From an uncultured Candidatus Saccharibacteria bacterium (GTDB lineage: Bacteria > Patescibacteriota > Saccharimonadia > Saccharimonadales > CAZLTB01), in NCBI GenBank assembly GCA_964562505.1, contig CAZLTB010000004.1, positions 1 to 40,811 on the forward strand: 40,811 nt of DNA, in the 5' to 3' direction. The position numbers were made by a program, and so were the translations under genes. The notes beneath the pieces are model-generated. The model did no database searches, was not told where the DNA came from, and saw only the letters and a list, made by a program, of their open reading frames with translations. This document shows positions 1-40,811 of the stretch, one piece after another (positions within the stretch are counted from its first letter, which is position 1; each line of letters opens with the position of its first letter).

Positions 1-151
1 TTCTCATCGCGCCGGGCTTGGAATGAATCCAAGTCTCGGGCTGCTCTTTTCCCTTGTAAGAGAATGTGGCGACTCGGGCATTATATCTGAGGCGGGTATC
101 TGGAGCAAGACTCTGGTATTATTCTTAAGTAGAAATTGAGGAGCACAAATC

Positions 152-886
152 ATGACCAATAAACAGACTAAATGGGATTTCATCGGATTAAAGGCGATCT
201 TTTTCAATGGAACGCTGACAAAGTCACCTGCTCCAAGCCACACTGAATTACTCATTGATATTAGCCGGTCGATTATGGAGAAACATGGCGTAGAGGTGGA
301 AGTCATCCGAACAATTGACCATGATATTGCTACAGGCGTATATCCTGATATGCGTGAGTATGGCCACAAAAAAGATGAATGGCCAAAGATCTACAAACGA
401 GTTGAAGCAGCCAATATATTGGTTTTAGCTGGGCCAATCTGGCTTGGCGACAATAGCTCGATGACAAAGAAAATTATCGAGCGGCTTTACGCTTGCTCTA
501 GCCTACTCAACAAAGCCGGCCAATATGCCTACTACGGCAAAGTTGGCGGCTCGCTTATCACCGGCAACGAAGATGGTGTGAAACATTGCACTATGAATAC
601 GCTTTATAGCTTGCAACACCTAGGTTGTGTAATACCACCGCAGGCCGATGCCGGCTGGATTGGTGAAGTTGGCCCGGGTGCCAGCTATGGCGATAAACAA
701 GAAGATGGTACACGGACCGGCCTTGATAATGATTTCACTAATCGCAATACGACATTTATGACCTGGAACTTAATGCATATAGCCAAAATGCTCAAAGACA
801 ACGGGGGTATTCCAGCCTATGGCAACCAGCGCTCCAAATGGGACGCAGGTTCACGCTTTGACTTCGAAAATCCCGAATACAGATGA
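152..886 (+). CDS. Flavodoxin-like NAD(P)H-dependent FMN reductase family protein
   Basis: NGTL..SP.PSHTE N-terminal motif, AGPIWLG, LITGNEDG; GAGGAG SD upstream. Confidence 0.8.
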   Translation: MTNKQTKWDFIGLKAIFFNGTLTKSPAPSHTELLIDISRSIMEKHGVEVEVIRTIDHDIATGVYPDMREYGHKKDEWPKIYKRVEAANILVLAGPIWLGDNSSMTKKIIERLYACSSLLNKAGQYAYYGKVGGSLITGNEDGVKHCTMNTLYSLQHLGCVIPPQADAGWIGEVGPGASYGDKQEDGTRTGLDNDFTNRNTTFMTWNLMHIAKMLKDNGGIPAYGNQRSKWDAGSRFDFENPEYR

Positions 887-887
887 A

Positions 888-1271
888 TTATTTTTCAGGG
901 AAAAGTCTGGCAATATTTTCAGCCAGTAGATATGGTGTGTTCTCGACTTTGATCCAGTAATCGTCAACTTTTAGATCCTGAGCTTGCTTCACGGTCTGAG
1001 GGTTGTCGAAATCAGACAGTACGATGACTTTAGCTTGTTTTTTGTCGGGCTGATCTAGCTTTCGGTACTTTTCCAAAAACTCAATACCGCTCATCTGTGG
1101 CAGTAATAAGTCTAGAAGGATTAAGTCGTATTCCTTCTCTTGGACCTTGGCAAGCGCTTCCTTGCCATCGGAGGCCACATCTACCGGATAGTTATATTTT
1201 TTCAGCACATCAATATACATCTGCTGAACAACTGGGTAATCTTCTACGTATAATATTCGCGGTTTTGCCAT
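888..1271 (-). CDS. Single-domain response regulator (receiver only)
   Basis: VED acidic pair, LLDLLLPQMSG phospho-Asp motif, conserved Lys; no output domain. Confidence 0.9.
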   Translation of the reverse strand: MAKPRILYVEDYPVVQQMYIDVLKKYNYPVDVASDGKEALAKVQEKEYDLILLDLLLPQMSGIEFLEKYRKLDQPDKKQAKVIVLSDFDNPQTVKQAQDLKVDDYWIKVENTPYLLAENIARLFPEK

Positions 1272-1282
1272 ATATTCTCCTA

Positions 1283-2554
1283 TTATAAACTAATTGTTAT
1301 CTTTGTGCCCTTATCGGGGGCAGACTCTACTTCTAAACTACCATTATGACGCTCAACAATAACTTTACTGACATATAGACCAAGTCCCATCGAATAAAGT
1401 TGGGCTGCTTGATCCTCGGTACCTTCATCGAAACGAGTGAATCGCTGAAAAAGCTGCTTCTGTTGCTTGTCACTCATGCCCTGGCCTTGGTCGGACACAA
1501 TTATGGCAATCGTCGCATCGCTATGCTTGATATTTACTTTAACTGGAGTGCCAGACTCACTAAAGCGGAAAGCATTGTCGATGATGTTTTCTAGGGCGAT
1601 TGTTAGTTGGGCGGGCTGTCCAGCTATCATTAGAGATTCAACGGGGTAGTTGACGCTCAGATCTTTGGGGCGTTTGGCCCGTGTGGCGCAACTAACTGCT
1701 GTTTTATCAACCAGATTAATTATGTTAATCGGTTCATCGGCGTGAACTACTGCGGCATCTGCGTCTTGAACGGCCTCAATTAAATTAGCAATCATGGTAT
1801 TCATGCGATGGCCCTCGGCTTTTATTTGGCTTACATAACCCTGATCTTTCGGAGACAGTTTACTGTAAGACTCCCCTCTCTCAAGCATTTCGACTAGTGC
1901 GGCTATGACTCCGGTGGGATGGTATAGCTGGTGCCTTAGCATTGCCATTAATTCTGTATACGATTTTTGTCGCTCATCCATGGCGTTGACAGTACTATAG
2001 AGTGATATTATCGCTGCCAAGACAACAAAAACGCTCCCATAAAAGACTATTGGCACCATTGCATCATGTAGTGCATAACTTCCAGGATGCAAATTCATAT
2101 AAATGAGTAAAGTCGCCCCGTATGCTAGGGCACTCATTACCGCTGCTACGTAAGCAAAGCCTTTTAGGAATAACATGCCTGCGGCAAGTATTGGTATTGC
2201 ATATAACAGTGTGGCTCGGCTCATGAGGCCTTTCTGTGAATAAACAACGAAGGAGGCTAAGCTTAAGTCAAGCATAACTTGAAGAGCGGCTGTTGCGCGG
2301 TAGTAATTGGTGCTACCCTGCCGTCTGGTTGTGGCCAACCACAGTAGAGCGTTAAGAGCCAACCCAGTGAGAGCTACTATTGCGTATTGACGGGCAGGTG
2401 TTTTATCGGAGGATATAAGTAAGGTCGAGGCTATGGCGATGGCTGGTAGCAAAGATATGTAGTACCACCTGACACGAACCATCCATTTGTTGCGTATGCG
2501 AAGCTCAGAACGGTATTGTTGCTCAGAGTCTAGTAGGAATTTGCTAATCGCCAT
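1283..2554 (-). CDS. Membrane sensor histidine kinase with PilS-like multi-TM N-terminus
   Basis: About 5-6 hydrophobic segments, H-box RHQLYHP, N-box ENIIDNAFRF, G1 DQGQG, G2 GLGL. Confidence 0.88.
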   Translation of the reverse strand: MAISKFLLDSEQQYRSELRIRNKWMVRVRWYYISLLPAIAIASTLLISSDKTPARQYAIVALTGLALNALLWLATTRRQGSTNYYRATAALQVMLDLSLASFVVYSQKGLMSRATLLYAIPILAAGMLFLKGFAYVAAVMSALAYGATLLIYMNLHPGSYALHDAMVPIVFYGSVFVVLAAIISLYSTVNAMDERQKSYTELMAMLRHQLYHPTGVIAALVEMLERGESYSKLSPKDQGYVSQIKAEGHRMNTMIANLIEAVQDADAAVVHADEPINIINLVDKTAVSCATRAKRPKDLSVNYPVESLMIAGQPAQLTIALENIIDNAFRFSESGTPVKVNIKHSDATIAIIVSDQGQGMSDKQQKQLFQRFTRFDEGTEDQAAQLYSMGLGLYVSKVIVERHNGSLEVESAPDKGTKITISL

Positions 2555-2601
2555 AATTTGATATCAAAATGCTAATGATTAGTAGTATAGACTACCGATT
2601 T

Positions 2602-3060
2602 CTATTGGTGAATTTTTGACGCTACTTGCCTCATGGCTTCGCGTTGTTTTTGGGTTTGACGTTTATCATAGCGTTTTTTACCGCGGCCTACTGCAATTCG
2701 GACTTTTATGTAACGTCCAGAAGTTAGAATCTCAAGCGGAATAATTGCCTTACCTTGTTGCTTTGCCTGTATCAAAGCAACAATTTCGCGGTGTTTTGCT
2801 AAAAGCTTACGTGAACGTGTCTGTTCGGACTCCTCTATCTTGATTGAAGAATCGCTGGTTATGGTAGCGTTGATGAGCCAAAGCTCGTTATCCTTAATCG
2901 TTACGTATGCTCCACGGATATGGCCATGCCCTCTTCTTAAGGCCTTAGTTTCTGCGCCACTAAGAGCAATGCCCACAACAATCTGATCACCTAGCTCGTA
3001 GTCATAACGTGCGCGACGATTAGAGATTTTCTTGGTAGTGCCTTGCTTCTTCTTGGCCAT
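2602..3060 (-). CDS. smpB: SsrA-binding protein SmpB
   Basis: NRRARYDY, GIALSGAETKALR, RKLL, GKKRYDKR motifs. Confidence 0.97.
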   Translation of the reverse strand: MAKKKQGTTKKISNRRARYDYELGDQIVVGIALSGAETKALRRGHGHIRGAYVTIKDNELWLINATITSDSSIKIEESEQTRSRKLLAKHREIVALIQAKQQGKAIIPLEILTSGRYIKVRIAVGRGKKRYDKRQTQKQREAMRQVASKIHQ

Positions 3061-3090
3061 AACGCTTCTATTGTAAAGGATAAGCTTAAC

Positions 3091-3119
3091 TGGACAAAAT
3101 TAATATTAAATGCTATAAT
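3091..3119 (+). promoter_or_regulatory. sigma70-type promoter TGGACA-17-TATAAT with extended TGn
   Basis: TGGACA 3091-3096, TATAAT 3114-3119, ATG 9 nt downstream. Confidence 0.65.
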
Positions 3120-3128
3120 TTGGAAATT

Positions 3129-4118
3129 ATGTCTAGCATTGCCTATGGAGTCGAGGCCAACCTGCGTTTAGACACGGCCGGTTTCGAATATTTAAGCTTC
3201 GCTGACCTTTATATACCACCTATAAAAAAAGCAGAAGCTTTCGATGGTTCCGTGGTACCTTACATGCAATTTGGTGACCGGGCAGAAGCAAAAGCTTTTG
3301 TATTTATGCCTCTTGCTTATAGCGGCAGCTTATCTAACCCGTCAGAACAAGTCCACATGTTTGCCTATCAAAAAGTACTTGGTAAAGATTATTGTCTAGT
3401 CGGCGTTCAGCCTTATGACCCTAAGGATAACCAGTACCAAAAAGAGGATCTGAAAAAGATTGCTAAGGGTGATTGGCAGCCAATGGCAGACCGTGTTTTG
3501 ACAGTTATTAAAGAAGTTAACCCCGGGGATGACCAGGAATTAATATTATATGGCTATTCGTTGGGAGCAGACGTCAGTGTGGAAACTGCTTTTCAGATGT
3601 TAACTAACGAACAACGAGGCATACGAAAAGTAGATAAATTGGGGGCAGTTGAATACGCTAGAGGAAAAGACCGTGGCTTTTTGGGCGGACTAGCTATAAT
3701 GCGTGCATTTTCTAAATCAGGCAAAAATTTATTTCAAAACGTGGTGGATAGTGATTCGCCGGCTCTGCTAGAAGCAAGAGGTATTGACCTAAGTGATCCA
3801 AAAGCTCAAAAGAAACACAAGAAAGCGGTCGCAAGGAGTGTAACTGCCTATGCCCTTTCTGATATAGGAGCAACTTTGGCCGGCTTTAGCGGCGCTGCTA
3901 CCAACAGAAGTCTTCGCCAGCTCAATATTATTGGAAAAAATCGACAGGACGCGCCACGTATTACGGTGGGGCATATGGACGATTCACTGATTTGCCCAGA
4001 TGAGTCTACTCTTTACCTAGAAAGAAGTATAAGGACTTTTCGTGAGTCTGGAGATCACTCCACAGGAGATAATATTCGTCGCAGTGCCAGCTTTGTCTTG
4101 CAGGTCACGGCCGATTAA
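3129..4118 (+). CDS. Hypothetical protein, probable alpha/beta hydrolase fold
   Basis: GYSLG nucleophile-elbow motif, late Asp and GDH His candidate; start moved from TTG 3120 to ATG 3129 because 3120 lies directly against the -10 box. Confidence 0.55.
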   Translation: MSSIAYGVEANLRLDTAGFEYLSFADLYIPPIKKAEAFDGSVVPYMQFGDRAEAKAFVFMPLAYSGSLSNPSEQVHMFAYQKVLGKDYCLVGVQPYDPKDNQYQKEDLKKIAKGDWQPMADRVLTVIKEVNPGDDQELILYGYSLGADVSVETAFQMLTNEQRGIRKVDKLGAVEYARGKDRGFLGGLAIMRAFSKSGKNLFQNVVDSDSPALLEARGIDLSDPKAQKKHKKAVARSVTAYALSDIGATLAGFSGAATNRSLRQLNIIGKNRQDAPRITVGHMDDSLICPDESTLYLERSIRTFRESGDHSTGDNIRRSASFVLQVTAD

Positions 4119-5232
4119 AACGGGCATATTCTTCTCTTGCTACATCCCATAGCTGTGGTTGACCACGGTTAACTTTCATAGCGTACCACCACTCCACTCC
4201 CCATAGATCAATTTTTCGCATCCCAGTTGCCTCCCCATACCGGAAACGAGCGCGGAGGCGCTCTGGGTTAAGCGATTTGTATAACTCGCTAGTCGGCGCA
4301 GTTTCTATGTCATAGCCATCCGGAGCCCAAGCTTCGGCCTGCAATTCATGAATAAAAGAATTATGACCCCTGGTAAGCTCAGTCCAACCTGCTCGAAATG
4401 CGTAGTACCAAGCCGGAATTGGATATTCGAAATAACGCTTGGTTACGGTTTTGTCCCAAACTCTTTTATATACTGATATGGCCCACTCATCTGGCGTTGG
4501 CTTTCCAATAGGCGAGCCAATAGCGTTATTACTCATACTGACAACTAACGTGTGTTTAGGATCTATACTTTTGACCAGATTATATTCTGCTACAAGCCTA
4601 TCGCGGCTAAAGTCTGGGCAATTACCGAAAACCTTCAGGAAATATTCATTTTCTAGCTGGTAGGAGTCCAGTGCCGGATTGTCTTTGTAGCGTTCCACGA
4701 CTGCTTGAATATAGTTTTGGAGCTTAGCTTCCCATGCACTTTTGGCCATATTCTCCGCCCAGTCTGGCATATGACACTCAGGCCAACGCGGTTGCCTTAG
4801 CCCAATAGACAGATCCACTTTTGCACCAACGGCATTGGCCTTTGCAAATTGCCAATCTAGAAACGAGAAATCATATTCTCCTTCATTTTTTTCTCCATTT
4901 TCCCAATAGCTTACAAAACGAAAATGTCTAATACCTAGCTCGTCGATCATTGCGTCTAGGGTTGTCTCAGGATCAAGTCCAAGAACATGGGCGTAGTCAG
5001 GTATAAATGTTGCGCCTAGTTGCATTGGTTCATTAGCGTGTTTGTGTATATACCACTGGGCAATACCCCACATGCTGCCGACACAAATAATAATAACCGC
5101 TAGAAATATCGCTAATACTTTATGAGCGATGCTTTTACTCCACCACCGTCTGGGCCACTTCCTTATAGCGCGGAAGAGTTGTTTGGGCGATGGGCCCTCG
5201 GAGTCTGCGTGGGTTTGGCGTTTGCTTGTCAT
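4105..5232 (-). CDS. Membrane-anchored clan-A glycoside hydrolase (GH5/GH42-like)
   Basis: N-terminal TM; YW...E...GEYDFSFLD; YQLENE acid/base motif; IHELQAE nucleophile; PRWPECH. Confidence 0.7.
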   Translation of the reverse strand: MTSKRQTHADSEGPSPKQLFRAIRKWPRRWWSKSIAHKVLAIFLAVIIICVGSMWGIAQWYIHKHANEPMQLGATFIPDYAHVLGLDPETTLDAMIDELGIRHFRFVSYWENGEKNEGEYDFSFLDWQFAKANAVGAKVDLSIGLRQPRWPECHMPDWAENMAKSAWEAKLQNYIQAVVERYKDNPALDSYQLENEYFLKVFGNCPDFSRDRLVAEYNLVKSIDPKHTLVVSMSNNAIGSPIGKPTPDEWAISVYKRVWDKTVTKRYFEYPIPAWYYAFRAGWTELTRGHNSFIHELQAEAWAPDGYDIETAPTSELYKSLNPERLRARFRYGEATGMRKIDLWGVEWWYAMKVNRGQPQLWDVAREEYARFNRP

Positions 5233-5249
5233 TTGATAGGCTTTACATA

Positions 5250-6053
5250 GTGACTAAGGGATTAAGCTTAAGCATAGTTATACCAGTTTATAATGAGGAA
5301 AACCACCTCACCGCATGTCTAGATGCGGTTGCGAAACAAATCGTAATGCCCAACGAAGTAATAGTAGTTGACAATAACTCAACCGACCGCAGCATTAGCA
5401 TAGCCAAGAGCTATTCTTTTGTAAAAATTTTACATGAAAAAAAGCAACATCAGACCTATGCACAAAGGCTTGGATTTGACATGGCAAAGGGAGATATAAT
5501 TGGGCGAATCGATGCCGATACCGTTTTACCCAGAAACTGGACCAAAAAAGTCATACGGGTTTTTGAGCAGTCGCGAGACACCTTAGCAATCACAGGGGAT
5601 GCCGATCCTTACGATGTGCCATTAAAATTTATTGGTAGTTTTGCATTTCGTCTGTACCATCAGCTGATAAGCAAGCTTTTTTCTGGGCATACAATGCTTT
5701 GGGGTGGGAACATGGCTATCAGAAAAAGCGCCTGGCAAAGCGTCCGAGACCGATTAGCGTATCGTCCAGATATATGGGAAGATTACGAGTTATCATTTGC
5801 CTTAGCGCGCCTAGGAAAGATCAGCCATGTAGCCGGGCTAAAAGTGAGCTGTTCGTTTCGTGCTGCTCACCACCCCTTAGCTTTCCAAGCCAGATACCAA
5901 TTCCGTGCTGTACGGACTTTTAGTCTGCACGTGAGCAAGCTGAGAACCGTACTATTCTCCATTGCGTGGTATACCATGATCTGGGTAGCTCCCTTTGCCG
6001 TTGTCGACCGTTACTTATGGAGATTTAAAGAGAGTCGTAACAATCGTCAGTAG
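5250..6053 (+). CDS. Glycosyltransferase family 2
   Basis: SIVIPVYNEE, VVDNNSTD, RIDAD, WED; GTG 5250 preferred over 5190, which overlaps the divergent gene. Confidence 0.9.
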   Translation: MTKGLSLSIVIPVYNEENHLTACLDAVAKQIVMPNEVIVVDNNSTDRSISIAKSYSFVKILHEKKQHQTYAQRLGFDMAKGDIIGRIDADTVLPRNWTKKVIRVFEQSRDTLAITGDADPYDVPLKFIGSFAFRLYHQLISKLFSGHTMLWGGNMAIRKSAWQSVRDRLAYRPDIWEDYELSFALARLGKISHVAGLKVSCSFRAAHHPLAFQARYQFRAVRTFSLHVSKLRTVLFSIAWYTMIWVAPFAVVDRYLWRFKESRNNRQ

Positions 6054-6054
6054 A

Positions 6055-6630
6055 TTACTCAGCGTTATTTGAGGTGAATCCGCCATATTGGTTAGGTGCC
6101 GGCTGGCAACTGCTCCATAGTCCCCTGTTTTGTTCACGTGCATCTTTTTGGTAAGCCAGAAATTCATCCGACTTGGTAAATGGAAAACTGGTATAAGCAA
6201 AGCCGTAGCCTTGTTTGATAATCTCGGCTTCTACTAATCGGCCATCTGGCAGATAGACATATCGTAGTAGACGGTTATAACGATCACGATTAGTGCTTAG
6301 GGGATCAGCTTCTAGTCTGACTGGATTGTCACCAATGAGTTGTTTGGTGAAGGCAGCTGCCGCTATGCCGAAACACTGCACGGCTTTTCTAGGATCGTGG
6401 GTCTCGGGTGTATCGACGCCAATAAAACGAACCGTCTCCGTATGACCATTCATATCGACTCCGATCGTATCGCCGTCGTCGAACTTTACTACCCGATATG
6501 TGCCAGCTGGTGCTGATTGAGTTATACGCGCAGTGGTCATTGGATGTTGGTTCAAATACCAACCTATACCGACTAACAAGAGCCCACTGGCTAAACTAAC
6601 AATTTGTTTCTTTGCTCGTCGCTTTGACAT
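6055..6630 (-). CDS. Thermonuclease (SNase-like) with N-terminal membrane anchor
   Basis: DGDT, VRFIGVDTPE, DRYNRLLRYV, RGLW. Confidence 0.93.
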   Translation of the reverse strand: MSKRRAKKQIVSLASGLLLVGIGWYLNQHPMTTARITQSAPAGTYRVVKFDDGDTIGVDMNGHTETVRFIGVDTPETHDPRKAVQCFGIAAAAFTKQLIGDNPVRLEADPLSTNRDRYNRLLRYVYLPDGRLVEAEIIKQGYGFAYTSFPFTKSDEFLAYQKDAREQNRGLWSSCQPAPNQYGGFTSNNAE

Positions 6631-6634
6631 TAGC

Positions 6635-7153
6635 CTATTCTAACGTAAGTTTTTCGCGGATATATACCGGGGTTACTTTTGTTCCGTCAATCTCAACGTA
6701 TGGTTCGTCTTTGTGGGGTGGTTCTAAATCATTGCTGATTCTCTCAAACTGCTCCGTAGACATTGCATGCACGTAAGTATTGGCCGTTGCATGCTCAGGA
6801 TGGGTAGCTCGTTCTTGGGCAATAGGCTTAGGTGTCTGAACCCATATAAGACGCACAATGGCATTATGCTCTTGGGCGATTTTACGTAAATGCTCTCTGT
6901 CTTTGTAAAAGTTGAAAGCAGTGTCAAATATAACACTTTGCTCTGTAGCTAATAATTCGGCTGTTAGTTTGTTTAGATAAGCGTAGAGCTCTAAGTTTTC
7001 TTCGTGAGAATGATTGGGATCAGAAAATCTTTCGTTGCGAATTTGATCGGCCCACAAATGTACAGCTCCGGTCAGCTCGTGGATAATTTTAGCTGTCGTT
7101 GTTTTGCCCGACCCAGGATACCCCAACATTAGATATAGAGTGGGTTTATGCAT
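6635..7153 (-). CDS. P-loop kinase (AAA_33-like)
   Basis: GYPGSGKTT Walker A, VIFD. Confidence 0.8.
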   Translation of the reverse strand: MHKPTLYLMLGYPGSGKTTTAKIIHELTGAVHLWADQIRNERFSDPNHSHEENLELYAYLNKLTAELLATEQSVIFDTAFNFYKDREHLRKIAQEHNAIVRLIWVQTPKPIAQERATHPEHATANTYVHAMSTEQFERISNDLEPPHKDEPYVEIDGTKVTPVYIREKLTLE

Positions 7154-7219
7154 GCTTTTAGTCTAAGGCTAGCAAATCAAAAAGTACATTCTACTGCTCT
7201 GACTAGCCTTATATCTTAC

Positions 7220-7789
7220 CTAAAAATCTATACCCTTATTGGCCAAGAACTTATCGTCAAAATGATGCTTAATTTTGGTCATATTGGTTGCAATGTCGGC
7301 ATGAACCAGTAATTTATCGGGAAAGTTGCGTCCGGTCAGGCAAAGGCTAGTCTTTGGGCTGCGTTTTTTGATCAGCTCTTCTAGTTGTTTTTCACTTAGT
7401 AACTCATCGTGGACAGCATTATTGATCTCATCACAAATAACCAAGTCATATTTTCCACCAGTAGCACATTCCATAGCTACTTTGTATGTATCTATGGCCG
7501 CTTTTTTGTGCTGAGTCTCGGTTATGTGCTTTTCGCTCAGATCACCGGCTTTATAAAATCCTTTGCCACCTTTATGGAAAAATAATTGATCTTTATATAA
7601 CGGCATAATGTCTCTGATAAATACGTGCTCACCAACACCCCAATACTTAATAAACTGAATAAATGCTACATTCCAACGATTGCCAAGCGCCCTGGCCATT
7701 AAGCCTACAGCAGCACTTGTTTTGCCCTTGCCTTCGCCGGTATAGACAATAACTACAGAATCCTTAGTTTTATAATCCTCAAAAGTCAC
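7220..7789 (-). CDS. cobO: Cob(I)alamin adenosyltransferase, CobO/BtuR family
   Basis: YTGEGKGKTSAA, IQFIK, CDEI, LTGR, IKHHFD..GIDF. Confidence 0.88.
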   Translation of the reverse strand: MTFEDYKTKDSVVIVYTGEGKGKTSAAVGLMARALGNRWNVAFIQFIKYWGVGEHVFIRDIMPLYKDQLFFHKGGKGFYKAGDLSEKHITETQHKKAAIDTYKVAMECATGGKYDLVICDEINNAVHDELLSEKQLEELIKKRSPKTSLCLTGRNFPDKLLVHADIATNMTKIKHHFDDKFLANKGIDF

Positions 7790-7815
7790 AATGTGTATTG
7801 TACCTTGGATGAGTT

Positions 7816-8238
7816 CTAAGCAGCGTCTCGCGCACGCTTCATGAAGATCACAAACTTACGATGGCGAAACCGATCTCGTTCTACAGGATCTTTAGTTGCT
7901 TGAAAGTTATCATATGCCTTACGGAAGAAAGGATCATTGTCAATTTCTGCTTCAGTTGCCGGGTCAAATGAGAGATCAAAGTCTATCTGGTTTTCGAACA
8001 TAATGTGCCATGCTTTTAGTATGCGCATTCCATGCTCAGGATTCGCATCCATAAATTTGATAATATTACCAACAGACGAGGCATTCTCTCTGTAAGTACT
8101 AAGGCTTTCTTCGGCCAGATCTGGTGCATCTTGCATAAATCTCTGGAGGCTTTCCATTACAAGACGGTCTTCTTGAGCTACAGAGTCGTCAAGGTAAAAC
8201 TCGGGTACTGACGCAGGTAGGTTTGGGTTTGTAGCCAT
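7816..8238 (-). CDS. Hypothetical protein
   Basis: 140-aa ORF with strong AGGAGG SD; fills the gap without overlap. Confidence 0.65.
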   Translation of the reverse strand: MATNPNLPASVPEFYLDDSVAQEDRLVMESLQRFMQDAPDLAEESLSTYRENASSVGNIIKFMDANPEHGMRILKAWHIMFENQIDFDLSFDPATEAEIDNDPFFRKAYDNFQATKDPVERDRFRHRKFVIFMKRARDAA

Positions 8239-8300
8239 ATCTACCTCCTATTTACACTTTGAATGTAACAGATATAGCGTAGGATTGTAAAGAGCATACG

Positions 8301-8540
8301 CTAAATAAGCTTTTTGTCGCGCAGTGCGGCATCAAGGCGTGGACGGTCAAAGCCCAGGATCACCGTGCCATCAACATCAATTACCGGCACGCCCATGGAA
8401 CCTGACTTCTCAACGGCTTCTCTAGCTGCCTCGCGATCTTTTTCAACATCCTTGTCCTCATATTTAACACCTAGTTTGTCCAGATATTGCTTGGCTGCAT
8501 GGCAGAAGGCACACCAAGTCGTAGAATAGATAATAACCAC
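8301..8540 (-). CDS. Glutaredoxin/NrdH-like protein
   Basis: YSTTWCAFC, GVPVI, GFD. Confidence 0.92.
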   Translation of the reverse strand: MVIIYSTTWCAFCHAAKQYLDKLGVKYEDKDVEKDREAAREAVEKSGSMGVPVIDVDGTVILGFDRPRLDAALRDKKLI

Positions 8541-8582
8541 GTTTTTATCTTAGCATGGCCGCTAATTTGCTACACTAGGGCC

Positions 8583-9191
8583 ATGTCTAGACAGCCAAAA
8601 CTACGCACACTTACAAACACACTGCCTTATGTTCTTGCTGTCGGTGGTCTAATCGGAATGTTATCAGCTGCCATACTTACCATTGAAAAATTTTCATTGC
8701 TTAAAAATCCTCATCAAGCTCTAAATTGCGATCTAAATCCGATAATTGCTTGTGGCTCAGTAATCAATACACATCAAGCAAGTGCGTTCGGCTTCCCGAA
8801 TCCTATCATTGGCTTGGTTGGTTTCAGTATCGTACTTACTGTTGGCATGGCCCTCCTAGCTGGTGCTAATTTCAAGCGATGGTTTTGGCTTGGCCTAGAG
8901 GCGGGAGCTTTCTTTGGAGCTATCTTTATAACTTGGCTACAATTTCAGACCATTTTTCGTATTGGCGCCCTGTGCCCCTACTGTATGGCCGTCTGGTCAG
9001 TTACCATCCCTATATTTTTATACACTACGCTCTATAATTTACGCGAGAGACACTTGGCCACGCCGACTCGACTAAAGCGTGCTGTGAATTTTCTAGATCG
9101 ACACCACGGAGATGTACTCATCAGCTGGTATCTCATAATCATTGCTGTTATTCTCCAGCACTTTTGGTATTACTGGTCTACATTGGTATGA
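8583..9191 (+). CDS. Vitamin K epoxide reductase (VKOR) family disulfide-formation protein
   Basis: CDLNPIIACGSV loop cysteines, FGFPN, CPYC active site; start ATG 8583. Confidence 0.92.
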   Translation: MSRQPKLRTLTNTLPYVLAVGGLIGMLSAAILTIEKFSLLKNPHQALNCDLNPIIACGSVINTHQASAFGFPNPIIGLVGFSIVLTVGMALLAGANFKRWFWLGLEAGAFFGAIFITWLQFQTIFRIGALCPYCMAVWSVTIPIFLYTTLYNLRERHLATPTRLKRAVNFLDRHHGDVLISWYLIIIAVILQHFWYYWSTLV

Positions 9192-9209
9192 AATATGTAT
9201 TCAACCCCC

Positions 9210-9238
9210 TTGAGCTAATCTGTTTAGACTGATATAGT
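9210..9238 (+). promoter_or_regulatory. Putative atp operon promoter TTGAGC-17-TATAGT
   Basis: Hexamers at 9210-9215 and 9233-9238 with TGn extension. Confidence 0.55.
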
Positions 9239-9248
9239 TAATCCAGGA

Positions 9249-9554
9249 ATGAGGAAAGCCGCCGCCAAGAAGACGACGTCTATTGAAGACATGGAACGCT
9301 CCATGGCTGTGATGGCTGCACGCCAGGATTTTCTGAATGCAGCTCTCAATATGAGCTGGCAATTGGCTCTGACAATCTTGGTACCTGTATTCATTGGTAC
9401 TAAACTAGATGCTCACTTTCATAGCTCTCCATCTTATACGTTAGCATCACTAGTCATAGCTGTAGCTCTGGCGGTAGCGGTGGTCGCCAAAACACTTAAA
9501 GGAGTTGCAAAGAATCAAGCCGAAGACAAAGATAAGGAGAAGTCTACAGAATGA
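9249..9554 (+). CDS. atpI: ATP synthase protein I (AtpZ/gene 1 type, 2 TM)
   Basis: Two TM helices, G..LD..F motif, first gene of atp operon. Confidence 0.75.
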   Translation: MRKAAAKKTTSIEDMERSMAVMAARQDFLNAALNMSWQLALTILVPVFIGTKLDAHFHSSPSYTLASLVIAVALAVAVVAKTLKGVAKNQAEDKDKEKSTE

Positions 9555-10378
9555 TGAACTTGTTTAGCCTGGTGGCGACTGAGTCTGGCCCCAGCGTACA
9601 CATTGCGCCTGGTGGGCTTTTTGAATTGAACGGGTTCACTGTAACCAATTCGATGGTTTTTGCCTGGGTTTGTTCCCTGTTTCTTATTGGCCTGTTTGCA
9701 ATCATAGCTAAACGTATGACGATGAGACCCAAAGGCGGGTTTACGCAGATTGTTGAGGTCGGGACAGAATTTATCGTCGGTGTGGTCGAAGGCAGTCTGG
9801 GAGACCGAGCCAAAGCCGTACAGTATGCACCTTACTTTGCGACGATATTTTTCTTTGTAGCATTTAGTAACATACTTGGACTATTACCGGGAGTTGGCGA
9901 GGCTTTTACTTATAATGGAACACCTGTTTTCAGGGCCTTTACAGCGGACCTTAACGGCACGCTTGCCGCAGCAGTAATCTCAATGGTTTTGATTCAATAT
10001 TTTGCTATTCGCGAATCAGAACCAGTGCGGCATTTGCGCCATTATTTTGCTGGTAAACTTTGGAATCCGCTCACTTATGTTGTCGGCCTCTACGAAGTAT
10101 TCAACGAGCTTATCAGGGTTTTTAGCTTAGCACTTCGATTGTTCCTTAACATTGCCATTGGTGAAATTATTATTTCGGTTTTTGCCTATCTTGGTAAATT
10201 CGCTGCGCCCATAACTGCCTTTCCGTTTTTGATTCTGGAACTAGGTGTCTGTTTATTACAGGCTTATATTTTTGTTATGCTGTCCGTTACTTACCTTTCA
10301 TTAGCAGTAAAGCACGGTCACGACGACGCTGAAGCGCTGGAGTCAACCGCTAAGAATGTTGAGGCCCAGGTATCATGA
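9551..10378 (+). CDS. atpB: ATP synthase Fo subunit a
   Basis: TADLN, SLALRLFLNI with essential Arg, LQAYIFVML. Confidence 0.96.
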   Translation: MMNLFSLVATESGPSVHIAPGGLFELNGFTVTNSMVFAWVCSLFLIGLFAIIAKRMTMRPKGGFTQIVEVGTEFIVGVVEGSLGDRAKAVQYAPYFATIFFFVAFSNILGLLPGVGEAFTYNGTPVFRAFTADLNGTLAAAVISMVLIQYFAIRESEPVRHLRHYFAGKLWNPLTYVVGLYEVFNELIRVFSLALRLFLNIAIGEIIISVFAYLGKFAAPITAFPFLILELGVCLLQAYIFVMLSVTYLSLAVKHGHDDAEALESTAKNVEAQVS

Positions 10379-10422
10379 ATGTGACTATATCAATTAATAA
10401 CGTAAATTAAGGGAGATAAAGC

Positions 10423-10656
10423 ATGTTTTATTTAGGAGAACTAACAGGTAACGTAGAGGTCATCGGTAAAGGCATCATGCTTGGTGCCGGCATGATAGGC
10501 CCAGGCATCGGTGTTGGCCTGATCGGTAACGCTTTTATGAATGCCGTCGGCCGAAACCCAGAATCAGCAAAATTCCTAGGCCAGATCCTGGTGTTCGTTG
10601 CTATCGTTGAGCTTATGGCGCTACTAGTGTTCGCTTCACTTTTCATCATCAAATAA
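10423..10656 (+). CDS. atpE: ATP synthase Fo subunit c (H+-type signature)
   Basis: GxGxG helix, GRNP loop, Glu in IVELM; lacks the Q...ES/T Na+ signature. Confidence 0.96.
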   Translation: MFYLGELTGNVEVIGKGIMLGAGMIGPGIGVGLIGNAFMNAVGRNPESAKFLGQILVFVAIVELMALLVFASLFIIK

Positions 10657-10675
10657 ATCGGAGCAAAGGACGTAC

Positions 10676-11209
10676 ATGGTTCAGTTCATTTTTGCTGCAG
10701 AAGAGGCTCAAACTTCAGGTATTGGTGCATTGGGTATTAGCCCAGGCGCATTTATCATACAGTTACTTACTTTTCTAATAGTTTTCGCCTTGCTTAAGAA
10801 ATATGCTTTTAAGCCGATTGTTCGCCTGCTCGAAGAGCGCCGTAAAGTTATAGATGAAGGTGTAAAGGCCGGACAGGAGATGGCAAAGGAGCGCGAAAAA
10901 CTTGAGGATGACGTAGCAAAGGTCATGCGCGACACTCGCATAGAAGCAGACCACATAATTGCAACCGGACATAAAGAGGCCCGCGAAATTATACGTGAAG
11001 CTGAGAAGAATGCTCAACGCAAGGTTGACTCAATGATGACGGACGCTGAAGAACGTATTGCTGAGGAATCAGAGCAAGCTCGCAAAAAACTTGAAAAAGA
11101 AATAGTCGGCTTGGTATCCGAAGCAACTGAAGCAATCGTCGGTGAGAAAGTCGACACTAAAAAAGACGCCGAAATTATAGAAAAAGCTTTGAAGGGTCGT
11201 AATAAATGA
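10676..11209 (+). CDS. atpF: ATP synthase Fo subunit b
   Basis: TM, KPI..LEERR, long charged helix. Confidence 0.95.
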   Translation: MVQFIFAAEEAQTSGIGALGISPGAFIIQLLTFLIVFALLKKYAFKPIVRLLEERRKVIDEGVKAGQEMAKEREKLEDDVAKVMRDTRIEADHIIATGHKEAREIIREAEKNAQRKVDSMMTDAEERIAEESEQARKKLEKEIVGLVSEATEAIVGEKVDTKKDAEIIEKALKGRNK

Positions 11210-11607
11210 TTCCGAGAAGTGACCTTGCGACAATATTGGGCGAACGTACTTTACATGTTGAGGATGTTCGCACACTTGCCGGAGCTATTGCTGCTTATTT
11301 GCTTGAAGAACGACGGACGCATGATCTCGAGTCACTAATCCGAGATATTATGCAATATAGAATTGATCACGGCATAGTTGAGGTTGATGTAGTTAGTGCT
11401 CACGAATTACCTGAGCACATAATTGCTGATGTCAAAGATATTTTAAAGCGAGATTATCCTCACGCTAAAGAGACTGAAATTGATACTGACATCAAGCCCG
11501 AGGTGATTGGCGGTGTGCGCATCGAATTGCCGAACGAGCAGCTTGATATGACCGTTAAAGCCAAGCTCGATACTTTTAAGCGACTGAGTAACGGAGGTGC
11601 TGCATGA
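11206..11607 (+). CDS. atpH: ATP synthase F1 subunit delta (short form)
   Basis: [25 protein letters not shown]; operon position. Confidence 0.9.
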
Positions 11608-13178
11608 GCCCCAAAGACATCTCCATAAAGGACTTATCAGATGAAATCCGGGCAGCCATCAATGAATTAAAAGCTCGTCCCGAAATTGAAAATACAGGTG
11701 TTGTTACTCGCATTGGCGACGGTGTGGTCTGGATATACGGCCTAACCAAAGCTGGCTATAACGAGATGCTTGAAATCACTGCAACCGACGGCACGGCAAT
11801 TACAGCATTTGCTTTTAACCTAGGCGAAGATGAGATTGGCGCTGTGCTTCTAGGCGATGACACACTGGTTAAGGCAGGCGCAACGGTCAAGCTAACTGGC
11901 AAAGTGCTTGAAGTGCCGGTGGGTCCTCAGCTTGTTGGAAGGGTTGTCGATCCATTGGGTCGTCCGCTTGACGGAAAAGGCGCTGTTAAGACAACAAAAA
12001 CTGCTCGTGTGGAACGTACTGCACCAGGTGTATTAGATAGAAAAAGCGTGCACGAGCCGTTGATGACGGGCATTACCGCAATTGACGCTATGGTGCCGAT
12101 TGGCCGAGGGCAGCGTGAGCTTATCATTGGTGATCGCCAGACCGGTAAGACGGCAGTAACGGTCGATACTATGATTAATCAACAGCGACAGAACTCAGGC
12201 GTAATAAATATTTACGTGGCTGTTGGCCAAAAGCTTAGTAAAGTTGCACGGTTAGTTGAGCGGTTGAAGCGCGAAGGCGTTATGGAGCAAACCATCGTGG
12301 TTGCTACTAGTGCTGCCGATCCAGCCAGCCTTCAATATCTAGCACCTTACGCCGGCTGTACAATGGGTGAATATTTTCGTGATAATAAACAGCACGCTCT
12401 GATTATCTATGACGATCTAACTAAGCACGCTGCAGCTTATCGACAGATGTCTTTGTTGCTTCGCCGCCCGCCCGGGCGTGAAGCTTATCCTGGTGATGTT
12501 TTCTATCTGCACTCCCGCCTGCTTGAGCGCGCGGCAAAGCTCAGCGATGAGCTTGGAGCTGGCTCTCTCACTGCTCTGCCGATAATTGAAACCCAGGCTG
12601 GTGACATTAGCGCCTACATTCCAACCAACGTGATCTCGATAACTGACGGCCAGATTTTCATGGAAACTGATTTGTTCTACCAGGGTATCCGACCAGCTAT
12701 TTCAGTCGGGCTATCCGTGTCACGTGTAGGTGGTAATGCTCAGACCAAAGCTGTAAAGAGTGTGGCTAAATCGCTTCGTATTGACTTAGCTCAGTTCCGC
12801 GAGCTAGCCGCCTTTAGCCAGTTTTCGACTGATCTCGACGCTGAAACTAGACAGCGAATTGAGCGTGGTCAACGTCTGACGGAACTGTTAAAGCAACCGC
12901 AATATAGTCCACTATCTATTTGGCAAATGTACGCCACTCTATTGGCGGCAACCGAAGGTGCTTTTGACACAGTACCTCTCGATAAGGCCAAGTTGGCAGA
13001 AGCTAATCTATTACGCGAGCTCAAGCACGATCATGGCAAAGTTGTTGAGAATATTAACTCTGGTGATGAGCCGGATGACAAGACCAAGAAAATGATTGTC
13101 GACCTTGCAAAGAAGATTGCCCATTCCTACAAACCGGAAGAAGCTAAGTCAACGGGAGCGCAAAAGACTAATGGCTAA
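11604..13178 (+). CDS. atpA: ATP synthase F1 subunit alpha
   Basis: [29 protein letters not shown]. Confidence 0.99.
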
Positions 13179-14043
13179 TACTATTACCTTAAAGCGCAGG
13201 ATTGGTTCTGTCAGGAATACAAAGCAGATTACTAAAGCTATGGAGCTTGTCGCCGCTAGCAAAATGCGCCGTGCGCAGGAATATGCCAAGGGTGGCCGGG
13301 CTTACCGCCAAGCTGCTTATTCCCTGCTAACTCGCCTCGGCACAATTACTGAAATTAACGAGCATCCATTGTTCACTGAACGTGACGTCAAGACAAGGTT
13401 GTACGTAGTGATTACCAGCAACCGAGGCTTGGCTGGAGCATATAACTCTAATATCCTTCGTGTATTATCTAAATCCATTCTGGATGATAGGAAATCAGGT
13501 ATAAAAAGTCAGGTCATCGCGGTCGGTAAGCAAGGAGCTAACTTCACGCGCCGTCTTCAAGGTGTGGAACTGATTGCTGCTTATACTGAGTTTAGCGACC
13601 ACCCTTCAGCGAATGATATAAGGCCGATTTTAAACACGTTGGTCGAACTATATTCGTCTAAAGAAATCGATAACGTTAAGCTACTTTATACTGAATTCAA
13701 ATCAAATCTAGTGCAGCTGGCTACTGAATTGTCCCTGTTGCCTGCTCGCTTCGAAGCAGTTGAAGGCGAGAAAACCGAGTCACTGATGAACGTAACATTT
13801 GAGCCGTCAGTTGAAGCGGTGCTTGATAATGTCACAGCTCGGCTGTTGGAAGTTCAAATTTGGCAAGCGATGCTCGAATCAATTGCTTCTGAGCACTCAA
13901 TGCGTATGTTGGCTATGAAAAATGCCACTGACAATGCTTCAGATCTAATCGACGATCTAACGCTGGCATTTAACACCGCCCGCCAGGCTGCAATTACTCA
14001 GGAGCTAGCTGAGATAACCGGCGGGGCGGAGGCCATCAAATGA
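13171..14043 (+). CDS. atpG: ATP synthase F1 subunit gamma
   Basis: [25 protein letters not shown]; ATG 13171 is the likely start. Confidence 0.98.
14026..14043 (+). repeat. 18-bp direct repeat, copy 1 (atpG 3' end)
   Basis: GCGGAGGCCATCAAATGA; 17/18 identical to 14457-14474. Confidence 0.85.
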
Positions 14044-14470
14044 CAATTCAAGCACCATCTGAGCTATCGGCTAGACAAGAGCAGCTTTTCCCCTTTATTG
14101 ACGTAGTGAGAGAAGAGCGATTACGTATGAGGAGCTTTATTGCTGAAGAGCTTACGGGTGCTGATATAAGTGGCGATGATGAAGTTATGTTAATTCATTC
14201 AGTTGATGTAATGGCGATAGCTGCTGAAAGCCTTGCCCAGACTATTGCGCGTAGCCGTGGCGATGTTGATGAAGATTCCAAGACATTTCTGGCTGAATCA
14301 ATTCTTGAAAAAATAAATAGCAAAGATGCAACGGGAGCATTTTTATTTGATCTTGATCATGAGCTTGAATGTATAGATAGAGTAGATGATGCTGTGGTAG
14401 ATATATTGTCCCAACGTGCTTTTGAATTAGCTAAGGCGGCTGTGGATGTGGTGCGCGCGGAGGCCATAAA

Positions 14471-14474
<4 letters not shown>
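14040..14474 (+). CDS. Acidic hypothetical protein inserted in atp operon
   Basis: ATGA overlap with atpG stop, GGAGG SD, 144 aa. Confidence 0.75.
14457..14474 (+). repeat. 18-bp direct repeat, copy 2
   Basis: GCGGAGGCCATAAAATGA. Confidence 0.85.
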
Positions 14475-16157
<1,683 letters not shown>

Positions 16158-16158
<1 letters not shown>

Positions 16159-16586
16159 TGATCCGCTTTGAGCTCGTATCGCTTGACGGTATTAAGTTCA
16201 GTGAAGATGTCTATGAGATCCTCTTGCCTACGCTCGATGGACAGATCGGTGTGATGCCCGGACACATGCCATTAATTAGCGTTGCAACTACCGGAGTAAT
16301 CAGCGTGCGCCGCAACTCTAATGACCGGGATGATATGATGGATAATTTTGCAATCAGCGGTGGCGTTATAGAGGTAGCCAACAATAAACTCAGCGTTCTA
16401 GTCGATGAGGCCGACCACGCAGACGAGATCAATGAAGCTGAAGCCCAGAAAGCCTTTGAGTTAGCAAAGAAGATGAAGCTCGAGGCCAAAGATCAGGTTT
16501 CACTTGAACATGCCCAGGGTCTTATAGACCGACATGCAGTGCGTCTCCAGGTGGCCGGATTGAAACGCCGACACCGTCGTAGCTAA
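16158..16586 (+). CDS. atpC: ATP synthase F1 subunit epsilon
   Basis: GQIGVMPGHMPL, ISGGVIEV. Confidence 0.96.
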
Positions 16587-16689
16587 ATTAGCTGGATTTT
16601 TAAAGACTCTTGCAATGAACTATTGATGAGAGTATATTACCTCAGTTAAATATATGTCACAGGCGAATTAAAAGAAAGAACATATAGGT

Positions 16690-17676
16690 ATGGAACGTGA
16701 AGAACGTATTGACTTTGATGCGCCTGAAAGGAGTGAACTGGTGCCTGAACTTGATATAACAAAAGTTGCCGACGGATTGGGGTTCGGAGCTGGCAGTATT
16801 TCCAATACCGAACGCCGGGACGTTACACCGGAAGTTCGACGTGAAGTAGAACAACTTATTTCTAGTCCTGACGTTTTGGTGCGTGTTGATAAAGATAAGA
16901 GCGGCAACATGTTGGATGATGATGGTTGTGGTGATGGCCGTTGGGTAAGACGTATATTTGAGGGGGTTGTTCAGCGCTTCAAATCATTAAATAGGACTAA
17001 AGTATTTGGCGGTGGCGCTACTATGGCTACAGCCAGTTTAATCGGACTTGGCAAGGCAACCGGCAATACTCTTAGGCAAACGTTCTCAGCAGGCATGAGT
17101 TTATTAAAAGAAAAACAGATTGGATATGGGGGTCATACTGATACACAGGCTCACGGTGATAATTGTGGCTGTGGGGCGATTGATAAAGCTCCGGTTATCG
17201 TGGCTAACGCCGTAAGGTTCGAAGAAAATATTCGTGACTCTTTGGCTCTCCTTGAAGTCGATAGTACAGGTCTCGAAGATGTGTTTGACGCGTATTCAGA
17301 CTATACCGAAGAGATTAAGGACCAGTTGTATAAAGGCAAAGATGTTATAGATGAGATCAAAGCCGATAACAGAATCGTCAAAGAACTTACTGATGACCAT
17401 AAAGAAATGTACATTGTCCTGAATATGGTCGAGGGTTTTACTGTCGACCAGAAGAAAGTGCGTGCTGTCAGTGGGGGCAAAGTCCAGGTATTTGCCGTTG
17501 ACGTTTGGCGCGTTAAGCAGCTGGCTGATCGTATGTATGACGGTGAGCCTGAAGATATTCGGCACAAAGCCTTTCTATCAGAGTTGGTTTACACTCTTGC
17601 CACAGCCGCCACCCTCACTAAGGGTGACCTTCCAGTCTACGCTGTTAAGAAGCAGCCTGATCTGGTAGCGGCGTAA
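16690..17676 (+). CDS. Putative carbonic anhydrase, zeta/CDCA-like
   Basis: CGDGR, FGGG, GGHTD and CGCGA give a Cys-His-Cys metal ligand pattern; own TTGCAA-17-TATATT promoter at 16610-16638. Confidence 0.6.
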   Translation: MEREERIDFDAPERSELVPELDITKVADGLGFGAGSISNTERRDVTPEVRREVEQLISSPDVLVRVDKDKSGNMLDDDGCGDGRWVRRIFEGVVQRFKSLNRTKVFGGGATMATASLIGLGKATGNTLRQTFSAGMSLLKEKQIGYGGHTDTQAHGDNCGCGAIDKAPVIVANAVRFEENIRDSLALLEVDSTGLEDVFDAYSDYTEEIKDQLYKGKDVIDEIKADNRIVKELTDDHKEMYIVLNMVEGFTVDQKKVRAVSGGKVQVFAVDVWRVKQLADRMYDGEPEDIRHKAFLSELVYTLATAATLTKGDLPVYAVKKQPDLVAA

Positions 17677-17734
17677 TCTATTTGAAAATCGGGGCCGTTA
17701 TATTATCCTTAATCTATAACTAAGGAGAATCCAA

Positions 17735-18394
17735 ATGTTTGGAAGAGCTAAGATTGCCATGATAGTGGCAGAGTTTATGGGTACCTTTGCGTTGGCAAGT
17801 ACCATTTTTGCGATGACGGGGCGGACTAATTTTCCCTTCTTCGCTGGGGCTGCTGCGGCTGTAACACTAGGTGTGATGGTAATAATCATGGGCAAAGCAT
17901 CGGACGTACATTTAAATCCTGCTCTGACAATCGCCCTATGGACTCAGCGCAAGATAAAAAGTTTAAACGCATTAGTGTATATAGTTGCTCAAATGCTTGG
18001 TGGATTGGTCGCATGGCAACTCAATCAATACCTTCTCAACCAGACTCTGAAAAATCTGGCCCCGAAAGTAGTTGATTGGCGTGTGCTGACCGCCGAAGCT
18101 GTAGGTACTTTTGTGTTTACGTTTGGCGTTGCCGCAGCTATCTACAGTCATTATGAGGGCTTAAAGCGTGCATTCACCATTGGCGCTTCACTTTTCGTGG
18201 GTATTTTAATTGCTTCATTTGGCTCTAACGGAGTGTTGAATCCAGCAGTTGCACTTGGGGTGCGTTCTTGGAGCGTGAGCTATGTAGCCGGCCCAGTCTT
18301 GGGGGCGCTCTTTGGAGTAGGTATATACAGCTTATTGCTAGCACCATTGTCTTCTTCAGGATTAGCTCCTAAGAAAACTTCTCGCAAGAAATAG
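17735..18394 (+). CDS. Aquaporin (MIP family)
   Basis: AEFMGT, HLNPA, AEAVGT, LNPA. Confidence 0.93.
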   Translation: MFGRAKIAMIVAEFMGTFALASTIFAMTGRTNFPFFAGAAAAVTLGVMVIIMGKASDVHLNPALTIALWTQRKIKSLNALVYIVAQMLGGLVAWQLNQYLLNQTLKNLAPKVVDWRVLTAEAVGTFVFTFGVAAAIYSHYEGLKRAFTIGASLFVGILIASFGSNGVLNPAVALGVRSWSVSYVAGPVLGALFGVGIYSLLLAPLSSSGLAPKKTSRKK

Positions 18395-18413
18395 TCTGGA
18401 CCGAGCCTAGCTT

Positions 18414-21400
18414 CTAGATCTTACCTGCTAACAGATCGTTTTCGAATGACTGTATGCCTTGATAGTTGTCAGAATATCTGGAAGTATCGGGAAAATTGAG
18501 CTCTATAATGTGCTGCCAAGCCGCAATTATGAGTTTGCGTAGGCGCTCTAGATTGGCAACATCAGCGTCCAGTTCTAGGCCGAGTTGTTTGGGTGTTTCG
18601 GCTTCTACGTAAAGCATCTGCATGGATATGTTCCGGGATTTCTCAAAACGCCCACTTTCTTGCACCAGAACGGCATAAAACAGCAATTGAGTACGATGGC
18701 GCCAAGCTTTGACCGCCTTAGTTTGGTCCCCTGTGGTGAAGCTGTGTAATGGCTTACCTGTTTTATAGTCACTGATTAATAAGTCACTTCCCAGCTTGTC
18801 GATGCGGTCGACCTTGCCGTTAATTCGTGCGGCACCGAGCGCTATGTTGCTCAACTGCTGTTCGGCCAGTCCGCCTTTCTTAATGGCGAGATGGCCTTCG
18901 CTCAGAAGCTTAGGCAACAATTCTTGGCCGCGGACAGAAAAGCGTTCATAATCCAACGGCGACAGATGCTCATCGCCAAGTGCTGCCTCAAAACGATCGA
19001 GTACCGTACCCGGCTCAAGCTTTGCGGTGTTGACTAGTCGCTGGGCCGTCTCCAGAGCAGCATGAATTGCAACGCCGTAACTGCCAACAGCCGAGCGCGG
19101 AGTTGGTATGCGCAGTAATTGGCGCTCCAAAAAGCTAGTCGGGCCAGCCTCGGCCACGTTTAAGAAGTCAATGAGTGCCGTAGGACTGAGCGAATACTTC
19201 TCTAACCTATCGCTGAGTAGCGCTTTTTCATTTTTGGTACTTAGCCGTGGCCAGTGTAGGTCGCCCTCTAGAACTTCAAGTGGCTTATCTGGCGGCTTTT
19301 TGATAACGGTTAGGGGCAAAGCAGCTAGTAGGGGCGTTGGTAGTAGCTCGTTGCCGTTTGTATCTGTGAAGTAGCTAGTTGCAATGAAGGTCCGTTTCGC
19401 CCGGGTGGCGGCTACGTAAAGTAAGCGGATGTAGTCGTCGTCCTTCTCGCCATAGGATTGTAGCTGCAGGTTTGCCGGTGAGGACCGACCACCGACCCGG
19501 GGCCGCCACATGCTCTCTACCCCGTCTACCACAAAGACGTGCTCAAACTCCAAGCCCTTGGCCTTATAGACAGTCAGCAGCTGCACGGCTTGTTCGCCAC
19601 TCATAAACCATGACTCATCGGCGATTACTCGCTTCGTACTTAGGTTAAGCTCTATAAATCTTACGAAATCTGCCAATGTGGATTCATCGTGCGAAAATTC
19701 CTGGACTAATCCCCTTAGTAGTTCAATTGCCGATAAAGTCTCAAGGTATTCGCTGGTTACTGGACGCATACTCAGGTAGTACTTACGGAATGGGCTGGTT
19801 AGGTATTTGCCTGGGTAAAGACCCAAGATATTTTCCATAACTACTGGCAATGGTTGGTCGTGGCTACCGCGCGCTAGCTCTATCAGCCAGTTGCCTATTG
19901 CATTCAATTGCTTGTCGCTGTGGCTAAGTAGACTATCCAGCCAATCACGCGAGCTGTAATTAGCAGTAGCTAGCTTCCATAGACTATTTGGGCTAAGTTG
20001 CCACATGGGGTGGCGTACCAGCTGGGAAATCCCGACATTAACGGCTGGCTTATCGCCTTGAGCGATGGCCACAGCCAGGCCTGCAATCAAGTATGCGTGC
20101 TTGACGGCTTCGTGTTCCAGTACATTGCTACGCTGGTCATAGCGTACCAGCAAACCTTTGCGCAATAGGATACTAGCCAGTTGGCGCAGACTATCATGTT
20201 TACGAGCTAAAACAGCAATGTCTCGCTCACCACTATTCCAAAGCTCCTTAATGCGGCTGGCAAGTGCTGTCTGCTGATGTTCGCGGGTTGGATAACTCAA
20301 ATGACCGATATCTATTTTGCCTTTTGGTGCGTTTTGAGCGCGTAAGTTCTTTGTAATTGATGACTCGCGTTTTATTAGCCGATCTTTAGCTTGTTCAATG
20401 ATTTGTTTGGATGTATCGAGAACGGCCTGCGCTGAACGGTAATTTTCTTCCAAGACGACTAATTTGGTGTCAGGATAGCTGCGACGAAAGCTGAGCATAT
20501 TGTTCAACTCTGCCCCATTAAAGGCAAAAATCGACTGATCATCGTCACCTACGGCCATCAGATTCGGTCTGTTATTGGCGGCGAAGTGATCGGCCACTTG
20601 GTGCGCCAAGCGCAGCTGAGCAGCATTTGTGTCTTGGAACTCGTCTATCAAGACATACAGGAATCGTTCTTGGATGTCGGCGCGCATGTCTGGCCTCTTC
20701 TGAAGCTGGTCCAAGACCTCAATTAACATGTCGGAGTAATCATAATAGCCGCGCCTATGAAGGCGATCACGATACTGTTCGTAGACATCAGATACAGCCA
20801 GCCACCAATTGTTGCGTTTACGCTCAACAAACATGCCCTTCTTGCTATCAATAGTCTGGACCCAACGCTTCTTCCACTTGCCTGTTTCGATGGTTTTACT
20901 GGTTGAGCTGTCTTGTTCAATGGCATATTCCAGGCTTTCGCGCATAATTGTGTCGAGCGGCAACAAGAGGCTATCTTTTCCTAGTTTCTGCTGTGGTATC
21001 TGGGCAATGCCTTCACGCAAGCTGTCTAGTTTTTGAGCGCTCAAGACTGGGGTCAAAAGGTCAACAAGACTTTTTTCAATTTTATCGATATAGACGATAT
21101 TGCGTTTAATAACTTCCCGCAGCTGCCCGGGCGTTAAACCAGCTTCTTTAGCCAGCTTAAGGGCATTTCTTACGTCGTCTATTGCGGTAAAACTGCCGGC
21201 AAAAGTGCTCGCCAACGGATTAGTTTGTGGCAATGTACCAAGGATACTTTGAATGATTTCCAGCTGTACGGCATCTGGTGCCACGCTCAACCTGGCTCCC
21301 TCCCAGAAATAATCCGGATATTGATTCATAATTTCGGCCGCAAAGCTGTGGAATGTACGAACCACGACATGTCGCGAAGCAGGTCCAACCAGCTCGTACA

Positions 21401-21623
21401 GGCGTTCACGCATATTAGTAGCGGCTTTATTAGTGAATGTTAAACATAGAATACTGCTGGCGTCGGTGTCGGTCTTTTGCAAGATATTAGCCACTCGCAG
21501 ACTGAGCAGCTGTGTCTTACCGGTGCCAGGTCCAGCAATTACTAACAACGGTCCATCAATCATATCAACGGCTTTGCGCTGGGATGGGTTCAGCTCTTTG
21601 TAGGCTTTTTCAAAACTTTTCAC
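18414..21623 (-). CDS. UvrD/PcrA-family helicase fused to C-terminal PD-(D/E)XK nuclease (AddA/RecB-like)
   Basis: AGPGTGKT, DEFQD, VGDDDQSIF, KAKGLEF, YVAATRA, GKVDRID..DYKTG. Confidence 0.93.
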   Translation of the reverse strand: MKSFEKAYKELNPSQRKAVDMIDGPLLVIAGPGTGKTQLLSLRVANILQKTDTDASSILCLTFTNKAATNMRERLYELVGPASRHVVVRTFHSFAAEIMNQYPDYFWEGARLSVAPDAVQLEIIQSILGTLPQTNPLASTFAGSFTAIDDVRNALKLAKEAGLTPGQLREVIKRNIVYIDKIEKSLVDLLTPVLSAQKLDSLREGIAQIPQQKLGKDSLLLPLDTIMRESLEYAIEQDSSTSKTIETGKWKKRWVQTIDSKKGMFVERKRNNWWLAVSDVYEQYRDRLHRRGYYDYSDMLIEVLDQLQKRPDMRADIQERFLYVLIDEFQDTNAAQLRLAHQVADHFAANNRPNLMAVGDDDQSIFAFNGAELNNMLSFRRSYPDTKLVVLEENYRSAQAVLDTSKQIIEQAKDRLIKRESSITKNLRAQNAPKGKIDIGHLSYPTREHQQTALASRIKELWNSGERDIAVLARKHDSLRQLASILLRKGLLVRYDQRSNVLEHEAVKHAYLIAGLAVAIAQGDKPAVNVGISQLVRHPMWQLSPNSLWKLATANYSSRDWLDSLLSHSDKQLNAIGNWLIELARGSHDQPLPVVMENILGLYPGKYLTSPFRKYYLSMRPVTSEYLETLSAIELLRGLVQEFSHDESTLADFVRFIELNLSTKRVIADESWFMSGEQAVQLLTVYKAKGLEFEHVFVVDGVESMWRPRVGGRSSPANLQLQSYGEKDDDYIRLLYVAATRAKRTFIATSYFTDTNGNELLPTPLLAALPLTVIKKPPDKPLEVLEGDLHWPRLSTKNEKALLSDRLEKYSLSPTALIDFLNVAEAGPTSFLERQLLRIPTPRSAVGSYGVAIHAALETAQRLVNTAKLEPGTVLDRFEAALGDEHLSPLDYERFSVRGQELLPKLLSEGHLAIKKGGLAEQQLSNIALGAARINGKVDRIDKLGSDLLISDYKTGKPLHSFTTGDQTKAVKAWRHRTQLLFYAVLVQESGRFEKSRNISMQMLYVEAETPKQLGLELDADVANLERLRKLIIAAWQHIIELNFPDTSRYSDNYQGIQSFENDLLAGKI

Positions 21624-21707
21624 TGGCTATATTGTAACTTGATAAATTAACAAGAGATTTAAGACTTGCATGTTATATTCCAGTCGTTCTATTCTTTTAA
21701 CAGTTAA

Positions 21708-22253
21708 ATGGACGTTTTTACTATGGAAGTACTTCACAAACTCGAGAAGCAAATGGAGAATATTTTTAAAGATTTACCAAAACTTTCTGATACTTCTAAA
21801 GAGGCTCTTGCTGATTTCTGGCCTTGGCTGGCATTGATCGCTGGTATACTTCAGCTTTTAGTAGCCTGGGGTCTCTATGACTTGTCGCACCGGTTTGATG
21901 TAATCAGGGATCAATTAAATTCGACTTCATTGTACTTAACTGGTCACTCAATTGGACTAAGTGCTACTGATAAAGCATTAATTTATTTAGGAGTTATTGT
22001 GTTGGTGGTTGATGCGATAATTCTTTTAATGGCCTATCCCAAACTCAGAAAACGTGCCAAAAGAGGCTGGGATCTTATTTTCCTAGGTATGTTAATCAAC
22101 GTGGTATATGCAGTATTGCAACTATTTACTAAAGAGCGTGGTCCGTTCAACTTTTTTGCCAGTCTGATCGGTTCGTTTATCGGCTTTTATTTATTGTTTC
22201 AGGTCCGCGAAAAGTTCGTGGGAAAGAGCAAACCAGACAGTACCGGAAATTGA
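21708..22253 (+). CDS. Hypothetical 4-TM membrane protein
   Basis: Four hydrophobic segments; start may be a downstream Met. Confidence 0.75.
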   Translation: MDVFTMEVLHKLEKQMENIFKDLPKLSDTSKEALADFWPWLALIAGILQLLVAWGLYDLSHRFDVIRDQLNSTSLYLTGHSIGLSATDKALIYLGVIVLVVDAIILLMAYPKLRKRAKRGWDLIFLGMLINVVYAVLQLFTKERGPFNFFASLIGSFIGFYLLFQVREKFVGKSKPDSTGN

Positions 22254-22362
22254 TTCAGTATTGAAATTTGGCTAAATATGTACTATGGTTGCGATACTAG
22301 CTTTATGGCTAGTCTAAAAATAACTAGAGCCAAATTGCAAACTATCATACAATAGTAAATGT

Positions 22363-22378
22363 TGTGAACTATTTAACT
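22363..22378. promoter_or_regulatory. Candidate Crp-type operator upstream of the crp-family gene (autoregulation)
   Basis: TGTGA-actatt-TAACT, 8/10 match to TGTGA-N6-TCACA, just downstream of -10 TACAAT 22348-22353. Confidence 0.45.
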
Positions 22379-22386
22379 TACAGTCT

Positions 22387-23049
22387 ATGAGTAAATACCA
22401 GGACTTTATCGCCGGTTATCATGTGAAGAAATTCCGAAAAGGCGAGATTATTTTAGTTCAAGGTGAAGTTCCGCCCCATGCTTTTGTATTAAAGAAAGGT
22501 ATTGTCAAAACTTACAACCTGACCACCCAAGGTGAAGAAAAACCAATAAGCTTTGATCTGGTGGGCGAAATATTCCCTGTAGCCTGGACTTTCAACAAAA
22601 TTCGCTACGCACCCTATTATTACGAAGCATTTACTGACTCTGAACTATATTGTGTGCCCAAGGACGATTATCACCACTTCATGAAAACCAGTCCTGAGGC
22701 CACTTATGATATGTTTAATAAATTTGTAGACCGTTATGTCAATTTTCAGATGCGTGTCAACGCACTTGAACAATCGAAGGCCGCTACCAAAATACTGAAC
22801 ACGATCCACTTTTTATGTCTTCACTTCGGACGTGATCTAAAGAAAAACTTGGTCCAAATACAGCTACCCCTTACTCAGCAGGACTTGGCCAATTTCATGG
22901 GGTTGACTCGGGAAACTACTGGCATTGAGCTCAAAAAACTGCAAAAACGCGGCGTGCTAACATATCGCAGACAAAATTATTTGGTTAAGACGGATCGACT
23001 TAATGAGCTACTTGACGAAGATTACGACCAAGGCCGCATTCTTAAGTGA
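22387..23049 (+). CDS. Crp/Fnr family transcriptional regulator
   Basis: cNMP-fold N-terminus (KGEII, G.VK, GEIF), HTH LTQQDLANFMGLTRET. Confidence 0.95.
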   Translation: MSKYQDFIAGYHVKKFRKGEIILVQGEVPPHAFVLKKGIVKTYNLTTQGEEKPISFDLVGEIFPVAWTFNKIRYAPYYYEAFTDSELYCVPKDDYHHFMKTSPEATYDMFNKFVDRYVNFQMRVNALEQSKAATKILNTIHFLCLHFGRDLKKNLVQIQLPLTQQDLANFMGLTRETTGIELKKLQKRGVLTYRRQNYLVKTDRLNELLDEDYDQGRILK

Positions 23050-23459
23050 TAAGCGCCAACTCTTTCTTTTCTCTCTTTAGTTCCATCTAGATTCTTTGTC
23101 ACTAAGTGATTGACTAAAGCGGACAAATCCTCGGGTGTGGCATGGGCCTTAACTATGTACTTATATGCCCCTAGCTGCATAGCCTTCTCCACCTCGGAAT
23201 CGTTGCCTATATTACTGAGGATAACAACTTTAACGTCTGGATGTCTGTTTAAGAGGTCATACTCCTGGAGAAATTGCAGACCGTTCATTCTAGGCATCAG
23301 TAAATCAAGCAAGATAATGTCGGGCTCTTCGGTCTCTGCTTGCTCGAGAGCTTCTTCTCCGTCTTTGGCTGATGTTGTGTGGTGGCCGGCTTTTTTGAGG
23401 ATAAGACTGTATGCATCGTTTAATACTTTATCATCCTCAACAATCAATATTTTGGCCAT
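23022..23459 (-). CDS. Single-domain response regulator
   Basis: ILIVEDD, LLDLLMPRMNG, ILSN, YIVK. Confidence 0.93.
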   Translation of the reverse strand: MAKILIVEDDKVLNDAYSLILKKAGHHTTSAKDGEEALEQAETEEPDIILLDLLMPRMNGLQFLQEYDLLNRHPDVKVVILSNIGNDSEVEKAMQLGAYKYIVKAHATPEDLSALVNHLVTKNLDGTKERKERVGAYHLRMRPWS

Positions 23460-23519
23460 CCTAATTCCTCTTTTATGTCTAGTAAAGCTTTAGTATATTA
23501 GCACTTGCCGTTAACCTTA

Positions 23520-23535
23520 TATGAGATAATTCACT
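23520..23535. promoter_or_regulatory. Candidate Crp-type operator upstream of the response regulator
   Basis: TATGA-gataat-TCACT (8/10), centred about 30 bp upstream of minus-strand TATACT at 23492-23497. Confidence 0.5.
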
Positions 23536-23563
23536 TTCCCAAAAATTTTTGTGAGACATCTGT

Positions 23564-24688
23564 TTAATGGGTTCTGATTGGAAGCGACAAGTAGAACGTT
23601 GTTCCTTGATCTTTGTTGCTTTCAAACCAGATCTTGCCACCCATGCTATCTACCACTTCTTTGGACATATATAGTCCCAGCCCTGTGCCAGTTGGCTCGG
23701 CTTGTTTGGCATTGTCGGTTCTAAAGAATTTAGTAAAAATTTTGCCGCGGTCAGCTGCAGAAATGCCGTAACCGGTATCGCTAACACTTATCAAAAGCTC
23801 ATGTTTTGTTTCTTTTAATGCTATCTGTATTTTTCCCTTCTCGGGGGTGTATTTGATCGCATTAGATAATAGATTTGTTAGTACCTCAGTAGTCAGAACC
23901 TGGTCTATAATTGCTTTCACGGTTTTTCTAGGTAAGTCCAACTTTATTTTGATGTCTTTGGCCTTTGCTTGAGGCTGGAGTTCTTGTCCTAAACTTTTTA
24001 TGAGCTCAGTAATGTCCGTTTCCTTAAGCGTAATGTCAATCTTACCAGCCTCGATGCGTGTAGTATCAAGCAGAATGTTTATTAGATCACTCATTCGGTC
24101 AATAGAATTGAATATAATTTTCATAAATTGTTGTTGGCCCTTAGTGAGCTTGCCCTGATAGCCCGACGCCAATAGATGGGCATAGGTGTTGATAGAAGTT
24201 AAAGGTGTCCGTAGCTGGTGAGATGCAATTGATATGAACTCACTTTTCATACGGTCAACTTCATTCTCTTTGGTCACGTCACGAAAGACTTCAATAGCAC
24301 CTATGGGCCTGGAGTCTAAGACAATTGGCGAGACGGTTACCGAAACTGGTAAGGCCCCTTCTTTCTTAGTCAAATAATTAATTCGCTCTGACACCGGTTT
24401 GCCGGTTAACAAGGCTTTGGTGATGGGTCTGTTGAGAGCGCTAATAACTTGTCCGTGATTATCCTGGGCTACGATAACTCTAGGAAACCACTGACCAATG
24501 ACTTCCTCTTTCTTATAACCTAGTAAGTCCAGAGCAGCTTGGTTTATCTGCTGGACTTTACCCTCGCTATTAGTGGCAATTGCCCCCTCCCCGATACTCA
24601 GAAACAATGCATCGGCCCTGGCTTGCTCGCGGGCTGTTTTTCGGGATGTGGCCCGTAGTTTTTTTTCTAATTTATCGGAATCTTCCAT
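23564..24688 (-). CDS. Cytoplasmic PAS-domain histidine kinase
   Basis: PAS (IGEGAIATN..INQAA), SHQLRTPLT, NLLSNAIKY, DTGYG, GTGLGL; no TM. Confidence 0.95.
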   Translation of the reverse strand: MEDSDKLEKKLRATSRKTAREQARADALFLSIGEGAIATNSEGKVQQINQAALDLLGYKKEEVIGQWFPRVIVAQDNHGQVISALNRPITKALLTGKPVSERINYLTKKEGALPVSVTVSPIVLDSRPIGAIEVFRDVTKENEVDRMKSEFISIASHQLRTPLTSINTYAHLLASGYQGKLTKGQQQFMKIIFNSIDRMSDLINILLDTTRIEAGKIDITLKETDITELIKSLGQELQPQAKAKDIKIKLDLPRKTVKAIIDQVLTTEVLTNLLSNAIKYTPEKGKIQIALKETKHELLISVSDTGYGISAADRGKIFTKFFRTDNAKQAEPTGTGLGLYMSKEVVDSMGGKIWFESNKDQGTTFYLSLPIRTH

Positions 24689-24701
24689 GGGAGTTCCTTA
24701 T

Positions 24702-24989
24702 TTATGAATGCCCAGAGTTTCTATACACTTCCTTATTAGTTTTTGTGAGAGATAACAAACGGTCAGTGTATTCCTGGACTACAGTAACGTCTTCAGTAAG
24801 CAGAGACACGGCAATTCTTATCCAATCGATTAATTGCTCTAAATCTTTGGCTTGGAGTTCGGTCGGGTGTTTGTTGATGTGATTTTCAATTTGACGGTCA
24901 ATGAAGCGCTTTGCAGTCGGGCCAAGGTAATCGGTGCTAACGTCAATAACCGATTCATACAAACTGGATGGTTTCTTTGCTCCAGCCAT
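24702..24989 (-). CDS. Small helical hypothetical protein (YLGP motif)
   Basis: 95 aa; 5-nt and 13-nt gaps to its neighbours; GAGG SD. Confidence 0.8.
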   Translation of the reverse strand: MAGAKKPSSLYESVIDVSTDYLGPTAKRFIDRQIENHINKHPTELQAKDLEQLIDWIRIAVSLLTEDVTVVQEYTDRLLSLTKTNKEVYRNSGHS

Positions 24990-24994
24990 CTCTG

Positions 24995-25924
24995 TTATAC
25001 CTCTTCAATTTTTTTGAGTTTTTTTGCACCAATGGCAATTAGGCCGTAACCTACAGCTATCAATAATAACAACAGGTATAAAACAAACAGCAAAATCTTA
25101 AGCGAAAGGCTACCTAAGTGCGATGCCCACGAATTGAGAAAGCGAATAACGATCAGCGATATGATCACTGCTAGTAGTCCGCTCGATAGATAGCCGAGAG
25201 ACTGTCTGTATATGGTACCTTTAACTCTCAGGCGATATTGCTGTATGTAGTAGGCGGCTCCTATGCCAAAGAACCACACAAAAAGATATGGTATCAGTAT
25301 TGTTACGACCAACAGAGGATCTGATAGATAATAGGTGGCTTTAGCTGCGGCAGCATTCGGAACACGACGAATTGGGCTTGTCAAGGCAGCGTACATATAA
25401 AGGGTAGAAAAAATAACAAAAACAAAGCCAATCAACAACTCACCAATGGAATATGGTGCTGTTTTTTTCTTGACCGTGGCATATAAGCCCGCGGCGCCAA
25501 TGTAAATAGCATAGAAAGCAACGAGGAAAAATAAAAGAGTTACATAATTAGTGACTATAACTGTTTTAGCTGTTAGATCTTGTCGAGTCGCGGCAATATA
25601 GTTAAGTGCCGTAGAGAGTATTGAGGTTATAGGCAGACTTATTGCTAGATACATAAGCCCGCGCGATAATTTCATCAGATGCTTGCCATCTTTTGTGTCG
25701 CTAATAACATCCGCGTACTTCTGGAATTGAACAAAACCATAAAATGCCACAAACCAAATACCTATAACGGGTAAGACTACCGTTAAGCTTAGTGCTCTGG
25801 CTTCGTTGGCAGTCAAGCTGTACCGAGTTAGTACTGAGGCGTCTGGTGGTATGGCGAATGTCAGGATTAAATATATTGCTGCTAGTATAAGAAATAGAAC
25901 GTAGTATTTGTTAAATTTTTTCAC
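24995..25924 (-). CDS. 8-TM membrane protein with internal 2x4-TM repeat
   Basis: Eight hydrophobic segments; the two halves align by eye; GGGAG SD and TATAAT at 25962-25967. Confidence 0.85.
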   Translation of the reverse strand: MKKFNKYYVLFLILAAIYLILTFAIPPDASVLTRYSLTANEARALSLTVVLPVIGIWFVAFYGFVQFQKYADVISDTKDGKHLMKLSRGLMYLAISLPITSILSTALNYIAATRQDLTAKTVIVTNYVTLLFFLVAFYAIYIGAAGLYATVKKKTAPYSIGELLIGFVFVIFSTLYMYAALTSPIRRVPNAAAAKATYYLSDPLLVVTILIPYLFVWFFGIGAAYYIQQYRLRVKGTIYRQSLGYLSSGLLAVIISLIVIRFLNSWASHLGSLSLKILLFVLYLLLLLIAVGYGLIAIGAKKLKKIEEV

Positions 25925-26007
25925 TGCTCTCCCTGCCCGGTTTTATTTGTAATCAATAAACATTATAGCCTAAAAAACCGTGTAGCAATATCTGCGTCAG
26001 CAATCAA

Positions 26008-26036
26008 CTAAACGCAGCTCAATAAGCTGCGTTTAG
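26008..26036 (-). terminator. Stem-loop terminator after the 50-aa gene
   Basis: Perfect 12-bp stem CTAAACGCAGCT/AGCTGCGTTTAG, 5-nt loop; weak U tail. Confidence 0.7.
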
Positions 26037-26063
26037 CCCGGGATAATCTACTGTTTAAAAGTT

Positions 26064-26216
26064 CTAAGCAGCCATGTCGTGACGTAATTTACGCCAGCGT
26101 CTTGCCTGTAGTTTCTCAGCCTTGAGTTCCCAATGACTCGAAATGTCGTCATAGAAGTCGTCAAAGCTTAGATCTTTGACTGATGTTGGTTTGGTTAGTA
26201 TTTTGAATTTTTTCAT
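26064..26216 (-). CDS. Unannotated 50-aa protein MKKFKILTKPTSVKDLSFDDFYDDISSHWELKAEKLQARRWRKLRHDMAA
   Basis: Translated by hand; GGAGG 8 nt before ATG, upstream -10 and Crp box, downstream hairpin. Confidence 0.8.
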   Translation of the reverse strand: MKKFKILTKPTSVKDLSFDDFYDDISSHWELKAEKLQARRWRKLRHDMAA

Positions 26217-26272
26217 ATACCATGCCTCCCCTTAGTGGTGTCCTTAGCATAAACAGCATTTAGTTAAATAGC

Positions 26273-26288
26273 TGTAATTTTTCTCACA
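26273..26288. promoter_or_regulatory. Crp-type operator at class II position
   Basis: TGTAA-tttttc-TCACA (9/10); centre 26280.5 is -41.5 relative to +1 predicted from minus-strand TATGCT 26246-26251. Confidence 0.7.
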
Positions 26289-26346
26289 AGAAGCAAGTAG
26301 CAGTTTGCTGGCTTATCCTCTGCTTCGAAATCGCCTGATCAGGTAG

Positions 26347-26907
26347 TCAAGTTTCTCGTGGTTGTACAACTGCCCAAACCAATCCGGCAATAATAAAAAA
26401 ACAAGCGCTGTAAAAAGCAATGACACTGTAAAGTTCTATTTTATATCCCTCGTTGAAGTTGACTACAAAATATCTTACCGCAGCGAATGAGTAGGCTGCC
26501 ACGGATAAGGCCGCTGTAGCGAAAGGAGCACTCCTCGTGTTTAATACAGCAGAAACAACAATCGGTATCGCAAACAGCGCAACGCCCCTGCTTGCCATGC
26601 CACGCTCTGCATAGACCATGAAGGCTGCGACTCCTATATCCATCAATATCAGTGCGTACGCCAGAATCTTGTAGTATTGGTCTCTTCTTGGGGTGCTGCG
26701 GCTGGCGTACCAAACGATTGTGGTAACGACTAGCATAGTAGCAGCAACTGTCCAACGCTGTAATACGGCATCAGGCGTTATTAATTTCCAGGCATCACCA
26801 ATAATAATGCTAAGGGCGAACACTAGTGCATAGTAAAAATGTACCCGGGATATTCTTAAAATGCTTAGTTGCAAGGAATTTAAGGATTTTTGATTTTTAG
26901 TTGCCAT
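26347..26907 (-). CDS. Stand-alone membrane protein homologous to the sensor domain of the kinase at 1283-2554
   Basis: Shared RV..YY, YY.........D...A.F.VY...G..SR...L.AIPI, AA.S..AY, I.FY motifs. Confidence 0.85.
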   Translation of the reverse strand: MATKNQKSLNSLQLSILRISRVHFYYALVFALSIIIGDAWKLITPDAVLQRWTVAATMLVVTTIVWYASRSTPRRDQYYKILAYALILMDIGVAAFMVYAERGMASRGVALFAIPIVVSAVLNTRSAPFATAALSVAAYSFAAVRYFVVNFNEGYKIELYSVIAFYSACFFIIAGLVWAVVQPRET

Positions 26908-26981
26908 ACAATCATTGGTAATTCAAACATACCGCTTATGTCTCTGTCAACTTTGAGCAAGATGGTCAAATTGAAGGAAAT

Positions 26982-27010
26982 AAAGAAAAAGAAGCCTTTT
27001 TAGGGGCTCC
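26982..27010 (-). terminator. Intrinsic terminator GGAGCC-CCTAAAAA-GGCTTC-TTTTTCTTT
   Basis: 6-bp stem with one G-U pair and a 9-nt U-rich tail on the minus strand. Confidence 0.7.
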
Positions 27011-27075
27011 TTTTCCCGGAAATATCATTGCTGACACCTCCTACTATCTTTCGATAGCAACCACCTCACGGTGGT
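26982..27075 (-). ncRNA. Candidate ~94-nt small RNA or structured leader
   Basis: Promoter, two adjacent GNRA hairpins, AGGAGGUG, intrinsic terminator. Confidence 0.6.
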
Positions 27076-27082
27076 AGTTACG

Positions 27083-27112
27083 ACTATACTCCCCCGCAAC
27101 AATTCGTGTCAA
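27083..27112 (-). promoter_or_regulatory. sigma70 promoter TTGACA-18-TATAGT
   Basis: Perfect -35 at 27107-27112, 5/6 -10 at 27083-27088. Confidence 0.75.
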
Positions 27113-27140
27113 GCTTTAGGGAATTTGTCTTGGGACTTAC

Positions 27141-27308
27141 TTAATAATTAAGTCCGCCACCACCGTTATTTTTGTGGATAAACACATAGTAAATCAGGCC
27201 ATAGACAATTATCGCGAGCACTACGTAAATAACTACCCATTGCCAAGCGGGTCGTTTGCCATAGCCTTTTGATTGTTTTTGTGGGGTTTTTGGTTCGTCA
27301 GCTTCCAT
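27141..27308 (-). CDS. Unannotated 55-aa single-TM protein MEADEPKTPQKQSKGYGKRPAWQWVVIYVVLAIIVYGLIYYVFIHKNNGGGGLNY
   Basis: Translated by hand; AAGGA SD, TATAAT upstream, clean TM with positive-inside N-terminus. Confidence 0.8.
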   Translation of the reverse strand: MEADEPKTPQKQSKGYGKRPAWQWVVIYVVLAIIVYGLIYYVFIHKNNGGGGLNY

Positions 27309-27346
27309 AGGAATTCCTTGTTAATACTATCTAATTATACACTTGG

Positions 27347-27500
27347 ATGGCTGGGGAGGAGGGATTCGCTTTGTTCGATGAATCTCGCAAAGTGCCGGGG
27401 ACAGCCACCGGCTATCCCGTTCGAATCCCCTTCACTATAATTCTCCATAGCTCCGGCACGAAACCGGGGCAACAGAGAATGGCTGGGGAGGAGGGATTCG
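27347..27500 (-). repeat. tRNA-linked element: 22-bp direct repeats (tRNA-Gln 3' end) flanking 110 bp of structured sequence
   Basis: ATGGCTGGGGAGGAGGGATTCG at 27347-27368 and 27479-27500. Confidence 0.9.
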
Positions 27501-27554
27501 AACCCCCGAATGCCAGTACCAAAAACTGGTGCCTTACCACTTGGCCACTCCCCA
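27480..27554 (-). tRNA. tRNA-Gln (anticodon TTG), encoded CCA
   Basis: TGGGGAGTGGCCAAGTGGTAAGGCACCAGT-TTTTGGT-ACTGGCATTCGGGGGTTCGAATCCCTCCTCCCCAGCCA folds as a cloverleaf. Confidence 0.97.
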
Positions 27555-27578
27555 ATAACAGATTAGATTTTAGCTTAT

Positions 27579-28103
27579 CTAGGCGACTTTCTCAAATTGA
27601 TCAGGCCACACTACTCTTGCAATATGCAATACTCGCTTCATGCGCTTCACTCCCTCGGGTAACAAAGGAGTAACATCGAATTCTTGATCAGCCTGGTGAG
27701 GCTTAAAGTAATGAGACTCACCATATCCAATCCCACTTCTAATAATCAAACTATCTGCTTCACCATCATTAACATACCTGTTGCCTAAGCGACGGTGGTG
27801 AGGGATCGCTACTAAGATGCTGCGGACAACATATAGTGAGTCAGGAGAGGGCTCATGCTCAGGATAGCCATAACGAGTCAAGTCAGCCTCTTCGCGGCCA
27901 AGCCATAGCTTATTCCTCGGATGTACTTGCAAAAAACCCTTTGCTAGATCAAGTGCTTTTAATTGCTCAGGCAATGTTGATTGCAGCTCATCGCCCAGTT
28001 TGTACTGTTCCTCTTGCCCCAAGGGAATTGCACCGAGTTGTAAGGACGACAGTGGCTCATGCTCCACGCCCCTATCAATCTCACTAGTTGATAACGCTGA
28101 CAT
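27579..28103 (-). CDS. Hypothetical protein
   Basis: 174-aa ORF filling the gap upstream of the tRNA; no motif recognised. Confidence 0.55.
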   Translation of the reverse strand: MSALSTSEIDRGVEHEPLSSLQLGAIPLGQEEQYKLGDELQSTLPEQLKALDLAKGFLQVHPRNKLWLGREEADLTRYGYPEHEPSPDSLYVVRSILVAIPHHRRLGNRYVNDGEADSLIIRSGIGYGESHYFKPHQADQEFDVTPLLPEGVKRMKRVLHIARVVWPDQFEKVA

Positions 28104-28228
28104 ACAATATCTCGTTTTTTATATCGTTTTAATACTTCTCCAAAACTTACTATCCTACTGCAATTAGCTTATGTCAAGTACATTTTGCGAAAAACTTACA
28201 ACGCTTTGTACGCTATACTAAAACGGTT

Positions 28229-29089
28229 GTGCATGTTGTGGAGCCCCACCAATTCAAAAAACTGCCAAAAACAAGGTCTAGAAAGCCTTTATGGCTACTT
28301 CTAGCTTTGATCATCATAGGTGCTGGTGTCTTTGTGTTTATAGTTCTAGACGGCAAACAATCATCGACAAATAGTGTCACACCAGCCCAAACCACTGCTT
28401 CGCACCCCCCTCAATCTGCCCAAAACAAGCCGCTTAGACAATTTACTGGCGAACAATTTAAAGAGCTTTACCGAAGCGTTGCATATCCAAATACACAGCA
28501 ATTTAGCGATCCCCCATCAATTACAGGGAACACAGTCGCAGACAATAGGATTCGTCAAATGGCGGAAGCTCGAGGCTATCACTTGACCAGCATTCCGGTA
28601 CAGGCAATCGTAAAAATTAACGAACCGCTTTTGAATGGAGACGATCTACTGCAACCACTTGCTGCCCAGGCCTGGTCTGACATTAAAGCGTCCGCTAAAA
28701 AAGCCGGTTACCCCCTGACTTTAATTTCAGCCTATCGATCGCCGGAATATCAACGAAACTTATTCACCCAGCGTTTATATGCTCATGGAGTGACGGCCGA
28801 TCAGGTAGCTGCCGGTAAAGCTGACGCAGCAGTCCAAGATACGCTAAGTCACGCTGCTGTCCCTGGCTATTCACGTCACCATACCGGCTATACAGTTGAT
28901 ATGTGGTGTGACGATAAAAGTACCAGTTTTTTGACCAGTAGCTGTTATCGCTGGATAAGTGTCAGTAATTACCAGAATGCTAAAGAGAATGGCTGGATTC
29001 CCAGCTATCCTGCAGGTACTAGCGACCAAGGCCCTGAACCTGAACCATGGGAATATGTCTGGGTCGGCCGATCCAAATTAACACAATAA
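28229..29089 (+). CDS. Membrane-anchored M15B (VanY-like) carboxypeptidase
   Basis: TM, ISAYRS, PGYSRHHTG..VD, EPWE variant of EPWH. Confidence 0.85.
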   Translation: MHVVEPHQFKKLPKTRSRKPLWLLLALIIIGAGVFVFIVLDGKQSSTNSVTPAQTTASHPPQSAQNKPLRQFTGEQFKELYRSVAYPNTQQFSDPPSITGNTVADNRIRQMAEARGYHLTSIPVQAIVKINEPLLNGDDLLQPLAAQAWSDIKASAKKAGYPLTLISAYRSPEYQRNLFTQRLYAHGVTADQVAAGKADAAVQDTLSHAAVPGYSRHHTGYTVDMWCDDKSTSFLTSSCYRWISVSNYQNAKENGWIPSYPAGTSDQGPEPEPWEYVWVGRSKLTQ

Positions 29090-29149
29090 GTCACTACATA
29101 AGCTTGTGCTTGCCTAAGTCTACTCCTTTGCCGTAGAGTTGTTCGTACG

Positions 29150-30088
29150 ATGCCTGCCAATAAACAACACAGACCTTCTGATTACATCGATTCACTCTAT
29201 ATAAATGGTATGCAAGGACGCATGCTCAGAATGCGTCCACCCAAAGGTAAAAAGCGTGAGTTCTTGCTCATCTATGGCCATCATGCCAGCTTAGAGCGGC
29301 TGTTCGGTCTAGCACAAAGCCTTAATGACTACGGCGGGGTAACCATGCCGGACTTGCCCGGTTTTGGAGGTATGCAAAGTTTCTACAAGATCGGCGAGAA
29401 GCCGACGCTCGACAACCTGGCTGATTATCTAGCTGCTTTTGTCAAATTACGCTATCGTAACCGTCGCTTTAGCATTGCTGCGGTTTCGTTTGGTTTTGTG
29501 GTGGTTACGAGGATGCTACAAAAATATCCGGACATTGCTAAGAGAGTTGATTTACTGGTCAGTATTGTCGGCTTTGCACACCGTGATGAATTTACTTTCA
29601 GCCGACCACGCTACCTATTTTATCGCTATGGAGCTAGCTTCTTCTCACACCGGTTACCAGCTATATTCTTTCGTAATGTAATTTTGCACCCATCGGTCTT
29701 GCGCACTTTTTATAGCCGAACTCATAACGCAAAACACAAATTCGCCAATGTAGCGGCTGAGGAATTAAGACAGATTACTGATTTTGAAATATATCTGTGG
29801 CATTGTAATGACGTTCGTACGTATATGCACACGACTGTTAGCCTGCTGACAATTGACAATTGCCGAGTTAAAGTCGATTTACCCGTCTGGCATGTGTCTG
29901 TTAAAGAAGACAATTATTTTGATAACAGAATAATTGAGCAGCATATGAAAGTTATCTTCAATGATTTTCATGATTTGCCAGCTAAACTAGATAGCCACAG
30001 TATCAGTATTATCGCTGATAAAAAAGCGTCCGCTCCTTTCATTCCGACCAAACTGCGTAATTTACTCCGTCAAGAACCAATCCAATAG
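29150..30088 (+). CDS. Alpha/beta hydrolase
   Basis: PDLPGFG, AVSFG elbow, C-terminal His. Confidence 0.75.
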   Translation: MPANKQHRPSDYIDSLYINGMQGRMLRMRPPKGKKREFLLIYGHHASLERLFGLAQSLNDYGGVTMPDLPGFGGMQSFYKIGEKPTLDNLADYLAAFVKLRYRNRRFSIAAVSFGFVVVTRMLQKYPDIAKRVDLLVSIVGFAHRDEFTFSRPRYLFYRYGASFFSHRLPAIFFRNVILHPSVLRTFYSRTHNAKHKFANVAAEELRQITDFEIYLWHCNDVRTYMHTTVSLLTIDNCRVKVDLPVWHVSVKEDNYFDNRIIEQHMKVIFNDFHDLPAKLDSHSISIIADKKASAPFIPTKLRNLLRQEPIQ

Positions 30089-30130
30089 AATTAAATCGGA
30101 CGAAGCTAACTGTTATACTTGTTTCTAAGT

Positions 30131-31246
30131 ATGAAAATAGGGTTAGTTTGCCCATATGATATTTTCCGAGCAGGTGGTGTGCAGGAATGCGTGAAAGCTC
30201 TTCAGTCGGAGCTGGTAAAACGTGGGTACAACGCCACTATCCTTACACCGCTTTCGCGTGAGGCACGGGGAGTAAGTGAGAATGGTGTCATTTTTTTGGG
30301 CGGTGGAACTGAAGTAAAATCTCCATTTCACACTTCCGCACAAGTTGCGGCTAGTGCTAATCCTGAAGCATTAAGAATGGTGCTCGACAAGGAAAAGTTT
30401 GACGTTCTCCATTTCCATGAGCCATGGGTACCAATCCTATCGCGCCAATTGCTCGGTCGCTCTAAAAGTATAAATATAGCGACATTTCATGCTAAATTAC
30501 CTGACACTGTAATGAGCCGCACTATTGAACGTGTAGTTACGCCTTATACCAAATCGATTCTTAAATATCTTGATGTGCTCACTGCTGTTTCGCCAGCAGC
30601 TGCTCAGTACGTTCAGACTTTGACTCGTAATCCTGTAACTATAATTCCAAACGGCATTGATCTCACTAAGTACAAACCTAGAAAAATCGAAAGAAGCAGG
30701 ACCAGAAATATTCTGTATGTTGGTCGCTTGGAGCGTCGTAAAGGTGTCAGGTATCTGTTAGAAGCGTTCGGCTTAATTACTAAGATCATTCCTGATGTTG
30801 AACTGATAATTGCTGGCGACGGGCCGGACCGCCAGAAACTCAAAGCTTTTGCCTCGGAAAACAAAATACCAAGAGTTCGTTTTGTTGGCTTTGTTGATGA
30901 GGAACACAAACTTAAGCTTCTGCATGAGGCTGATCTGTTTTGTTCACCGGCCATATTCGGTGAGAGTTTTGGGATTGTGCTGCTCGAAGCCATGGCTACT
31001 AATGTAGTGGCGTTAGCTGGTAACAATCCTGGCTATGTCTCGGTAATGAAAGGACGCGGTGCTATCTCACTAGTTAATCCCAAAGACATAGGGGAATTTG
31101 CCCGGCGAATGGATCTTCTACTTAATGACAATGATATACGTCTATTGTGGATCAAATGGGCTAGCGAAAATGTAAAGCAGTATAATTACCCAAATGTTGT
31201 TGATCAGTATGAAGCGTTATATAAACAAGCCCTAAAAACAAAATGA
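30131..31246 (+). CDS. Glycosyltransferase family 4 (PimA-like)
   Basis: MKIGLVCPY..GGVQ, HFHEP, VGRLERRKG, GESFGIVLLEAMA; ATG 30131. Confidence 0.9.
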   Translation: MKIGLVCPYDIFRAGGVQECVKALQSELVKRGYNATILTPLSREARGVSENGVIFLGGGTEVKSPFHTSAQVAASANPEALRMVLDKEKFDVLHFHEPWVPILSRQLLGRSKSINIATFHAKLPDTVMSRTIERVVTPYTKSILKYLDVLTAVSPAAAQYVQTLTRNPVTIIPNGIDLTKYKPRKIERSRTRNILYVGRLERRKGVRYLLEAFGLITKIIPDVELIIAGDGPDRQKLKAFASENKIPRVRFVGFVDEEHKLKLLHEADLFCSPAIFGESFGIVLLEAMATNVVALAGNNPGYVSVMKGRGAISLVNPKDIGEFARRMDLLLNDNDIRLLWIKWASENVKQYNYPNVVDQYEALYKQALKTK

Positions 31247-32379
31247 AAATCGGATTTGTACTCGATGATAGCCTGGATAAAACAGATGGGGTGCAACAAT
31301 ATGTCTTGACCCTGGGCAAATGGTTCAAAACAAAGGGGCACGAAGTTCACTATCTTGTAGGTCAAACTCAGCGCAACGATGTATTGCATATTCACAGTCT
31401 CAGTCGCAACATTCAGGTCCATTTCAATCAAAATAGGATGTCGACGCCTTTGCCGGCATCTAAAATGGAAATCAAAAAGCTGCTTAGCAGTGAGCAATTC
31501 GATGTGCTTCATGTCCAGATGCCGTATAGCCCATTTTTAGCGGGCAGAATAATTAAAGCTGCTTCCTCTAGTACCGCTATTTTTGGGACATTTCATGTTG
31601 TTCCATTTTCCAAACTTGAACGATTTAGTACTCGTCTCCTTGGTACCTGGTTGAAGCGCAACCTGAAGCGATTTGACCGAATCTTTAGCGTTTCAGCTCC
31701 TGCTGCCCGTTTTGCTAAGGATAGCTTTAAAATCAAAACGACCGTATTGCCCAATGTCGTGGACTTAAGTTTTTTTCATTCAGTCTCAGGCTATAAAAAG
31801 TACGCGGATGGCTCGATCAATATTGTTTTTCTGGGTCGGCTGGTAGAACGCAAAGGCTGTTCGCATCTGCTAAACGCTCTTGAATTGTTACACTCTGAGC
31901 GTCGTCTCGAAGGCGTAAGAGTGCTGATCTGTGGCAAAGGACCTCTGCGCTCCGAGTTAGAAAAGTACGTAGTGAGCCATCATTTAACAAAAATTGTCCG
32001 CTTCACCGGATACGTCAGTGAGGAGGAAAAAGCCCGTTATCTTAAAAGTGCAAACTTAGCGGTATTTCCAAGCACTGGTGGCGAGAGTTTCGGTATTGTA
32101 CTTCTAGAAGCAATGGCGGCTGGTAGCCAGGTTGTGATCGCTGGTATCAATACTGGCTATAGAAGCGTACTGGGTGCTAAACCTGATCAACTTGTAAAGC
32201 CTGAAAATGTGAAACTGTTTGCAAAAACACTCAGTCACTTTATCGCCAACGCCCGTGCCCGAAATGCTGCGAAAAAATGGCAAGATAATGCAATTCAACA
32301 ATATGATGTGCGCATTGTTGGCCAACGCCTTCTGAAGCAATACGAAGCTGCCTTGCAACGTAAAAACAACGTGAGATAA
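31243..32379 (+). CDS. Glycosyltransferase family 4 (PimA-like paralog)
   Basis: DGVQQY, LGRLVERKG, GGESFGIVLLEAMAAG. Confidence 0.9.
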   Translation: MKIGFVLDDSLDKTDGVQQYVLTLGKWFKTKGHEVHYLVGQTQRNDVLHIHSLSRNIQVHFNQNRMSTPLPASKMEIKKLLSSEQFDVLHVQMPYSPFLAGRIIKAASSSTAIFGTFHVVPFSKLERFSTRLLGTWLKRNLKRFDRIFSVSAPAARFAKDSFKIKTTVLPNVVDLSFFHSVSGYKKYADGSINIVFLGRLVERKGCSHLLNALELLHSERRLEGVRVLICGKGPLRSELEKYVVSHHLTKIVRFTGYVSEEEKARYLKSANLAVFPSTGGESFGIVLLEAMAAGSQVVIAGINTGYRSVLGAKPDQLVKPENVKLFAKTLSHFIANARARNAAKKWQDNAIQQYDVRIVGQRLLKQYEAALQRKNNVR

Positions 32380-32386
32380 TACTGGT

Positions 32387-33484
32387 ATGTTTTCTTTAGG
32401 CAGAAAAAATAAAGATACAGTCGAAATAACGGTCTCTAGCCGAACGGTTATGAAGGTAGGCGTACTGTCCATTCTCCTATTTATCCTGTTGGTTGCGGCT
32501 CGTCAGGCCAGCCATGCCTTGTTCTTAATCTTTACAGCCTTTTTCTTAGCCCTAGCTCTTAACGCACCAGTACACTGGATCGCACAACGTTTGCCGGGTA
32601 AGCGCCGCGGGAACAGAACAATGGCTACAGGTATCTCGTTTCTATTGGTCATAGCTGTCCTATTTGCTTTTTTGGCGAGTATTATCCCTCCTTTGGTACG
32701 TCAGACCAGTACTTTTATCGACAGTGCCCCAGGACTTATTCAAGACGTTAGAAGCGAAGACAGTAGTCTAGGAAAGTTTGTCCGTCGCTATAACCTACAG
32801 GATCAAGTTGATAAATTCTCCAATCAACTGGGGGACCGACTGAAGAACATTGGTGGTGCAGCCCTATCCTCGCTATCTCGGATAACCAGTAGCATATTCT
32901 CTACACTAACCGTACTTGTTCTAACATTTATGATGCTAATTGAAGGCCCCCGTTGGATTAACTTTGCAAGGCGCCTTGTCCCAGATGAGAAAGAACCTCA
33001 TTTTGAAAGACTAGGAACTGATATGTACCGCGTAATCAAGGGCTTCGTCAATGGCCAGGTCGTTCTGGCGGCATTAGCCGCCCTGCTCATTGCTCCGGCA
33101 CTGTTTATTCTCCATATTAGCTATCCTGTGGCGTTGGTTGTCATTGTTTTTATCTGTGGGCTTATTCCACTAGTTGGCCATACGATTGGCGCTACTATAG
33201 TGACTATCGTTGCTCTATTCCACTCACCTGCCACCGCCATAATCATTTTGGCTTATTACATCCTGTACCAACAGATTGAAAATTACGTTATTCAGCCCCA
33301 AATACAGGCTAACTCTACTAATATGTCTCCACTTTTAGTATTTGCTTCAGTCGTTATCGGCGTTAATTTTGGTGGACTACTCGGAGGCTTAGTGGCGATA
33401 CCATTGGCTGGCTGTATCCGCATTGCATTGCTAGATTTTCTATATAGCCGCGATCTTTTAGAGCATCCAACCGAATCAGCTTAG
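32387..33484 (+). CDS. AI-2E family transporter
   Basis: Multi-TM, IPLVG, QQIENYVIQP, GGLLGGLVAIP. Confidence 0.9.
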   Translation: MFSLGRKNKDTVEITVSSRTVMKVGVLSILLFILLVAARQASHALFLIFTAFFLALALNAPVHWIAQRLPGKRRGNRTMATGISFLLVIAVLFAFLASIIPPLVRQTSTFIDSAPGLIQDVRSEDSSLGKFVRRYNLQDQVDKFSNQLGDRLKNIGGAALSSLSRITSSIFSTLTVLVLTFMMLIEGPRWINFARRLVPDEKEPHFERLGTDMYRVIKGFVNGQVVLAALAALLIAPALFILHISYPVALVVIVFICGLIPLVGHTIGATIVTIVALFHSPATAIIILAYYILYQQIENYVIQPQIQANSTNMSPLLVFASVVIGVNFGGLLGGLVAIPLAGCIRIALLDFLYSRDLLEHPTESA

Positions 33485-34839
33485 ATTCTAGACCATATTT
33501 GCCCGTGCTCTGTATCACGAACAGCTATGCCCTGGTCTTTTAATGTATCTCTTAGCTTGTCAGATTTTGCGAAGTCTTTAGCGTCACGTGCTTTTTGTCG
33601 CTCCTTCATAACTTGCTTTTGTTCGTCAGAAATGTCAGATCGATTACTGAACTTAAGACCAAGCAGCCGATCGGCATAATTAAGTATTTCATTTGTAGGT
33701 GCTGATTTTTCAATGTTTTCTAGAATAGCCAAAGCGGCGGGGGTGGCTAAGTCTTCGGCCAAAGCTTCATGTAATTGAATAAATTCTACTTTTGATTCGG
33801 TCTGTTCCGATTGATGAACAAGATCCGCCCAGGCGTAAAGATTTTTAAGGCGGTTTTGTGCGGCTTCTAGGTTTTCCCATGTAAAGTTTAGTTGTGATCT
33901 GTAATGAGCTTGCAAAACCATTAAACGGAAAGCCAATGGGTCAAAGCCGCGTTCTTTTATGTCTTCAAGCGTATAAAAATTGTTGAGCGATTTGCTCATT
34001 TTCTTTCCGTTAACTAACAGGTGTTCGTTATGAACAAAATACTTTGCATATACTGGGTCGTCTTTTCCTGCCGTACTTTGTGCTATTTCATTCTCATGGT
34101 GAGGAAATACTAAGTCCACTCCACCAGTATGGATATCAAACGGTTGGCCTAAACTGTCTATGCTCATAGCAGAACATTCAATGTGCCAGCCTGGACGACC
34201 AATTAAGTTATGGCCATCAAGCTCGAATTCCCATGCAGGTTCATCATCTTTGCGAATTTTCCATAGCGCAAAGTCATGGACTGACTCTTTGTCGTACTCA
34301 TCATTATCAATTCGTGCAGCGCTGGTATTTTTTGTGTCAAGTTTAAGCAGCTGTCCATAAGTCTTACCGCTTGCCTTGTACTTTTCGATGGAGAAATAAA
34401 CACCGTCATCCGCAACATAGGCAAAGCCATCTCTGTAAAGTTTGGTGATAAGTGATTGCATTTTATCAATGCTCTCAGTGGCCCTGACCCAATTGATTGT
34501 TTCAACGTCATTGCCGATTGCGGCCATGTCATTCAAGAATATTTGTTCATATGTGCGGGTTAGGTTTTTCAGAGCTTCTTCGGGGGCGCTGTCAGGATCT
34601 TGTTCATGGCTTCTTCGGATGGTCTTATCGTCCACATCTGTGAAATTCATTACATGTTTTATCTCGTAGCCTGAAGCACTAAGTGTTCGGTGTAATGTAT
34701 CGGCTGCTATAAACGCTGCTAAATTGCCAATGTGAATATGATCATAGACAGTCGGTCCACATGAATAAACTGTCACATTCTTTTCGTGCAGTGGTTTAAA
34801 ATCTTCAATCTTTCGTGCGAGGGTGTTATATAGTCTCAT
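33481..34839 (-). CDS. cysS: Cysteine--tRNA ligase
   Basis: CGPTVY, HIGN, GRPGWHIECS, FPHHENE, KMSKS. Confidence 0.98.
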   Translation of the reverse strand: MRLYNTLARKIEDFKPLHEKNVTVYSCGPTVYDHIHIGNLAAFIAADTLHRTLSASGYEIKHVMNFTDVDDKTIRRSHEQDPDSAPEEALKNLTRTYEQIFLNDMAAIGNDVETINWVRATESIDKMQSLITKLYRDGFAYVADDGVYFSIEKYKASGKTYGQLLKLDTKNTSAARIDNDEYDKESVHDFALWKIRKDDEPAWEFELDGHNLIGRPGWHIECSAMSIDSLGQPFDIHTGGVDLVFPHHENEIAQSTAGKDDPVYAKYFVHNEHLLVNGKKMSKSLNNFYTLEDIKERGFDPLAFRLMVLQAHYRSQLNFTWENLEAAQNRLKNLYAWADLVHQSEQTESKVEFIQLHEALAEDLATPAALAILENIEKSAPTNEILNYADRLLGLKFSNRSDISDEQKQVMKERQKARDAKDFAKSDKLRDTLKDQGIAVRDTEHGQIWSRI

Positions 34840-35858
34840 GCTTTTGTTTCTTTAAGCTTATTGAGTAATTCTGTGGCTCTGGTTATCGTTTCAGATTTGA
34901 TTTGGTCATGCGATCTATTGTCTACAACTTTAAAACCAGCAGCATATACATGGCCTCCTCCGCCAAAATGCTGGGCCAGCTCAGCAGCTATAGCGCCGCC
35001 AGAATTACTCCGAATTGAGCCTGTAACTTTGCCGTCTTTATAATTTTTCAAAACGATAGCCACCAATACACCTTCAGTCTGAAGCATGTCGGTTTGGATG
35101 AGCGGTGCGGGATTATACATGGGGCTGAATTCCATAAGTTCATCATGAGGAATGCTGACCAGAGCAATGCGACCATCAGCTAGTAATTCCGTTCGTTCAA
35201 TAAGCTTAGCTTTATATCTAAAAATAACTTCCGGCATTTTAGTAAAAGCACGTCTAGCTTCTTCAAGGGCAGGTCGATCAACACCGCCATCAATCAGATC
35301 GGCCATAATTCGATATGTATTGGCCGAAGTGCCTTCGCTGGTGAGCCCGAGTGAGTCGGCGAGAATGGAACTTGCAATATGGGTTTTAGCTTGCAAATTT
35401 AGTGACCACTTTTGCTCTTGCGCCAGTTTGTAAATTACTTCGCCGGTGGCAACAGCTTTGTTATCATTGAGCACTAATTTTGCGTATGGGATGTCGCAAA
35501 CGACTCCAGCATGGTGATCAAGAACTATGGCCGGTTTGCTGGCTACCCAAGGTTTATATTGGCTCTCTTCTAGCTTCTCAAGCAAAATTAAAGCGCTCGT
35601 GTCTACGATGATTGAAAGATCAAACTGCGGGGGTATATCCTTACTCACCCTGTCCCAGCCCTTGAGGTGCTTGAGATAGTCAGGTATATCAACGCCGCAA
35701 TATAAGTAGGTTTGTTTTCCAAGTTCTCCTAAGATTTCTTCCAAAGCTAAAGCGCTGCCAAGACTGTCGCCATCTGGGTTGTCGGCCTGGATGATAACGA
35801 TTCGCTGAGCTGCATCTACGGCGTCTTTGATGGCGGCTGCTTGCTCATATTTGCTCAT
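34836..35858 (-). CDS. DHH/DHHA1 phosphoesterase (NrnA-like)
   Basis: PDGDSLGS, VDT, LDHH, SIRS, GGGGH..AAG. Confidence 0.92.
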   Translation of the reverse strand: MSKYEQAAAIKDAVDAAQRIVIIQADNPDGDSLGSALALEEILGELGKQTYLYCGVDIPDYLKHLKGWDRVSKDIPPQFDLSIIVDTSALILLEKLEESQYKPWVASKPAIVLDHHAGVVCDIPYAKLVLNDNKAVATGEVIYKLAQEQKWSLNLQAKTHIASSILADSLGLTSEGTSANTYRIMADLIDGGVDRPALEEARRAFTKMPEVIFRYKAKLIERTELLADGRIALVSIPHDELMEFSPMYNPAPLIQTDMLQTEGVLVAIVLKNYKDGKVTGSIRSNSGGAIAAELAQHFGGGGHVYAAGFKVVDNRSHDQIKSETITRATELLNKLKETKA

Positions 35859-36460
35859 AATATTGTTCTTCCCTCTAATGCTCTTCCGAGCGTGATTTGA
35901 TCAGCATATTCTAGGTCAACTCCAACTGGCAATCCCCGCGCAAGTCGCGTGACCTTTACATTGCGCTTACCTATCTGCTGTTGAATATAAAGTGCGGTTG
36001 ACTCACCCTCCACGCTGGCGTTTGTCGCCAAGATGATTTCGCTAACTTTATCATCATCAATGCGCTTAATTAGCTCCTTGACATGAAGCTGCTCAGGACC
36101 CACGTTATCGATCGGCGAAACTAATCCACCAAGCACATGATAAGTACCCTTAAACTGACCGATTTTCTCGAGAGCGACAATATCAAATGGTTCGGCCACG
36201 ACCGCTACCAATTTTTTGTCCCTCGAGGGATCAGTGTATAGGTCGCTAAATTCCTTACCTTTTTCAATGAGTGCAAATGTTTTTTTACAATAGCCTACAC
36301 CATCATGTACCTTACTCAGGTCACTAGAGAGGTGTTTAGCCACTGTTTGGTCGGCTCTGAGGAGGTAGTAAGCATAGCGTTCAGCGGTGCGCGGCCCGAC
36401 GCCAGGCAGATTGCCTAGAGAATCAATTAAATCCTGTAGGATGGGTGGTAATATTTGCAC
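35855..36460 (-). CDS. recR: Recombination protein RecR
   Basis: LPGVGPRTAER, YHVLGG, EGESTA, LARGLPVG.DLEYAD. Confidence 0.97.
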   Translation of the reverse strand: MQILPPILQDLIDSLGNLPGVGPRTAERYAYYLLRADQTVAKHLSSDLSKVHDGVGYCKKTFALIEKGKEFSDLYTDPSRDKKLVAVVAEPFDIVALEKIGQFKGTYHVLGGLVSPIDNVGPEQLHVKELIKRIDDDKVSEIILATNASVEGESTALYIQQQIGKRNVKVTRLARGLPVGVDLEYADQITLGRALEGRTIL

Positions 36461-36476
36461 AACTTATGACTTATTT

Positions 36477-36770
36477 TTAGAGTCCAAGGTCACCAAGTGC
36501 CCCCATCATAGGCTGCATTTTTTCGGCTGCAACTTTCTGGCTTTCAGCAATAGCTTCTTTGACGGCATCTTCTAGCCAATGCTCCAATTGGCCTATGTCA
36601 TCAAGATCCACATATTCGGGATCTATACGGATGCCCTTGATTTTTTGCTCACCAGTAATCTCGACGGTTACAGCGCCGTCACCTTTTTCAACTGCAATGA
36701 CCATTTTTTGTAATTCTTTTTGAAGCTTCTTAACTTTAAGTAACATCTTGGCTTGATCAAACTTACTCAT
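36477..36770 (-). CDS. ybaB: YbaB/EbfC nucleoid-associated protein
   Basis: GDGAVTVEITG, IDP; directly upstream of recR. Confidence 0.92.
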   Translation of the reverse strand: MSKFDQAKMLLKVKKLQKELQKMVIAVEKGDGAVTVEITGEQKIKGIRIDPEYVDLDDIGQLEHWLEDAVKEAIAESQKVAAEKMQPMMGALGDLGL

Positions 36771-36813
36771 AACGACTCCTTTAAGTGTGATTAATTATAT
36801 TGTAACAAATTAT

Positions 36814-38013
36814 TCAGGGGTGCTGGGTGAAGGCTGCTTTAGTCTCGGGTGTGTGTGGCCAGGCTATGAAATAATGGGTAGTTTGGTATAAACAACTAGC
36901 AAAGACTGCTAGGACGAGCAATGTTGTGCCCAAATGTCGTGCAAATGGATTGTTGGGAAAAACTGTAAACCATTGTTGTAACATCAAAGCTACTCCGCTC
37001 GCTATAACCAAGTATATAAATGGTATGAACAAAGTCATTAGTACTGGTCCGCCGATCGTTATTAAGATCGTTCCAATGATTGCCACGTAGATAAGTAGCC
37101 AGGCTCTATCAAGATGAAGCTTGAACCAATAGGCATATACTCCGACCGCAAACATAACTGCACAAAACCAATCGATCAGTGGTAGACGACCAAGCCATCT
37201 GGAGGCATCGTTTGGCCCGTGCCATAAAAGCTGACTAGGTATATGAAGCAAATTTCTCCCAGCCTGGCTGAGTGTAGGCCAATGCTCGGGTAGGCCCAGC
37301 CACATCTTATACAAAGATGGCTGCTTATAAATTGCATAACCAAGTGGTGTCAGTAATCCAAGTACGAACACAATCATCAACAAATACTGCCACCAGGACA
37401 TATAACTAATAACACTGCCGATACGTCTATATTGCCAAATAGCTAGCGGCACAATTAGCCATAGCATACCTGGCACGTAAAGTAGACCTACAGCTATAAG
37501 CGCAAAGAGCATCAGACCAGCTGGTTTGGTTTTGTGTTGTCCCAGCCATACACCACCTGCGAATAATATGAAGACAGCGGAATACATAATGTCAATTGTG
37601 GCCAAACGACCTAAGTGCAAAAACCAGCTGGACGAAACAAATAATAGAGTACCTAAGATTGCGATTCGTCTTGTATACCATTTGGTTAGAACATAATAAA
37701 AACAAACAACAATTATTATGCTTACAATAGCACTTATGCTACGCATAGCCAGTGGTCCTTTGTGATGAAAGTGTTGAAGCACAAATTGTGGCAAACTGTG
37801 TGGAGCATAAAACGGATCTGTTTTAATAGCGTGTAATGAAGCGACCTGATTACGTCTACTAATTTCGTCAGTACTAAAGGCCGGTACAATGGTTGCAAGT
37901 TTGTAGAAGAAAAGCCCTAAGGCAATAGATGTATATGCTAACGTAGATAAAATTAGGCCCCAATAATTAGAGACGAAGGATGTTATAGAGCCCCACGACT
38001 TGCGTACCTTCAT
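36814..38013 (-). CDS. GT-C fold membrane glycosyltransferase-like protein (PMT_2/ArnT-like)
   Basis: DE motif after TM1, R..SA, multi-TM. Confidence 0.6.
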   Translation of the reverse strand: MKVRKSWGSITSFVSNYWGLILSTLAYTSIALGLFFYKLATIVPAFSTDEISRRNQVASLHAIKTDPFYAPHSLPQFVLQHFHHKGPLAMRSISAIVSIIIVVCFYYVLTKWYTRRIAILGTLLFVSSSWFLHLGRLATIDIMYSAVFILFAGGVWLGQHKTKPAGLMLFALIAVGLLYVPGMLWLIVPLAIWQYRRIGSVISYMSWWQYLLMIVFVLGLLTPLGYAIYKQPSLYKMWLGLPEHWPTLSQAGRNLLHIPSQLLWHGPNDASRWLGRLPLIDWFCAVMFAVGVYAYWFKLHLDRAWLLIYVAIIGTILITIGGPVLMTLFIPFIYLVIASGVALMLQQWFTVFPNNPFARHLGTTLLVLAVFASCLYQTTHYFIAWPHTPETKAAFTQHP

Positions 38014-38072
38014 ATATTAATAGTAAGTATAGCATCGGTTTTACTGGTAAGCTTAAAATTTACCTGAGTAAA

Positions 38073-39461
38073 CTAGGTATCAAAAGGAGTATTGTGTTTC
38101 GTATCCAGGCTTCTGAAGCGTTGCTTCTCTTTTTCGAAGTATAGTTCAACGCCACCGGTCGGACCATTACGATGTTTTTTGATAAATATGTCCGTAATAT
38201 TTTTACGGTCTGTCTCTGGGTTGTAGTATTCTTCCCGATAGATAAATGCAACCACGTCTGCGTCTTGTTCGATTGATCCTGACTCTCTTAGGTCTGCCAG
38301 CTGAGGTATTTGCGGGCTGCGGCTCTCAACTGAACGGCTCAATTGCGACAGAGCCATTAGGGGCACATTCAACTCACGAGCAATACCCTTGAGCCCCCTG
38401 GAGATTTCTGAGATTTCTTGTACTCGGTTGCCTTCACTGGTATAGCGAGTTCCCCCACTCATTAGCTGCAAATAGTCGACGATTATTAGACCGATCGGCC
38501 TAGTATGAGCTTCACGTCTGGCTTTGGTTCTTAAGTCACTGACTGTTATACCGGGCGTATCATCAATAAATATCTGAGCTTCAGACAATGAGCCCATAGC
38601 TTGGCCCAGTTTTTCAAAATCAGTATCTGTCAAGTTACCGGTCCTTAGTGCCCAGGCGTCAACCCCCGATTCCATTGCCAGCATACGATCCACCAGCTGC
38701 TCTTTACTCATCTCAAGACTGAAAATCAGCACCGGCAGTTCTGATTTAAGAGCAACACTGTGAGCAATATTTAGCGCCAGCGCGGTCTTACCCATTGACG
38801 TGCGGGCGGCTAAAATAAAAAGATCAGAGCGCTGCAAGCCAGCTAATACGTTATCAAGATCTTTGAAGCCAGTTGGCACGCCCCTGATCTTGCCTTTATC
38901 TTTATGTAACTCATCTAGCCTATCAAAACTCTCGGCCAGAATTGCTTCCATGCTGGTTATGTCTTGTTTGATATGTCGCTGGCTGACTTCGAATAAACGA
39001 CTTTCAGCCTCTTCAATTAGTTGTTGGAGACCTTGCTCTTCGTTATATCCAAGTCCAACAATATCCTGCGAAGCTTTGATAAGTCGTCGTCTAAGGGCCT
39101 TTTGCTCTACAATGTTGGCATATTGATCCACATGTGCCGCTGTCGGTACAAAATTAGTCAGCTCAGTCAGATAGGCTGGCCCGCCTATCGTATCCAGGTA
39201 ACCGGCTTCTTTTAGCCTGTCTGCAAGGGTTAAGACATCGACAGGGCTATGTTTCTCGTAGAGCTGGACTATAGCTTCATAAATGCGACTGTGTCGTTCA
39301 TCGTAAAAGTCATCGGCTTCGATTCTATCGGCAACTTTGACGATAGCGTCTGCATCTATAAGCAAGGCACCAAGCAGACTTGCTTCAGCCTCAGTATTCT
39401 GGGGTGGTACTTTTGCCTTTGATTCATCCACCTCTATTTTGCTCCTTGTAAGTACTGTCAT
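38073..39461 (-). CDS. dnaB: Replicative DNA helicase
   Basis: PPQNTEAE, MGKT, FSLEMS, VDYLQLM, LRESGSIEQDAD, KHRNG. Confidence 0.98.
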   Translation of the reverse strand: MTVLTRSKIEVDESKAKVPPQNTEAEASLLGALLIDADAIVKVADRIEADDFYDERHSRIYEAIVQLYEKHSPVDVLTLADRLKEAGYLDTIGGPAYLTELTNFVPTAAHVDQYANIVEQKALRRRLIKASQDIVGLGYNEEQGLQQLIEEAESRLFEVSQRHIKQDITSMEAILAESFDRLDELHKDKGKIRGVPTGFKDLDNVLAGLQRSDLFILAARTSMGKTALALNIAHSVALKSELPVLIFSLEMSKEQLVDRMLAMESGVDAWALRTGNLTDTDFEKLGQAMGSLSEAQIFIDDTPGITVSDLRTKARREAHTRPIGLIIVDYLQLMSGGTRYTSEGNRVQEISEISRGLKGIARELNVPLMALSQLSRSVESRSPQIPQLADLRESGSIEQDADVVAFIYREEYYNPETDRKNITDIFIKKHRNGPTGGVELYFEKEKQRFRSLDTKHNTPFDT

Positions 39462-40810
39462 TCTAACACTTCGCCTGATCCAAAAATATTGCTTATGGCA
39501 TCCAGTGATTTCCCGTTAACATCCGCACTTTCTGGCTCCTCCTGCGGGGTAGATCGAACTGTTTTATCTAGAGTTGTAGTAATTGTTGGGGCTACGCCAG
39601 TTTGCTGCTCGATGATCTCGCTTAGTAGCTGGCGGTGCTTATCATCATCCAAGCGCTTTTTGTGAAATGGGAAGGCAAAATGAAGAACTAGCTCACGACC
39701 CTCAAATTCTGGTTCTGCCATACGAACAATTCCATAAAGTGTGTTGTGCTTACCCTTTAGTGCCAACAATACCTCCTGCCATGCGGTCTCGTTCAAAGTC
39801 TCTCGGCCTTTTTTAGTCGTAATTGGTTTAATGGATTTTTTCGGGCTCTGGGAATGCGTGGGCTCTGATGGACTTGGAGCCACGTATTTATCTGAATCAG
39901 GCTTAGAGACCTTTGGTTCAGGCTTTTGAACCGTTTCGTGACGCAAAGCTGATTGTAATAATATCAGCTCGAGTAATGCACTTGGGTCATGTGAGGCCGG
40001 TACGTTCAACAACTGCTGCAATAGATCGGTTATATCATTACCACTCCAATTAGCTGTTCTGTCTATTAAGAGAAAGCGTAGTTTCTCACTAAGTTGACGG
40101 GCAAGTTGAGGTCCCTGATAGCCTTGCTGGCTGAGTGTTGATAAAAGACGAACCAACTCTGTCGTTTGCCCACTTTGGGTGTAATCTAGTATTTCTGTGA
40201 TGGCTATTTCGGGCGCAATGCCCAAAACTGTCTGAACATCAGTCAAATTTACTTGGCCTGAGTGGCCGACTTGGTCGAGCAAAGAAATGCTATCGCGGAA
40301 ACTACCCCCGCTATGCTCAGCAATGAGATCCAGGGCGTCATCGGCTATTCTAATACCTTCTTTGTCAGCAATATAGCGAAGGTGTTCGACGATTTTTTTA
40401 TTATCAATTGGCCTGAAAGTAAAACGCTGCGTGCGGCTGGTAATAGTCTCAGGAACCTTATGAGCTTCAGTCGTAGCTAGGATGAATATTGCATGGTCTG
40501 GTGGCTCTTCAAGTGTTTTAAGCAGTGCATTAAAAGCTTCGCGCGTCAGCATATGTACTTCATCAATTATGTAGACCTTGTATTTGGCGCTGGTTGGGGC
40601 AGTATGAACTTTTTCTCTTAACTCACGAATTTCATCAATTCGCCTATTACTGGCAGCATCAATTTCTATAATGTCTAAATGTGTCGTTTCATCCGAATAG
40701 GTCAAGTCATTAACTTCGTGTGCAAGTATACGCGCAATACTGGTCTTGCCGCATCCTCGTGGTCCTGTCAGCAGATAGGAGTGGCTGATTGAGTCTTTTT
40801 TGAGTGCGTT
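39458..40810 (-). CDS. dnaX: DNA polymerase III subunit gamma/tau (5' end outside window)
   Basis: Frame is open to the window edge: HSYLLTGPRGCGKTSIARI, EIDAAS, IIDEVHML, LLKTLEEPP. Confidence 0.97.
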   Translation of the reverse strand, partial: NALKKDSISHSYLLTGPRGCGKTSIARILAHEVNDLTYSDETTHLDIIEIDAASNRRIDEIRELREKVHTAPTSAKYKVYIIDEVHMLTREAFNALLKTLEEPPDHAIFILATTEAHKVPETITSRTQRFTFRPIDNKKIVEHLRYIADKEGIRIADDALDLIAEHSGGSFRDSISLLDQVGHSGQVNLTDVQTVLGIAPEIAITEILDYTQSGQTTELVRLLSTLSQQGYQGPQLARQLSEKLRFLLIDRTANWSGNDITDLLQQLLNVPASHDPSALLELILLQSALRHETVQKPEPKVSKPDSDKYVAPSPSEPTHSQSPKKSIKPITTKKGRETLNETAWQEVLLALKGKHNTLYGIVRMAEPEFEGRELVLHFAFPFHKKRLDDDKHRQLLSEIIEQQTGVAPTITTTLDKTVRSTPQEEPESADVNGKSLDAISNIFGSGEVLE

Positions 40811-40811
40811 A

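Follow-up and report, generated by a model that had tools for sequence, protein, structure and literature searches.

Does a run of neighbouring genes in an uncultured Candidatus Saccharibacteria bacterium encode a single signalling circuit, or more than one module? The genes lie in a window of 40,811 nt (the whole stretch of DNA analysed), and they encode a membrane protein (TM8), a 95-aa protein with a YLGP motif (p95), a soluble PAS kinase, a stand-alone receiver, a Crp-family regulator and a small protein (s50; Table 1). An earlier note on the sequence had joined all six in one circuit, with the membrane protein signalling through p95 to the kinase and the receiver modulating the Crp protein.

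Table 1. Features of the locus (positions in the window)
Feature	Position	Strand	Product	Basis	Remark
Crp-like box before Crp	22363-22378			2 mismatches	16 nt ahead of Crp start
Crp-family gene	22387-23049	+	220 aa	ORF	
Receiver gene	23022-23459	-	145 aa	ORF	
Crp-like box in 104-nt kinase-receiver spacer	23520-23535			2 mismatches	centre 68 nt ahead of receiver start
PAS-HisKA-HATPase_c kinase gene	23564-24688	-	374 aa	ORF	
p95 gene	24702-24989	-	95 aa	ORF	YLGP motif
TM8 gene	24995-25924	-	309 aa	ORF	8-TM membrane protein
s50 gene	26064-26216	-	50 aa	ORF	
Crp-like box before s50	26273-26288			1 mismatch	centre 64 nt ahead of s50 start codon
PilS-like 6-TM stand-alone domain protein	26347-26907	-	186 aa	PF25323 at 7.3e-8	

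The four-gene string and its conservation

The spacings given in the earlier note hold: TM8 and p95 are separated by 5 nt (24990-24994), p95 and the kinase by 13 nt (24689-24701), and the Crp and receiver genes converge with an overlap of 28 nt (23022-23049). That overlap arises from a non-conserved C-terminal extension of the receiver, found only in the window sequence among the 15 aligned (alignment A6).

In a set of 61 genomes from the order, each representing one family, p95 is present in 19 and TM8 in 19, and the two occur together in 17. The 18 genomes other than that of the window, each from a different family, hold 19 loci, and the TM8/p95/kinase string was found in 17 of these, a recurrence far beyond chance. 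TM8 immediately precedes p95 in 17 loci; a PAS kinase immediately follows p95 in 18 (in the nineteenth, a CHASE-PAS kinase stands ahead of TM8); and the receiver is next in the string in 14, directly after the kinase or, in L032, directly after the p95 gene. Judged from the coordinates of the loci, the junctions are tight (-44 to +10 nt for TM8/p95, -47 to +28 nt for p95/kinase), and another order of the class carries the same TM8/p95/kinase string (L045). The persistence of the string across loci bears out the proposal that TM8, p95, the soluble PAS kinase and the receiver belong together as a conserved unit, and this four-gene module is conserved in soil Saccharibacteria of many Saccharimonadales families.

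The membership of the string varies in an informative way. A histidine kinase adjoins the TM8 homologue in all 21 loci examined, and kinases of other types stand beside TM8 in G009 (a 6TM_PilS kinase) and G027 (a dCache-HAMP kinase), both of which have TM8 and kinase without p95. Strings of p95, kinase and receiver without any TM8 occur once in G005 (97% complete) and twice in G050 (one contig, 100% complete), and p95 therefore does not require TM8.

Pfam assigns PAS, HisKA and HATPase_c domains to the kinase, in which a hydropathy scan shows no transmembrane segment, and Response_reg only to the receiver, a CheY-like single-domain protein; the earlier description of a membrane-free kinase and an output-less receiver is thus upheld. 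The best NCBIfam models for the kinase (WalK, PnpS and PhoR) each score below cut-off. Invariant residues include, in the kinase, the phospho-accepting His157 and the glycines of the ATP lid (H157, N272, D304, G306, G308, G334, G336 and G338; alignment A5, 18 sequences) and, in the receiver, E8, D9, D52 and K104 (alignment A6), and by this reading of the alignments the catalytic residues of both proteins are intact. Of the genome's nine receiver domains, eight are in frames no longer than 156 aa, so that the missing output domain is not peculiar to the operon receiver.

p95, TM8 and their predicted contact

Pfam has no match for p95, TM8 or s50. The earlier note had taken p95 to be an undescribed adaptor, a description that its LGPxA motif (L22-A26) and its top structural match set aside: on its modelled STAC-like fold and this motif, p95 is a stand-alone STAC domain. 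This family was published in 2015, and the papers place its members beside output-less receptors and inside CbrA-type kinases (PMC4834066, PMC5715377). The AF2 model of p95 (pLDDT 86.7) is helical, with segments compatible with two hairpins joined by an 8-residue loop. Compared with 48,161 chains, the model ranked Af1502 first (5a1q_B; Z 7.6, rmsd 2.6 Å over 68 of 68 residues), and Foldseek placed Af1502 at ranks 2-3 (prob 0.84-0.89). Three observations count against the assignment: DSSP on the model gives a helix at 10-38 that is unbroken across the LGP motif, a Z of 7.6 is a value that small helical models often reach by the structure-search tool's own guide, and the profile of alignment A1 gave no match to 5a1q at E<=10. 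Across the 20 sequences of A1, the residues G23, R28, F29, H37, P42, W56, T65 and L81 are invariant. Relatives of p95 form 281 representative clusters at E<=1e-3, and among the best 150, 149 are 63-124 aa long. In other classes of the phylum relatives of p95 directly follow output-less dCache-HAMP or 2TM-HAMP receptors and precede CheW or MCP genes, which is the Af1503/Af1502 arrangement.

The description of TM8 as an eight-helix protein is supported by a hydropathy scan (8-9 hydrophobic peaks) and by an AF2 model with eight long helices (pLDDT 89.4, pTM 0.87), in which a single helix at the N terminus precedes a bundle of seven. Conservation extends to the cytoplasmic loops near I74-G80 and G236-Y239 (invariant columns of alignment A2, 17 sequences) and to the C-terminal tail, whose last residues are IEEV. 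TM8 has no Pfam or NCBIfam match: the sole Pfam hits are single-member hits at E>=0.014, and no transporter family matched. In VIA-align, the best 50 rows are 49 GPCR chains and LYCHOS, all of them 7TM receptors or 7TM-receptor-like (Z 8.1-11.0, a level that the tool treats as noise for helical bundles); no transporter is among these 50 save LYCHOS, which is matched via its 7TM-receptor-like domain. TM8 is a new family without a Pfam or NCBIfam match, and is not SLC5.

Complex prediction for TM8 with p95 scored 0.61 (three runs: 0.62, 0.61 and 0.61), as compared with 0.00 for the best control; as an approximate guide, with custom alignments supplied, the 0.61 mark is attained by 58 of 80 solved complexes and by 2 of 110 mismatched pairs. 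The runs share at least 97% of contacts, and the partner pLDDT is at least 77. The predicted interface comprises residues 19-29 and 60-65 of p95 and residues 73-79, 234-241 and 302-309 of TM8, and all three TM8 segments are cytoplasmic under an N-in topology. Conservation is higher at interface positions than elsewhere (0.75 versus 0.45, permutation p ~0.0002; 0.67 versus 0.49, p ~0.003), a comparison that is partly non-independent because the complex predictor was given the same alignments. The model favours a contact in which the STAC hairpin tips dock on the conserved cytoplasmic loops and C-terminal tail of TM8, and makes the earlier suggestion of p95 as an adaptor on the membrane protein plausible.

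The Crp-family regulator and s50

The Crp gene encodes cNMP_binding and HTH_Crp_2 domains (Pfam), and no second cNMP_binding gene was found in the genome (one PF00027 match). Its best PDB relatives are NtcA and FNR (E about 1e-10), and the NCBIfam equivalogs NtcA, Fnr, CRP and FixK all score far under cut-off (NtcA, 45 versus 245). The two-domain build and the CRP-like R-E recognition helix, in which a T-R-E-T motif is invariant (alignment A4), are shared with cAMP-independent, NtcA-like members of the Crp/Fnr family, although the N-terminal cysteine cluster is absent from the window sequence. The earlier note had seen no obvious cAMP-binding RS/RT, and the cNMP pocket is indeed lacking (the cassette Arg position is Pro76, and is never Arg in 11 aligned members); its reading of the 'GE' at residues 60-61 as part of that pocket does not hold, for in the NtcA alignment P64-V65 takes the phosphate-binding-cassette position. 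In CRP numbering, Pro, Val and Pro occupy the cassette positions. The 94%-complete genome yielded no class III cyclase. The Crp regulator is probably not a cNMP sensor, to judge by these residues.

Crp-family genes occur in 53 of the 61 genomes (including unpublished G033), as compared with 19 of 61 for the operon, and Crp adjoins the operon in 10 of the 19 operon-bearing genomes; in six (G005, G013, G018, G035, G047 and G056), Crp and s50 are on other contigs or far off. Of the 61 genomes, 24 have the s50 gene, and in 14 of these a Crp-family gene is no more than 350 nt away from it. The s50 gene encodes a conserved, basic 50-aa protein with a C-terminal helix of the type K-A-E-R-L-Q-x-R-R-W-R-K-L-K (alignment A3, 12 sequences), and a 10-bp inverted repeat follows it on the 3' side. 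Crp pairs more tightly with s50 than with the operon, and does so independently of the latter; the two make up a separate and separable module that often lies beside the operon.

Crp-like boxes had been reported before three genes of the cluster. Copies are indeed found before Crp, the receiver and s50 (TGTGA-N6-TCACA with up to two mismatches, the pattern used unless stated), and the window as a whole holds 16, with 17.0 +/- 3.9 expected; the earlier remark is only partly confirmed. Upstream of s50, 5 of 12 regions carry a box (approximately 0.5 expected) and, at up to three mismatches, 10 of 12 do (approximately 4.7 expected), 52-94 nt upstream; this Crp-like box is conserved, and s50 is likely to be a target of the Crp regulator. 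Ahead of the receiver, a box recurs at a similar place in 3 of 12 orthologous upstream regions; it is possibly an internal promoter element, and hints that any link between Crp and receiver may be transcriptional, from Crp to receiver. The box before Crp, present in 1 of 10 upstream regions (that of the window), is not conserved and is probably a chance occurrence. Upstream of TM8, 1 of 16 regions has a box, and the window is not that one.

A proposed split sensor, its relatives and the alternatives

We consider it somewhat probable that the four genes encode a two-component system whose sensor is split into TM8, a STAC protein (p95) and a soluble PAS kinase. TM8 would be the input protein; p95 would dock on its cytoplasmic loops and C-terminal tail via the LGPxA turn and the L64-T65 turn; the soluble PAS-DHp-CA kinase would read the state of the TM8-p95 pair and would phosphorylate the single-domain receiver encoded beside it. 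We infer both the direction of signal flow and a contact of p95 with the kinase as well. The Crp regulator would probably activate s50, from a box near -41.5, and perhaps the receiver in some genomes; the latter is the only Crp-operon link that sequence evidence backs.

One close parallel is CbrA, in which STAC joins an SLC5 membrane domain to PAS-kinase domains (PMC13022988, PMC9100948, PMC5715377); the cryo-EM preprint describes a STAC bundle docked below the membrane domain via the tips of helices 3 and 4, then PAS-DHp-CA (PMC13022988). The SLC5/STAC kinases CbrA, CrbS and RpuS share the order membrane domain, STAC four-helix bundle, PAS, DHp, CA, and given this order in CbrA the operon has the same module order, as three genes. 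The cognate response regulator is encoded nearby in these systems, and the predicted TM8-p95 interface is at the bundle end equivalent to the CbrA STAC hairpin tips. The known kinases differ in being single polypeptides, in using NtrC- or LuxR-type factors where the window system has a bare receiver, and in their membrane part (STAC-linked SLC5 always has 13 helices according to PMC5715377, as compared with 8 in TM8, which has no SLC5/SSF match or transporter-like structural match). The operon seems to be a naturally split counterpart of CbrA and similar transporter-kinase sensors. One of these sources describes no obvious growth phenotype for deletion of STAC from CbrA or CrbS, and the relay role of STAC is therefore unproven even in model systems (PMC5715377).

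A second parallel is Af1503/Af1502 of Archaeoglobus fulgidus, in which the gene of a HAMP receptor lacking an output domain is directly followed by, and translationally coupled to, that of a stand-alone STAC protein, a small (60-90 aa) LGPx(x)A protein (PMC4834066). Structurally, p95 matches Af1502 best, and distant relatives of p95 follow 2TM-HAMP or dCache-HAMP proteins; the window receptor, however, has no HAMP and another membrane architecture, and the operon adds a soluble PAS kinase and a receiver, and hence an explicit output. In PhoR with PhoU and PstSCAB, a membrane complex informs the PAS domain of a kinase via a small helical cytoplasmic go-between; the window kinase differs in having no membrane anchor, its go-between is STAC rather than PhoU, and its partner is not an ABC transporter.

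Could the six genes form one circuit after all, in which the phosphorylated receiver binds the Crp protein as its input and Crp drives s50 and other genes? A Crp pocket without cNMP-binding residues needs some other input, the receiver has no output domain, and the two genes are convergent neighbours in the window and eight loci (overlapping by up to 28 nt, at most 47 nt apart, or separated by s50 alone), with Crp nearby in one further locus and beside the operon in the 10 genomes counted above. A close Crp orthologue (E<=1e-90) also accompanies p95 in 16 of 17 genomes, a circular count, since the sequences behind the profile came from operon-bearing genomes. Set against this are the six operon-bearing genomes in which Crp and s50 are apart from the operon, the far wider distribution of Crp-family genes, the prevalence of single-domain receivers in the genome and the non-conserved overlap; we know of no receiver-Crp complex as a precedent, and judge the single circuit unlikely. 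We are about as doubtful of TM8 as a transporter or channel gated by p95, which would then regulate the membrane protein instead of relaying to the kinase, with the kinase PAS sensing the transported compound in the cytoplasm and the genes sharing an operon because their tie to the kinase is physiological and not physical. The modelled contact of p95 is with TM8, the kinase has its own PAS sensor, and the literature reports a histidine-binding PAS domain in CbrA (PMC13022988) and speculation by the STAC authors on regulated substrate flow through the transport domain (PMC9100948, PMC5715377). The p95 strings, however, include a kinase in 19 of 19 loci versus TM8 in 17 of 19, the three further strings have p95 and kinase without TM8, and neither Pfam nor the best 50 structural matches yield a transporter for TM8, apart from the receptor-like part of LYCHOS.

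Neighbourhood by descent, with no joint work, is very improbable. The genomes compared are all of one phylum, so that kin are not independent, and a subset of loci shows synteny in some flanks too (Crp, a 181-aa membrane protein and a UvrD-like helicase); but beyond the core the flanks vary, and core order with tight or overlapping junctions persists from family to family, in another order and, in part, in other classes. TM8, moreover, adjoins kinases of three other architectures, and its predicted docking with p95 passed controls. We give hardly any credence to p95 as an Hpt-like protein passing phosphate between kinase and receiver on His37, despite the invariance of that residue in 20 of 20 sequences and the small helical-bundle fold: the kinase, being non-hybrid and devoid of a receiver domain, requires no Hpt step; none of the 20 p95 members hits an Hpt family even at E<=1; structure comparison ranks STAC first rather than Hpt; and relatives of p95 adjoin HAMP-only receptors, CheW and MCPs.

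Upstream of s50 lies the gene for the PilS-like 186-aa protein, whose part in the signalling system is uncertain. A homologue immediately precedes TM8 in L021, and in G009 the PilS-like domain is fused to the kinase that adjoins the TM8 homologue.

Anatomy and conservation of the operon

The operon encodes a membrane protein (TM8), a small protein with a YLGP motif (p95), a soluble PAS kinase and a stand-alone receiver; a Crp/Fnr-family regulator (Crp) is convergent with the receiver gene, and a further small protein (s50) is encoded upstream of TM8. The reading frames bear out several particulars that the earlier note had drawn from the DNA: the TM8/p95 and p95/kinase gaps are exactly 5 and 13 nt, the receiver and Crp genes overlap convergently by 28 nt, the kinase is soluble (0 hydrophobic segments in its sequence), and the receiver, with Response_reg as its sole Pfam match, is without an output domain. 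A 10-bp inverted repeat lies 3' of s50, and a scan of 22200-27000 for sigma-70 promoters and terminators performed no better than chance. On the far side of Crp, the genes for a helicase and for a 181-aa membrane protein share synteny with it in several relatives. The assembly, 94% complete, amounts to 795 kb on 55 contigs, and the source labels of homologues assign the organism to the Saccharimonadales; the sequencing runs listed for its source are four soil-metagenome DNA runs from one study, with no RNA run among them.

Features of the operon, its neighbours and a second kinase-receiver pair in the window
Feature	Position	Strand	Basis or remark
Receiver, bare, after 423-aa membrane kinase	888-1271	-	
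Membrane kinase, 423 aa	1283-2554	-	
UvrD-type helicase, 1069 aa, C-terminal PD-(D/E)XK nuclease domain, AddA/PcrA-like build	18414-21623	-	
Membrane protein, 181 aa	21708-22253		Flanking gene
Crp/Fnr-family gene, 220 aa, convergent with receiver	22387-23049	+	Pfam cNMP_binding + HTH_Crp_2
Four-gene operon	23022-25924	-	Tightly packed ORFs
Receiver, 145 aa, beyond 104-nt spacer from kinase	23022-23459	-	Pfam Response_reg alone
Kinase, 374 aa, 13 nt after p95	23564-24688	-	Pfam PAS + HisKA + HATPase_c
p95, 95 aa, 5 nt 3' of TM8	24702-24989	-	ORF; no Pfam or NCBIfam match
TM8, 309-aa membrane protein	24995-25924	-	ORF; no Pfam or NCBIfam match
s50, 50 aa, upstream of TM8	26064-26216	-	No Pfam or NCBIfam match
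PilS-like 6-TM protein, stand-alone, upstream of s50	26347-26907	-	PF25323, 7.3e-8
tRNA-Gln (anticodon ttg)	27480-27554	-	Flanking gene
VanY-type D-Ala-D-Ala carboxypeptidase	28229-29089	+	Flanking gene

The survey covered 61 genomes of this order, each from a different family and the window's own among them; the p95 query matched in 19 and a TM8 profile in 19, with both together in 17. Neighbourhoods were compared in 19 loci from the 18 other genomes with p95, with ORFs labelled by BLASTP, and the four operon genes held up as one conserved unit: TM8 is immediately 5' of p95 in 17/19 loci (L036 and L038 lack it there), a PAS kinase is immediately 3' of p95 in 18/19, and the receiver comes next in 14/19, one further locus stopping at a contig edge. 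The exception to the kinase position, L032, has an 831-aa STAS-CHASE-PAS kinase followed by TM8, p95 and the receiver. Junctions are tight across the 19 loci (-44 to +10 nt for TM8/p95, -47 to +28 nt for p95/kinase), and gene content beyond the four-gene core varies; all four genes are also found together in a locus from another order of the class (L045).

The core can also be found incomplete. Genome-wide, p95-kinase(-receiver) strings without any TM8 occur in G050 (a single contig) and G005, and divergent TM8 homologues without p95 adjoin a 6TM_PilS kinase in G009 and a dCache-HAMP kinase in G027. A kinase is present in 19/19 p95 loci and TM8 in 17/19, and TM8 itself adjoins a histidine kinase in all 21 loci examined; given the TM8-less p95 strings and the p95-less TM8 loci, the kinase is the most constant partner of p95. 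In G005 the p95-kinase pair (L036, 8832-12783) lies directly 3' of a row of prepilin-like genes with the N-terminal methylation motif, in the place of TM8.

A probable STAC identity for p95

The alignment of 20 p95 sequences has eight invariant residues (G23, R28, F29, H37, P42, W56, T65 and L81), lying within or around the motif D-Y-L-G-P-A-A-x-R-F, and p95 carries an LGPxA motif at L22-G23-P24-T25-A26, with conservation of 90% or more at L22 and P24. Stand-alone STAC proteins are described as having 60-90 residues, with LGPx(x)A between helices 1 and 2 (PMC4834066, in its accessible part). Homologues of p95 in the loci are of similarly small size (75-103 aa), and a HMMER search over 1.84 billion representatives gave 281 p95 clusters at E<=1e-3, of which 149 of the best 150 span 63-124 aa. 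The exception, the 314-aa representative P0285, consists of four tandem LGPxA (STAC-like) units and nothing else, with no Pfam match; its cluster names are uninformative, one member being called 'antitoxin component of RelBE/YafQ-DinJ', apparently a mislabel.

The AlphaFold2 model of p95 is all-helical (pLDDT 86.7). Compared with 48,161 chains, it had as its first-ranked match Af1502 of Archaeoglobus fulgidus (PDB 5a1q), over 68/68 residues at an rmsd of 2.6 A and a Z of 7.6 (under 8), and Foldseek placed Af1502 at ranks 2-3. The STAC domain has Af1502 as its founding structure (PMC4834066, as excerpted) and is a fold of two alpha-hairpins and a joining loop of typically nine residues (PMC5715377, as excerpted); the p95 segments 10-21, LGP, 25-38, an eight-residue loop at 39-46, 47-64 and 68-91 fit two such hairpins, although DSSP takes 10-38 as one helix. 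In a Foldseek search of the PDB nothing was found at E<=0.001 for the p95 or TM8 model, and a profile of the p95 alignment run against the PDB did not match 5a1q, which, according to the accessible text of its authors, itself eludes sequence searches (PMC4834066). The only PDB profile matches, weak ones to ETV6 SAM-repeat fusions (E 0.004), were inflated by tandem copies and were rejected as relatives, as was a reading of p95 as an Hpt domain. Member-by-member Pfam scans of the p95 and TM8 families at E<=1 gave scattered single matches only, and the Atlas returned only unnamed Saccharimonadota clusters, with PF26309 (DUF8082; 0.80) and HisKA_7TM (0.83) as leads.

Genomic context points in the same direction. 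In the published cases, as far as the excerpts of PMC4834066 go, stand-alone STAC genes adjoin Af1503-like receptors whose sole cytosolic part is HAMP, and in CbrA a STAC domain joins an SLC5 membrane domain to two-component modules. A comparable coupling to membrane receptors and to two-component or chemotaxis genes is found for p95 and its relatives: in other classes of the phylum, where the p95 profile matched in 9/301 genomes, some relatives lie directly 3' of a dCache-HAMP protein and are followed by CheW and two receivers, and others lie 3' of a 2TM-HAMP protein and 5' of a dCache-MCP. Among 8000 candidates scored for p95 fused within a longer protein there was one match, at E 0.55, which is weak evidence that no such fusion exists. 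We conclude that p95 very probably belongs to the STAC domain family; matching a published family in motif, best structure and context, the adaptor of a system that the earlier note had called undescribed is then probably of a described kind.

Predicted docking on TM8 and a proposed split sensor

TM8 is predicted as eight long helices (AlphaFold2 pLDDT 89.4, pTM 0.87). Its best 50 structural matches, covering residues ~29-309, are 49 GPCR chains and LYCHOS, all 7TM receptors or 7TM-receptor-like, with rmsd of 4-7 A and Z of only 8.1-11.0, a range that, according to the search tool, may reflect a common arrangement; the best Foldseek E was 0.015, and the only family lead, HisKA_7TM, sits on 10% of the members of one Atlas cluster. 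The modelled resemblance to 7TM receptors is a lead and not a classification. Conservation is highest in loops (I74...G80, and V-K-G-x-I-Y around G236/Y239) and at the C-terminal end G-A-K-x-L-K-x-I-E-E-V; if, as we assume from the positive-inside rule, the basic N-terminus is inside, these three segments are cytoplasmic.

For the contact between membrane protein and adaptor that had been proposed, complex prediction was favourable. With each protein supplied as its family alignment, TM8 and p95 scored 0.61 (runs 0.62, 0.61, 0.61) against 0.00 for the highest of three controls; the mark was reached by 58/80 solved complexes and 2/110 mismatched pairs, counts that are only rough when own alignments are used. 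At least 97% of contacts agree between runs, and each partner has a pLDDT of 77 or more. The predicted interface takes in p95 residues 19-26, 28-29, 60-61, 63-65 and 70, that is, both hairpin tips including the LGPxA turn and T65, and TM8 residues 73-74, 77, 79, 234-239, 241, 302, 305-307 and 309. Conservation is higher in the interface than elsewhere on p95 (0.75 vs 0.45, permutation p ~0.0002) and on TM8 (0.67 vs 0.49, p ~0.003); the predictor had been given these alignments, which leaves the comparisons short of full independence. The predicted geometry agrees with STAC docking in CbrA, for which a cryo-EM preprint, in its accessible part, describes a STAC bundle beneath the membrane domain that inserts its helix 3 and helix 4 tips into a basal pocket, with PAS-DHp-CA following STAC (PMC13022988). 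Since TM8 is not SLC5, the result is unlikely to be a memory of the CbrA structure. The model supports, although it does not show, TM8-p95 binding.

The downstream components are of classical two-component type. The kinase has intact H, N, G1 and G2 boxes, with H157, N272, D304-G306-G308 and G334-G336-G338 invariant in 18 sequences, and the receiver keeps E8, D9, D52 and K104 in all 15. The reading that we favour is a CbrA-like sensor whose parts are spread over three genes and whose membrane module differs from that of CbrA: sensing would fall to TM8, free STAC (p95) would dock onto TM8, and the kinase, soluble and with its PAS domain, would read the TM8-STAC pair and phosphorylate the adjacent receiver. 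The CbrA-type order STAC-PAS-DHp-CA is kept, but over two genes 13 nt apart, and whereas SLC5/STAC kinases of the CbrA type carry a 13-TM SLC5 fused N-terminally, the operon has a separate 8-helix gene, for which a Pfam search of 17 members gave no SSF/SLC5 match. We infer the step from STAC to kinase from operon order, the 19/19 co-occurrence in loci and the fused relatives. Against the split sensor stand the p95-kinase strings without TM8 and the TM8-kinase strings without p95, and also the report, in the excerpted text of PMC5715377, that CbrA and CrbS variants lacking STAC show no growth phenotype. A more ambitious reading, which we consider unlikely, makes TM8 a genuine seven-helix receptor of bacteria, extended by one N-terminal helix and signalling through free STAC to the soluble kinase, all as separate proteins, with the receiver's output converging with a cNMP-independent Crp and its s50 target in the cell's main environment- or host-sensing circuit in these soil Saccharibacteria; were it true, free STAC would be a general connector that plugs output-less sensors (TM8, HAMP-only receptors) into kinases or chemotaxis arrays.

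The adaptor family, and a stand-alone STAC beside an output-less receptor, are already published (PMC4834066, in the part accessible), and STAC function is still described as unknown in the available text of PMC13022988, PMC9100948 and PMC5715377. In fused kinases STAC is hard to separate from its neighbours; the operon provides the three modules as separate small proteins, so that binding, stoichiometry and kinase control become testable singly. It also indicates that the partners of STAC are not confined to SLC5 and HAMP proteins, and it delineates an unnamed family of 8-helix membrane proteins, which accompanies kinases of four architectures. Our literature search found no paper on this operon; the founding STAC paper (Korycinski et al. 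2015), in its lists of stand-alone STAC proteins with their partners, may already include Patescibacteria or an 8-TM partner. As far as the literature searched extends, what is new is the partnership of STAC with this membrane family, the full split operon of membrane part, STAC, PAS kinase and receiver and its spread in Saccharimonadia, and the specific TM8-p95 interface as modelled.

Crp, s50 and the wider signalling set

The Crp gene product is a generic member of the Crp/Fnr family. Among solved structures NtcA and FNR come closest to it (E ~1e-10), and it falls far under the cut-offs of all NCBIfam equivalogs (CRP 40.5 vs 266, Fnr 43.9 vs 228). The phosphate-binding cassette of CRP, which holds the cyclic phosphate, has the form Gly-Glu ... 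Arg-Ser/Thr. At its positions, which we take from CRP residue numbering, alignment through NtcA places P64-V65 and P76 in the window's protein, unlike CRP proper. The reported lack of a cAMP-binding Arg thus holds (none of 11 family members has Arg there), and the reported retention of the pocket's Gly-Glu does not, the GE at 60-61 sitting four residues before the cassette. A search of the genome for a class III cyclase found none. FNR holds an Fe-S centre through an N-terminal cysteine cluster; Crp differs in having no Cys in its first 85 residues. The recognition helix is CRP-like, with T-R-E-T invariant.

The gene for s50 is found in 24/61 genomes. In 14 of these, among them genomes where the pair is far from the kinase operon, a Crp-family gene is no more than 350 nt away. 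A TGTNA-N6-TCGCA box stands 52-94 nt before s50 in 10/12 upstream regions at up to three mismatches and in 5/12 at up to two, where the background of the loci predicts ~4.7 and ~0.5; this excess of a conserved box makes regulation of s50 by Crp a well-supported prediction from upstream sequence. The earlier note had placed Crp-type boxes before three genes. The box before s50 stands, and the receiver has one (at up to two mismatches) in 3/12 loci, the window included; boxes before Crp (1/10) and before TM8 (1/16, not the window) are not conserved, and the count across the window, 16, is at the chance level of 17.0 +/- 3.9. The sole TM8 box, in G042 (L034:7055-7070), is a perfect TGTGAGATATCTCACA palindrome centred 60 nt before the gene; two Crp paralogues lie beside the operon in that genome.

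Crp-family genes occur in 53/61 genomes (among them the unpublished G033), and in the 19 operon-bearing genomes the Crp orthologue is beside the operon in 10, elsewhere in 6 and undecidable at contig ends in 3. From this placement, the s50-Crp pairing away from the operon and the box pattern, we regard Crp and s50 as a module next to the operon; if the two are tied at all, transcription is a likelier link than the protein contact between receiver and Crp that had been envisaged. When a weight matrix built from eight foreign s50 boxes was run across the genome, 106 sites reached 11 bits or more, and the s50 box of the window itself came 26th; of 18 sites inspected about half were inside ORFs, and the downstream genes formed no coherent regulon. 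Three intergenic Crp-like palindromes (C1:66416-66431, C19:3025-3042 and C15:13131-13148), one a perfect TGTGA-N6-TCACA and one 24 nt before a 381-aa gene, are candidate further targets, with downstream ORFs that give no clear picture.

The genome encodes six HisKA kinases, a single cNMP_binding gene and nine receiver domains, eight in frames of up to 156 aa and one in a 416-aa frame, and its signalling output seems to pass almost wholly through single-domain receivers. In a genome of ~0.8 Mb with so few kinases and receivers the operon is among few sensory inputs, and so is a candidate for reading the surroundings. The 186-aa protein upstream of s50 is a PilS-like 6-TM sensor domain alone, with no kinase part, and may be a second detached sensor module. 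Its paralogue forms the N-terminal region of the 423-aa membrane kinase (31% identity over 111 aa by tblastn); in G009 a PilS-like 6-TM domain is fused to the kinase that adjoins the TM8 homologue, and in L021 a stand-alone 6-TM protein lies directly 5' of TM8.
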